A stretch of 64,000 nucleotides of DNA from Octopus vulgaris (Eukaryota): positions 197,656,001 to 197,720,000 of the forward strand of contig OX597814.1 of the NCBI GenBank assembly GCA_951406725.2, read 5' to 3'. Position 1 is the first letter of the stretch, and each line of letters begins with the position of its first letter. The notes under the pieces were generated by a model. That model worked only from the letters and a program-made list of their open reading frames with translations. It searched no databases and was not told the origin of the DNA. Positions 1 to 64,000 of this stretch are shown here, piece after piece. The translations under genes and the position numbers were made by a program.

Positions 1-69
1 CTCTTTTGCCGAACCGCTAAGTTACGGGAATGTAAACACACCAACATCGGTTTGAGTGGACACACACAA

Positions 70-107
<38 letters not shown>

Positions 108-939
108 TATTCAAAGAATTTCCAACTTTGTTTTTTATGTTTTATTTATATTCTTTATAATATTAATGTAGAATATAGAATATATAGTATAAAGCGTATA
201 TATAGTAAAATGAAATGAAGTATTGATTGTTATATATATATATGACGGGCTTTGTTCGGCCCGAGGCTATATAGAAGGCACTTGCCTACAGGTAATCAAC
301 AGAATCGGTTTCAATTAATGTATATCCAAACCGATGGTATATTCACGATTATCTCTCCTGTCCCCATTTCGCACGCGTGCACACACACACAAAGATCGTC
401 AACCGGTGTATTTAAGCAGTTCAGTTATGTTTTCGGTGTCTCTTTTCTCTATAGTTTAAGGAAACAGCTTCAGTATTTCTGGACTAACAAGTGATCCTGT
501 ATGTGGTCGATTGATCGGCTAGAAATAATAGTCGAATCCCTCTCAAAACGCACTCGTCTTAAATAAAAAATTATTATTTGCATAATATTTGAGAAAAGTT
601 GGTATGATCATGGCAGGAATGCTCTTAACCATAGACCTAATTTGATCAAGGCTCACCTGGAATAAACACGCCATCAACAACGTAAACGAACGACAACAAC
701 GCAGATGAAGGGAAGTGGAGAGTTTGTCCATAACGGGTCCCTGTGTAAATATTTCTCTCTGGAACTGAAGTGGTTAGATCTCATAAGCCAGGTGAATATC
801 TCTACTCGATTGCTTGCCCTGTTAGCAGTCGCAGCTGAATCTACATCTGAGTAGATGTGTCGTACGGTGACCTCAAGTCGACCATAGTTTTCGAATGAAC
901 CTCAGTGAAATCTTCTCGCAATTTCCATTCCTCTTCATT

Positions 940-1250
940 CCTAGATAGACTTAGTTACCTGTCTAAGGATAACTTACCTCCCTCAGCCGCCAGGGTTTCA
1001 AAATGGCTGAAGAAGCTGTGCTTTTCCTTCTAGCAATGGCATTAGAAAGTACACATACACTCTATCGTCCTAAATAATAGATGCACATTGCAATCGGTGG
1101 TCACAACTGGAACGCTTTTGTCTAACTGCTTGGTCATGGCTGACTGAAGCTAAATAACAGCAACAATGACGAGTACAACATCTCGGTCTAATAAGATGAC
1201 GGACATCTGCGAAGGATCCTAGGACAAAGATATGTATCTCCGAATGGGGA
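940..1250 (+). mobile_element. highly decayed RTE-like LINE RT fragment
   Basis: Broken frames give VVTTGTLLSNC and DDGHLRRILG, resembling RTE LLYGCETW and FDxxCLRRILG motifs. Confidence 0.35.
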
Positions 1251-1569
1251 TATTTATATGAGTGTGTATATAGAAATAGCAAGAGAGAGAGAGGAGAGAG
1301 AGAGAAAGAGAGAGATATATATAAAGTGAGAGAGGGGGAGATTAAGAAAGACACAGAAAGTGAGAAATATATATGATTATGGTTTTTCCCATCTGAATGA
1401 CTTTGCCAAGGATAGAACAGAACGGAAACAGGTTTATGGAGTCAATTTGCATTTCTGCATCATAATGTATGGAAACCTATAGGTTTCAAAAAATATCTAT
1501 GAAAAACCAACATGATCAAACGAACAAATGTACCGAAATTGAAATTGAATATTTATGTATTTTTTTCAA

Positions 1570-2090
1570 ATACTTTCATGTGTGTATATATATATGTATA
1601 GAATTTTGTATAATGCATGATTTGTGTGTGTGTGTGTGTGTATTTAATTATGCACATATAAATGCATATTTATATGTATACACGTGTATATGTTTATACA
1701 TCAAAATATATGTGTATGTATGTGTATATATATATGTGTGTGTGTGTATTGATATACATATATATGTATATAAATATGTGTCTGTGTATAGTTATATATG
1801 TATATATGCATATAAATGTGTATATATGTATATAAATATAGATTTATATATGTATATAAATATAGATTTATATATGTATATAAATATAGGTGTATATATG
1901 TGTATAAATATAGGTGTATATATGTGTATAAATATAGGTGTATATATGTGTATAAATATATATAAATATATGTATGCATATATAAATATATGCACGAATA
2001 TATAAATATATGTATGTATATATAAATATATGCACGAATATATAAATATATGTATATATAAATATATGTATGAATTTATAAATATATGTA

Positions 2091-2124
<34 letters not shown>

Positions 2125-2247
2125 TGTGTGTGTATGCGTATAATCATAAATGTACGTTTTTATATGTGCATTTATATATGCATATATTCACATATATACC
2201 CTTGAGTATATGTATGGATATGAAAGTATATAATGTGTGCATAAATG

Positions 2248-2302
<55 letters not shown>

Positions 2303-2335
2303 TTATATATATGTATTGTATGTATTGTATGTACA
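1570..2335. repeat. TA/TG-rich low-complexity and minisatellite tract
   Basis: (TA)n and (TG)n runs plus 24-bp units like TATAAATATAGGTGTATATATGTG. Confidence 0.95.
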
Positions 2336-2894
2336 GAAATAAACAAGTTGAACAAATAGAAAACGTATTAATACTTTTAAATTATTCTTGTCTGTCATGA
2401 ATTTTTCACCGTGATAATTGCGATTATAAAAACATTCTTGATAACATAATTCTATTATTATTCATTATTAATATTCGCATTGCTCTTTTCCTTTACATAC
2501 ATCGTCATGTTTTTTTGTCTCCAGGTACACCACATACATTCATATAACGATTACAGCCTTCACATATCTTTCTATCAATATCACATACACGCACTTATAT
2601 ATACAAATACGCACGCTTATGTGTGTATTTTTGCATGGATGTTTGTACGCATATCTCCCTCTATGTTTGTGCTTGTGTATGTATATATATTAGCATATGT
2701 ATCTGTATTATATTCCGATGGCTTTCATTAAGTTAGTAATCCTATTAAAGAAAATTCGCAACAGCGAATATGTGACGTGAAATATGACTGTATGTCTATA
2801 TTTATGTGTGTGTGTAGAAGGTTCCTTTCGGGAGCGGTAGATCTCGAACTAGATAAAGCTATAAATAGTAGGTTGTAAATATTTGGTTAGTCTG

Positions 2895-3273
2895 TTACTT
2901 GTTTCAGTCATTTGATTGCGGCCATGCAGGAGCACCGCCTTTAGTCGAAAGCAAATCGACCCCAGGACTTATTCTTTGGAAGCCTAGTACTTATTCTATC
3001 GGTCTCTTTTGCCGAACCACTAAGTGACGAGGACGTAAACACACCAGCACCGGTTGTCAAGCGATGTTGGAGGAGGACAAACACAGACACATAAACATAC
3101 ATATATATATATGGCGGGCTTCTTTCAGTTTCCGTGTACCAAATCCACTCACAAGGCTTTGGTCGGCCCGATGCTACAAGAAGACACTTTGCCAAGGTGC
3201 CACGCGGTGGGACTGAACCCGGAACCATGTGGTTGTTAAGCAAGCTACTTACCACACAGCCACTCCTACACCT
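2895..3273 (-). mobile_element. SINE family A, full length (tRNA-derived head, CORE-like box, internal microsatellite)
   Basis: Head GGAGTGGCTGTGTGGTAAG (A box) and GGTTCAGTCCC (B box), CACCTTGGCAAAGTGTCTT box, tail ATGACTGAAACAAGTAA; about 25 related copies or fragments in the window. Confidence 0.9.
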
Positions 3274-3366
3274 AAAAACAGTCTGGATAGAAAAAGTCGA
3301 AGAGTGCACCTGGGACTCGAAACCCGAACATCCCTATCACCTGTAAACATGACATTGACAATATAT

Positions 3367-3403
<37 letters not shown>

Positions 3404-3689
3404 CGAACAAAATCAGCGTGACACAATGCGTGACAATGATGTAGCTTTTTATTTACAAGTGCAATCCATCCAAGGGGCTTTTATACAGTTTCTGTTTACC
3501 CAATTTCTCTCAGAGGATGTGAAAGAACCGAGGGTATAGAAAATAGTATATGACTAAGGTGTTTAGCGGCAGAATCGAACACTGGACTTCGTGCTTGCGA
3601 AGCGAACTGTTTAACAATTTGACCATGCTTCGGTTGCAAAAAATGTGTTGGGGGTGTATTCTTATACATCCAAGCAGACAATATTGGTT

Positions 3690-3886
3690 ACCAGTTTTAG
3701 CACAGGACCAGCAATTACGGGGAAGGAGGTAATATCGATTACATAGATCCCAGTGTTCAGCTGGTACTTGCTTTATCGACCCCGAAACGATGAAAGGCAA
3801 ACTCGACCTCGGTGGTATTCGAACTCAGAGCGGACATGCCGGCAAGCATTTTGTCTGGCATTCTAACGGTTCTGCCAACTCGCCAC
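3690..3886 (-). mobile_element. SINE family B, diverged copy
   Basis: Contains CTGGTACTT..ATCGACCCCGAAA.GATGAAAGGCAAA.TCGACCTCGG, matching other B copies. Confidence 0.85.
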
Positions 3887-4397
3887 GTTACACATGCATA
3901 TAATATTGTTCAGAATGACACTGGTATATATATTTAATCGATGTATGGAATACAATATTGAAATAGCCTTTGTATTGTCATTAGATGGTCTAATATTCTA
4001 AGAATGAAAATGCTTGAAAATAGTGACTCGGCAGAAAACTATGAGGCCCATTGCTTGCCTAGACTAGGTGTACAAATATTTCCACAAACTTTCTGAACGA
4101 TCTATTCTAAGACCATTTAAAGTCCAACAAGACATTGGAACAGAACGTAGATGAAAAGATGGGATTGCAGGAATGTGTCAAACAGTTCATGCAGCTCTGC
4201 TTTATAAAGTACGATTACTACTTTAAAAACCTTATGACAGTATGGCTCAATTAAAGAAAGTCATTCGATTCTGTTTCCCGCTTAAAGCTGCCGAAGTCAC
4301 CGCACTTGGCAACATCACATACTGTCTTAAACCCCAAAAAGTCACGATCAACCAATCCTCACATTTGTAAGTGAAATTCAAACAACTGTCTTGAATG

Positions 4398-4603
4398 TTT
4401 TACTTGTTTCAGTCATGTGACTGTGGCTATGCTGGAGCACCGCCTTTGGTCGAGCAAATCTACCCCATGACTTATTCTTTATAAGCCTGGTACTTATTAT
4501 GTCGGTCTCTTTTGCCGAACCACTAAGTTGTGGTGACGTAAACACACCAGCATAGGTTGTCAAGCGATGTTGGGGGGACAAACACAGACACACAAACATA
4601 TAC

Positions 4604-4655
<52 letters not shown>

Positions 4656-4819
4656 GACGGATTTCTTCCAGTTTCCGTCTACCAAATCCACTCACAAGGC
4701 TTTGGTCGGTCCGAGGCTATAGTAGAAGACACTTGCCCAAGGTGCCACGCAGTGGGACTGAACCCGGAACCATGTGGTTCGTAAGCAAGCTATTTACTAC
4801 ACAACCACTCCTACGCCTA
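4398..4819 (-). mobile_element. SINE family A, full length
   Basis: Same head, core and tail as 2895-3273 with a (TA)n expansion; inserted in the R4-like LINE. Confidence 0.9.
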
Positions 4820-5594
4820 CGTTATGTATATATTCCAAGAAAACCGTCTGCATATTTTGACTTTGCATTTTTCTAGGTTGTGTTATAACTTACAACAGCA
4901 AACGTAGTCTATAATTTCTTTGCAGAGAATCAAATGATCTGCTAAATTTAGTAACATTTTCACCTGATATAGGACTGGGATTTAGCCAAAAGAAATGTTC
5001 AGTTCGATAGTTGAATGCATAAAATCTATTTTTCCGTACACAATACTTTTACACAAACGGTCACTCTCGTGTACTATACAAAGAGAGCTACATATTCCAA
5101 GCTATTGCTGAAAATATATCATAAAAAGTTTCTGATAATAAAAATTGCACCTGACTTTTAAGAAGTATGGCAGCTAGAACTTTCCTAATACAAAGCAATA
5201 CTCTACGGTTTCTGTTAAGTACAGATGCCAACATCTAGAATGGAAATCTACTTCATAGATTTCAAAACTTACAGAATTCTGAATTTAACTGGATAGTTCC
5301 GCAAACAACAGTGGTATTGACAGGTTCTGTCTCAGAAGAAAAGAAGAAAAATAAGAGGTCATTAATGACACGCTTTGCGTATGGTTATTTATCAGATAGT
5401 ATTCGCTAAAAATAAATACATCGACCAAGTCTTCGAAACTGAAAAGCGCAGCATTCTATTGGTCAATAGTGAACTCATCAAGTACTCAATTCTTGATAAG
5501 CGCCACCTCCTCTTTAAAAAATGACCTGGAAGAAAGACACTGCGCACCAAACGAAGTTATGAGTATGTCTCTAGTAAACTTGGAGATGATGCTA

Positions 5595-5812
5595 GGCGAG
5601 CTGGCAGAATCGTTAGCATGCTGGGCGAAATGCTTAGCGGTATTTCGTCTGCCGTTACGTTCTGAGTCCAAATTCCGCCGAGGTCGACTTTTCCTTTCAT
5701 CCTTCTGGGGTCGATAAATAAGTACCAGTTACGCACTGGGGTCTATGTAATCGACTTAATCCCTTTGTTTGTCCCCTCGGTGTTTAGCCCGCTGTGGGCA
5801 AAAAAGAAATAA
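5595..5812 (+). mobile_element. SINE family B (tRNA-like head, Meta-SINE-like central box, tail 1)
   Basis: GGCGAGCTGGCAGAATCGTTAG head, GAGT(T/C)CAAATTCC B box, CCTTTCATCCTT..GGGGTCGATAAATAAGTACCAG box, tail ending AAAGAAATA. The Meta-domain resemblance is from recall. Confidence 0.88.
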
Positions 5813-6076
5813 AAATATTAACATGTCCTTTACACTTCCTCACATTTCAAAGATTATTCTTTTATGTGACCCAAATGCGAAAGTTAGCTACAAAGTACCT
5901 CATGAATAAAAGAGACAGTGAAGTTTTTAACCCCACAAGGTGCAACCACAAATTTCCATATGTAATATCTTCAATAGAAATCTTGCATTTCTGTGGAAGA
6001 TCTTCCACGTATGTTCTGAAGCTGCACAAAAATGTCATAAAAGTTATGTTGCTATTGTTAGCACAGTATACAATAC

Positions 6077-6306
6077 CTATTTTTTTACTAGCCACAAGGG
6101 GCTAAACACAGAGAGAACAAACAAGGACAGACGGATTAAGTCGATTACATCGATACCAGTGCGTAACTGGTGCTTAATTTATCGACCCCGAAAGGATAAA
6201 AGACAAAGACGACCTCGGCAGAATTTGGACTCAGAACGTAACGGCAGACGAAATACGGCTACGCATTTCGCCCGGCGTGCTAACGTTTCTGTCATCTCGC
6301 CGCCTT
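6077..6306 (-). mobile_element. SINE family B with 11-bp TSD
   Basis: Full copy; GTATACAATAC duplicated at 6066-6076 and 6311-6321. Confidence 0.9.
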
Positions 6307-6454
6307 TATGGTATACAATACTATCTGTATGAAATACTATCCTGGGACAAATATAGATTACGGCACTGATATTGAGTACAGACATAGGTTTTAACATAAG
6401 GAATATTGGTGGATCCTTGCCAACGAATTTTCCATCATGTACAAACACGTTTGA

Positions 6455-6895
6455 TAACTTAGATATGTTTCGGCCAAAGATTGGTGCAGATCCTCGTGAT
6501 AGGATCGACCTGTTAAGTCATTTGTAAGTCAAGGTTTGTGTTATCATGGCCCATTCAACTAGGGAATTGTTGGTGACTGAGATGTATCCAGGTACAGCTG
6601 GCTTATCTGGTATCTCTTGAAGAAATTTGCCCAGGTTTCGTCTGAAGATGAAATCTTTTTTCTTCTTTGAATTGTTTTGGGACAATGCTAAATAGGGCAG
6701 GACCTGCTGAGGAAAAGAAACTGTGCTACAGTGAATTTATATGTTGTGAGCCTAAATTGTGTAGGGAACGTATGGCACGTGTCTCCCAGCCTTGGATAAA
6801 TTCTGAAACTAATTTTAAGGTCGTTTGGGCACTGCTGGTGGTATATTCTCCACATTGTGCAAATGATGTAGCACTCACGGCGGCGCCAGTCAAAT
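6455..6895 (-). mobile_element. CR1-group LINE 3' end fragment
   Basis: Minus strand reads RRRECYIICTMWRIYHQQCPND..PRLG and SFFSSAGPALFSIVP..LGKFLQEIPDKPAVPGY..NSLVEW, typical of the CR1 ORF2 C-terminus. Confidence 0.8.
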
Positions 6896-8004
6896 AATGT
6901 GCTGTCATTTTATGTATCTACTCTCATGCATATACTTGCATATCGTGACATGCTCATGGATGATAACAGTATCCCTGCAGATGATAATATTTTCTCAAAT
7001 TCAATGAAAATGAGAATATTTATGGTCAACTGCTTTAAATGCGCAGCATGTTAACCAAATCAGAATTCACATTTGTGCCTATGATTATTAATACATTCGG
7101 CCGTTTTAGTAAGGATAGGTACGTGACATTCTCGAAAAACTAGTGTTTTCTAGCAAAGAAAGTGATCAGCTGATACGCATTTTACAAATCGAGTCTATAA
7201 GTGGAACAACAGAAATATGCAAGCATTGTTTAAATTTCACACTTTGACAGCTCATTGGTTTTGCTTTTTAAATTCCTGTGATGGAGCTCTATTTCTTTGT
7301 TACAACGTAGCCCTTTCCTTAAACGAAATATCCAAATGACTAAAAAATATATGAATAAATACGTACATAAATTAACTATATAAAAGGGAAGATGACGAAC
7401 GTGCATAAAATAAAGTAGGATGGGTACAGGATTGGAGAGAGGGATATATGTAGTACAATCTGACATATACCTCCCTCTGATGTAGATGGAAAATCCTAGC
7501 ATACATAACAAGAAATTAAAGCATTTCAATGAGAAATTTGTGTGTGGCTGTTTGAAACTAAAATCATGAACGACAGGGCGAAGATAGCATAATAATGCTT
7601 GGCATGTCATACTGACATGCTTTCACAGCTCCATTTGAAGGTTAACACTATGTAATCCAAGAAACTTTATCAAGTACCTTCAAGAGAAGATAGAGAAAAA
7701 AAATCATCAGTTGACAACAAATGCAAGACGTGGGAAATCTAAACAGAAGACAGAGCCGCATCCTTACCAATTGGGAGAAATCGCCGACAAGATGCTACGT
7801 TGCCATAAGACACGCTTATCGTAAACAGGGAAATCTGGAATAGAATAAGGAATAAGATTTGATATGAAACAAAATGGTTCAAGTCCTTCAAACCTTGCCA
7901 CATAGTAGATATGTTAAAATTTGCTTGAAATTTTCAGTCCAGAAGAGAAGCGCCATACACGCGCGCACAGAAACACACGAAATCATACATACATACATAC
8001 ATAA

Positions 8005-8300
8005 CTGGTACTCCGTCGGTTACGACAACGAGTACCCCAGCTGATACGATCAACCGAACAGCCTGCTCATGATATTTATGTGCAAGTGGCTGCACGGTCA
8101 CGCGTACCTTTAACGCGATTCTCAAGAAGATTCAGTGTGAGAGACAATGTTACAAGAGTGGCCCTTTGAATTACGGGTACTCTTCATTTTTACCAGCTGA
8201 GTGGACTAGAGCAAGATGAAATAAAGTGTCTTGCTCAAGGATACAACACACCACTGGGAATCGAACTCACAACCTTACGATCATCAGCCGAATACTTTAA
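8005..8300 (-). mobile_element. SINE family C (tRNA head + CORE-like TCCTTGAGCAAGACACTT box + tail Y)
   Basis: B box GAGTTCGATTCCC; tail matches 23295-23475, 14220-14400, 24350-24462 and 58855-59085. Confidence 0.8.
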
Positions 8301-8344
8301 CTTCTACATACATATATACGACTCGTACCTCGTACATACATACA

Positions 8345-8650
8345 TTGCCTAAATACCAATTTTGAGAAATTTAGACTTCTCAAAGCCAGAAAGAAGAAGA
8401 CTACAGATCCAATCCATCATTGGAACTGTAAAGATCTGTAAAACTTTATAATTTAAATCTATATTAGCATGTCTAGATATGCAAGTATATGCATGAGATT
8501 AAATACATAAAACAAGACATACATACAAACAAACAAACAAAAATATCCTGCTGCTGTTGTTGAAATTCCGGTGAAGGAGCGTTGGATCTAGGTTAGAAAC
8601 CGGTTCTTTCTCTATTGGCAAGAAATCTTGAAATAAAACTGAATAATAAT
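8345..8650 (+). mobile_element. R4/Dong-type LINE extreme 3' end with UTR and (AAT) tail
   Basis: LQIQSIIGTVKICKTL matches LQMQSMSGTVKICKTF at 22403-22450; UTR resembles 9620-9670. Confidence 0.7.
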
Positions 8651-8939
8651 ATGCATACATATGTATACATCATATTTTACAAATATGAATTAACCGAACC
8701 TGAAGAGAAAAAGCATCATATGGTTTGTAAAGCTCAAGAATTACTTAGTTACCACCGACTCAATCCCCATGATTTACTAGAAATTCTTAATAAATAGACC
8801 TTGACAGTCGCCTGAACGATAAACACTCTGCCCACTTCACAAATAAATGCGATTATTCCTGTAAATTTGTGGATCATGCTTATATCGACAGGAAGTGTAG
8901 CCAGTCTTAGATTCGTGACCGTACATCAGGTCACACATT

Positions 8940-9670
8940 TTGAAGTTTATAGTTTATAGTTTTAGCGATACAAGAGCAAAGGAGCGATTCAAATTATCAA
9001 CTGAACAAAAGAAACAACGACCTCTTAAAGCCTCAGGACGCAAACAAAAATATCGATTTTGTCATATTTCAGTGGAAAATATGACTCACGTGTTCAGCAG
9101 TTGCCTCAGAATTGTCATTAAGGTAATACCTTCCAATTCAACAGGATGCTGTTACTAAAACAATATACAATGATATCAGTAGAAAAGGTTGCCTTGAGAT
9201 AAATGTAGAAAATATTTCTGATGTTCGGTATGTATATATGTGTGTGTTTCGCCACAAGGAATAGTAATGGAATATTCCCATCAAAACTTACACCAAATAA
9301 AAATATAACAGGCCTGATATTATTGTTGGAGATGGAAAAGACTAAATGATGTACAGCTATAGAGACCAGCTGCTCTGCGTCTATGAACATTTATTTGAAA
9401 ATCAATGGTAAAGGAAATATTTATGGACAACTTTGAAGCCTACAGTTACTGATACACTTAACTGTCTTCGTAAATGGTTAAGTTGTAATCTCGAAAAGCT
9501 GGAATTTTCAAAGGAAAACAAAAAAAGTGATCAGCTAAAATGTACTTTTCAAATATATACATATTATAAAAGGAATTGTAAAATTATGCAATGTTTTTAT
9601 TTAATTCAAAATTTAACTTGTTGTTGTTAAATTCCAGCAAAGTAGCTGGATTGCTTGTTGAGAAACAAAC
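8940..9670 (+). mobile_element. decayed R4/Dong-type LINE RLE region
   Basis: KYRFCHISVENMTHVFSSC zinc-knuckle remnant and CNLEKLEFSKE C-terminal remnant. Confidence 0.65.
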
Positions 9671-11890
9671 ATTTATGTAGAGGAGGAGTTCAAATAATCA
9701 AGAAATGTTTATACATTTATACATACATATATGCATACATATAGAGACAGGTGTATAGATAGAGACAGACAGACAGACAGAGATGGTGTATTGAGTGTGT
9801 TGGCCTACCTTGTGCCCGATAATCCATAAGGTCGGAACTTATCCGGGTTTCCACGATGAATAAATGACTGAGATTAGAACACTCATCTTTTTGTCAACGT
9901 GAAATAAAGTGTTTTGCTCAAGAGCACAATGCATTGCCCGGTGCAGGGATTGAAACCACACTTTTACGATCATGAATGTAACACCATAACCACTAAGCCA
10001 CGGGCCTCTAAAGACATTCTTTAAATACTCCAGTCCACATTAAGAAAGAACGAAATCATTGCAATACAGTTCATTTGATGGCTGCTTTCTCTGTTCTTTT
10101 CTTGAGAGTTTTCTGATTGTCGTGTCATGGTAATTAGATCTTGGCTAAATACACGACATATTACAGTAAACACCCCGCACTTTAAACTTAATGAAACACA
10201 AGTATTTAACTAACGAGTCTTCGACCTGTCAGGGGAAGAGGCGTTGTGTGAGTTCGTGTGATATTTACTTAAGTACAACACGCTCTTGGATATAAGATGA
10301 CTCCAAAGTACAGCCATTTTTATGTTTAGTTTTGTGTTTAGAAACCAACTTAATACATTAAAACTAGCTTCATTGTCGCTCTTGTTCATTAAATTTTGTT
10401 TAAATACTATTGAGCAAAAGCTGTACTGCATTTACAAAACAAAGACACACTCAAATGGTTCATAAAATAAGTCTGTCACTTAAAATCCATCTAAACTGAT
10501 TAATTAATCTCATTGTCGAAATAGCTCTAACCAACTCCATTATCTTTGATTTAGATTTTCATCAGCGCCATCCTCCCAATTTCCCCATTTAAAAATGCAG
10601 AGATATTATACTTGAAACCTGATCGTTCCACAGCAGGTTATCTTCTGTTCCTTCTGCTTCGAATGAATGAATATTTCTATTCTCATGGCTGAAGGTTTGC
10701 GGCCTCGGACACAAATAAAATCATCTATTTGTTGTTTCTTCTAGCCCTCTTTTGCATGGATACGGTCTGTGATCCTCAAATCAATTTTCTGCTAGGGTTG
10801 ACACCCTTAGCTTCAACTCTTCACAGGAATTCATGAGTTGTTGGGGTTTATGTCCATATCTGTCCTTCTTGTTAGACTGCCTCTCAAGGTTGCCGTACCC
10901 AGAAAGCTCGCAGAGCTGTACCTCATTTGTAACTGTGGAAAGTGTAGCGCCCTCTCCTAGAAACCCCCTTTAACTAAAGCTGAGTATGCCCCTACCCCCA
11001 GTACCTAACAGCACGCACAGCACAAATCCGGAATTTTTAAGTCTCAGCGACATCATTAAACAGTCGTTGATCCTCCTTTCTGTTCATTTGGCAAGCACTG
11101 CTTTTGTTCTACTCGGATTTTAGACATTCTCTTAAACAAGCAAGCCAGGCTCCGTCACCAACGATGCAAAAGGTTGTACCGGACTACAAACAAGTTAGCA
11201 GTAGCAATTGCGATGCTAATTCACTAAAAATCTCTTGGAGAATATTTGTTCAAGAAAAGCATTCCTGGCTACATCAAACCAGTAGAAAATATTGACATAT
11301 TGAGATTATTGTCTAATACGCTTTTATCTTTTTATTTCTACTTCATCAAATAATATCCAGGATAACTAGTATTAATATTATAAGTCCTTAAGCTTAATAT
11401 TTCCCTGCAAGAGCACTATATCATTTCATATATAAACTTTTGATATAAATATGTACACTGTAGCCTGTTTAGTTCACTACTAGCTCATGTCAGTAATGTA
11501 ACTTAACTTTCAGTTTCATTTTCACCGCTATATTTTCAATCACGCAATCACTTTATAAACAATAGACTACCACCGTGCTAACAGAATTAAAAATTGCCAT
11601 TGGATGTATTTTCTACGCATACAATGTTTTATTGCCTCGGGCAATGAGATGTATAACTTAGACGTTCGATGTCTCAAGGCTACCACCATTATTATTTTCG
11701 TGTTCATAAGTTTGCTTTTGTGTTCGTTTATTTAGTTGTTGCACTTGATATTTTTATATTGAATTTCTCTAAGTACACACAAGTAAATACAGTATATTTG
11801 CCATGACTTGGTAAACTTTCTTTCAATTACTTTTATCATCATATATTTGTTTTGCAAGATTTTTGATGTGAAATCGTGTGTTGAAACAGG

Positions 11891-12133
11891 TATTGTTGCA
11901 TTTAGGAATGGTCATTTTGCCAGTTTAGCCAATAAAAACAGACGCACTATATATTTGGTGTTACTTTGCTTCAGTGATGAGGTCACAGGAGTGTGACGAA
12001 AGAACTCTGGCCGAAATAAGATTAAGATTAATGTAAAAAATAAACAACACTGAAGCAAAGTAACACCAAATATATAGTGAGTGTGTTTTTATTGGCTAAA
12101 CTGTCAAAATAACCATTCCTAAATACAACAATA
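11891..12133. repeat. 86-bp inverted repeat enclosing a hammerhead-like core (Penelope-like remnant)
   Basis: Arms 11891-11976 and 12048-12133 match 81/86 by eye; spacer begins with TGATGA-G-GTCACA-GGAG-TGTGAC-GAAA. Confidence 0.8.
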
Positions 12134-12164
12134 TTTTTATCATCATCATTATTATTATTATTCT

Positions 12165-13198
12165 TTTGTTGGATCTCCTGGAGTCTTGCATCTGGAGCGG
12201 GCTTACTACCTGCAGCCTACGGTACCACACTATCTGTTCTTTTGAATTATCTAGTACTCTCCTTTGTTGTTGTTTTGTTATTATTATTATTGTTACTGTT
12301 GTTGTTATTCTCTTAACTTCTCTTGATTTATACATGTCATGTCTCAGCTCCTCTCCGCAGCTTAGAGACACAACAGTTTCCTCAACACATGGGCTGTTCC
12401 AAGTATTGATGCCAACTGAATACTTCCTTTGAAGTTTGGCACTTGCAGCTTTTGATACTAATATGCTGCTCTCTTTGAGATGGTCCCAAATGCACCGATC
12501 AAGACTCACTTTTTCCCTTCCAATCCTGAATCTTGACACTTCCCGACTTTCTCGTCTTCTGTCTTTACAATGTTTTGGTCCGCAGATATAGCTATGTCAA
12601 TGAAGGGTCATTCTTTGGACTACTCCAGTAGCAGAGTGATATCTGATCGCTTATGTTACAGCTTTTTGTCTGGCTTATATTGGCATATCTCATGTGAATT
12701 TCACCTGATTATTCTCTGCTGCTGACGAAGGTTGATATTCATACCTATTTCCTTACTACCCACAAGGGGCTAAACACAGAGGGGACAAACAAGGACAGAC
12801 AAAACGGATTAAGTCGATTACATCAACCCCAGTGCGTAACTGGTACTTATTTAATCGACCCCGAAAGGATGAAAGGCAAAGTCGCCCTCGGCGGAATTTT
12901 AACTCAGAACGTAAAGACAGACGAAATACCTAATTCTTTATTACCCACAAGGGGCTAAACACAGAGGGGACAAACAAGGACACGCAAAAGGATTAAGTCG
13001 ATTGCATCGACCCCAGTGCGTAACTGGTACTTATTTCATCGACCCCGAAAGGATGAAAGGCAAAGTCGACCTCAGTGGAATTTGAACTCGGCGTAAAGAC
13101 AGACGAAATACTGCTAAGCATTTCGCCCGGGGTGCTAACGTTTCTGCCAGCTCGCCGCTTTATTGATACTCATACCACTTGCTAGAACATTCTAGCCC
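12165..13198 (-). mobile_element. R4/Dong-type LINE RLE fragment split by a SINE B dimer
   Basis: GLECSSKWYEYQ|PSSAAENNQVKF...RSDITLL..FIDIAISADQNIVKTEDEK on the minus strand. Confidence 0.7.
12746..13160 (-). mobile_element. SINE family B tandem dimer (one head, two bodies) with 14-bp TSD
   Basis: Two ~187-bp units; TTGATA(T/C)TCATACC at 12732-12745 and 13163-13176. Confidence 0.92.
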
Positions 13199-13199
13199 A

Positions 13200-13700
13200 T
13201 ACAGAATCGATAACACTACTGATTGCGACAAATGCACAATGTGTAGTGGGGTGGATTAAACGGTACGGCACATCGTTAGCGAATGCCTGAAATTGGCTCA
13301 ATGCGAATACAAAAGACATGAAAATGTGGCAAGAATGATCTTTTGGGAGCGCTGTGGAAATTACAGCCTAGAAAGAGCAAAGACATGGTATGAGAGAATC
13401 CCAAAAGGAGTCACCGAGATTGAAAAGTGCAAAATCCTGTGGGATGCAATGATTCAGTGCGATTACCTGGCCAGACATCAGAAACCGGACATCGTTGTGG
13501 TGAATGAAAAGAAAGAACACGCATGATAATCGACATAGCGTGCCCCAGTGAAAACAGGATCAGTGTGAAAGAAGAAAAATAACTCGAAAACTACGATGAT
13601 TTGAAGTAGGAAATAGAAGACGTGATACCAGTAGTAATAGGAGCACTGGGAAGTATCAGCACTCCACTATCAACATGGAGGACAAAGATTGGTACTTATT
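13200..13700 (+). mobile_element. R4/Dong-type LINE zinc knuckle + RLE endonuclease fragment (pseudogenised)
   Basis: CTMC..TVRHIVSEC, RHENVA, WYE, KILWD, KPDIVV, IDIACP, VIPVVIGALG, with stops and frameshifts. Confidence 0.88.
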
Positions 13701-13764
13701 AGTCATGGAAATGAGGTTAAGTTCCAGGCTTATGGATCCTCATCTATTTATCGATTTGTCTATA

Positions 13765-14025
13765 GCTATTATCTATCTATCCCTCTATCCGTCTATCTAT
13801 CTCTCCGTCTATCTATCTATCTATCCATCTATCTATTCATCTATCTATCCATCTATCTATTTATCCATCTATTTATCCATCTATCTATTTATCCATCTAT
13901 TTATCCATCTATTTATTTATCCATCTATTTATCCATCCATCTATCTATCTATCCATCAATTCATCTATCCATCCATCTATCCATCCATCTATTTGTCCAT
14001 GTATCCAACCATCCATCTAACTATC
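13765..14025. repeat. (TCTA/TCCA)n tetranucleotide microsatellite
   Basis: Direct reading. Confidence 0.95.
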
Positions 14026-14724
14026 TTTTGCCGTAAGCTCAGGTCGACACACATTTTCTAACTGAAATTGTAAATGGAAAGTGAAACGAAGCCCGCCGAA
14101 ACCTGGTCCCACTCATTCCACTTCCATCTTAGGCAAACCTTTTTTTTCAATACCCTCGTGTCGGACACAGACCTTCTAAGTACAGTTAGACTGAAACTGT
14201 GCTGAATCCACTCAAAGTGGATCGTACTTGCAATTCAAAAGGTGCAGATTTGTCACACTTGGTATCACGCCTTTTCTGCCTCCTAACATTTAGGTTAAGA
14301 GTAAAGTGCCTGAGGAATATTCAGCCACTCATAATTTAATTCAATGAGAAAGTAATTTCGGTTGATCCAGAAACTGAGTCCTCGTCGTCAAACGACGGAG
14401 ATCCACCACCATATATATAGTAAAACTGCCATATCGCATTTGTCAATATTATCTTGTAATTCAAGAAAGGTTTTATAAAATACAGTTTTCGTAATTTTCC
14501 TAGAAAATCTTTCGACGTTTTCTATATTTATTATTCCATGGATTATGAAGCGGAATTAACTCTTTAAAAACGCTCGATTCCAAAATACAGCTGGTACATA
14601 TTTTATAAATCCCTGAACGAAGACAAAAGATAAATTATAAAGGAAAGGGGTTAAGAAGTGGACTTGACACTGATTGGCATTTATGTAAGCTTCTGTGGGA
14701 TTCTTAAGAAATATTTCTCTTCCG

Positions 14725-14806
14725 CATACACACATACACACACACACACGTGTATATGTATGTATATATATGTACATATATATATATATATGTATATGTA
14801 TATATA

Positions 14807-14848
<42 letters not shown>

Positions 14849-15148
14849 TAGATAGATATGTACATATAACTAAGATATATATATATACATACATAGGTGT
14901 GTCTGTATGTACACATGTAAATATATGTACATATATATATGTAAATGCAAATATATATGTGTGTGTGTGTAAATATATATATGTACATATACATGCGTTA
15001 AGACATTTATATATATATAAATGTAAAAATATATACATATATTTATATACATATAAATATGCTTATGTATATACAAATGTTATATGTCATACATATATAT
15101 ATAACATATATGTATAACATATATACATATACATATGTATATATATAG

Positions 15149-15180
<32 letters not shown>

Positions 15181-15440
15181 CTACAGATACACACATATAT
15201 CTATGTTATATATATATATATCTTATATATGTTATACACATAATGTATATATGTATGACATATAACATTTGTATATACATAAGCATATTTATATGTATAT
15301 AAATATATGTATATATATATGTGTGTTAAGACATCTATATATACATGTACAAATGCATATATTTATATATATGCTTATGTGTATATTTACATACATAGGT
15401 ATGTATGTATGTATGTATGTATGTATGTATGTATGTATAC
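14725..15440. repeat. TA/CA/TATG low-complexity tract
   Basis: Direct reading. Confidence 0.95.
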
Positions 15441-15658
15441 ACAAACAAAATCAATACAGCGAAAAATCTTTTCCAAACGATTGGATTTAAGGATTTATCG
15501 TCGGTAATTTATTTTAATGATTGTGACTTGTAGTATGTAAGACTTGTCTTATGGTGACCGTCATTTGAAGATGAACAAGTCTTATCGAAAATTTAAAATT
15601 AAACACCTACAGTATTCTAGCCGCAAAAATTTCGTTTTGCCTTTTACTTAGACTATGT

Positions 15659-15818
15659 ACAGGTGCAGGTGTGGCTGTGTGGTAAGCATGCTTCCCAACC
15701 ACATGGACTCAGGTTCAGTCCCTCTGCATGGCACCTTGGGAAAGTGTTTTCTACTATAGCTTCAAACCTACCAAAATCTTGTGAGGGGATGTGGTAGACG
15801 GAAACTGAAAGAAGCCCG

Positions 15819-15853
<35 letters not shown>

Positions 15854-16800
15854 TGTCTGTGTCTTTGTGTGAGTGCTTGTGTTTATCCTCACAACCGCTT
15901 GACAACCGATGCTGGTGTGTTTACGTCCGCGTAACTTAGCGGTTCGGCAAAAGAGACTGATAGAATAAGTACTAGGCTTATAAAGAATAAGTCCTGGGGT
16001 GTATTTGCTCGACTAAAGGCGGTGCTCCAGCATGGCCGCAGTCAAATGACTGAAACAAGTAAAAGGGTAAAGCGTAAAGCGCTGACGGAACCGATAGCAC
16101 GCCGGACAAAATGCTTAGCGGCATTTCGTTCGTCCTTACGTTCTCAGTTCAAATTCCGCCGAGGTAGACTTTACCTTTCATTCTTTCGGGGACAATGTAA
16201 TCGACTTAATGCTCTCCCCGAAACTGTTGGCCTTGTGCCATAATTTGAAATCAATACCCCAGTCAAAATATTTTCTTCGAATTTTAATCCCGCTTATTGT
16301 AATATTATTCCATGCGATAGCCTTGTTGGTCTATGAAGCATGAGGTCTCAGGTTCAAATCGCCAACGCGGCCTAAATTTTTTTTCTTCTATGAAGGATAC
16401 AAGAATGTCTATGTGATTCAAAAGCTCTCTTTCGCTTTTCAACGACGTGGTTTCTAGATCAAATCTCACTCTGCGAAACTTTGGATCGAAGGGAAACCTC
16501 GGATCTATTAATGCTTTGTGAGCGAATGTGACAGGCAGAAAGTGTGTGTAAGCCCGTTGTGTGTGTGTGTGTGTGTATGTGTGCGCGTGCATACGTCGTT
16601 GTTTGTCTCTCACAACTAGACAACCGATATTGTTTTGTTTACGTACCCATAAATATAGCGGCTTGAGAGAAAAAAAAACAATAGATAGAATTAGTACCAA
16701 CGGGACTTCAAATAAGTACTGAGCTCGATTTCATTGATTAAAACTTCAAGATGCTACTCCAGCATGGCCACGTCCTTTAACCAAAACCAGTAAAGGACTA
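15659..16800 (+). mobile_element. SINE cluster: A (15659-16070), B (16075-16255), old A (about 16420-16795)
   Basis: Family-diagnostic motifs in the same orientation. Confidence 0.85.
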
Positions 16801-17489
16801 TCAGAGAGATATCTATATCGTAATCTCATCTAACATTCAGGTAATCTATTCTAAACAAGCTGCCCTCTTAACTGATTTATAATCTTCTAACTATCAGCTA
16901 ATATAATTGCTTTCTGTTGATATATATATATAGGCAACACCAAATTTATAAGTTTATATGGAATAAACTAGTAATTATAGTATAGACAGCATTTAATGAC
17001 ACATCTAGGCTGGATTAATGGCCGAGAAAATAATATTTACCATGAAATTGAGACTGAGAATAATGATGGCTTCTTGATATTCAGACTAATTCTTCAATTT
17101 GCAGTTTGCATCTATCTACGCTTATTTCATTACTGTGTTTGACGTTTCTTCATTGAAATAGTTGTTAATGCAGTGAATTTTTAGTCGTGTATGGACTGAT
17201 AAGCTAAGATCGCTTTGGTGCCATTTGAACACGGAATACTTAAAGTTAAACTAAATACATGTAGCTTCATTTATCGCTGATTCATTCATCATTGGTCCGA
17301 AATAATACGGTATATTCAATTATGAATGAAGTTACGCTTATCAAGGATTGATCTGTAAGAACACCGGTCAGCGATAAGCCGAAGACTCTACCTGCACTGC
17401 AAGAATGCACGACAGCGAGCACCAACAATGCTCAGTTACCCAGAATGCATTGACTATTGGTGTTTTTACATATTTGTACCCATCAAACT

Positions 17490-17747
17490 GTGGAGGCACG
17501 TAGCCCAGTGGTTAGAGCAGCGGACTCGTGGTCGAGGGATCGCGGGCGATATGTATGTTTATGAGCGAAACACCTAAGCTCCAGGCGAACTTCTGCTGAC
17601 TCTTTCGCCACACCTTTCTCTCACTCTTTCCTCCTGCAGCTAATCTGCGACGGACCGGCGTCCCGTCCAGGTGGGGAACCTATACGCCAAAGAAACCGGG
17701 AAACCGGCCCTTATGAGTCAGGCATAGCTCGAGAAGGTAAAAACAAC
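17490..17747 (+). mobile_element. SINE family D (tRNA-Arg-like head, tail X), internally deleted; octopus OR-type by recall
   Basis: GGAGGCACGTAGCCCAGTGGTTAGAGCAGCGGAC head; CTGCGACGGACCGGCGTCCCGTCCAGG box; near-identical to 30566-30869. Confidence 0.8.
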
Positions 17748-17794
17748 CCATCATCATGGGACCAGTGAAAAGAAAATATGTACGGGTACCAGAT

Positions 17795-17935
17795 CCAAAA
17801 AAACGACGAAGATGAAAATATTCTTTACAGATAAAGGTGGAAATGATCATGAAACTACCAGACGATAGAAGCTTTGCTGCTGTGGGCCGCGAGTTTGGTG
17901 TCAATGAATCTATTATTCGTTTCATTTACAAAGTA
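17795..17935 (+). mobile_element. pogo/Tigger transposase N-terminal HTH (CENP-B/psq-like) fragment
   Basis: KKRRR*KYSLQIKVEMIMKLPDDRSFAAVGREFGVNESIIRFI, with an in-frame stop. Confidence 0.7.
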
Positions 17936-19466
17936 AGTGGAGATGGTTCGTTTGTCAGTGTGTTTTTCTTGGAACCAGATCCCTGCGAAAAACCATGATA
18001 GATGTATTAAGCAACGTATATAATCAGGCGCTTTCTATTCTTTCTGAAACTGACTTCCGCCATCTTTATTCAAAATACTTTATATGAATTCGAGAATTAT
18101 TGCAAGTTATAAAAGATTTTATATACACAGGCTTTTAAAATTATGATAGGTCGATACATAAGCACAAAGGGAAAAGCCACACGTTTATTTACACCTCTAC
18201 ATATACTCAAACTATATATATATATATTTGTATGTATGTATGTATTTGTATATGCTTTTATGGAAGAATATGTGTGTATGGTGGGAGTGAAAATGAATAA
18301 CTTATCCTAAATAGGTTTTTATAATATTATTGACGAATATTTTTAAATAAAATTATTTAAATGACTGGATCGAAACCCTTTGATAAATGATTAGTAAGTT
18401 CTAAAGTTCCTCTCCTAATAATGCTATAAGTCTGTTCGGTTTACATTATTGAAAATGTTGACAATCTATAGAATACAATTAAACGTGGATCCCTTTCTCC
18501 TTTCTTTTCCTCTTACCCCCCCCCCTCTCTCTCTCTTTCTCTCTCTCTCTACTTCTGTTCTCTGAAATAAAGTTGTAACGTCACGTACGTATTCCATTTA
18601 AAAAGAATTACTTTTGAAATACAATCGATTTTTCTTGCGATAAACAAACGCACAACACTCCTCTAACTATTTCGGTTTTGAAGCAACGTCGATGCGTGAT
18701 CGTTGGCTTTGGTCCTAACTGGGCGTGGCTAATTGCTTAAGAAATGTTAGGTTAGATTATCGCAAAAAAAAGATCCACCGTAATTCATTGTTGATAAATT
18801 GAGTTACAATTATCGGAATAATTTCAGTGAGCCTTATTTAGACAATATTGACCCCAGAGACTAAAGACGGCTACTTTATATCAATAATCTTGATGGTAGC
18901 CTATAAAGTCGAGACTACCCTAGTTGTTAAGTGGCTCTCATGGGAATTCTTCTTTTACAAGATAAGTGAAAGATATTTGTGGAAATCTCAATCTTCTGCC
19001 ATTATATTTGTTCCTTTTCCGTTATATTATAATAGGAAAAGCAATCATTTGATATATCGTAAACGGATAAATGGAAGATGAAGTGGTCAGCATCTCGCGA
19101 TTCTTTAGTCTAATACACGTCAATGAAATGCTCCGTGAGAAGACATATCTCACAGAGAGTGGTTGGGGGGGGGGGGGGGGTTAACTGATAGATTTAAGAA
19201 TTCCAGAATATTCTAGCTTAACTTTATCAAATCTCAATAACCATTCGATCCTAGGAAGAAATAGTTTATTTATAGCTTGAAGTGTCGATACTAATTAAGC
19301 ATGTGATAAGTATAGCTATCTATCTACCTAGCTAGCTAGCTGTCGATTTATCTGTGTATTTATCTGTCTATCTATCTAACAAACTAGATAGATAGACAGA
19401 GAGAGAGAGAGAGAGACGTTTTATTATGTGTTAAGTTAATTTTTCATTTCAGGTTAAATGTATTAT

Positions 19467-20095
19467 AATTCTTTCTGCTATACGTACAAAGCATGGAATT
19501 GTGGGGAGAGGGATAGTTGATTACATTGATCCCAGTACTCAACTGGTACTTAATTTATCGACCCAGAAAAGATGAAAGGCAAAGTCGACCACGGCGGAAT
19601 TAGAACTCACAACGTAGCGGCAGACGAAATAACGCTGAGCATTTCGCCTGGCGTGCTAACGATCCTGCCAGCTCGCCGCCTTAATAATAATAATAATCAT
19701 TTCTACAGGAGACACAAGGCCTCAAGTTTATGGGTTCGGGACTCGTCGATTATATCGATCCCAGTACGCAAGTGATACTTAATTTCATCCCCGAAAGGAT
19801 GAAAGGCAAAGTCGACCTCGGCGGAATTTGAACTCAGAATGTGAAGTCAGACGAAATAAGGCTAATACGATGTATTATAATCTTTCCTACTCTAGGCACA
19901 AGGCCCGAAATTTTGGGGGAGGGGGCCCAGTCGATTAGATCAACCCAGTACACAACTGGTACTTAATTTATCGATCTCCGAAAGGACGAAAGGGAAAATT
20001 GACCTCGGCGGTATTTGAACTCACAACGTAGCGGCAGACGAAATACCTCTAAGCATTTTGCCCGGCGTGCTAACGATTCTGCCAGCTTGCCGCCT
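19467..20095 (-). mobile_element. three adjacent SINE B copies with tail 2
   Basis: Copies at about 19467-19681, 19697-19865 and 19882-20095; the last has a 16-bp TSD TACGATGTATTATAAT (19866-19881, 20096-20111). Confidence 0.9.
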
Positions 20096-21067
20096 TACGA
20101 TGTATTATAATATATAACAATTGATTCCTAGGAGAGTGTCATTCTGTGTAATTAAAAGTAGACAGACTGAAATACCCTTCAGTTGCTGGGTTCAGAGCAA
20201 ATTATCTCTCAAAGACAGTTTGTTACTGTCACTATTGCTGTCCCTTCTTCTCGAAAGATCTCACTAGCAAGCTTCTCGTTGAAAATAGTATCACAGGGGA
20301 AAAGCAAGTGATTATTAATGGAGAATGTCGTTTCCAAGGCTTTTCGAACATTTTCAATGCAGTTCGTACCGTTTCCCAGCTGTCTTTGTTTTCTAATTTA
20401 GAAAATTGAAAGTCAATAAAATCTACTGATCGATAACAGCATGGCATCAGAGAAATGGACAGCAATGGCGTCCGAAATAAGGATTTAGTGTGTGATAATA
20501 AAGCGGTGGTTGGCAAAACCTCCTAAAATAGTTATAGGAAGAGGGTAAAACAGATTTTTAATGGTTAGTTTTTCAGAGTTCGGTATTATGGAGACTGTAT
20601 CATGAAATGCATGTGTACCGTTTGTACTTCTCGAAATTCTTCAAATGATTGACACCATCGATTTCCGATGGAGTATTAGGATAACAGAAAGAGGTTGTGT
20701 CTATATAACACAGCTTCTGAAATTAAGAGGATATTCTGCAGCGCTACAGAATGCATATAAGTTATTATTTTGATTTATAAACCTTCCTATTGTGAGCTAT
20801 CTTACCACTTAATTGAACGTAGCCGTTCGTCTTTGCATCGTGAAATAGAAAGAGGCAGAGTGTTAGTGTTCAATCAAGAAAAAACAAAAGATTGAGAAAC
20901 ACGGAATGGTAATGAGAGAAAGAAGAAATTACTCCTTCCTTCTCAATCTCACTTTGGCTTTCTCCCACGTCCCTTTCTCGCTCTTGTCTTCCTCTTCTTT
21001 CCTTCTTAGATACATATACGCAGTTATATGTCAACCATTCCACGTTTACGCCGAAATAACCAGGAAA

Positions 21068-21518
21068 TACGAATGGATGCTGAAAAGTTCCTGGCTTTAA
21101 GGGTGTTACAAAAGGCCTGGTTGGGGGCCCAACCTTCCAAGTTCTTTGACAGAGCTAAGAAAAACTGAAAGACCACTGCAGTAAGTGTGTGAATTTGAGA
21201 AAGATCTACTGATTGATAACATCACTGCATCAGAGAAATGGAAAGCCATGGCATCCGAAATAAGGATTTAGTGTGTGATAATAAAGCGGTGGTTGGCAAA
21301 ACCTCCTAAAATAGTTATAGGAAGAGGGTAAAACAGATTTTTAATGGTTAGTTTTTCAGAGTTCGGTATTATGGAGACTGTATCATGAAATGCATGTGTA
21401 CCATTTGTACTTCTCGAAATTCTTCAAATGATTGACGCCATCGAGAAAAATCCTAATCAACTGATCCTCCTTTATTTTCTTTTTCCCAAAACCAGTAACT
21501 TATCAACACCCTATCGTG
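21068..21518 (+). mobile_element. mariner-type MITE carrying a captured 241-bp segment
   Basis: TACGAATGGATGCTGAAAAGTTCCTGGCTTT ... AAAACCAGTAACTTATCAACACCCTATCGTG imperfect TIRs; second partial copy at 29113-29286. Confidence 0.75.
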
Positions 21519-21659
21519 AACGCAAAAACCGCATTATTACAGCTAATCCGGCTCTGGGGATCCAAAAACTTTTATTGAGTTCATATTAAATGATTATGAA
21601 ACTAATTATTCAGACGTATACCGAATCAGTACATTAGTTTTATCAGTCAATGAGTTAAT

Positions 21660-22585
21660 TGTAAGATCATTCCCAAATTATGAGAAATACCAATAAAACC
21701 GCAAATATTACTCGCGTGAAAAGGGAATACAAGCACCAAAGCATATCGCAGCCTCTCTTGGACACAAGACCACTACATCACATCATACTTTGAACGTTAT
21801 GCGTTTACAATCCAGGAACAGGAGATTGCCACAAAGTACCTGGTGAACAAGACAGACAGTGACGCTCTTGTAATCGCAAGGTGCTACCGCATGTGTAGGC
21901 TATGTCACGTTTCTGTAGAAGACGTTAACCATGTGGTTAGCAGCTGTCCTAAAATGTCATCTTCCTATGCAGCACGATATTGTCGCTAAACCAATTTACA
22001 ATGCCATCTGCAAGAAAGACTATCCTGAAATAAACTTAGAAAATCCCTCTGTTATGGAATACATTCATAGACACCAACACAAGGAATACTGGTGGAATCT
22101 TCCCATCAAAACTTCTGTCAAATGTAAACATAACAGGCTGAATATTGTTGTTTGGGACTGAGGGGCAAAGGTATGTACCATCATGGAGGTTAGCTGCTCT
22201 GGAGACATAAATATCTCTTTGAATATCAAAGAAAAAGAGAATATGGACAAATTATTTGAAACTTCCAGCTTCTATATTCAGACTATGAATTCATATTCAA
22301 GCCAATAATAATTGGAGCACTAGGTTTTGTTAGTAAATGCTTAAAGAGAATCTGAATAAACTGAGATTTTCAGAAAGAGAAATCGACTGGCTAATTCATA
22401 CATTACAAATGCAATCTATGAGTGGAACAGTAAAAATATGCAAGACTTTTCTCAAGTTCCAAATGTGAACTTGTCTCTGTTAACTAGATAAGAGATGTTA
22501 ACAAAGATGGAGCCTTGTCTCTTTGTTGGAAACAAAGCTGAGGATTTATAATTAAAAAATAGAAAATACACATACATACATACAT
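21660..22585 (+). mobile_element. R4/Dong-type LINE 3' portion (zinc knuckle + RLE), pseudogenised
   Basis: IQEQEIATKYLVNK, CRLCHVSVEDVNHVVSSCPKMS, HDIVAK, YWWNLPIKT..HNRLNIVVWD, PIIIGALG, SGTVKICKTFLKF*; ends in (TACA)n. Confidence 0.88.
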
Positions 22586-23290
22586 AATATATTATATATT
22601 ATATGTAGCGAAGAAGGGCGATCTCCATACGGTTAGAAAGGCGTGCTAGAAATAGCAGTTAAATCTATCTCAGATCAGACCTTCTGTTCTTTCACACACT
22701 AGCAACCTTTTCTGGTGACGGAAAACAGGGAATTGCCACTAAATTCTTCCGTCACCAAAGAAACAGATATATCAATAAGAAAGATACGTAATTCCAAAAC
22801 GTTGGCTTGAGATATTAACTAATTCCAACGTGTTGGCTTACGTGATCGATGTGGCTGTCAAAGTAATCATTCTCTAAGTGATAGAGTATCCGTTGATCAG
22901 GTTAGAAAAATGCAAAGTGATAACTGCATAACAAATATATTAGTTTGTAAGTTTAGAATTATAATAAATCTAGAAGAAGTTGCTTTGAGAGATAATTTCA
23001 AACTGAAAGGTCTCCGGGGAATGAGGACGAAGTTGGAAAATTACCAGAACGTAATGGCAGTGACATTTCTCTTTTCAAATGCTTCGATGGTTTTGATAAT
23101 ATCTTGTCTCAGTAAATGTCTGTTGATTCGCTTTTTGTATAAAAGGATTTTTTTTATATGAGGTGTGGTGGTGGTAGGAGTTATTTGTTGTTGAGGGATT
23201 TATATTCAAATAGTTGGGATTACATGAAGGTGGTGTTGGTGGTGGAGGTGAATGTGTTGGGGATTCTATTGCTGTGAAAGGGATTGGATG

Positions 23291-23655
23291 GAAGCACTCC
23301 GTCGGTTACGACGATGAGGTTTCCGGTTGATCCGAATCAACGGAACAGCCTGCTCGTGAAATTAACGTGTAAGTGGCTGAGCACTCCACAGACACGTGTA
23401 CCCTTAACGTAGTTCTCGGAGATATTCAGCGTGACACAGAGAGTGACAAGGCCGGCCCTTTGAAATACAGGTACAACAGAAACAGGAAGTAAGAGTGAGA
23501 TAAAGTTGTGGTGAAAGAGTACAGCAGGGATCACCACCATCCCCTGCCGGAGCCTCGTGGAGCTTTTAGGTGTTTTCGCTCAATAAACACTCACAACGCC
23601 CGGTCTGGGAATCGAAACCGCGATCCTATGACCGCGAATCCGCTGCCCTAACCAC
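23291..23655 (-). mobile_element. SINE with family D head + tail Y (OR-type by recall)
   Basis: Head GTGGTTAGGGCAGCGGATTCGCGG..GTTTCGATTCCCAGACCGG as in family D; 3' half as in family C. Confidence 0.85.
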
Positions 23656-24529
23656 CTCCACACCACCTTAACACCACCCACATAAAATATAATGTATTTA
23701 ACTACATTACAGCTCATCCATCACACTATAACCGTTTTTGGTCCCCATTATGTCACCTTCAACATAATTATCACTATTTCCCCTTCTACTACAATATAAA
23801 CCTCTCTATCACAATAATATCACAGTTTCAATTAAAGTGTGAGTGGATTTGGTAGACGGAAACTGTAAAACCGTCGTGTATATATATATATATAATGTAT
23901 TTGTGTGTCTGTATTATGAAACATTTCAGTACCATGGGAGAATTTCAACCGTGTTTCGTGGTCTGCTACCACAACAGCTCCTTTATAGGATCCAGTTAGC
24001 TCAAGACATCATCAGTAGGAACCACGCCCGGTTTCGGCCCCTACTCCTCTACCGTTTTGACGTGACGCCCCCTCCCCCACTTCGGAGGTGTCTTCAGCTC
24101 TGGTGTTGGGTGCATGTCTTCATTCTTCTTCTGTTCCCTGGCCTCTTCGATGTAGCATCAACGAGTGTCAGCGGGCGATTGACTGTCTTGTCAAATTTCC
24201 CTTTAAATACCTGCTGCTAATCTCTTCAGCTATACTATAACCATTCCAAGTGAAACGAAACTATAACCCTAACTACCTTTTAGTTCATTGGAGCCCTAGC
24301 GGCGCAATGTAGCCTCTCTACTACTACAAAAATATAAGCAAAAGATACTGGCACTTGGTCGGTTACAACAACGAGAGTTCCAGTTGATCTGACCAAGGGA
24401 GCAGCCTGCTCGTGAAATTAACACGCAAGTGGCTGAGCACCTCACGACTGTGCTTACCCTTAACACAGAATGATACTTGTTTTCTTTCTGTTTTTTTTTT
24501 CTTTTTATTCGTTTTACTTGTTTTAGACA

Positions 24530-25190
24530 TACTCTTTTGCTCTTTTACTTGTTTCAGTCATTTGACTGTGGCCATGCTGGAGCACCGCCTTTAGTTGAGC
24601 AACTCAACCCCAGGGCTTATTCTTTGTAAGCCTAGTACTTATTCTATCGGTCTCTTTTGCCGAACCGCTAAGTTACGGGGACGTAAACACATGGGCTAAA
24701 AAGTCACAAAAATAATATAAATCAATGACAGAGCTATTGTCATATGAATCAGTCTTCATATGATATTCTTTCTACAATAAGCACAAGGTTTGAAATTTTG
24801 ATGGGTGGGAGCTGAACTGGTCCTTATTTCATCAACCCCGATGAAATGAAAGGTAAAACTGACATCGGCAGAATTTTAACTCAGAACATACAGAACTGGA
24901 ATAAATACTGCAAAGCATTTTACCCAGCATGCTAACAATTCTGCCAGCTCACCGCCTTCAGTCTTTAAATTCTTTTTTTTTTACTTGTTTCAGTCATTTG
25001 ACAGCGGCCATGCTGGGGCACCGCCTTTCGTCGAATAAAACCGACCAAAGGACTTATTCTTTATAAGCCTAGTACTTATTCTATTGGTTACTTTTGCCGA
25101 ACTGCTAAGTTACGGTTACGTAAACACTAACACCAGTATCAAGTGGTGGTGAGGGAACAAATACAGACACACAAATACATTATATATATA
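24530..25190 (-). mobile_element. cluster of 5'-truncated SINE A (24530-24690, 24975-25190) and old SINE B (24766-24958)
   Basis: Family-diagnostic motifs. Confidence 0.85.
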
Positions 25191-25314
25191 CACGGAACCC
25201 TCCTCGTCGTAACCGACGGAATGCTTCCTAAAGTTAACGTGGTGAAAGAATTCCTGTTGCGTGAAGGTGGGTGTATCGTTGAGGGGTTTTTATATTGCAG
25301 TATTTATATTAGCT

Positions 25315-25710
25315 AGTTCTCTCCGTGCCATGAGACACTAAATGCCACAACACGGTTTCTCCAACCAGCCCTGTTTTGTACCGCTGTTCTGATCTTATTC
25401 CAGCTTCTCCACCCTTCTCGTCTCCTTTCCTTATAAATGGTCATTCACTGTGTAGTTTTATGGTGCCCTGCTGCGCTTTTCCCCTCAGGCTACTACAATC
25501 GTTTTCTCTATCTTGTCTGAAGACGTGTCCAGTCAAGTTCCATTGTCTGCATCTTATTTCTTCACTGATCCTGTTGATGTCTTTTTCTGTCTCAATTGTG
25601 TCACTTTGAACCTTTTACAGCCGCGTGATGTCGAGTATTTATCCTTAAGTATTTGAATTAGTTGTCCATTGTTTTTTCTTCCATTTCTCCAATGCTTTTT
25701 CTTCCATTTT
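25315..25710 (-). mobile_element. RTE LINE 3' fragment
   Basis: RQWNLTGHVFRQ and QNRAGWRNRVVA on the minus strand. Confidence 0.65.
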
Positions 25711-25830
25711 GAATTATCGTGTTAGGGTACTTATCCTAATGAGTAAGATGATGCGATAATAATATCGTGGGTTCAAAACTTAGACTTGTCATTGGATTTT
25801 GTCCTTGAGCAAGCTGCTATATATTATTTA

Positions 25831-26620
25831 GCCTGTCGTATCTTGTCGTATCTTGTCGTACCTTGTCGTAAACTGTCGTAGCCTGTCGTAACCTGCTGTA
25901 GCCTGTCGTAGATTGTCCGAATGTGGTGCAATGAAAGGAATTCTATTTCGGTGGTAAGTAGTTAGTTTGATGGGGCATGGTATATATTTTGTGTAAATAG
26001 TTTCTAACATGATTTAAGTCGTCGTTAAAATGTGATGAGAGCGTTTTATATTGTGGTTGAAGAGAATATACTGTAGTTGAATATTTTATATTTCAATAGG
26101 GACGGTTTTTAATGTGGTGGAATCGTATTTTAGTAGAATGCCTTGTACAGAGATGGAAGGGATTTATGCTGCGGTAGGAAAGTTATATTGTCGTTGAATG
26201 GGTTACATTTTCATTGAAGGTTTTCTTCAGCCCTAGGACTCGTAAACCCAGTTACTCGATTTCCAAGGTGTATAAGTGAACGAGATGACAATATGACAAC
26301 ATTGCTCTAAACGGGACGCCGATATGTTGCAGAGTTATACAGAAGGATTATTATAGTGAAGTTTTATTGTCGGAAGGATTTAAATTGTGATGGATGGACT
26401 TATACTCTTGGAAACAGTTATCTTGTATACGAAGGGATTGTGGGCTTTTTGATGCGGGTTATATTGCATTCAAATGAGTTTTACTGATGAAAAGGGCGAT
26501 TTTGTAACGGATGGGTCACACACTTTTGGAAAGGGATATTCTGTATACGAAAGAATTATGGGATTGCTGCTAGGGTTATGTTATATTCAAAAGGGTTATG
26601 CCATGTTGTAAGAGATTACA
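25831..26620. repeat. 10-bp tandem repeat (nnnTGTCGTA x8) followed by a degenerate ~20-bp minisatellite
   Basis: 25831-25910 has exact 10-bp phasing; units like AAGGGATTTATGCTGCGGTA / GGAAAGTTATATTGTCGTTG / AATGGGTTACATTTTCATTG follow. Confidence 0.75.
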
Positions 26621-26857
26621 TTGGTCCTCAGAATTCCGGTTTTTGAATTATACAAACAATTGTTAAGAATATATGATAGTTGAAGATATTTCTGAATAAT
26701 TTATTACGGTAATTGTGTATAAATATATCCGTGTATGTGTGGTGGTGTTGGTGAGATTATGTGTTTAAATATGTTTGTGGATTTGGACATTGTGTTGTTC
26801 GATTCACAGCATAAATTATATTCAGACACCTAATCATTGGAATTGATTTATTTCCAA

Positions 26858-27245
26858 ATATTCATATTATAACATATATATATATATATATAAATTATAT
26901 CATATCATATATATGATTAATATTATATGTATATTCCTATATGTTATTATATATGTAATATATGCTTAGTACCATATATTCCTATGTATTTATATCATTA
27001 TATATTCATATAATGTTATATATTTATATTATTATATCATATATTCATAATATTATAACATATATATATATATATATATATATATAAATTATGTCATATC
27101 ATATATATGATTAATATTATATGTATATTCCTATATGTTATTATATATGTAATATATGCATAGTACCATATCCTGCTATATATTTATATCATTATATATT
27201 CATATAATGTTATATATTTATATTATTATATCATATATTCATACA
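26858..27245. repeat. AT-rich ~200-bp tandem duplication
   Basis: TAAATTAT..CATATCATATATATGATTAATATTATATG..TAGTACCATAT block occurs twice. Confidence 0.85.
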
Positions 27246-27703
27246 TATTATAAATTATATATTTATATTATATATTCATGTATATTGTATATTTGTATTA
27301 TTAACCTTCATAGTTTATAATTATCCTTCTCTTATTTTCGTGTTTAATTTTATGTTTCGCTTCATTCAAACAGCATCATTGTTCCATTTCATGCTTTTAT
27401 AGAAAATAAAATAACCAAATTTGTATTTAATTATAATTTTCCTCAATCTTAATTCCTATATAGAAAATAATATTTGAAAATACATGTCAAGATTATCCGT
27501 TACGCTCTCTCTCTCTCTCGCTACAAACGTGCATATCTACGGATTTATATGAATACAAATAGGGAAATATCTGAATAAAATTAATCAAATATAATCGTTA
27601 AAGCTTAAACAACCACGGAAAAACATAGGAAACTATAAATACTAGAATATTGAATTAATGTTGCGGCTTTGCGGCATGAATCACAAATCTTATGTGTACG
27701 CAC

Positions 27704-27761
<58 letters not shown>

Positions 27762-27763
27762 GC

Positions 27764-27891
27764 ACATAGGGTAGGACAAAAATCACGAAATCTGACTGCG
27801 TATGGCGAGGCGATCAGAGAGCATAATCTGGTGGTTTCAGCTGTTATATAAACTACAAGTTTATACTTCGTGACTTTTGACTCTCCCTGTA
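27764..27891. mobile_element. small Tc1/mariner-type MITE in a TA microsatellite
   Basis: CATAGGGTAGGACAAAAATCACGAA vs TTCGTGACTTTTGACTCTCCCTGTA imperfect TIRs. Confidence 0.65.
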
Positions 27892-27895
27892 TATA

Positions 27896-27942
<47 letters not shown>

Positions 27943-28053
27943 ATAATAAATATTAGGGAATAAATCCAAATTTACAGAAAAATCAGATTTAGGATTAAAT
28001 CCAATTTTATAGTAAAATATTATATAATATTATATAATATTGAAACTGATTTG

Positions 28054-28113
28054 AAAATCGGAAATCCACCTGAAGATTGTCATTAGACATGAAACAATTG
28101 TAGTGGCGGTTTT
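28054..28113 (+). ncRNA. minimal type I hammerhead ribozyme, probably from a Penelope-like element pLTR
   Basis: AAAAUCG-GAAAU-CCAC | CUGAAGA | U UGUC AUUA GACA U | GAAA CAAUUG UA | GUGG-CGGUUUU: full catalytic core, stems I-III, GUA cleavage triplet. Confidence 0.82.
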
Positions 28114-28183
28114 TACTTTTTATTAAAATTTTATGTATTGATTAAGTCTTTCCTTGTTTGTTTTGCAAAATAGTGGTTTTGTC

Positions 28184-28220
<37 letters not shown>

Positions 28221-28234
28221 GTATACATGTATAT

Positions 28235-28925
28235 ACATGTGTGACTGTGTGGGAAGAAGCTTGCTTTCCAACCACTTGGTTACGTGTTGAGTTCCACTAC
28301 GTGACACCTTGGCAAGTGTCTTCTACTATAGCCTCGGTTCGACCAAAGCCTTGTGAGTGAATTTGGTAGACGGAAGCTAAAAGAAGCTCGTCGTATATAT
28401 ATATATGTATGTATGTGTGTGTGTGTGTCTATATATATATATGTGTGTGTATGTATGTATGTATATATATAAATATATATATGTGTATATATTTATATAT
28501 GTGTGTATTTTGGGGGAGGGGGCCAGTCGATTACGTCGACCCCAGTACGCAACTGGTACGTAATTTATCGATCATGAAAAGATGAAAGGCAAAGTCGACC
28601 TCGGCGGAATTTGAACTCAGAACGTAATGACAGACGAAATACTGCTAAGCATTTCGCCCGACATGCTAACGTTTCTGCCAGCTCGCCGCCTTCCGCTATT
28701 TCAAATGTTTTTTTCTACCCTAGTCACAAGGCCCAAAATTTTGGGTGAGTGGGGGGACAGTCGATTACGTCGACCCCAGTACGCAACTAGTACGTAATTT
28801 ATCTATCCCGAAAGGACGAAAGGCAAAGTCAACCTCGGCGGAATTTGAACTCAGAACGTAAAGACAGACGAAATACTGCTACGCATTTCGTCCAGCGTGC
28901 TAACGATTCCGCCAGCTCGCCACCT
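28235..28925. mobile_element. SINE A 5' half (+, 28235-28395) and two SINE B tail-2 copies (-, 28506-28925)
   Basis: Family-diagnostic motifs. Confidence 0.88.
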
Positions 28926-28934
28926 AAGATTAAA

Positions 28935-29112
28935 ATATTTTCATGTTAGCGATGTTTTTCTTAAGACATGGACAGAATTCCTGTTAACAATTTTTAGTTA
29001 TTCTAGTAGTTCTGGGTTTCTATATGTTAGACCATAATGTTTAAGAGTTCTGTTTGGTATTATCCCCAAACTCCGATGATAACTGGTATAGATTTTGTTT
29101 TTAAATGCCACA
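28935..29112 (-). mobile_element. R4/Dong-type LINE C-terminal fragment
   Basis: MWHLKTKSIPVIIG and SVHVLRK on the minus strand. Confidence 0.6.
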
Positions 29113-29286
29113 TACGACTAGGTGCTGAAAAGTTCCGAGCTTTAAGGGTTCCGCGAAAGTTCTGATTGGGGGCCCAACATTCCGAGTTCTTTTACAGGGA
29201 ATAGAAAAACTGAAAGACCGCTGCAATAAGTGTGTGAATCTGAGAGGGGAAAATATTGAATAAAATCATAATTAATTGATCCTCTC
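29113..29286 (+). mobile_element. mariner-type MITE, left part
   Basis: TACGACTAGGTGCTGAAAAGTTCC..; aligns to 21068-21203 then 21445-21470. Confidence 0.7.
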
Positions 29287-30565
29287 GCTTAAAAGGTCCC
29301 TGAATAAGGGTTGTTTAAGGATGTTGAACGAAACACCAAGGTTTCGAAAAAATCCCCTCAATACATAGCTATGATGCTCCACATGATTACTGCTCGTGAT
29401 CAGAGATGCACATATTGTCAGTCACTAAGGGACATGCTCAACTGGTTACCGTTAAACAACTGACAAGCAAATCTATGGTACTGCGCAGAATATTTGCAGT
29501 AGCCTATCTTTTATACCATGACAAACAACGTACATGATAACAATTCCAATCACTTAAGAAGGCATGAAAGCCACTGACTGGTACTGCATCAGGGCATTTA
29601 TTGTTGTTTGTTTGTTTGTTGTTGTTGTTGTTGTTTACGACAGCTATGTCCGGATCTCTTCTGTCCATCAGACGCATCTTAGCTTCCTAATCTATGTGTA
29701 TCATTGTTTTGAGAATCTAGAATCGCATTTTTTATTGTATCTGTTTTGCATGGTTGTTGTGTTCGCTTATTAGTAATTATTTTGTTGTTCTTGGTATCAT
29801 TTTATTGTTTCGTCTAGAATATGAATCGTATCTGGGAAATTCCTAATTCATAGATATAAACAAGGAAAATTGGTTGTCTATAATTTCCTTGTGTTTTTTT
29901 TTTCTATTTACCAACAGTAAAATTAGATCTTGTCTGATTTTGTTGGTGTTATAAATCAACAGTAATTTCCCAGCTCTTTGTTTGAGATTATATGTTAAAT
30001 ATAGAAATTTAACATGGAATGTTGTAGATAGTAATTTGGAGCAGTTAACACGAATGTATTTGTGAATGTCTGCATTGCGTGATGGAAATGTTATGAAAAA
30101 TACACAAAGTATGTTCCTGCTACTTGTCAACAGGATGATTTACGTAGTAAAGCTAGATGTGTGCAAATATAAATGGTCAATGTAGGAAGAAAAATTATTT
30201 AAACGTGTAAATATTTATCGGTCGAAATTCTGTTGAGGCTATGCCGCAGTAGAAGTTAATTTATATCAAGACAGGGCGAAAGGGAACCAAAGTAACACTA
30301 GTACATAATTGCTAATAGAATAAAAGATCTGGACGCAAAGAGAGACTTGCTTGTGCCGTGTGAATGTCAATAAGGGAGAAACGGGGAGAAGACTTGATGT
30401 TGGGGAGCCTTTATAGAAGAATTTAACTCTACAAACTACTATTTTCTATTTGATTAAAACACTTCGCGTGGCAAGACTATGGTAAAATGTGGACGGTGGA
30501 ACTGATATTGATAAGTACTTGAAATGTGTTAATTTGTTGAGTTGTGGTTATGTAGAGTATGTGCT

Positions 30566-30869
30566 GTGGAGGCACATGGCCTAGTGGTTAGAGAAGCGGA
30601 CTTGCGGTCGAGGGACGCGGGTTCGAATCTCAGACCGGACGATGTGTGGGTTTATGAGCGAAACATCTAAGCTTCACGCGGCCACGGCAGAAGATAATGG
30701 CAAAACTTCTGCTGACTCTTTCGCCACAATGTTCTCTCATTCTTTCCTCCTACATCTTGCAGCTCACCTGCGACGGACCGGCGTCCCGTCCAGGTGGGGA
30801 ACCTGTGCAACAAGGAAACCGGGAACCCGGCCCTTATGAGCTAGGCGTGGATCGAGAAGGAACAAACAA
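30566..30869 (+). mobile_element. SINE family D, full length with 16-bp TSD
   Basis: A box TGGCCTAGTGG, B box GGTTCGAATCTC; TAGAGTATGTGCTGTG at 30553-30568 and 30870-30885. Confidence 0.9.
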
Positions 30870-31034
30870 TAGAGTATGTGCTGTGTGACTTATGGTTCGT
30901 GCTAAAATATCGAATGATGACTTTATGAAGCATGTTCAAAGTCGTGTGGGTTATGTTATATTGTTGGTAGCAATTGTGTTAATGTGGTTCGGAGTGTTGA
31001 TTATGTAAACATTTGTGTTGCATTATTATATGAT

Positions 31035-31295
31035 CATTCATCATCATTGTTCGACCGTGGTCGAGACAATGGAATTTACCATGCTACGCCAGACTTCACG
31101 GTCCATCATGGCATTACGGAGGTCCTGTTGCTGGATGTCTGTATCCCTGGAGACTACATCAGGGTAGGAGAGTGTGCGCCCTCTGGTATTGCGAGTAGAT
31201 GGCTTCCAGAGGAGAAGAGTAGAAATTACTTCTTTTTCAGCTCTACAACAATGTCCAGCAAACTGGACTCTCCTACCTTTCACAATGACCAAGTG
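31035..31295 (-). mobile_element. RTE-clade LINE 3' end
   Basis: RRVQFAGHCCRAEKEVISTLLLWKP..LSYPDVVSRDT..AMMDREVWRSMV*, followed by a (TGA)n tail. Confidence 0.85.
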
Positions 31296-31297
31296 GT

Positions 31298-31497
31298 AAG
31301 GCGGCGAGCTAGCAGAATCGTTAGCATGCTGGGCAAAATGCTTAGAGGCATTTCTGAGTTCACATTCCACCGAAGTCGACTTTGCCTTTCATCATTTTCT
31401 GGTCGATAAAATAAGTACCAGTTAAGTGCCTGGTTGATGAAATCGACTTGTTCCCGCCCCCAAAATTTCAAGCCTTGTGCCTATAGTAGAAAGGATC
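31298..31497 (+). mobile_element. SINE family B tail-2 copy
   Basis: GGCGGCGAGCTAGCAGAATCGTTAG head; tail GCCTTGTGCCTATAGTAGAAAGG. Confidence 0.85.
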
Positions 31498-31824
31498 ATC
31501 ATATGAGGAGGACGAATGCATAACGTATGCGGATTGCGTTGTTGTTGCATGACTCTAGATCAACTCTAATAGATCACACCCGTGAGTAAAAGCATTCCAA
31601 CCACGACCATCACTCCGTCTCTTTACGGTGTGATTTGAGTGAGATTTAGCTGTTAGCTTTAGAAGCTCTGATGATCGCCTTGAAGCTCATAATTTTGGCT
31701 CATAATTTTGCAAAGTATTTATTGAGTTAATTCATAATGCTATGATAGTATGGTTGCCTAAGAGTTGTTTAAGCTGTCTTACGTTAGATGTGGGATCTAC
31801 CTAACAGAGCTTTCTTTTGGATTG

Positions 31825-32250
31825 TGTATATGTGTGCTTGAAATGCCTGACACGCGACTCTCTAAGAAATAGCGAACAGGCGAAAGGCAAGAGGAAGCAA
31901 ACGTAGACAGGAAAAGCGCTTCAAGGACCCACTCAAAGCTTCAATGAAGAGCTGTCAGATCTAACCCGACAGTTGGGAAAATCAAGCATAAGACAACCCT
32001 ATATAAGGCGAAGCTGCATCAACAGAGGTTTCACCTCTTACGAACAGAACCGGATTGCAGGGGCCCAAAGAAACGCGAACTACGCAAGTCCAGAGCCAAA
32101 TCCTTGCCTTCAGCCCCAGCAAACCACCAATACCCGACCTGCGATAGAGCTTTCCGTGTACGCATCGGACTGCTTGGCCACAGCGGACACACCGTGCCCC
32201 GTCTTCTCCCATGTAATATCCTTGGTCATCGTCGATCGCGACGGACGAAC
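31825..32250 (+). mobile_element. RTE (BovB-like) LINE 3' end with terminal C2H2 remnant
   Basis: MPDTRL, KRFKDPLKASMKSC, SWENQA, YEQNRIAGAQ, PTCDRAFRVRIGLLGHS; ends GGTCATCGTCGATCGCGACGGACGAAC. Confidence 0.88.
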
Positions 32251-32429
32251 TATTGTGTGCTCCGGTATACTCTTTATACTTTTGTCCATGTTTATCTTAA
32301 TCACCTCCTAAAGCCCCAGGTGTTACTTGTATTGTTATTACTTCAATGCCCCACCTTTGCTTTATTTCCATTTCGAGCTAATCGTATTTTGATACTTTCT
32401 CGATTTCTTGCCCGGCGAACTTTCAGTTT

Positions 32430-32720
32430 AAAAGTATCAAGATGCCTATCAAAGAACAGAGATATTCGTTTCTGGCTTTGGCAATTATATGTGAGCACTT
32501 CACATTGATCGTTTTGTCAATTTGGCAACAACAATCGGGTATGTTCCGTATTAGTGTTGCCAGATCCGTGACATGTACGGCATTTGGTACATGTTCGTAC
32601 CAGTTCTTATCGGCTTTCCACTTCGATCTGTTGGCATGGCTATTAAATCGATTGTGTCTAAGGATGTAGCCTGACTTTACAAACTCCACAGACAGAAACA
32701 ATGTTTCCGTTAGCATTAGA
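32430..32720 (-). mobile_element. R4/Dong-type RLE fragment
   Basis: YILRHN..KNWYEHVPNAV..QIDKTI..YLCSLI. Confidence 0.65.
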
Positions 32721-33023
32721 TATTAAACCAAATGAATAAAATTATAATCAATACATACACGCAAATACTACGCACAAATACACATACACACAAATACTAT
32801 ACACGCGCACACACACATACACAAGCACGCACACACACACATATGGCTGTGTTTAAACGTATATGATTCTCTTTTTGTTTACGGGAGATGTGTGTTCGGG
32901 TCCCACGAACAGCCCTCGGGTTCTCTTCGAAAGATTTTTTAATCCAATATTTACACACAAATAAATTGCTTTCAATCAAGGAAGAATATATCATGTCTGT
33001 ATGATGAGAAGCTAAATTGTAAA

Positions 33024-33128
<105 letters not shown>

Positions 33129-33751
33129 CAGCAACTTCTTACTTCCTACGTCGTCGTATCTTTGTTACTTGTGTTTTACATCTTCGGTATCATCCCCTTT
33201 TTTTTATTATTTTTCTCTAGTCTTTTTACCTTTTACTTCTTTCAGTCATTATACTCCGCCCATGCTGGAGTACTAACTTGAAGAGTTTTTGGTCGAATGC
33301 ATCAATACTAGTCCTTGATTTTTTTTTCTTTTTAGAGACTGGTACTTATTTTCTCTTATAACTGCGAAGAGAGCTTCCTAACCAATCGGCCATACAGCAT
33401 TTTTAATTTTGCTAATACATACCAAATGGAAAATGCTAATTAATATGTGTATATATTATATGTTCAAATAGGAATTAGAAGTAATTCGAGGTATATAAAC
33501 GAATTTGAACGCACATGCACGAGGTATTTGTGTTGCTTTTTTGTGTGTGTTCAAGGCGTAACAACCGGGAACTGACCAGACCTACCGGCTCGAAAATTCT
33601 TAAGCATGCGCAGGAAGGGTGGCGTCATTTGTCATCCAAAGGATTTCACCCTAGCAGCATTAGTTTTAGCGGGAAAAATAAAGTTGGATACTTTTAGAAC
33701 GTAGCACGTATGTATGTATGTATGTATGTATGTATGTATGTATGTATGTAT

Positions 33752-33781
<30 letters not shown>

Positions 33782-33785
<4 letters not shown>

Positions 33786-34100
33786 CTGCGTTGGCTGGGT
33801 CATGTCCTCCGTCGTCAACCAGGAGAATTCATCTACGAAGCAATTGCCCCAACTCCCCTTCATGGTTGGCGAAAGCGATGTGGTGGACAACGAAAAACGT
33901 GGCTGATGACAGTCAAGGCTGATCTGGAACCCAGCCTGGGCCCCCATGTCTACGGCGTCCGCCGCTGGAATAGGATTTGGTTGGGGATCACGCAGTTGTT
34001 AGCCTCAAATCGCCAGGCCTGGTTGGCGTTTGTGAGAGATGCAGCATTGAGGATGAATGAAGCCAGCTCAATCTACCCGGAGTGAATGCTGTCTGAAGAC
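33782..34100 (+). mobile_element. RTE LINE 3' end
   Basis: LRWLGHVLRR..GWRKRCGGQRKTWLMTVKADL..LASNRQAWLAFVRD. Confidence 0.9.
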
Positions 34101-34224
34101 AAGAAGATATATATATATATAGCAACAAGACTTCTAAAAACTTGAAACCCTTAAAACAATTATTACCCTTACCAGAACCAGAATCTCTATGACAATAACG
34201 TATTGTTAATGTATAGCATAATAA

Positions 34225-34421
34225 ACCTTTCCACTTTAAGTACAAGGTCTAAAATTTTGTGGAAAGGAAGTAATCGATTACTTCAACTCACCATTGCTCA
34301 ACTCCGAAAAGATGAAAGTCAATGTCGACCTCGGCGGAATTTGAACACAGAATGTAAACACGGACGAAATCCTGCTAAGCATTTTGTCCGGCGTGCGAAT
34401 CATTCTGCTACCTCGCCGCCT
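34225..34421 (-). mobile_element. SINE family B, diverged
   Basis: TCGACCTCGGCGGAATTTGAAC..CTCGCCGCC. Confidence 0.8.
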
Positions 34422-35928
34422 TAAATGTGTGGTATAACACGATATTATGTGTATGATATAATATAAACAACAAAACCACCATAAATCAAGAGACCTTGAA
34501 CCCTTATATAAGTTCAACGTTATGAGAACAAGAATTTCAATGAAGGACAACATAGAAATACGAGAACACACGATACGAAAGTCAACAAGAACATCGAACG
34601 TGTACGTCTCTCATCAGCTGCCTGACGGATATCATTGTGAAGTCTATTCTTAACATCAAACACTTTCACCTTCAGACATGTTAGAGATTACTAAACACAC
34701 TGAAAATAAGAAACAAAAATCTTACAAATCACATACTTAAATGAAGGCTATATTGAAAAATGTAGTTCTTGATATACTAGCGACGAGTGAGTATAAATGG
34801 CTGAATATACCTCAGATAAGTGTACCCCCTACCATGATCCTTAAGTAGCATCAGTGTCATGCAGCATGTAAGAAGGTTGGGTCTTTGAATTGGAGATACA
34901 ATCACTCCAACGATCTTCCGTGCAGTGTCCGTCTACGCGATTTCACTCAAAAAATTTTGTATGACCCAAGATTCGAAGATTTAAGTAAAGGGACATTTGC
35001 ATTTGATAGGGGTCACAGAGTGAGATCGAACTGAGGAGTTTGTAATTGCGAAGTGAATGTTATAACCAGCTAAGCATTTGTCTGCATATATATATATGTG
35101 TGTGTGTATACATACATATATATCCATATATATCTATATATGTATATATATAAGTGTATGTGTGCGTGTGTGTATACACATATGTATATATATATACACA
35201 CACAAACATACGTACATGTATTATATGAGAGTTATACATGTGTATATGAGTGTGTGACTGCGTGCGTGTGTGAAAGAGAGAGAGTGAGAGAGAATCTGTG
35301 TGTGTGTGAATGAATGTCGCTCTTTCTCTCTCTCGCACTCTCTCTCTCTGTATATATGCATAGATATATGTGTGTATGGATTTAAGATCGACGGTGGCGA
35401 CGGTGAAGTCAGACGTCTGTTTACATTTTTTTATTATCCCTTTTCAGCGACAGCATTTGTCTGCATCATTTCAATCACTTCAGAACATCGACTGACACTA
35501 GCAGCATTTGAAATAACAATAACTATCTGGGAGGGGGGGGGCCGACAATTTTATTTATCTTCGGACAATGAAACATTCCTGTTGTTGAAGTTGTTTATTT
35601 GTGAACTGACTTACATTTCAGTGTACTTCGTCATGGTAACTCTGAGACTGCGTTCATACTGCTGGTAGAATGATTTTTACGGACGTTTTTGTAGCAACGT
35701 GATAAATTTTGATTTCAACGCAAACAGAAAGTGATGTGTGCAAAATACTTACGCCATCTTTGATATCTCGTAGGATTTGTATTAACGTTTTGTTGTTGGT
35801 GGTGGTACTCGTATTGTTATCGGTGACTATCATGACTTCCAAATCGGAATTCAATGCGCTAAGAATTATCTTTTTTATATATCTGCTTGCGTAATGCAAA
35901 CTCTCTCCGCAAAAGGCGATTCTGTATC

Positions 35929-35985
<57 letters not shown>

Positions 35986-36189
35986 TTTTATTCTTTTATT
36001 CTTTCAGACATTTAACTATAACCATGTTCGAGCACCATCTTTAATCGAACAAATCGACCGCAGGATTTATGCTTTGTCAGACTAGTACTTATTCTATTGG
36101 TGTTTTTTGCCGAACTGCTAAGTTATGGGGATGTAAACACACCATCATCGGTTGTCAAACACAGAGGCACAAATACACGCACAAACACA

Positions 36190-36240
36190 TACTTATATAC
36201 ATATATATGTATTATCTCTATATATGTATGCATATAAATG

Positions 36241-36274
<34 letters not shown>

Positions 36275-36333
36275 TGTATGTATGTATGTATGTATGTATA
36301 TATATGTATGTATATGTATATATATATGTATGT

Positions 36334-36383
<50 letters not shown>

Positions 36384-36678
36384 GTATATATATGTATGTA
36401 TGTATGTATATATGTATGTATATATGTATGTATGTATATATATTTATATGTGTACATATGTATATATATATATCTGTATATATATATATATATGTGCGTG
36501 TACATATGTATTTATGTGTATATATGTATATATATGTATGTATTTATGTATATATATATGTGTGTATATATGTATATATGTGTGTGTATATATGTATATA
36601 TGTGTGTGTATATATGTATATATATATGTGTGTATATATATGTATATATATGTATGTGTATATATATGTATATATGTG

Positions 36679-36713
<35 letters not shown>

Positions 36714-36817
36714 AAATATATACGTATGTGTTTATATATACGTATGTGTTTATATATACGTATGTGTTTATATATATATGTGTGTATATATATATACGTA
36801 TGTGTATGTATATACAC

Positions 36818-36852
<35 letters not shown>
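36190..36852. repeat. long TATG/TA/TG low-complexity tract
   Basis: Direct reading; source of the longest ORFs in the track. Confidence 0.97.
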
Positions 36853-36856
<4 letters not shown>

Positions 36857-36960
36857 AAGTCTGTCGGTATTAAATCAGGTGATCTTGGTGGCCAAAGTCC
36901 CTTCAAAATAATCCGTTCACCGAAAAATTCACCGTGGAAAGACTTTTTGAACACCCTGTA
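36853..36960 (-). mobile_element. internally deleted Tc1/mariner-superfamily element
   Basis: TA-CAGGGTGTTCAAAAAGTC terminus fused to [24 protein letters not shown] (WPPRSPDL motif). Confidence 0.85.
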
Positions 36961-37663
36961 TATAAAGGAGAAAGGGAGGGATTAAAAGATCCAGTCAGAA
37001 ATCTCTATGTATATATATATATATATATATATACATAATGTCTGCAGAGTGAGAGAGAGAGAAATAGAGAGACAGAGAGCAAGACAGTGTGAGTGATAAA
37101 GAGGGAGAGAAAGGGAGAGAAACGAAGGTTTTGCTATATAAATATTAATATGTACGTTCATATGCATTAACGTAAAAGTGTGCGTGTGTAGGTCTGTAGA
37201 TGTATGTGTATATGTGCTTTTTTTGTACATTGATAGGTCGTATCTGTTATATCATTGAATGATTGAACGATGAAGTGGGCGGTCGTAAAATTGATCGTTA
37301 TATATTTATATATATATATATTTATGATACCTGTCGTAGGTTGGCGAAATGCTTTTATGTTTTGTTTTTTTTTTCTCCTCTAACTGTCGGATGAATCGAA
37401 GACGTTTTCTATGCAAGATTCCTTTTAATGTCAGAAGAATTCTAAACAGATGCACTTTTGCAATAACCATTTCTAGGTAATATCTACAAAACAGCTGAAC
37501 ATTGCGTTTCATTCAGCTAATAATGGATGTTCTAGAAAAAGTACAACTTACCTTATTTTTCTACATCACTTCATTCCCTACAACTCACACATCACAGAGC
37601 CGCATTTCTCATGGACTGCATTAACATCATTTACTTCCTGTCTTCATTTCTGAAATTCTTTAC

Positions 37664-37796
37664 TTCTGTTGAATGACCACTGGTCGTCATTATTCTGTTG
37701 AATGACCACTGGTTGTCATTACTCTGTTGAATGACCACTGGACGTCATTATTCTGTTGAATGACCACTAGTCGTTGATGATCTGTTGAATGACCAG
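37664..37796. repeat. 29-bp minisatellite x4.6 with internal palindrome
   Basis: TTCTGTTGAATGACCACTGGTCGTCATTA at 37664, 37693, 37722, 37751 and 37780. Confidence 0.95.
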
Positions 37797-38203
37797 ACAT
37801 ATATATATATATGAAAGAAATGCTGATTTTATTTGGCTAATCTTGAAACGTTGACGTACTCAAACGATCTATGTACTTGTGATATTTTTCTGTATTTACC
37901 CCCAAACCTTCGTGAGCTGTCTGGAGTAAACATTATCTGAGAGAAATTTTCTTTAAGTAGTAGAAACGCTAAGAAAATTTTTTTTTTTTTTTGCTGCTAT
38001 TTCTGCTATTTCTACTAAGTTCAGTATGTGGCAAAGTAATTTATTTTACTAAGCCCTAATTATATAATGTAATATTTTGAATTCGCCTTAAATGGTCCTT
38101 TTACATACTGAACACCTGGTGAAATTGATTAATTAATTAATTTTACCCTCAATTGTTGTTATTATATATATATAGATATATATATATATATATATATGTA
38201 CAT

Positions 38204-38459
38204 ACTAAATAATTAGGGTTCAGCAAAGATTTGCTTTACCACATACCGAAGTTTAGAAATAGCAGCCAAAAAAACGTTAGCCATTTCTTCTACTTTAAAA
38301 AGGGACTCCCAGAAAAACCAAAAAACAATGTTTTCAATTATTTTGGTTTTTCTGGGAGTCCCTTTTTAAAGTAGAAGAAATGGCTAACGTTTTTTGGCTG
38401 CTATTTCTAAACTTCGGTATGTGGTAAAGCAAATCTTTGCTGAACCCTAATTATTTAGT
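38204..38459. repeat. near-perfect 120-bp inverted repeat with 17-nt loop
   Basis: 38204-38323 vs 38341-38459 differ only by one base in a homopolymer; diverged direct copy at about 37950-38160. Confidence 0.95.
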
Positions 38460-38587
38460 TTAACTTAAGTTTACCATGAAATGGTCCTTTTTTCATGCCG
38501 AATTCTGCTTGGTGAAATTATTGATTACTTCTTAATTAATTAATTTTACCCTTTGTTATTATTGATATATATGTATGTATATATATA

Positions 38588-38984
38588 CTCTTACTCTTTA
38601 CACTTGTTTCAGTCATTTGACTGCGGCCATGCTGGAGCACCGCCTTTAGTCGAGCAAATCGACCCCGGGACTTATTCTTTGTAAGCCCAGTACTTATTAT
38701 ATCGGTCTCTTCTGCCGAACCGCTAAGTGACGGGGACGTAAACACACCAGCATCGGTTGTCAAGCAATGCTAGGGGAACAAACACAGGGGAACACACACT
38801 TATATATATATACATATATACGACAGGCTTCTTTCAGTTTTCGTCTACCAAATCCACTCACAAGGCATTGGTCGGCCCGGGGCTATAGCAGAAGACACTT
38901 GCCCAAGATGCCACGCAATGGGACTGAACCCGGAACCATGTGGTTGGTTAGCAAGCTACTTACCAAACAGCCACTCCTGCGCCT
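38588..38984 (-). mobile_element. SINE family A, full length, young
   Basis: Shares diagnostic variants with 53297-53660 (GGCATCTTGGG, CCAATGCC, CCCTAGCATTGC). Confidence 0.92.
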
Positions 38985-39099
38985 ATATATATATATCCAT
39001 ATATATATATATTTATATATGTACATTTATATACATTTTTTCTAGTTTCAGCTCAGAGCTGTGGCCATGCTGATGCACCGCCGTTTTACTACAGTTATA

Positions 39100-39127
39100 C
39101 TGTTATATATTTATATACATATATATA

Positions 39128-39181
<54 letters not shown>

Positions 39182-39597
39182 CAAATATATATATATATAT
39201 TTATATACAAATATATATATATATATTTATATACAAATATATATATATATTTATATACAAATATATATATATATTTATATACATACAAATATATATATAT
39301 ATTTATATACATACAAATATATATATATATTTATATACATATATATATATATATATTTATAAACATATATATATATATTTATATACATATATATATATAT
39401 ATTTATATACATATATATATTTATATACATATATATATTTATATACATATATTTATTTATATATATATACATATATTTATTTATATACATATATATATAT
39501 ATTTATATATATAGTTACATACATATTATGTATCTACCTATATATATACAGATTTAAATACACACACACACACATACGTATGTGTGTATGTGTGTGC
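39100..39597. repeat. TA-rich minisatellite (ATATATATTTATATAC units)
   Basis: Direct reading. Confidence 0.95.
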
Positions 39598-40384
39598 TAA
39601 TGACGTGCTTGTATAATTGTATAGAAGACAATTGCATGTTTTGATTCGCGAATTATTCATCCTCGCTAATTATGGCAAGATCTAAATGCTTTCTGCTGCA
39701 GAATTTTTTTTTTAAATACCGTCGCTGCTTTTGTCTAACCTGAAATATATATTTCTTTAAGCTTCTCAATGTTACAGGTTTAACAAGTACAAATAGTGTC
39801 TGAAGATCTTGATCTTTTGTTTTGTTTTTTGTTGTCTTTTTAGCTGCTTTTCTTTGTTTTGTTATTTTTTTTTTCTTGTTTCCGTTTCTTTTTCGTTGCA
39901 TTACATTTCAAGTGTTTATCTTCATCGATCCCAGTTGATTTCGAACGCAACCTTTTTTCGCTAAGCTAACGTCTCGATAGAAAATTATGCGGTAGAAACC
40001 CGCATTGCCATCGAGCTATTATCTGAACAGGTTGAAGTAGTATTGTTTTATGTTATGCCAATTGATGATATTTTTATTTTTTCTATTATTTTATATAATT
40101 TCCCAACTTTTTTTTTGTATTAGCACTTCTTTGCGCAGTGTTTACATCTCCGCTTACGTTTCTAGGTAACATATTTCCAAGTACAGGCTCTGAAGATCGC
40201 TCTAACATTTCTATTTTCTCTCGGTCGATAAGCCGTTTCTAAGAATATAGTAAAATACTGAAATTTGAGAAGAGTATTGTTCGTATGCTCTGCTACTTCT
40301 GTTTAGTTTTCAAATACAGGAACTTAAATTTTGTTTGAAAACCTTTTCAATTATTTAATGAACTATCTTCGTATTATATTGATA

Positions 40385-41218
40385 TTGGTTTCAAATTTTG
40401 GCACAAGGCCTGCAATTTCGAGGAGACACTAAGTCGATTAAAACGACTTCAGTATTCAACTCAGATTTATTTTATCGAACCTGAAACGGTGAAAGGCAAA
40501 GTCGACCTCGACGGAATTTGAACTCAACCTAAAGACATACGAAATGCCGTCAACCATTTTGCCTGCCGTGCTAACGATTCTGCTAGCTCGCCACCTTGTA
40601 TTATATTGCTATTCTTTTCTACTCTGGGCACAAGGCCCGAAATTTGGAGGGAGGCGGCCAGTCGAATTAAATCGACCCGAGTACGAAACTTATCGACTAC
40701 GAAAGGATGGAAGGCAAAGTCAACCTTGACGGAATTTGTACTCAGAACGTAACGGCAGACGAAATACCGCTAAGCATTTCGCCCGGCGTGCTAACGCTTC
40801 TTATTTCTTTATTGCCCACAAGGGGCTAAACATAGAGGGGACTAACAAGGACAGACCAAGTGGTTAGGTCGATTAGATCGACCCCAGTGCGTAACTGGTA
40901 CTTAATTTATCGACCCCGAAAGGATGACAGGCAAAGTCGACCTCGACAGAATTTAAACTCAGAACGTAGCGGCGCACGAAATACCTATTTCTTTACCACC
41001 CTCAAGGGGCCAAATACAGAGAGGACAAGCAGGGACAGACAAACGGATTAAGTCGATTATATCGACTCTACTGCGTAACTGGTATTTAATTTATCGACTC
41101 CGGAAGGCTGAAAAGCAAAGTCGACGTCGGTGAAATTTGAACTCAGAACGTAACGGCAGACGAAATACAGCAAAGAATTTCGCCCGGCGTGCTAACGTTT
41201 CTGCCAGCTCGCCGCCTT
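40385..41218 (-). mobile_element. cluster of four SINE B units (two tail 2, two tail 1)
   Basis: Units at about 40385-40596, 40610-40800, 40801-40985 and 40986-41218. Confidence 0.9.
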
Positions 41219-42259
41219 TGTATCATATTGATATTAACGCCACGAATAAGTTATGAATTAGACTAGCTTGCAAGTATATGGTTTATACATGTATTAGAAA
41301 CATCAATGATTCGTGACAATAGCAGTGGATGTTAATGGACCAACAAGTCCGCGTCTCCCTTTCCATTCCAACTCAAATTCCTTTCAAGCTTTGTACATCG
41401 CAATTTCTAATTAGTTTTTATCTACTTATTTAAACTTAATCCGTTTCATTGAAAGTTTAATTATTTCAACAAATAATTTAAAAGCCTGCAAACATATTTA
41501 ACGAGATCAATCATTAACAGATCGATCTTAAAACAAGAGCTATGTCTCTACTTGCATGTGACTTTATATACACAAAGATACATCAGAGAGGCGGTGTATC
41601 GATCTATCGATCTTCACTCAGGATATTCTTTCATATGAGTGCATATATACCTATGATAAACACTTGTGCATATAATTTCTCCCACATTTATTCTGTATAA
41701 CCAGTACTATAACTAGTACGATACCTAAGGATGATAGTAACCAAACCGGTGTAGTGAAAGCAGACTGGTTGATGATAATCTACGTGGAGAGTTCGAAACT
41801 CAACGGTAGCACTCGTACATCTAACTGAACACGTAAGATATATCAAGTGTATTGTGTGTGTGTGTATGTGTGTGTGTCTGCTGCATACATATTTTCATTT
41901 AGACAAGTTACGTATTTCTCCTATATATAACTATACGAAATCCTCCAGTCTCTCTCTTTCTCTTGCGGCTTTTTTTTTACGTTTGTTTTCTACATTTTAC
42001 ATCTCCATAATCTTTTCAAAAGAATTTTTTCAGAATTTTCTTCTTTTTTTCTGGTTAGAATTTGCCAGTCTAGTATAAAACGAATTGATTATACTTTGTA
42101 CTTCAGAAAAGAATCTGGGATATCCGAATATGTTCTTTCTGAACATCAATTTCTTCTGGTACAACTTTATTTAATTAAACAACTGCATGTGTGCATATAT
42201 ATATGTGTATGTATGTATATATATGTGTGTGTGTGTGTATGTGTGTGTGTGTGTGTGTA

Positions 42260-42469
42260 CAGGGTAGCCCAAATGTAGGTTTACAGTTATTCAACTTTCG
42301 CATTCACATATTGACAGTTTAAATCTTAATTATAAAAAATATAAAGCCATTATTCTATGCTAATTTAGATAATTGTAACATAGAAATTTAAATGAAATAA
42401 AATAAAATGTTTTAAAGGAAATTTAAAGTGACTATGTGATAACTGTAAACCTACTTTTGGGCCACCCTG
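42260..42469. mobile_element. Tc1/mariner-type MITE with TA TSD
   Basis: TA-CAGGGTAGCCCAAATGTAGGTTTACAGTTAT ... ATAACTGTAAACCTACTTTTGGGCCACCCTG-TA. Confidence 0.92.
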
Positions 42470-43348
42470 TATATATGTGTGTATATATATGTGTGTGTGT
42501 ACATAAGGCGTATGTGGAGTTATACAATATCCATACATCTTCAAATCAGATGTAGCTGAATGTAAATTAAGAAACAGCTATAGCATGCAACATAAAGTTT
42601 ATTTGCCTCTCACTTTTCCTTGATATAAACTGAGCATATATATATTTATATATATACACACACACACATAAGCACACACACATATATATGTGTATATGCA
42701 TTTAAATGTTTATATATACATATACATGTGAGCGCGTCTATGTGTATGTATAGCTCGAAAATTTGTGGCTGCGAAGCAAACTTCTAAACTGCACGGCCAT
42801 TCCTGAGCCCATGCACAGCAATCCTAACGTCTGTGTAAGCATCTGTATTAACTCCAGCACTTCAATATTCATAAAGTTTAAAGCCTTCTTACTTCCATCA
42901 AGACACAACTGCAAACGTCTAAATATAGCCATCACATTATGATTTAATATTGACATTGCCAAATACTACCCAAATACGAGAGCATTATAAACCCTTAGTG
43001 TATTCCATCTTAGTCCTCACAAATGTTAATTATAAAGAGAAAATATTTTATACTTTCAATATTATGTCATATAATTCCCTGAGTGGTGACGTCACAGATA
43101 CGATCCGCCATGCAATTTTCCGCTATTGGTTATTTTCCTTCGTATAACACGTTCGTTATTTGCATGCTTATATAACTTCATTTCAGCTCTCATGAGTTTT
43201 CTACAGTTACATTTACACAATAGCTCGACTTAATGCAGTTCTCCTTGTTGATATGTTATAGATTTTGTTTTTGTTCTTCATGGTATTATTGTGTCAGCCA
43301 GTTCTCTATGTCGTTCTCTTTTTCACTTTCACTTTCTGTTTCCTTTTT

Positions 43349-43349
<1 letters not shown>

Positions 43350-43415
<66 letters not shown>
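43350..43415. repeat. (TC)n microsatellite
   Basis: Direct reading. Confidence 0.97.
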
Positions 43416-43421
<6 letters not shown>

Positions 43422-43992
43422 CTCTCTCGCTCTCTTCCCAAATGCTTCTGGTAGCCTTGAAAGCTTGTAATCTGTTTCGTCATGTAACAAAACACCATAA
43501 TACTCAACCTCCAGTGAATACTGCCATGCATGAACAAATCCTCGATGAAAGAGGAAGACGGAGATGGCTGTGAGGCTGGTCGAACAGCATCAAAGAGCGG
43601 GCTGGGGAAAGATGAGGTTGGATGATGACTCGGAAAGATAACAGGAAGAGGTTGCATCTGTTGTCGTGTAGTATGGCGTCCCTTGGATGTGAATTTCGAT
43701 TCATTTAATCTCCTCCTACTCCATATCTTTCATCTTTCATTGTTTTCTTATTTTAGTCGTTGGACAGCGGCCATGCTAGGGCACCACCTTGGTGGATTCA
43801 AGTTGAACGAATCGACTCCAGTATTTATGATTTTTTTTTTATAAAGGTTAGTATTTATTCCATCGGTCTCTTGTATCGGACTGCTAGGTTAGAGTAACGT
43901 AAGTGAATCAACAACGGCTGTCAAGCAGTGAGTGATGACAAACACAGACAGAGAAAGACATGCACAGATATGTGTGTGCGCGCGCATGCATG

Positions 43993-44335
43993 TAATAATA
44001 ATAATAATAATGAAATTATTGTATACAGTGCTCAGGTGCACCACAACTTGTCAAAAGTGCGTATAAAGCATATGCAGTAATGTACAAATGTCTGAGAAGC
44101 GAACAGTGTAGGAGTCAGATACATGCTTGTGTGTGTATGGAGGGGAGAAAATCAGGTGTAGTGTTGGCGAATCTCAGGAAGCATGGAAGCTTTGAAGGAT
44201 GCAGTGCTCCGACAACTAACAACTGATGCCAGCAGTTTGTTCCATACTTCAGCAATTCTCAGTATGAAAAAATGTTTCCGAAAGTCATGGGAGCTGTGCT
44301 GTTTTCTGACTTTGTATACATGTTCACGGGTGTTA
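43993..44335 (-). mobile_element. CR1 LINE 3' end with (TTA)n tail, inserted in an old SINE A (43745-43985 and 44510-44650)
   Basis: TREHVYKVRKQ..RKHFFILRIAEVWNKL..VVSCRSTASFK*, then 3' UTR and tail. Confidence 0.88.
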
Positions 44336-44663
44336 GAAATGTGTGTGTGTGTGTAAGTAAAGTACTCCATCTGGCGAGAGATGAATATCATTTAATAAAA
44401 CAATATATATTTTTTTAATGAGCTACCAACAGTTTCATGCGGCGAAAACAACTCAGACAGCATTTATAACACATCTGGTGTCTTCGCACAACGCGCGCAC
44501 ACATATGGTATGACTAGCTTCCACACGGTTACCGTTTACCCGTTTACCAAATTCACTCACAAAGCATTGGCGGTCCAGGGTAACCCGCAATGGTACTGAA
44601 TTCGAAACATCGTGGTTGCAAAGCAAGCTAATTAGTAACACACCCATGTCTATATCTCTTCTG

Positions 44664-45261
44664 CGAGCTGGCTGAAACGTTAGCACGCCGGGCGAAATGC
44701 TCAGCAGTATCTCGTCTGTCGCTACGTTCTGAGTTCAAATTCCGCCGAGTTCGACTTTGCCTTTCATCCTTTCTGGGTCGATAAATTAAGTACCAGTTAC
44801 GCACAAGGGATTGATGTAATCGACTTAATCCTTTTATCTGTCCTTGTCTGTCCCCTCTGTGTTTAGCCCCTTGTGGGTAGTAAAGAAATAGGTATTTCCA
44901 CTGCTGCTACGTTCTGAGTTCAAATTCTGCCGTGGTCGACTATGTCTTTCATCCTTTCGGGATCGATAAATTAAGTACCAGTTACGCACTGGAGAGTTGA
45001 TGTAATCGACTTAATCCTTTTATCTGTCCTTGTTTGTCCCCTCTGTGTTTAGCCCCTTGTGGGTAGTAAAGAAATAAGTATTTCGTCTGCTGCTACGTTC
45101 TGAGTTCAAATTCCGCCGTAGTCGACTTTGCCTTTCATCCTTTCGGGGTCGATAAATTAAGTACCAGTTACGCACTGGGGGTTGATGTAATCGACTTAAT
45201 TCTTTTATCTGTCCTTGTTTGTCCCCTCTGTGTTTAGCCCCTTGTGGGTAGTAAAGAAATA
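44664..45261 (+). mobile_element. SINE family B tandem trimer (one head, three bodies)
   Basis: Units start at about 44708, 44893 and 45079; possible 9-bp TSD TATATCTCT (44651-44659, 45262-45270). Confidence 0.92.
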
Positions 45262-46099
45262 TATATCTCTACATGCAACGCATAATATCTGAAGAAAGAA
45301 AGGTTTTTTTTCTTTTTTTTTGCTGTTGTTATTTTCATCTCTATCAAAGCATGTTCTGACTTTGTCTCTCTAAAATGAAAATGGATACCACTATAAGACA
45401 TCGTCTTTCGTGCTGGTGCCCCATAAAATACCATGGCGCCTCCTCTATGCATTTAGATGGGTTAAGTGATGTAAGTTATCATCTTCTTCCGGGGCCGAAA
45501 CCAGTGGGACTGAACCCGGAACCATGTGACTGGTAAGCAAGCTACTTACCACACAGCCACTCCTGCGCCTATGTTACCAAAAGTGAAAGCATTTGGACCA
45601 GGTTTTGGTTTCAGAATATCACCATCTTTCAGCTTTTTACTTCTGACTACCATTTCTCTTGAATAGTAATATAAACCTCCAGATGGTAGTGATGGAAGAA
45701 ACTCTTCACCTGTATACACCTCATAAATTACGCTACGGGATGCCCCTACTTCTCCGGTCTCCGATCCCTCAAATCACCATCAGTATTTTGGTAATATCTT
45801 AGTTGCATTGCGAAGTGGTTGGCATTTCGTGGTTGGCATTCCGAAGTCGTTGGCATTTCGTCCGTCTTCATGCTCTGAGTTTAAATTCTTCTGAGGTTGA
45901 CCTTGCCTTTCATTCTTTCGGGATCGATAAAGTAAGCACCAGGTAAACAATGGATTCCGCGTAATCGACGACTTACGTCATACCCTGAACTTGTTAGGGC
46001 CTTGTGCTAAAAGAAATTTGAAATCAATATCAAGTCCCCTTTGTGACCGCACTTGTCCCTTCATCAACGCTACTGGGCTGGAAATATAGCCTTTAGTGT

Positions 46100-46700
46100 C
46101 TGCACCAGTCTGTCTTCTTGCCTGCCAAAGTATCAGATCAATTATCTAAATATTTTAGACCTCTTCCTTATCTTTAAAATCCAGCTTTTACTCAGTCATC
46201 CCCGTTTCTACACCAGTCAGATCCCCTGATTGCCAAATTAAGACACCCCACCTCATAGCATTCTATTGCACCACATCCCTAGCTCCTCGGTGCCTATGGT
46301 CGGAGCTCTTCTCCTTCTAGGCTGACTTCCTTAAGCAACAAATTTACTCCACTTCTGACCCATTGGAGAAATCTAATTGGATTGAGAGAAGCAAGCTATA
46401 TAAAGTATGATCTTTTAATCCTGCAAATCTAAAGCTCTCCACTGGTTCAATTGTAGCCATTTTAGGAGGTTTACGAAGGAAGAACGCCAGAAGGACGTCA
46501 ATGTCACAATTTGAAAGGATTTTACACAGAACTACAATGCCTGAAAGATGACCATCTCAAAAACAGAAATTCAACGCATTTGCTGCCCGTTTCCTTCCAA
46601 TCCTATACTGCAAATGTACACATACCAATGTATGTAATGAGGCCGACAGAGATGATGATTTTCAAAATAACTTCGTTGACGGCTTCACAAACATTTCCAT
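46100..46700 (+). mobile_element. possible decayed CR1/L2-like APE endonuclease-linker fragment
   Basis: NILDLFL, PVRSPD (cf. PLGSSDH) and WFNC remnants; heavily disrupted. Confidence 0.35.
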
Positions 46701-48845
46701 CACCTCAATCCTAACACTACACAGAAAAACCAACAGAAAATTTTTTTCCTTTCGCTCTAAACCTAGGTGAACTGCTTTGACGATGTTCCTTCCAATATAC
46801 ACAAGCTGTGTCGCAGAGCCAACTCCTGTCATCAACTCTTCAATGTTTCCCTTAATACAATGAAACATTCAGTGGTGTACTTCAAAACTCAAATATAAAT
46901 TTCATCCAACACCGTATGTGTGTAAATTAATTAAACTTACAACGATTATCTTTTTTCTATAATCTGACCAAACACAAAGACGGATCCGCTTCAGCAGTTT
47001 TTATTGTAATTTTATCAGTAACTAACTACATTTTTCTTAGATGTTAGGATCGATATTTTGTTTATATCCATTTTTATTGCTTTCAAATGTTGAAACAGGG
47101 AGGGCCAGCAATTTTAGGAGAGGAGTAAATTGATTACATCGACCCCGGGATTCAGCTGATATTTATTATATCGACCTCTAAAGGATGAAAGGTTTGAACT
47201 CAGAACATAAAGACGGACGAAATGCCGTTATACATTTTGCCCAGCATGCTAATGAATTTTCCAGCTCGCCGCCCTTATATCCATTATTACTGAAGCATTC
47301 ATTGTATCGAATACTCCGATTTGCATAAACGATGTATTCTTGGTACTTACCTTTTAACTTATTGACGCGATAGTCGTGTTGTTTTGTTGATAAAGAAGGA
47401 CAGACAACTGCTGATGAAATCTCTACAAAAAACTGGAATGTTCCAGTTGAATCCTCTATTTTTGTTCAGGATGAGAGTGCATAAAATGTTTGTCGTTTTT
47501 GATAGTTCGGTATATTTAAGTTTAATTAATCTACGCACGTAAAGTCTATCCTTTATTCGCTCTTTCTACTGCGTTGGTTCAGCTGCAGTAAGGTGGAAGG
47601 AAGAGGTGTTAATGAGGAGGAAGAGTGAGCAATAAGCTGGACCGTACTTTGGTCCTAACGATTTTACTTATTCTATTGTTGCTGAAAATCCTCATCTTCA
47701 CCCATCATCATCTTCCCCATACTCAACTTTCTCTTCCTCCTCCTCCCGCTCATCATCATCATCAAGTATCGACCGCTTTCGCTATATTGAATATCACTGA
47801 TCACCATCTCAGTCTCTTTCTGTGTGCTGTCTTTATATACATATATATATTCGCTATATTTTAAGTCTGTCCAGTTCTTGTATTATCATTCCACGTAATT
47901 CTTGATCTTCCCTTCATCTTTCTCTCATTCTTTTTCCTTCTTCTCTTTATAATGACTGCAATCCTTTTTTTATTTAATTAAATGTCCGCAATCTTTTAGA
48001 TTTTCTCTCTTTGAAGGCGTCCAATAAAATTTTCTTAATTATTTTGGATTTTTTTTTCTTAACCATTCTTAGTACTTGATAGACTTTGTGTTCTGTCCAT
48101 GATATTCTTAAAAGTCTTCTTTATGTCCACATCTCAAAGGCTTGTAATCTTTTTCTTTTTCTTTTTTTTTTTCTTTTTGATAAAACCTTTGTTAATATCC
48201 ATGTTTCAACTCCATATACCAGAGAAAACCAGACATAACACTTTAGTAATGTTTTCCTGGTTTTGATATTATTGTTTCTCGTTCTCTATAAGTTTGGCGC
48301 TTTCTATTTTGTTTGTTATGTTTTTCAAAAGACTCCATCTTTCTCAACCTTTCTTTTGATTTCTGCCTCACATTTCCTGTTTCCTGATTACACATATCCC
48401 AGCTTTATTATCTTTGTCTCTTCAATTGGCTCTTTCTTAATTGAATATATTTCTTTTTGCGACTGGTCTTTCTCGTTGATTACCCTTCACTGTATTCTTA
48501 ACGGCCATTTCCATTCTATAACATATTCCTGTTGTCATTTTCTGTGATTACGAGCTGCTATAGATTATCTCTATTGAAATATCTTATACCGGCACTCCTA
48601 TTGGAACTCCTACAATGTCTTATATTTCTCTGCAGATCTTCTAAGTGTATGGATTAAAGACGCAAAAAGATAGTACACAACCTTGCCTGACTCCTTAACT
48701 TTAAATTACATTCTTACTGCTGTTGTTTGCTTCGAGAACATTTCTGTTATAATTTGAAGATTATAACCTACACCAAGTTCATATAAATACTCGGTATTTT
48801 CTGCTTATTTACTCGACCAAATTACCTTTGTATAGTCTCTAAGCC

Positions 48846-48905
48846 AGCGGTTCTCAACCGCGGTCCCCGGGCCTTATGCATCCCTCAAGCATTACTCCAG
48901 GGATC
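48846..48905 (+). mobile_element. hAT/Charlie-like terminus
   Basis: CAGCGGTTCTCAACCGCGGTCCCCGGG resembles CAGTGGTTCTCAACC hAT ends; other end not found. Confidence 0.55.
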
Positions 48906-49057
48906 CCTTCCTTCAATAAATATATTTTTCTTTCAGTGATGTGTGTTTTATTTCTTTTGGTGCAGCACCGCAACCACCCCAACTAAAGAATTTTAGATTT
49001 TGGATCTAGGACCACTTCTCTAAAACATAAGCAAATATTTCGATTAGTGTGAACATT

Positions 49058-49221
49058 AGGCGCATGCGTGGCTGCGTGGTAAGAAGCGTGCTTCCCTATC
49101 ACATGGTTCCGGGTTCAATCCAATAGCATGACACTTTGTGTAAGTGTCTTCTACTATAGCCTCGGGCCGACCAAACCTTGTGAGTGGATTTGGTAGACGG
49201 AAACTTAAAGAATCCCGTCAT

Positions 49222-49253
<32 letters not shown>

Positions 49254-50410
49254 TTTGTGTCTGTGTTTGTTCGCATCACGGTTTGACAACCGGTGTTGAT
49301 GTGTTTACGACCCCGTAACCTGGCGGTTCGGCAATTGGGAGCGGTAGAATAAGTACTAGGCTTTAAAAAAAATAAGTCCTGGGATCGACTCGTTCGATTA
49401 AAACCTTTTGATGCGGTGCTCTAGCATGGCCGCAATCAAATGACTGAAAAAGTATAAGAATAAAAGAATGTTTTTTTTAAGTAAAGTAATTGTGCGGGGT
49501 ATTTTATTTGTTAACCATTCGCCAAAAATGTATCATAGACGCTGCAGTGGCTGTGTGGTAAGTAGCTTGCTTACCAACCACATTGTCCCTGGGTTCAGTC
49601 CCACTGCGTGGCACCTTAGGCAAGTGTCTTCTACTATAGCCTCGGGCCGACCAAAGCCTTGTGAGTGGATTTGGTAGACGGAAACTTAAAGAATCCCGTC
49701 ATGTGTGAGTGTGTGTGTGTGTGTGTGTGTGTTTTGTGTCTGTGTTTGTTCGCATCACGGTTTGACAACCGGTGTTGATGTGTTTACGACCCCGTAACCT
49801 GGCGGTTCGTCAATTGGGAGCGGTAGAATAAGTACTAGGCTTTAAAAAAAATAAGTCCTGGGATCGACTCGTTCGATTAAAACCTTTTGATGCGGTGCTC
49901 TAGCATGGCCGCAATCAAATGACTGAAAAAGTATAAGAATAAAAGAATGTTTTTTTTTAAGTAAAGTAATTGTGCGGGGTATTTTATTTGTTAACCATTC
50001 GCCAAAAATGTATCATAGACGCTGCAGTGGCTGTGTGGTAAGTAGCTTGCTTACCAACCACATGGTCCCTGGGTTCAGTCCCACTGCGTGGCACCTTAGG
50101 CAAGTGTCTTCTACTATAGCCTCGGGCCGACCAAAGCCTTGTGAGTGGATTTGGTAGACGGAAACTGAAAGAAGCCCATCGTACATATGTATATATATGT
50201 CTGGGTGTGTTTGTGTGTCTGTTTCTGTCCCCCCCCCCCAACATCGTTTGACAACCGCTGCTGGTGTGTTTACGTCCCCTAACTTAGCGTTTCGGCAAAA
50301 GAAAACGATAGAATAAGTACCAGGCTTACGAAGTCCTGGGGTCGATTTGCTCGACTAAAGGCGGTGCTCCAGCATGACCGCAGTCAAATGGCTGAAACAA
50401 GTGAAAGAGT
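49058..50410 (+). mobile_element. three SINE A copies forming a 480-bp tandem duplication
   Basis: AAGTGTCTTCTACTATAGCC at 49142, 49622 and 50102; unique 72-bp spacer duplicated. Confidence 0.93.
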
Positions 50411-51749
50411 ATAATATTAGGAAATTAGTCTTAGGCCATTCTTGATTCCAGTCTTATATATTCATTTATACTTAAGGCATAATAATTCTTTTGTGGGGGT
50501 GAATTTTAGTAGTAACTTAACCACATGTTGTCTTAGGCTTATGGCTTTAAATCCTGTTTTATTAGATCTCGGCCGTGGATCTCCAATGCCTTTTGATGTT
50601 CCTTATATTTAATTTGTTCCAGTTGCCTTTCATTGTACTTACTACATTTTCTTCTTTAAGGATTTTGTTGACATTAGCAGCTTCGAAATTGGGTAAAGAC
50701 AGTCTGTCTCCATTATCCTAGAGTTCTTTTATATATTCAACCCACAAAATTCAATCTGATTATAATCAAGTAGCGTTCGCATTTTTGTCTTTAACTTTGC
50801 CTCTTTTTGCATTCTGCCGTTTGTAATCTTAGATATTCTATTTGTATAATATTTCTTTGTATTTATGTTCGTTATTAATTTTTTCATATTTTCTTAGCAT
50901 TGACCATCCACTCATTTAATGATTTTGCTTTTCAACATTCACAACAAACCTTTTTATTAAATTGTTATAGCTATCTTTATATTCATTTCTCTCCTTCTTT
51001 GAGTTTTGACAGAATTCCCTCACTCGTCCATTTTCTTCTCACTTTCTCCCTCTCGTTTCAAGAAGTGCTTTTCTTTTCTTTACAAATATTTACATGCAGG
51101 TTTTAATTATATTCTAATTATTTTCTTTCTGTTTATTCTTTATTATACGATTCGTGTATTCCTTCTTTTTAATGTGCAAATATTCGAACTTGTTTCGTAT
51201 TTCCACTTTAGATTTGTTTGTATTCTGACTGTCTTGGCAAGTTTATGTTTAACTGTTCTCATCTTTTAGCCAATTTCATTTCCTCAAGTTTCATTCGAAA
51301 TTTAATTACCACTGGATTATGGCGTCTCTATTGATAAGCTTTTGCAAGTTTCACAGTTTCGAAACCACCAATTTATCAGAAGATATAGACAATCTGACTT
51401 CTTGTACCATCTCTGCAACACGTATATAATTTCCGTTGTGGATACTCAAATGGTGTTCGTGCCTACGAAATTGTATACTTGTCAGAAATGCATCATTAGT
51501 CACCTTTTCCATTTCTTTTGTTTTATCCATATTGAGCTATTCTGCTGTCGGTGTTTCATCTGCTGACTTTGGCTATAAAACCACTCATTACACGGTTTCT
51601 TTAGCGTATTTCTTACACTTTGAATTTGTAAGAAGAAACCTTATATTTCTTCAACATTGTGTTCTGGTGTCGGAACGAATACTTTTAAGACTTTCGCGTT
51701 GACGGTATTTCTTAGCGTTTCATCAATATTCGTCCAGTTGATATTCTTT

Positions 51750-52214
51750 TACTTGTTTGTCATTTGACTGCGGCCATATTGTTCAGTTCAGTATCTGGTT
51801 ATCTTTATCTCATAATCTCTTGTTTGTTTCATTCATTGGACTTCGGCCATGCTGGGGCATCGATTTGAAGAGATTTAGTTGAACGAATCGACCCCAGTAC
51901 ATATTCTTCCAAAGCCTGGTATTTATTCTATCAGTATCTTTAGCCGAACTGCTAAACACACAACACCAGTGGTCAAGCTAAACACACAACACCAGTGGTC
52001 AAGCTAAACACACAACACCAGTGGTCAAGCGGTGGCTGGTTACAAACACAAAGATAAGCACGGACAGACACGCACGTACATACATACATACATACATACA
52101 TACATCTGTAAAAGTAATATGTGACAATTATTCGGTAGCCATGATAAAACTCCGAGTTTCGGATGCCGATGTGGAAATCCATGCCGCCATCTCTTCAGTT
52201 ATCCGGCCATCGGA

Positions 52215-52261
<47 letters not shown>

Positions 52262-52418
52262 GCTTCTTCCAGTTACCGTCTACCAAATCCACTCATAAGG
52301 CTTTGGTCGGTTCTTAGGCTATACAAGAAGACAACCAAGGTTCCACGTGGTGGGACAGACCCCGGATCAGTATGGTTGAGAAGCAAACTTCTTACCACAA
52401 AACCCAGTCTGCGCCTAT
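51750..52418 (-). mobile_element. old SINE A with internal 26-bp triplication (51951-52030)
   Basis: GCTAAACACACAACACCAGTGGTCAA x3 inside recognisable A sequence. Confidence 0.8.
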
Positions 52419-53296
52419 AGTTATGGATTTTGTTATAGAATCTTGAATGCTTTCTTTCCACCAGAACACAAGACTGTATCATTATTTTCCTTGTAATTTT
52501 ACCATCCTCTCTCCTCCTAATTTCAGAATTTCCACAGTATCACTATTTATATTTTTCCTGTATAATAATGTCAAATGGTCTTGGCTGATATTGAGTTCTT
52601 ATGTTCCATGTTCCTAGTTGTACGAGCCTTGTCCTTAGACTTAAAAATATAACTATCCGATAGTAACTTACAATTAAGGTTCAGATTACCAGTCTTCATC
52701 AGAACTGTACCTCTAACAGAGGAGCTCCTTGTTTCTTCATTGTTGTTAGAACATAACTACAGCTTGAGGTTAACTCTAAGGGCCCCAGATACTTTATCAT
52801 TTTATTGCAATCTTTTAATGCTATTTCGGAGTCCCATTCTCTTCCATGTTAGCTACCCACTAATCTTTTAATGTCTTATAAGTGCTATGGATGTGACACA
52901 CATTTTGTTATCATGCAGTCGTTAATCTTTAATTTCTTTAATCAGCCTCTTACACCTTCCCAGTTTTCGTTACTTTCTCTGTACGTTCGTATTTTCAAAA
53001 CTATTGATATTCATTGCTTAGCCAAAGCAAAGTGCTGTAGCCTGGCCATAAATGTACCCTACGGATTTCTTCGGTAAGATGAGGTTACAAAGGCATTACT
53101 ACTCAGGAACCAACACGTAATTTATTATGGGATTTGTCATTCGACTTACGGAATTATCTGGTCATTGAATTAACATTAACCCTTAACATGATTCTTGGAT
53201 GAAATCAGCAAGAAACAGAGATAAGACCGATCATTTAAATTACAGCTGTAATCCCTCCGACGGCTTTAGTACAGTTTCCGTCAACTTTCTTTCACA

Positions 53297-53660
53297 TAGG
53301 CGCAGGAGTGGCTGTGTGGTAAGTAGCTTGCTTACCAACCACAGGGTTCCGGGTTCAGTCCCACTGCGTGGCATCTTGGGCAAATGTCTTCTGCTATAGC
53401 CCCGGGCCGACCAATGCCTTGTGAGTGGATTTGGTAGACGGAAACTGAAAGAAGCCCGTAGTATATATGTATATATATATATATATGTGTGTGTTTGTGT
53501 GTCTGTGTTTGTCCCCCTAGCATTGCTTGACAACCGATGTTGGTGTGTTTACGTCCCCGTCACTTAGCGGTTCGGCAAAAGAGACCGATAGAATAAGTAC
53601 TGGGCTTACAAAAGAATAAGTCCCGGGGTCGAGTTGTTCGATTAAAGGCGGTGCTCAGCA
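53297..53660 (+). mobile_element. SINE A, 3'-truncated, flanked by a 92-bp direct duplication
   Basis: 53205-53296 = 53655-53746 with 4 mismatches. Confidence 0.92.
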
Positions 53661-54542
53661 TGAAACGGAGATAAGACCGATCCTTTAAATTACAGCTGTA
53701 ATACCTCCGACGGCTTTAGTACAGTTTCCGTCAACTTTCTTTCACACATAAGGTCTATGGTAAAAGACACCTATCTAAGATGCCAAGACCACGTGACTGT
53801 GAGACGAATTTCTTAATCGTACAGCCATGCTACATTCACCATACATCATTGTCGAAAGTATTGACTATTTGTGTATGAACATAGATACAAAGCAGATATG
53901 GCTGTTCGTTAAGAAGTCATATATTTTCTGTTCGATTCAGCTGTTCGAGATTTGGGTTTATTTTATTCTTTTATTCTTTTACTTGTTTTAAGTCATTTGA
54001 CTGTGGCCATGCTGGAGCACCGCCTTTAGTCGAGCAAATCGACCCCAGGTCTTATTCTTTGTAAGCCTAGTACTTATTATATCGGTTTCTTTTGCCGAAC
54101 CACTAAGTTACGGGGACATAAACTGCTGCTGGTGTGTTTACGCCCTCGTTAATTACGGTTCGGCAAAAGAGGCCGATAGAATAAGCACCAGACTTTGAAA
54201 AATTATGTCCTCTTGATAGCTCCTACGTTAGTCATAACCAAATATTGAAGAAAACTTACTTATCTCCCTTCCTTTCTTTTCAGTTGACAGCAGAGTAAAT
54301 GTTGATGGTGTGAGCTGCATTTTGAAGCTGGCCATGACACACCAAACCTGCTTAGATGAAGTGGTAACACGCAGTAAACCGCAATGAAAACAAGCGGTAC
54401 ACTGGATTGAATTTTCGGGAAAAGGTACCGTTGATAATCAAATTTACTTCACTTTTTTTTTAACTATATAAATAGGATATTTAAAAATTGAGTTGCTGTC
54501 TTTTCCTACTTGGCACTCCATCGTCTTATGTCTAAAAATTGC

Positions 54543-54947
54543 GGATCTTTTCGGTTTGAACGGCAGTTTTTTCTAGCGGTGTCATATGAAATTGTCACCC
54601 ATAATTATGACCCGAGTATCGATCTATTGCATTTCAATCTGTTTTAGGGATAGGGTTAGGGGTGACGGGGAAGGGTATCTTTTTTCTTCACAAATGTAAA
54701 TAAACCCAATTTGTTTCTTAAACGAGGGACATATTCATACGGCACAGAATGTTTTTTTACCTCAATAGACGTCAGTGATTGGTTGAAATTGCAGAAATTA
54801 AAGAAAAAAAACAACAAATATCTTGCAAACTATAGAATTTTCTCAATAAAGCCAAGAGAAAAAGATGTTTTATAAACACATTCTACCAGTATACGAAGTT
54901 TAAAATTTTTTTGTTACCTAGAAATTATGTTCAAACCGAAAAGATCC
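54543..54947. mobile_element. 405-bp MITE with perfect 19-bp TIRs
   Basis: GGATCTTTTCGGTTTGAAC ... GTTCAAACCGAAAAGATCC; no clear TSD. Confidence 0.85.
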
Positions 54948-55317
54948 AAAAGAACTAAAAAATAATTAACGGAAATTCTCAAAACCATAAACAAAAGTTG
55001 TAAAAGGCGAATAGCTACAAAAAGAACATAAAATATTACGCTAATTAAATCGAAATCACACTGGAAAGAATTAAAATAAATAGAAGAGAAAAGAGAATAT
55101 GATCTTTCTGAATATTACAATAAATAGTAGCAAAATATGTTCCGAGATTAAGAATATCGTCTTAATTAATGAAAGGAATGCCCCAGCATGACCGTGGTCG
55201 TGACGGTTAAAGCAATCTAATAATTAATAATTTGCATTATATTAAGCGCAGTTCGTTAATAGGTTCACGAGTATAACTCACTGATGGGCGACAACCAAAT
55301 AGGTGTTTTGAAATATT

Positions 55318-55471
55318 AGGAGCGGCTGTGTGGTAAGTAGTTTGCTTACCAACCACATGGTTCTGGGTTCAGTCCCACTGTGTGGCACCTTGGGCAAATG
55401 TCTTCTACTATAGCCTCGGGTCGACCAAAGCCTTGTGAGTGAATTTGGTAGACAACTGAAAGAAGCCCATC

Positions 55472-55544
<73 letters not shown>

Positions 55545-55770
55545 TGTGTGTGTGCGTACATGTTTGTGTGTTTGTGTTTGTTCCCCCCAACATCGCTTGA
55601 CAACCGATGCTGGTGTGTTTACCTCCCCGTAACTTAGCGGTTCTGCAAAAGAGACCGATATAATAAGTACTAGGCTTACGAATAATAAGTCCTGGGGTCG
55701 ATTTGCTCGACTAAAGGCGGTGCTCGAGCATACCCACAGTCACATGACTGAAACAAGTAAAAGTGAAGAG
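55318..55770 (+). mobile_element. SINE family A, full length
   Basis: Head, core, microsatellite and tail all present. Confidence 0.9.
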
Positions 55771-55850
55771 TATATGACAATTTTTTTATTACTTAATACA
55801 GTTACCAAGATTAGTTCTATATAGTGATAGTCACACAAGAAGATTTAATA

Positions 55851-56510
55851 TCTATACTATAATTAAAGCTGCATATTAATAAAGTTGGAGTATGTAACTT
55901 TAACGGAAATCAATGACTAAAGTATATAGTGTCTAGAAATTTTTCATAAATTCCAACTTTAATATATTTTCGTCGAAATGTGGTTTTTAACTTTGTTTTA
56001 TTATTGACGATTTCAACTTCACGATTCAAACACAAAGCTAATTTTTACTCACTTCGTTGTAGGTATCTTACACTGCGTCTTTAACATCTCTGATAATACT
56101 TCTTGAAATATAATGATCGTCCAAATATTTGCAACGCTACATTCTATAAACACATCAGTAAAATATTTCTCCAAACTATTATAAGTTTAATCCAGCGTCA
56201 GCCAATTTACTTTGATTCCAGTCTCCTCTCACATTTGTTGAGTGTTGCTGATGACGATAAACCAAGGACTTTTATGTAGCAATGTTGAGTCAACATAATA
56301 GTCTGATTTCTTCATAACTTCTCACACTGTCTCTGACTGCCTGGTAATATTAATTTATTTACTGAGCGAGTGGGTACTATTAGACAAAGATTGCAAAGGA
56401 AAATTAGGAGTAACATACGAGAAAATAACACAAATTGGGTATCAAATATGTAAATACCATTTAGCGACGAGCAGAAAACCGCCCGGGGAGTTGGTCTTTC
56501 TGCTAATTAT
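55851..56510 (+). mobile_element. possible non-autonomous Helitron
   Basis: 5' A|TCTATACTATAATTAAAG; 3' GC-rich imperfect hairpin then GCTAAT (cf. CTAG-T). Confidence 0.35.
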
Positions 56511-57034
56511 ATATAATACATACTAATCTTTGGGTGATCAAATAAGAAATCCTAACTGGAATCTTAGTAATTATAAATAAGTATAGTCTTCATATTATGC
56601 AGAGATGTCGGGTTTTATCTTTTTAAATAATCTTTATCATTTTATACAGCTAAACATGCAAGTGAATAAAGAATATAAAACACTTTAAACTTAACAAGTG
56701 ATACATTAGGAGACTAGGAAAACAAAACCTGGCCAATCAAATATTTCCTAAAAGATTGGTGTCCAATATTTGCTTTCTTGATTACTATGTAATCTGATTA
56801 AACAAAGATTTTGTCTTATAGTGAGATTGTCCCACATACTCTACACACATCCATGTATGTTGTAGTTGTTAGGGTGAGACGTACTTTTGTATTATCAGCT
56901 GCTGTATGTAACAGTATTGGAATATTTTTTAAAAAAACCACGTTGAGAGACTGTTTCTGTTTGTTCACCTTTAATTCAACTATTTTTCTAAATATTGCCT
57001 TTCTACTTTGTAAAATCCAAAGTAAAAAAAAATC

Positions 57035-57064
57035 TGTGCATGTATTTGTGTGTGTGTATGTATG

Positions 57065-57114
<50 letters not shown>

Positions 57115-57218
57115 ATTAGACATACAATTATGCGGATATATGTGTATATATATGTGTATGCATATATCTGTGCATGTATGTATCTCTGTGTGTATAATTC
57201 GACATATATTTATGCGGA

Positions 57219-57253
<35 letters not shown>

Positions 57254-57600
57254 GCATATATTTGTGTGTATGTATGTACCTATGTATGTATAATTAGACT
57301 GTTATCCTATATATTTGTGTATATATAAATATGTGTGTGTGTGTGTCTGTATGCATATATTTATCTGTATGTACGTACGTATCTATGTATGCATAATCAG
57401 ACATACATTTCTACGTATATATTTGTGTATGTCTATATGTATGTATGTATGCATATATCTGTCTGTGTATAGCTATGTATGTATGTATGTATGTATGTAT
57501 GTATGTATGTATGTATGTATGTATGTATGTATGTATCTGTGTGTGTATGTATGTATGTATGTATGTATATATGTATATATGTATGTATGTATTTATGTAT
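57035..57600. repeat. TATG/TG/TA low-complexity tract
   Basis: Direct reading. Confidence 0.95.
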
Positions 57601-58461
57601 CTCCCGTTCCATATTCTAGCTAAATTCATTTTCTGAGTCGAATCAACAATATTTTGGAAGGGGGTTAAAATGGAATTAAACACTAATCTTATTATCATCA
57701 TACAGCTAATCCTAACGATCAATTATAAGAGAACAATATTTAAAAAAAATACGTCTGTTCCTGTTCCAGAAATTTTTCGTTGTCTTCTTTCACATAGCAA
57801 GATCTTCTCCTTCCTAATTCACTGATTCAATCAATATTTATCTCTGTTTGTTTCTTCTTTTTTCTTTTTATCCCAATTTACAAACAAATACTAACGATAA
57901 AAATCAAATTTTACTTTTTATCCTACTCTAACATTGCTTTTGGAGATTTTAAATGCTTGTCATTGATTCAAAAAACTATTTTGTTTTTGATGTCTAATTT
58001 CCGTTTAAAGAATAGCCATGAGGGATAGCTTAGTTAATGGAAAAATATGGAGACCGAGATTTTTTTTTATTTCGTTTTATGCTTTTTTTATTTCTTTTTT
58101 TCTTCTACCCTTCAGTTTAATCTTGTCTTAAAGAATTTATTTAATTCTGAAATGATCTGTGAATAACAAAAGATGTGGGTTAAAAGACAACAAGTAGGAG
58201 ACAGAGAATTTTATTAGCATTATTATTCATCAATCTGGATTAGTGTATCACGAATATCTTGTATTTTTTCTTGGCCCGCTCTCAGGCGCTGGCATGGTTG
58301 TGTGGCTAATGAAGCTCGCTTTGCAACCAAGTGTTGTGTTTTCGGGTTCAATTCCCCTCCATGAGACCATGAGTGTCTTCTACTATAGTCCCAGACCAAC
58401 CAATTCTTTGTGAGTGAATTTGGTAGGCAGAAACTGTATACGAGTTGAGTACTGGGGGCAA

Positions 58462-58851
58462 TTATCCTTTTCTACTCTAAGCACAAGGCCCGAAATTTTA
58501 AGGGAGGGAGCCAGTCGATTAGATCAACCACAGTACGTAACTGGTACTTATTTAATCGACCTCGAAAAGATGAAAATCAAAGTCGACCTCGGTGGAATTT
58601 GAACTCAGAACATAAAGACAGACGAAATACCTATTTCTTTTACTACCCACAGAGGGGACAAACAAGGACAGACACACGGATTAAGTCAATTATATCAACC
58701 CCAGTGCGTAACTGGTACTTAATTTGATCGACCCCGAAAGCATGAAAGGCAAAGTCGACCTCGGCGGGATTTGAACACAGAACGTAAAGACGGACGGAAT
58801 ACCGCTAAGCATTTCGCCCGGTGTGCTAGCGTTTCTGCTAGCTCGCCGCCT
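58462..58851 (-). mobile_element. SINE B heterodimer (head-body-tail 1-body-tail 2)
   Basis: Junction GACGAAATACC|TATTTC at 58621-58637. Confidence 0.9.
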
Positions 58852-58854
58852 TAC

Positions 58855-59085
58855 AACACACTTTATTTCACGTTGCTCCAATCCGCTTAGCTGGCAAAAA
58901 GAAGTAATACCTGTATTTCAAAGATCCAGAGTTGTCACATTCTGCTTTACGCTGAATCGCCCTGAGAATTAAGTTAAGGGTACGCATGTTTGTGGAGTGC
59001 TCAGCCCCTTGCGCGTCAATTTTACGAGTAGGCTGTGCCATTGGTCGGACCAATTTGAACCCTTATTGTTGTGGCTAGTGAAGTG
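58855..59085 (+). mobile_element. SINE family C, headless
   Basis: ACACTTTATTTCACGTTGCTCCA..CCTGTATTTCAAAG..GTGGAGTGCTCAGCC. Confidence 0.8.
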
Positions 59086-59129
59086 ACAGTAGTTCTCTAT
59101 TAATCACCAAAACCATATTCTTTTCTTTT

Positions 59130-59332
59130 CTTTTATTCTTTTACTTGTTTCAGTCATTTGACTGCGGCCATGCTGGAGCACCGCCCTTAGTCGAATCAAA
59201 TCGACCCAGGACTTATTCTTTGTAAGCGTGGTACTTATTATATCGGTCTCTTTTGCCGAACCGCTAAGTTACAGAGACCTAAACACACCAGCATCGGTTG
59301 TCAAGTGATGTTGGGGGGACAAACACAAACAA

Positions 59333-59398
<66 letters not shown>

Positions 59399-59570
59399 AT
59401 ATATACAACGGGCTTCTTTCAGTTTCTGTCTACCAAATCCACTCACAAGGCTTTGGTCGGCGCGAGGCTATAGTAGAAGACACTTGCCCAAGGTGCCACG
59501 CAGTGGGATTGAACCCGGAAACATCTGGTTGGTAAGCAAGCTACTTAACACACAACCACTCCTACGCCTA
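59130..59570 (-). mobile_element. SINE family A, full length
   Basis: Family-diagnostic motifs. Confidence 0.9.
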
Positions 59571-60399
59571 TATATGTAAATTATATAAATTCATTTCCCC
59601 TCTATTATAACTTATCCTATCCTTTAATATTTTGATTCGCTGTGACTAAGTGCAAGAAATTCTGTATTAAAGGTTTACTGGAATGTGCAGAGTTGATTAG
59701 ATCAGCCGATGATTAACAGTCCCTGTGCCTAATTAAGACACTCTGATTATGAGTGTTAAAGGGATGAAATGCGTTGTATTAACTCGAAACAGACGGAAGC
59801 TAAATTATATGTTGTAAAATATTTGATTCAACCCTGTATCATTCCAGTTATTTCTACTACCAAAATATTATATATTTCTTTTCTATTAAATTAAATATTA
59901 TCATATCTGTATATTAGCCACCCAAGGCTCAATGTTTGGTCAGATAACGAGACATACTTTTATCTGTTATGTTATTATCTACAACCTAGTGCAAACGTCA
60001 TACGTTATCCTTGGGCAATCATGTATTGTACGATCATTAAACAACTAGAAAACCAACTTGTTTATTACAATGGACTCTTTAACCAGTAAAATTGTATTAT
60101 CTTTGAATGTATAATAAATTAACAATGAAAGGCCGTAAGCTTTCAACATTCGTTAATTAAAACACTGGAAAAACGTTGCCTTTTATTACTTCTTGGAATA
60201 TAAATAAGAATGTTGTCCCAAAACTAATGTAAAACTGTGCATAACCGTTTATTAACTGACATAGGTTATTCAAATCATAATTGTTGATAAAGTAACTATT
60301 CCTCTATAGACCCTTCGTATATATTTTATTATTCATATATCCTTTTAGAACTGTAAGCAATATAGCTTTTAAACAAGTTATAAATCACAGCATATACTG

Positions 60400-60630
60400 T
60401 TTTACTCTTTTACTTGTTTCAGTCATTTGACTGTGGCCATGCTGAAGCACCACCTTTAGTCAAACAGATCGACCCCAGGACTTATTCTTTGGAAGCCTAG
60501 TACTTATTCTATCGGTCTCTTTTGCCGAACCGCTGAATTACGGGGATGTAAACACACCACCATCGGTTGTCAATGTTGGGGGGACAAACACAGATAAACA
60601 AACATATACACACACACATATACATACATA

Positions 60631-60687
<57 letters not shown>

Positions 60688-60821
60688 GATGGGTTTCTTT
60701 CAGTTTCCGTCTACCAAATCCACTCACAAGGCTTTGGTCGGCCCAAGGCTATAGTTGGAATGAACCCGGAACCATGTGCTTCGTAAGCAAGCTACTTACC
60801 ACACAGCCACTCCTGCGCCTA
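60400..60821 (-). mobile_element. SINE family A with internal deletion of the CORE-like box
   Basis: GGCTATAGT joined directly to TGGAATGAACCCGG. Confidence 0.88.
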
Positions 60822-61523
60822 TATACCAACGGTCATTTGAGTATATATATATTTTTTTGTTGTTGTTGTTTTGTTTCGATACCGAGTTAGTATAATGTTT
60901 TCAGTTTGGGGCACAAGGCCAGACACCGATTTAGCATATTCTGAATTCGTATAATAAATATGGAGAGATTTTTTTTTATCAGTTTAGAGCTGAAAATATT
61001 TACAAGAGCAACACATAAAGTTGTAATCACACCAATAACACCAGAGATATATTTATAAAAAAGAAACATCGATACGATTACGATTACGATAACTACGAGA
61101 CTCTTGATGATAAATTATTCTGTCAGCCGACTTGGAGTGTTAATCTAATCAATAATATCCGATGTTACATTTGGATGACAGAATTGTAAGATCCTTGTGC
61201 TCAACTATGCCACCCAGACAACCCCAGGCGAACCTGCTTCCGTCTGGTAACTTGACAGACAAGTCAAAACTTTGTGAGGTCTGTCAGTTATTGTAGCACA
61301 AGTAGTCACACATGAATAACTGCATTGGTTTGAAACACGAATCTTGCGATAGACATTTGTTCAAAATAAACTATAATCTCTACAACAGAGACTTAGTATT
61401 CACTTTCTCATTGCATGTATGTATGTGTATATGTGCATACATGTACAGATATGGAACACGTGTATATTATATAAAGCATTAATACCGATTACATTTTCTG
61501 TGTTCCTCTTCGTGTGTGTATAC

Positions 61524-61584
<61 letters not shown>

Positions 61585-61589
61585 GATAT

Positions 61590-61959
61590 ATATACTCCGT
61601 TCTGTCTGTGTGTGTGTCTTCTAGGTTCTCGGGCATCTTCCATCCGATTGCGCTCAAATTTGATATGTAGATACCGACGGTATCAGGGCGTGTATAAGTT
61701 TTGAAAAAAATTACAAAAATCGATTCCAGGCGAGAATGCGATCGATAAAGCCGTAGGAACGTGCATCTGTAAAATCGCTTTTCTTGGAATAAAAAAAAGT
61801 CTATCTTTATTTCTTCTTTTGTTAGTGTCTCAAATTTAGGTTAAATCAGTGTTTCTCAAAGGGGAGACCTATGGGACGGTCGGACAAGTTGTTTTGAGAA
61901 AATTTGGTTTAAATGTTTGACAACTCAGCACCGTCCACTGGATGGGGGGCGTTTTGCTC

Positions 61960-61962
<3 letters not shown>
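61590..61962 (+). mobile_element. Helitron/HINE-like non-autonomous element between TA tracts
   Basis: 5' TCTGTCTGTGTG microsatellite, ATCCGATTGCGCTCAAATTTG motif, 3' hairpin CCGTCCACTGGATGG and GCTCGTA end. Confidence 0.5.
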
Positions 61963-62010
<48 letters not shown>

Positions 62011-62013
<3 letters not shown>

Positions 62014-62975
62014 TAGAATTCCTCTAATTTGAACGTGTGCTATGTTCAAGTTAGGGGACGCTGTTCAAATTTCGAAAAGAAAAGGTGTTAAAATATTACC
62101 TCGTACTTTTCCGGGTACCTCCACTAGTATTTAATGTATATATTAAGGTGAGTACATTATACATTTTAAAGAATCATTAAATATCATTGCTACAAAAACA
62201 TTGGAAATAAATTAATATTAAATAATGTTAGTTGTTAAATATTTATTACATAAATTACCTGCATCTAACAACCAGTCTAACAACTCTATACAATACTTTT
62301 ATTCAGTCATAGAATGAGCTTCTTCACTTTCGTTTCTGTCTTCATTTATCAAACTCACGGGGGGCTGCCATTGCATTCCTTAAGCGATCACGAAACTCCA
62401 CTATTTCCCGGTGCTGTAGTCTCTTTGTGATCATATCCTTTCGAAGTAACATTGCTTGCAAAACATAGTTATCACTAAAGTAAGGATTCCTTTCTAGAAA
62501 TTTAACACTATCTCCATAGACTTTTCTGCATTATCCCATGATATTTCCTCATTAGAGTATTCTTGGCCATTTTCATTAAGCTCCCTGTCGTTGTCGCTAA
62601 TTTCATGACCATTATTTTTTTTCAGGACATTGTTCAGTTGTTCCTTCATCTTGTCGCTTCCACATTTAAATTTCATTTGAAGAACAGTGTTTGGTTGGAA
62701 ATCGTATAGTTTCAAGAATATTTTGTACTCCAGATCTATTCTCTGCTTCTTTCATTTCAGGAGCACTAGACACTAGGTATAATTTTCCCCACGCTTTTGT
62801 TAATGTGCCTGTTCGAACCTGATTTCATGCACTTGAGAGGGAAGAAAATGGCATCTTTGATGGTCAAATTGCGTTGGAAATTGCTTATACTAACATTGCT
62901 ATTTATCATATTCATCATGAAATCATTTCTGTAGAAACATTTTAAGTTCCAAAAAAGGCCATATATTGAAAACAC
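62011..62975 (-). mobile_element. pogo/Tigger DNA transposon 3' portion
   Basis: TA-CAGTAGAATTCCTCTAATTTGAAC terminus; minus-strand GLFWNLKCFYRNDFM..LTIKDAIF (DDE_1 C-terminal) and acidic tail, frameshifted. Confidence 0.75.
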
Positions 62976-63736
62976 GAGTATATATTCCTATATGCAAATA
63001 CTTAGGTGTATACATATGTGTACATACATATGTATGTGTTTGTGTATATATGTGCGTATTATGTATGTTTATATAATACAGAAAGAGATACACTTATACA
63101 GATATATTAACAATAACGAAAGGAGGAGAAGAAGAAGAAGAAGAAGAGGAGGAGGAGAAAAGAAGAGAAGAAGAGAGGTGATGAAGATGGGAGAGGGAAA
63201 GATAATAAAGAAAATATAATAGAAAGACTACCTTCCTGCAAAGTTAAAAAAACAGAACGAAATAGGTTTTGGAAGACTGTCAATTGTTGAAATTCTTCAA
63301 ATATATTGAAAAATAGCACATGTTCTGGTGCTAATCGATAATTTGATTAAAAGGAACCCATTTTCAAGAACCTTTGAATATTTCTACCTGACAGTGAGCC
63401 AACTTGTGACCTACTTCATTTCAAATATATAACAACTCATTGAAAACAAGAAATAACTAGATTAAATTCCACGAGAAAACCCCCTCCTTTTTTTTTTCTT
63501 TTTGTCACATCTTACATTCCTTTCATACTTATATTCACAATCTTCCTCACCTTACACGTCGTCATACTCATTCTCACCTTTTCTTGTCATACTTATCGTT
63601 ATCAAATTTTGGAATAATTCTCTGGAAAAATTTAATTTTTGCGAAGTAGTTTGTTGCAAGAGTGACGCGTGTAAAGAACAACAAGAATTTCTCTTCGCTC
63701 AGTATCAACGCGATGCTTCACTGTCGCCAGACATTC

Positions 63737-63789
<53 letters not shown>

Positions 63790-63884
63790 TATAATTATTA
63801 AATGTGTGGTAATGTGTGCCCACGTATCAAAAATAGACAGAACGTTTATATAGGTATGTATGTGTGTATATATATGTGTATGTG

Positions 63885-63917
<33 letters not shown>

Positions 63918-64000
63918 ATGTGTGTGTGTGTGTATGCATATACAAGATATATGGATATATGTATGTTTGTGTATGTAAGTGTCTGTACTTGTATGTATGT

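Follow-up and report, generated by a model that had tools for sequence, protein, structure and literature searches.

A putative type I hammerhead ribozyme in a many-copy octopus repeat of likely Penelope-type origin

We report a type I hammerhead motif in a ~245-base copy of a many-copy repeat of the octopus genome, located in a 64-kb stretch of DNA that was analysed as a whole and is hereafter called the window. The copy is likely the 5′-truncated, partly inverted pLTR end of a Penelope-type retroelement, likely inserted into a TA/TG microsatellite, and its hammerhead, taken alone, is predicted to be a poor cutter; we put the probability of this overall reading at roughly 55%. The features on which it rests are collected in Table 1.

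Table 1. Features of the hammerhead-bearing repeat copy and its flanks, in window coordinates.
Feature	Positions	Strand	Remarks
(TA)n tract, left flank, likely insertion target	27890..27939	.	boundary with the unit's A/T-rich end (~27938-27950) not sharp
Segment B, inverted	27940..28031	-	family sequence that follows 28183 in other copies; membership shown for 28008-28031 only
Perfect 26-nt A/T palindrome at inversion junction	28016..28041	.	
Segment A	28041..28183	+	likely 5′-truncated, many-copy, non-coding
Helix I 5′ arm	28052..28069	+	extension 28052-28060, 5-nt bulge 28061-28065, core-proximal 4 bp 28066-28069
Hammerhead core C3-A9 (CUGAAGA)	28070..28076	+	no variant listed at 2% share
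Helix II and loop	28077..28090	+	4 bp on U10.1-U11.1 mismatch; 4-nt loop in this copy
G12-A13-A14-A15.1, palindromic helix III, U16.1, A17	28091..28102	+	from descriptor match and folding
Helix I 3′ arm including U-run	28103..28115	+	doubles as 3′ arm of competing hairpin 28071-28115
3′ segment, highest summed contig depth	28129..28183	+	~10 to >100x depth over core; no listed variant
(GT)n tract, right flank	28186..28219	.	

Judged by its sequence and helices, the motif is built like a type I hammerhead, and we regard it as a putative self-cleaving RNA. With numbering and consensus taken from PMC3088659, the type I consensus is found at C3 U4 G5 A6 N7 G8 A9, at G12 A13 A14, at the A15.1-U16.1 pair and at H17, and three helices surround this core, of which helix I is open (4 bp, 4 bp and 2 bp, the last becoming 8 bp in a dimer). 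Next to the core, 28066-28069 pairs with 28103-28106; beyond the one-sided bulge, helix I is extended by pairing of 28054-28060 with 28107-28113, including one G-U, and two more pairs are possible, out to 28052 and 28115. U28077 faces U28090 at the base of helix II (28078-28081 with 28086-28089), which is followed by GAAA at 28091-28094, an 8-nt palindrome at 28094-28101 and a GUA triplet at 28100-28102. The palindrome gives helix III 2 bp plus a tetraloop in the monomer and 8 bp between two molecules, and the hammerhead consensus places the predicted cut between 28102 and 28103. Stems, core, U-U, GAAA, palindrome and triplet all lie where the original prediction had put them, as both a sequence check and the descriptor scan confirmed.

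The label "minimal" that was attached to the motif is not entirely apt. The min-HHR of metazoan Penelope-like elements (PLEs) has a helix II of 6-8 bp, an unpaired base between positions 9 and 10.1 and a G10.1-C11.1 pair, whereas in the octopus motif helix II measures 4 bp, nothing unpaired follows A9, U-U stands in place of G-C, and there is a real 2-bp helix III; what it shares with the min-HHR is the short helix I and the palindromic 15.2-16.2 / loop 3 (PMC4209133). The U-U at 10.1-11.1 is reported as the best tolerated mismatch (PMC3088659) and a documented natural, active variant (PMC7229834, PMC3088659). U-U is also the state found in 75-96% of family depth, the remainder being A-U.

The motif stands far above chance. 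A type I descriptor scan of both strands of the 64-kb window returned one match at each of four stringencies, and this sole match is the 28054-28113 site; the scan found no second hammerhead on either strand. In shuffles that preserve dinucleotide content within 1-kb blocks, matches arose in 0/600 cases with Watson-Crick stems of at least 4 pairs, in 1/600 with G-U allowed and in 20/600 under loose settings with stems of at least 3, figures that are slightly favourable because the descriptor tolerated the 10.1-11.1 mismatch already seen in the motif. As an empirical control, we took 46 metagenome stretches that agree with the motif in the letters of core and helix III, and a helix I of at least 3 pairs accompanied none of them. 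The Infernal check against Rfam RF00163 came out negative: the gathering threshold was missed and the motif gave no hammerhead match even at E up to 10. Over the whole 64-kb window nothing reached the Rfam gathering score, and the miRNA and snoRNA matches below it were weak or lay on microsatellites.

To describe the repeat family we read the public assembled contigs of four runs (X1, X2, X3 and X5) out of 24 listed, aligned at 80% likeness. Part of the stretch is present in 21 of the 24 runs, from organisms A, B and C (labels unrelated to the segments of Table 1), none of them with half of its words. Contigs covering the bin from 28039 to 28183 number 321, 746, 542 and 48 in the four runs, and those of X5 include an exact 58-nt match, which does not count as a sign of expression, since it is a guess that X5 is an RNA run and contigs say nothing on transcription. 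Single 60-nt contigs occur at depths up to 1178, against 7-9 for others, and on this contrast, with the proviso that depth is not copy number, 28039-28183 is a dispersed many-copy repeat. Contig depth climbs toward the 3′ end in all four runs, a rise that fits 5′ truncation or else could reflect subfamilies differing upstream.

Within the ribozyme, the listed variants of the family fall at loop II, at a U-run and at position 28077. At a 2% share, the contigs of the four runs list seven substitution sites, namely 28077 and six within 28114-28128, and none of them falls on the 13 core positions or on the core-proximal paired positions of helices I, II and III. At 28077, U gives way to A in 25%, 4%, 4% and 6% of depth across the four runs; this A pairs with U28090, so that U-U is the majority state of the family and not damage to this copy. 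Among the 12 indels listed of 17, ten add 1-3 letters at loop II (28081-28085) and two extend the U-run at 28109; many family contigs accordingly have a loop II longer than the 4 nt seen here. Such a pattern is what conservation of structure would produce, but it does not amount to covariation: the contigs of the four runs list no compensatory double change. Low variation is also not special to the ribozyme, since 28129-28183 is likewise free of listed variants, and the aligned contigs were selected for likeness to the window sequence.

Exact-pattern scans of viral, genome and metagenome contig collections returned 0 copies of the family; relaxing the pattern in the metagenome contigs yielded 46 loci, and a full hammerhead was present at none of them. 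The window's commonest dispersed repeat, used as a control, likewise had 0 matches in viral contigs; the zeros in the contig collections therefore likely reflect an absence of host DNA there and not an absence of the family. Two weak metagenome blastn matches were set aside, one (L037) being the pattern itself and the other (L005) an A/T-rich stretch. Separately, at 28110 four contigs of run X2 carry a different upstream sequence; that sequence resembles the 3′ half of a divergent second hammerhead and hints at a sister subfamily sharing the 3′ segment.

The copy in the window is rearranged relative to the family. Between the (TA)n and (GT)n tracts the unit measures at least 244 nt (~245 bp), has 23% G+C and contains no ORF; the two ATGs of segment A run into stops after 4 and 2 codons. 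Behind 28183, loose letters are found on 11, 22, 17 and 1 contigs in the four runs. Following a 6-letter lead-in, the X1 loose-end consensus agrees by eye with the reverse strand of 28008-28031 at 23/24 letters, and that of X2 agrees at 23/24 with one gap, also by eye; the X3 and X5 loose ends agree with segment B over only ~11 A/T-rich letters, median loose lengths being 12-17 letters. A 16-mer shared by the loose ends occurs once in the window, where 0.03 occurrences are expected at one mismatch (3/100 shuffles); the sense segment starts 18 bases away from it. The loose-end match to the opposite strand of 28008-28031 indicates that, in the family, A (28041-28183) precedes B, and that the window holds reverse(B) then A. 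The remainder of segment B, 27940-28007, is assigned to it by continuity, as the contig alignment left out the repeat-masked 27940-28044 and gives no direct cover there.

At the A|B break ~4-7 family letters are missing, the palindrome lies at the other joint, and the inverted arm adjoins A without overlapping it, making this an abutting inversion. A search for TSDs found only an 8-nt microsatellite word, and the 64-kb window contains no second copy of the unit. The role of the (TA)n tract as target is suggested by the (TA)n bias of PLE insertions (PMC8557442). At nine other places in the window a TA tract runs directly into a TG tract, so that an empty compound microsatellite would be a plausible target. 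Within segment B, 27952-28021 consists of a 35-nt sequence repeated directly, its two copies being 74% alike, and segment A has near its start a short word that also occurs in segment B.

The inverted, microsatellite-flanked layout fits Penelope-like mobilisation. PLE insertions are 5′-truncated, often have an adjacent inverted copy, are biased to microsatellites and (TA)n and lack clear TSDs (Craig et al. 2021, PMC8557442). In work with a purified PLE protein, both strands of A/T-rich DNA were nicked and extended, and reverse transcription began within the RNA at a point downstream of the hammerhead (Frangieh et al., PMC11167929). The features of PLE insertions are seen here — likely 5′ truncation, an adjacent inverted segment, microsatellite flanks and no clear TSD — with the inverted arm abutting A and not repeating it. 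The motif further resembles the hammerhead variants of PLE pLTRs, which have a helix I of 4-5 bp, a small palindromic helix III suited to dimers and mostly solitary copies (Cervera and de la Pena 2014, PMC4209133), and O. vulgaris has 190 PLE families making up 6.83% of its genome (PMC13282606). Against a pLTR speak the architecture, which is closer to retrozyme hammerheads than to min-HHRs, the ~90 nt of segment B, longer than the usual 30-40 bp tail, and the abutting inversion, unlike the inverted repeat drawn for PLEs.

No Penelope ORF had been visible nearby in the original prediction, and this holds as far as Pfam sees: RT or GIY-YIG domains appeared in 0/368 scanned frames, taken from 640 stop-to-stop frames of at least 45 aa with shorter and low-complexity frames excluded. 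The scan gave three weak matches, all under cut-offs, and no host gene domain; Pfam is insensitive to decayed PLEs. A truncated copy would itself be without an RT/GIY-YIG ORF. What stands of the proposed pLTR remnant is the dispersed ~245-bp repeat with its hammerhead, in a layout suited to Penelope mobilisation; descent from a pLTR is likely. That no link to RT or GIY-YIG was seen, here or elsewhere, counts against it.

A sequence of events that would yield this copy can be sketched. RNA of the family, in the order A then B, would be made from tandem or full-length copies elsewhere, where the helix III palindrome would bring two hammerheads together to cut after GUA and so process the element RNA. 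A Penelope RT/GIY-YIG protein would then nick A/T-rich DNA; cDNA synthesis would be primed near the end of B, and priming by the opposite nicked strand, near the A|B boundary, would leave an abutting inversion. The product would be reverse(B) then A, an arrangement that is itself observed. A lone copy of this kind, with no partner in cis and favouring a hairpin, is predicted to be most likely a passive remnant, which would cleave no more than slowly, or in trans with other family RNA.

Folding bears on the last of these steps. The minimum-energy fold is a hairpin, 28071-28115, that pairs the core and helix II with the 3′ arm of helix I; its z is -1.32, with 24/200 shuffles equally stable. The monomer hammerhead lies 5.0-8.0 kcal/mol above the optimum (5.0 for the bare motif), and the pairing probabilities of helices I-III are at most 0.05 in all five contexts folded. 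As a bare motif, the double hammerhead comes within 2.5-3.1 kcal/mol of the dimer optimum and lies below two folded monomers, and with 13 extra bases of 5′ flank it falls 9.8 kcal/mol behind the optimum. With no partner hammerhead in the window and a competing hairpin burying the core, the lone copy is predicted to be a weak cutter, a soft prediction given that nearest-neighbour energies omit core and tertiary contacts. Since the hairpin uses loop II, the longer loops of other family copies might weaken it. Among animal hammerheads, those that share this 2-bp helix III are active as monomers: single copies cut at ~0.8 per min in coral and ~0.1 per min in mussel, and the axolotl HHR_Amex2 monomer is 22% cleaved in 1 h (PMC7229834).

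Among other explanations, it is possible, if on present evidence unlikely, that the family is a non-LTR retrozyme: a short non-coding tandem unit, transcribed, cut by its hammerhead into monomers, circularised and moved by Penelope proteins, of which the window would hold a solo, rearranged monomer. The likeness is close in several respects. Like the retrozyme hammerheads of axolotl (HHR_Amex2) and Mytilus, the motif is of type I, with a 4-bp helix II and a 2-bp helix III with tetraloop, and it shares with HHR_Amex2 specifically the U-U at the base of helix II; mussel retrozyme hammerheads, too, are without the usual loop-loop nucleotides (PMC7229834). Animal retrozymes are likewise low in G+C and non-coding, with units of a few hundred bases and common solo copies (PMC7229834; 10.64898/2026.07.22.740005), and the octopus unit, non-coding and of at least 244 nt, falls within their 170-400 nt range. 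Unlike them, it has only 4 core-proximal pairs in helix I, against the canonical 6, followed by the one-sided bulge, and the copy is inverted and truncated; no tandem copy occurs in the 64-kb window, and no contig joins B back to A, although such a joint would fall in the 27940-28044 region excluded from the alignment. It has been argued that retrozymes derive from pLTRs and are non-autonomous (Li, Clavereau and Pollet 2026, 10.64898/2026.07.22.740005), so that the retrozyme and pLTR readings share one machinery.

The remaining alternatives fare less well. The family might be a SINE-like passenger of a LINE (RTE, Dong-R4 or L1-Tx1), the inversion arising by ordinary twin priming by the LINE enzyme. 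On the minus strand reverse(A) is followed by B, a few letters having been lost between them, and this layout equals the geometry of L1 twin priming, and no paper joining twin priming to Penelope appeared in titles or abstracts. LINEs are abundant in octopus (PMC13282606), and a short (ATT)-like run closes the unit, yet the unit has no poly(A) tail and no TSD beyond the 8-nt microsatellite word, and type I hammerheads with palindromic helix III have been tied to PLEs and retrozymes (PMC4209133, PMC7229834, PMC6765202, 10.64898/2026.07.22.740005), all of which leaves a LINE passenger improbable. The earlier idea that the motif could cut any plus-strand transcript crossing it has weakened for the reasons given above, the lack of a partner hammerhead in the window, the hairpin that buries the core and the absence of a host gene domain from the Pfam-scanned frames, and no gene or transcript of the host was seen to cross it; such cutting is doubtful. 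The reading in which this copy is active and cleaves a plus-strand host transcript, either an intron or a long non-coding RNA, to the host's benefit or not, would be consistent with the intact core and stems, the well-tolerated U-U (PMC3088659), a helix II that is stable by itself (-2.9 kcal/mol) and could form first during transcription, and monomer cleavage by HHR_Amex2 (PMC7229834); set against the low predicted pairing probabilities, the lack of a host gene domain in 368/640 frames and the fact that this copy is one among many of its family, it has little chance of being right, and even the active PAc element yielded no RNA reads with ends at its cut site (PMC11167929). Least probable by far is an accidental match, in which an A/T-rich repeat happens to contain the core words and short stems. 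The missing Rfam match and a favoured fold other than the hammerhead agree with an accident, while the 0/600 strict shuffles, the missing helix I in all 46 chance core matches and the family indels, which enter loop II and spare the stems, argue against it.

We return to the Penelope-type reading and its wider setting. By itself the motif matters little, because type I hammerheads of Penelope elements and retrozymes are known at hundreds to >100,000 copies per animal genome, mussel and giant squid included; published counts include ~5,000 in mussel (PMC7229834), ~4,000 in coelacanth and ~9,000 in Xenopus (PMC4209133). Rfam RF00163, with 235 matches in giant squid (PMC6962438), covers the same class, topology and animal group without matching the octopus motif, and cephalopod ribozyme counts are likely low since Rfam misses this family. 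We found no description of an octopus hammerhead or retrozyme family in the literature accessible to us, the parts seen of the O. vulgaris repeat paper (PMC13282606) included and most subscription journals, Repbase/Dfam and the Cervera 2014/2020 supplements lying outside that coverage; the family appears to be undescribed for octopus. Octopus Naiad elements come from the same genus and share the preference for (TA)n insertion, yet are without a canonical hammerhead (PMC8557442). Assignment to the Naiads is unsupported: in the part of the Naiad supplement searched, 6/7 short words of the unit went unmatched and the seventh occurred once, elsewhere in the file (PMC8557442).

What gives the family value is the combination of many copies, a variable loop II and an abutting inversion, usable material on the role of the hammerhead in Penelope transposition. 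That role is an open question, given that the PAc hammerhead requires protein in order to cleave and that insertion in vitro can do without it (PMC11167929); the octopus motif also differs from PAc in having no ORF start inside it (PMC11167929). A bolder and rather unlikely proposal is that octopus harbours an Rfam-invisible retrozyme/pLTR family that keeps U-U, docks helices I and II by pairing between AAU of the bulge and AUU of loop II, and cuts in vivo, so that many copies start at the cut site. Pairing is conceivable between AAU of the bulge and the AUU present in most of the listed loop II variants. In X1, X2 and X3 (1, 1 and 2 contigs), one contig variant starts at 28103, directly behind the predicted cut, which could also be an ordinary graph branch. 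If the proposal were true, genomic copies of the family would directly record that hammerheads cleave during Penelope-type transposition.

Several further observations concern other DNA. The metagenome contig L029, animal-like DNA, carries at 2267-2301 (-) a min-HHR-like motif with an unpaired U after A9, a 5-bp helix II, the same 8-nt palindrome and no helix I; the contig has no long ORF and no blastn similarity to the window, and it is unrelated to the octopus motif. The window itself, whose host is likely an octopus, has a high A/T content and abounds in microsatellites and dispersed repeats. Immediately to the left of the hammerhead unit, between TA tracts, 27768-27888 holds two 22-nt inverted arms (77% complementary) 77 nt apart, which resemble a small MITE, and further upstream, at ~26870-27290, lies an A/T-rich duplication of ~194 nt (27002-27045 matching 27196-27239). 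Frames at 33705-34082 (+) and 31047-31388 (-) look by eye like the C-terminal end of RTE-type LINE proteins, and neither has a Pfam match. At 62769-62987 (-), a weak DDE_1 endonuclease match (E 0.00098, under the cut-off) possibly marks a decayed DNA transposon. A SINE-like dispersed repeat occupies 28504-28692, 28738-28926 and 15 other places, with 17 copies of an 80-nt core (families D13-D20), and a second dispersed family (D14, D19) is a source of spurious predicted proteins, its translation matching six proteins, four of them named Octopus.
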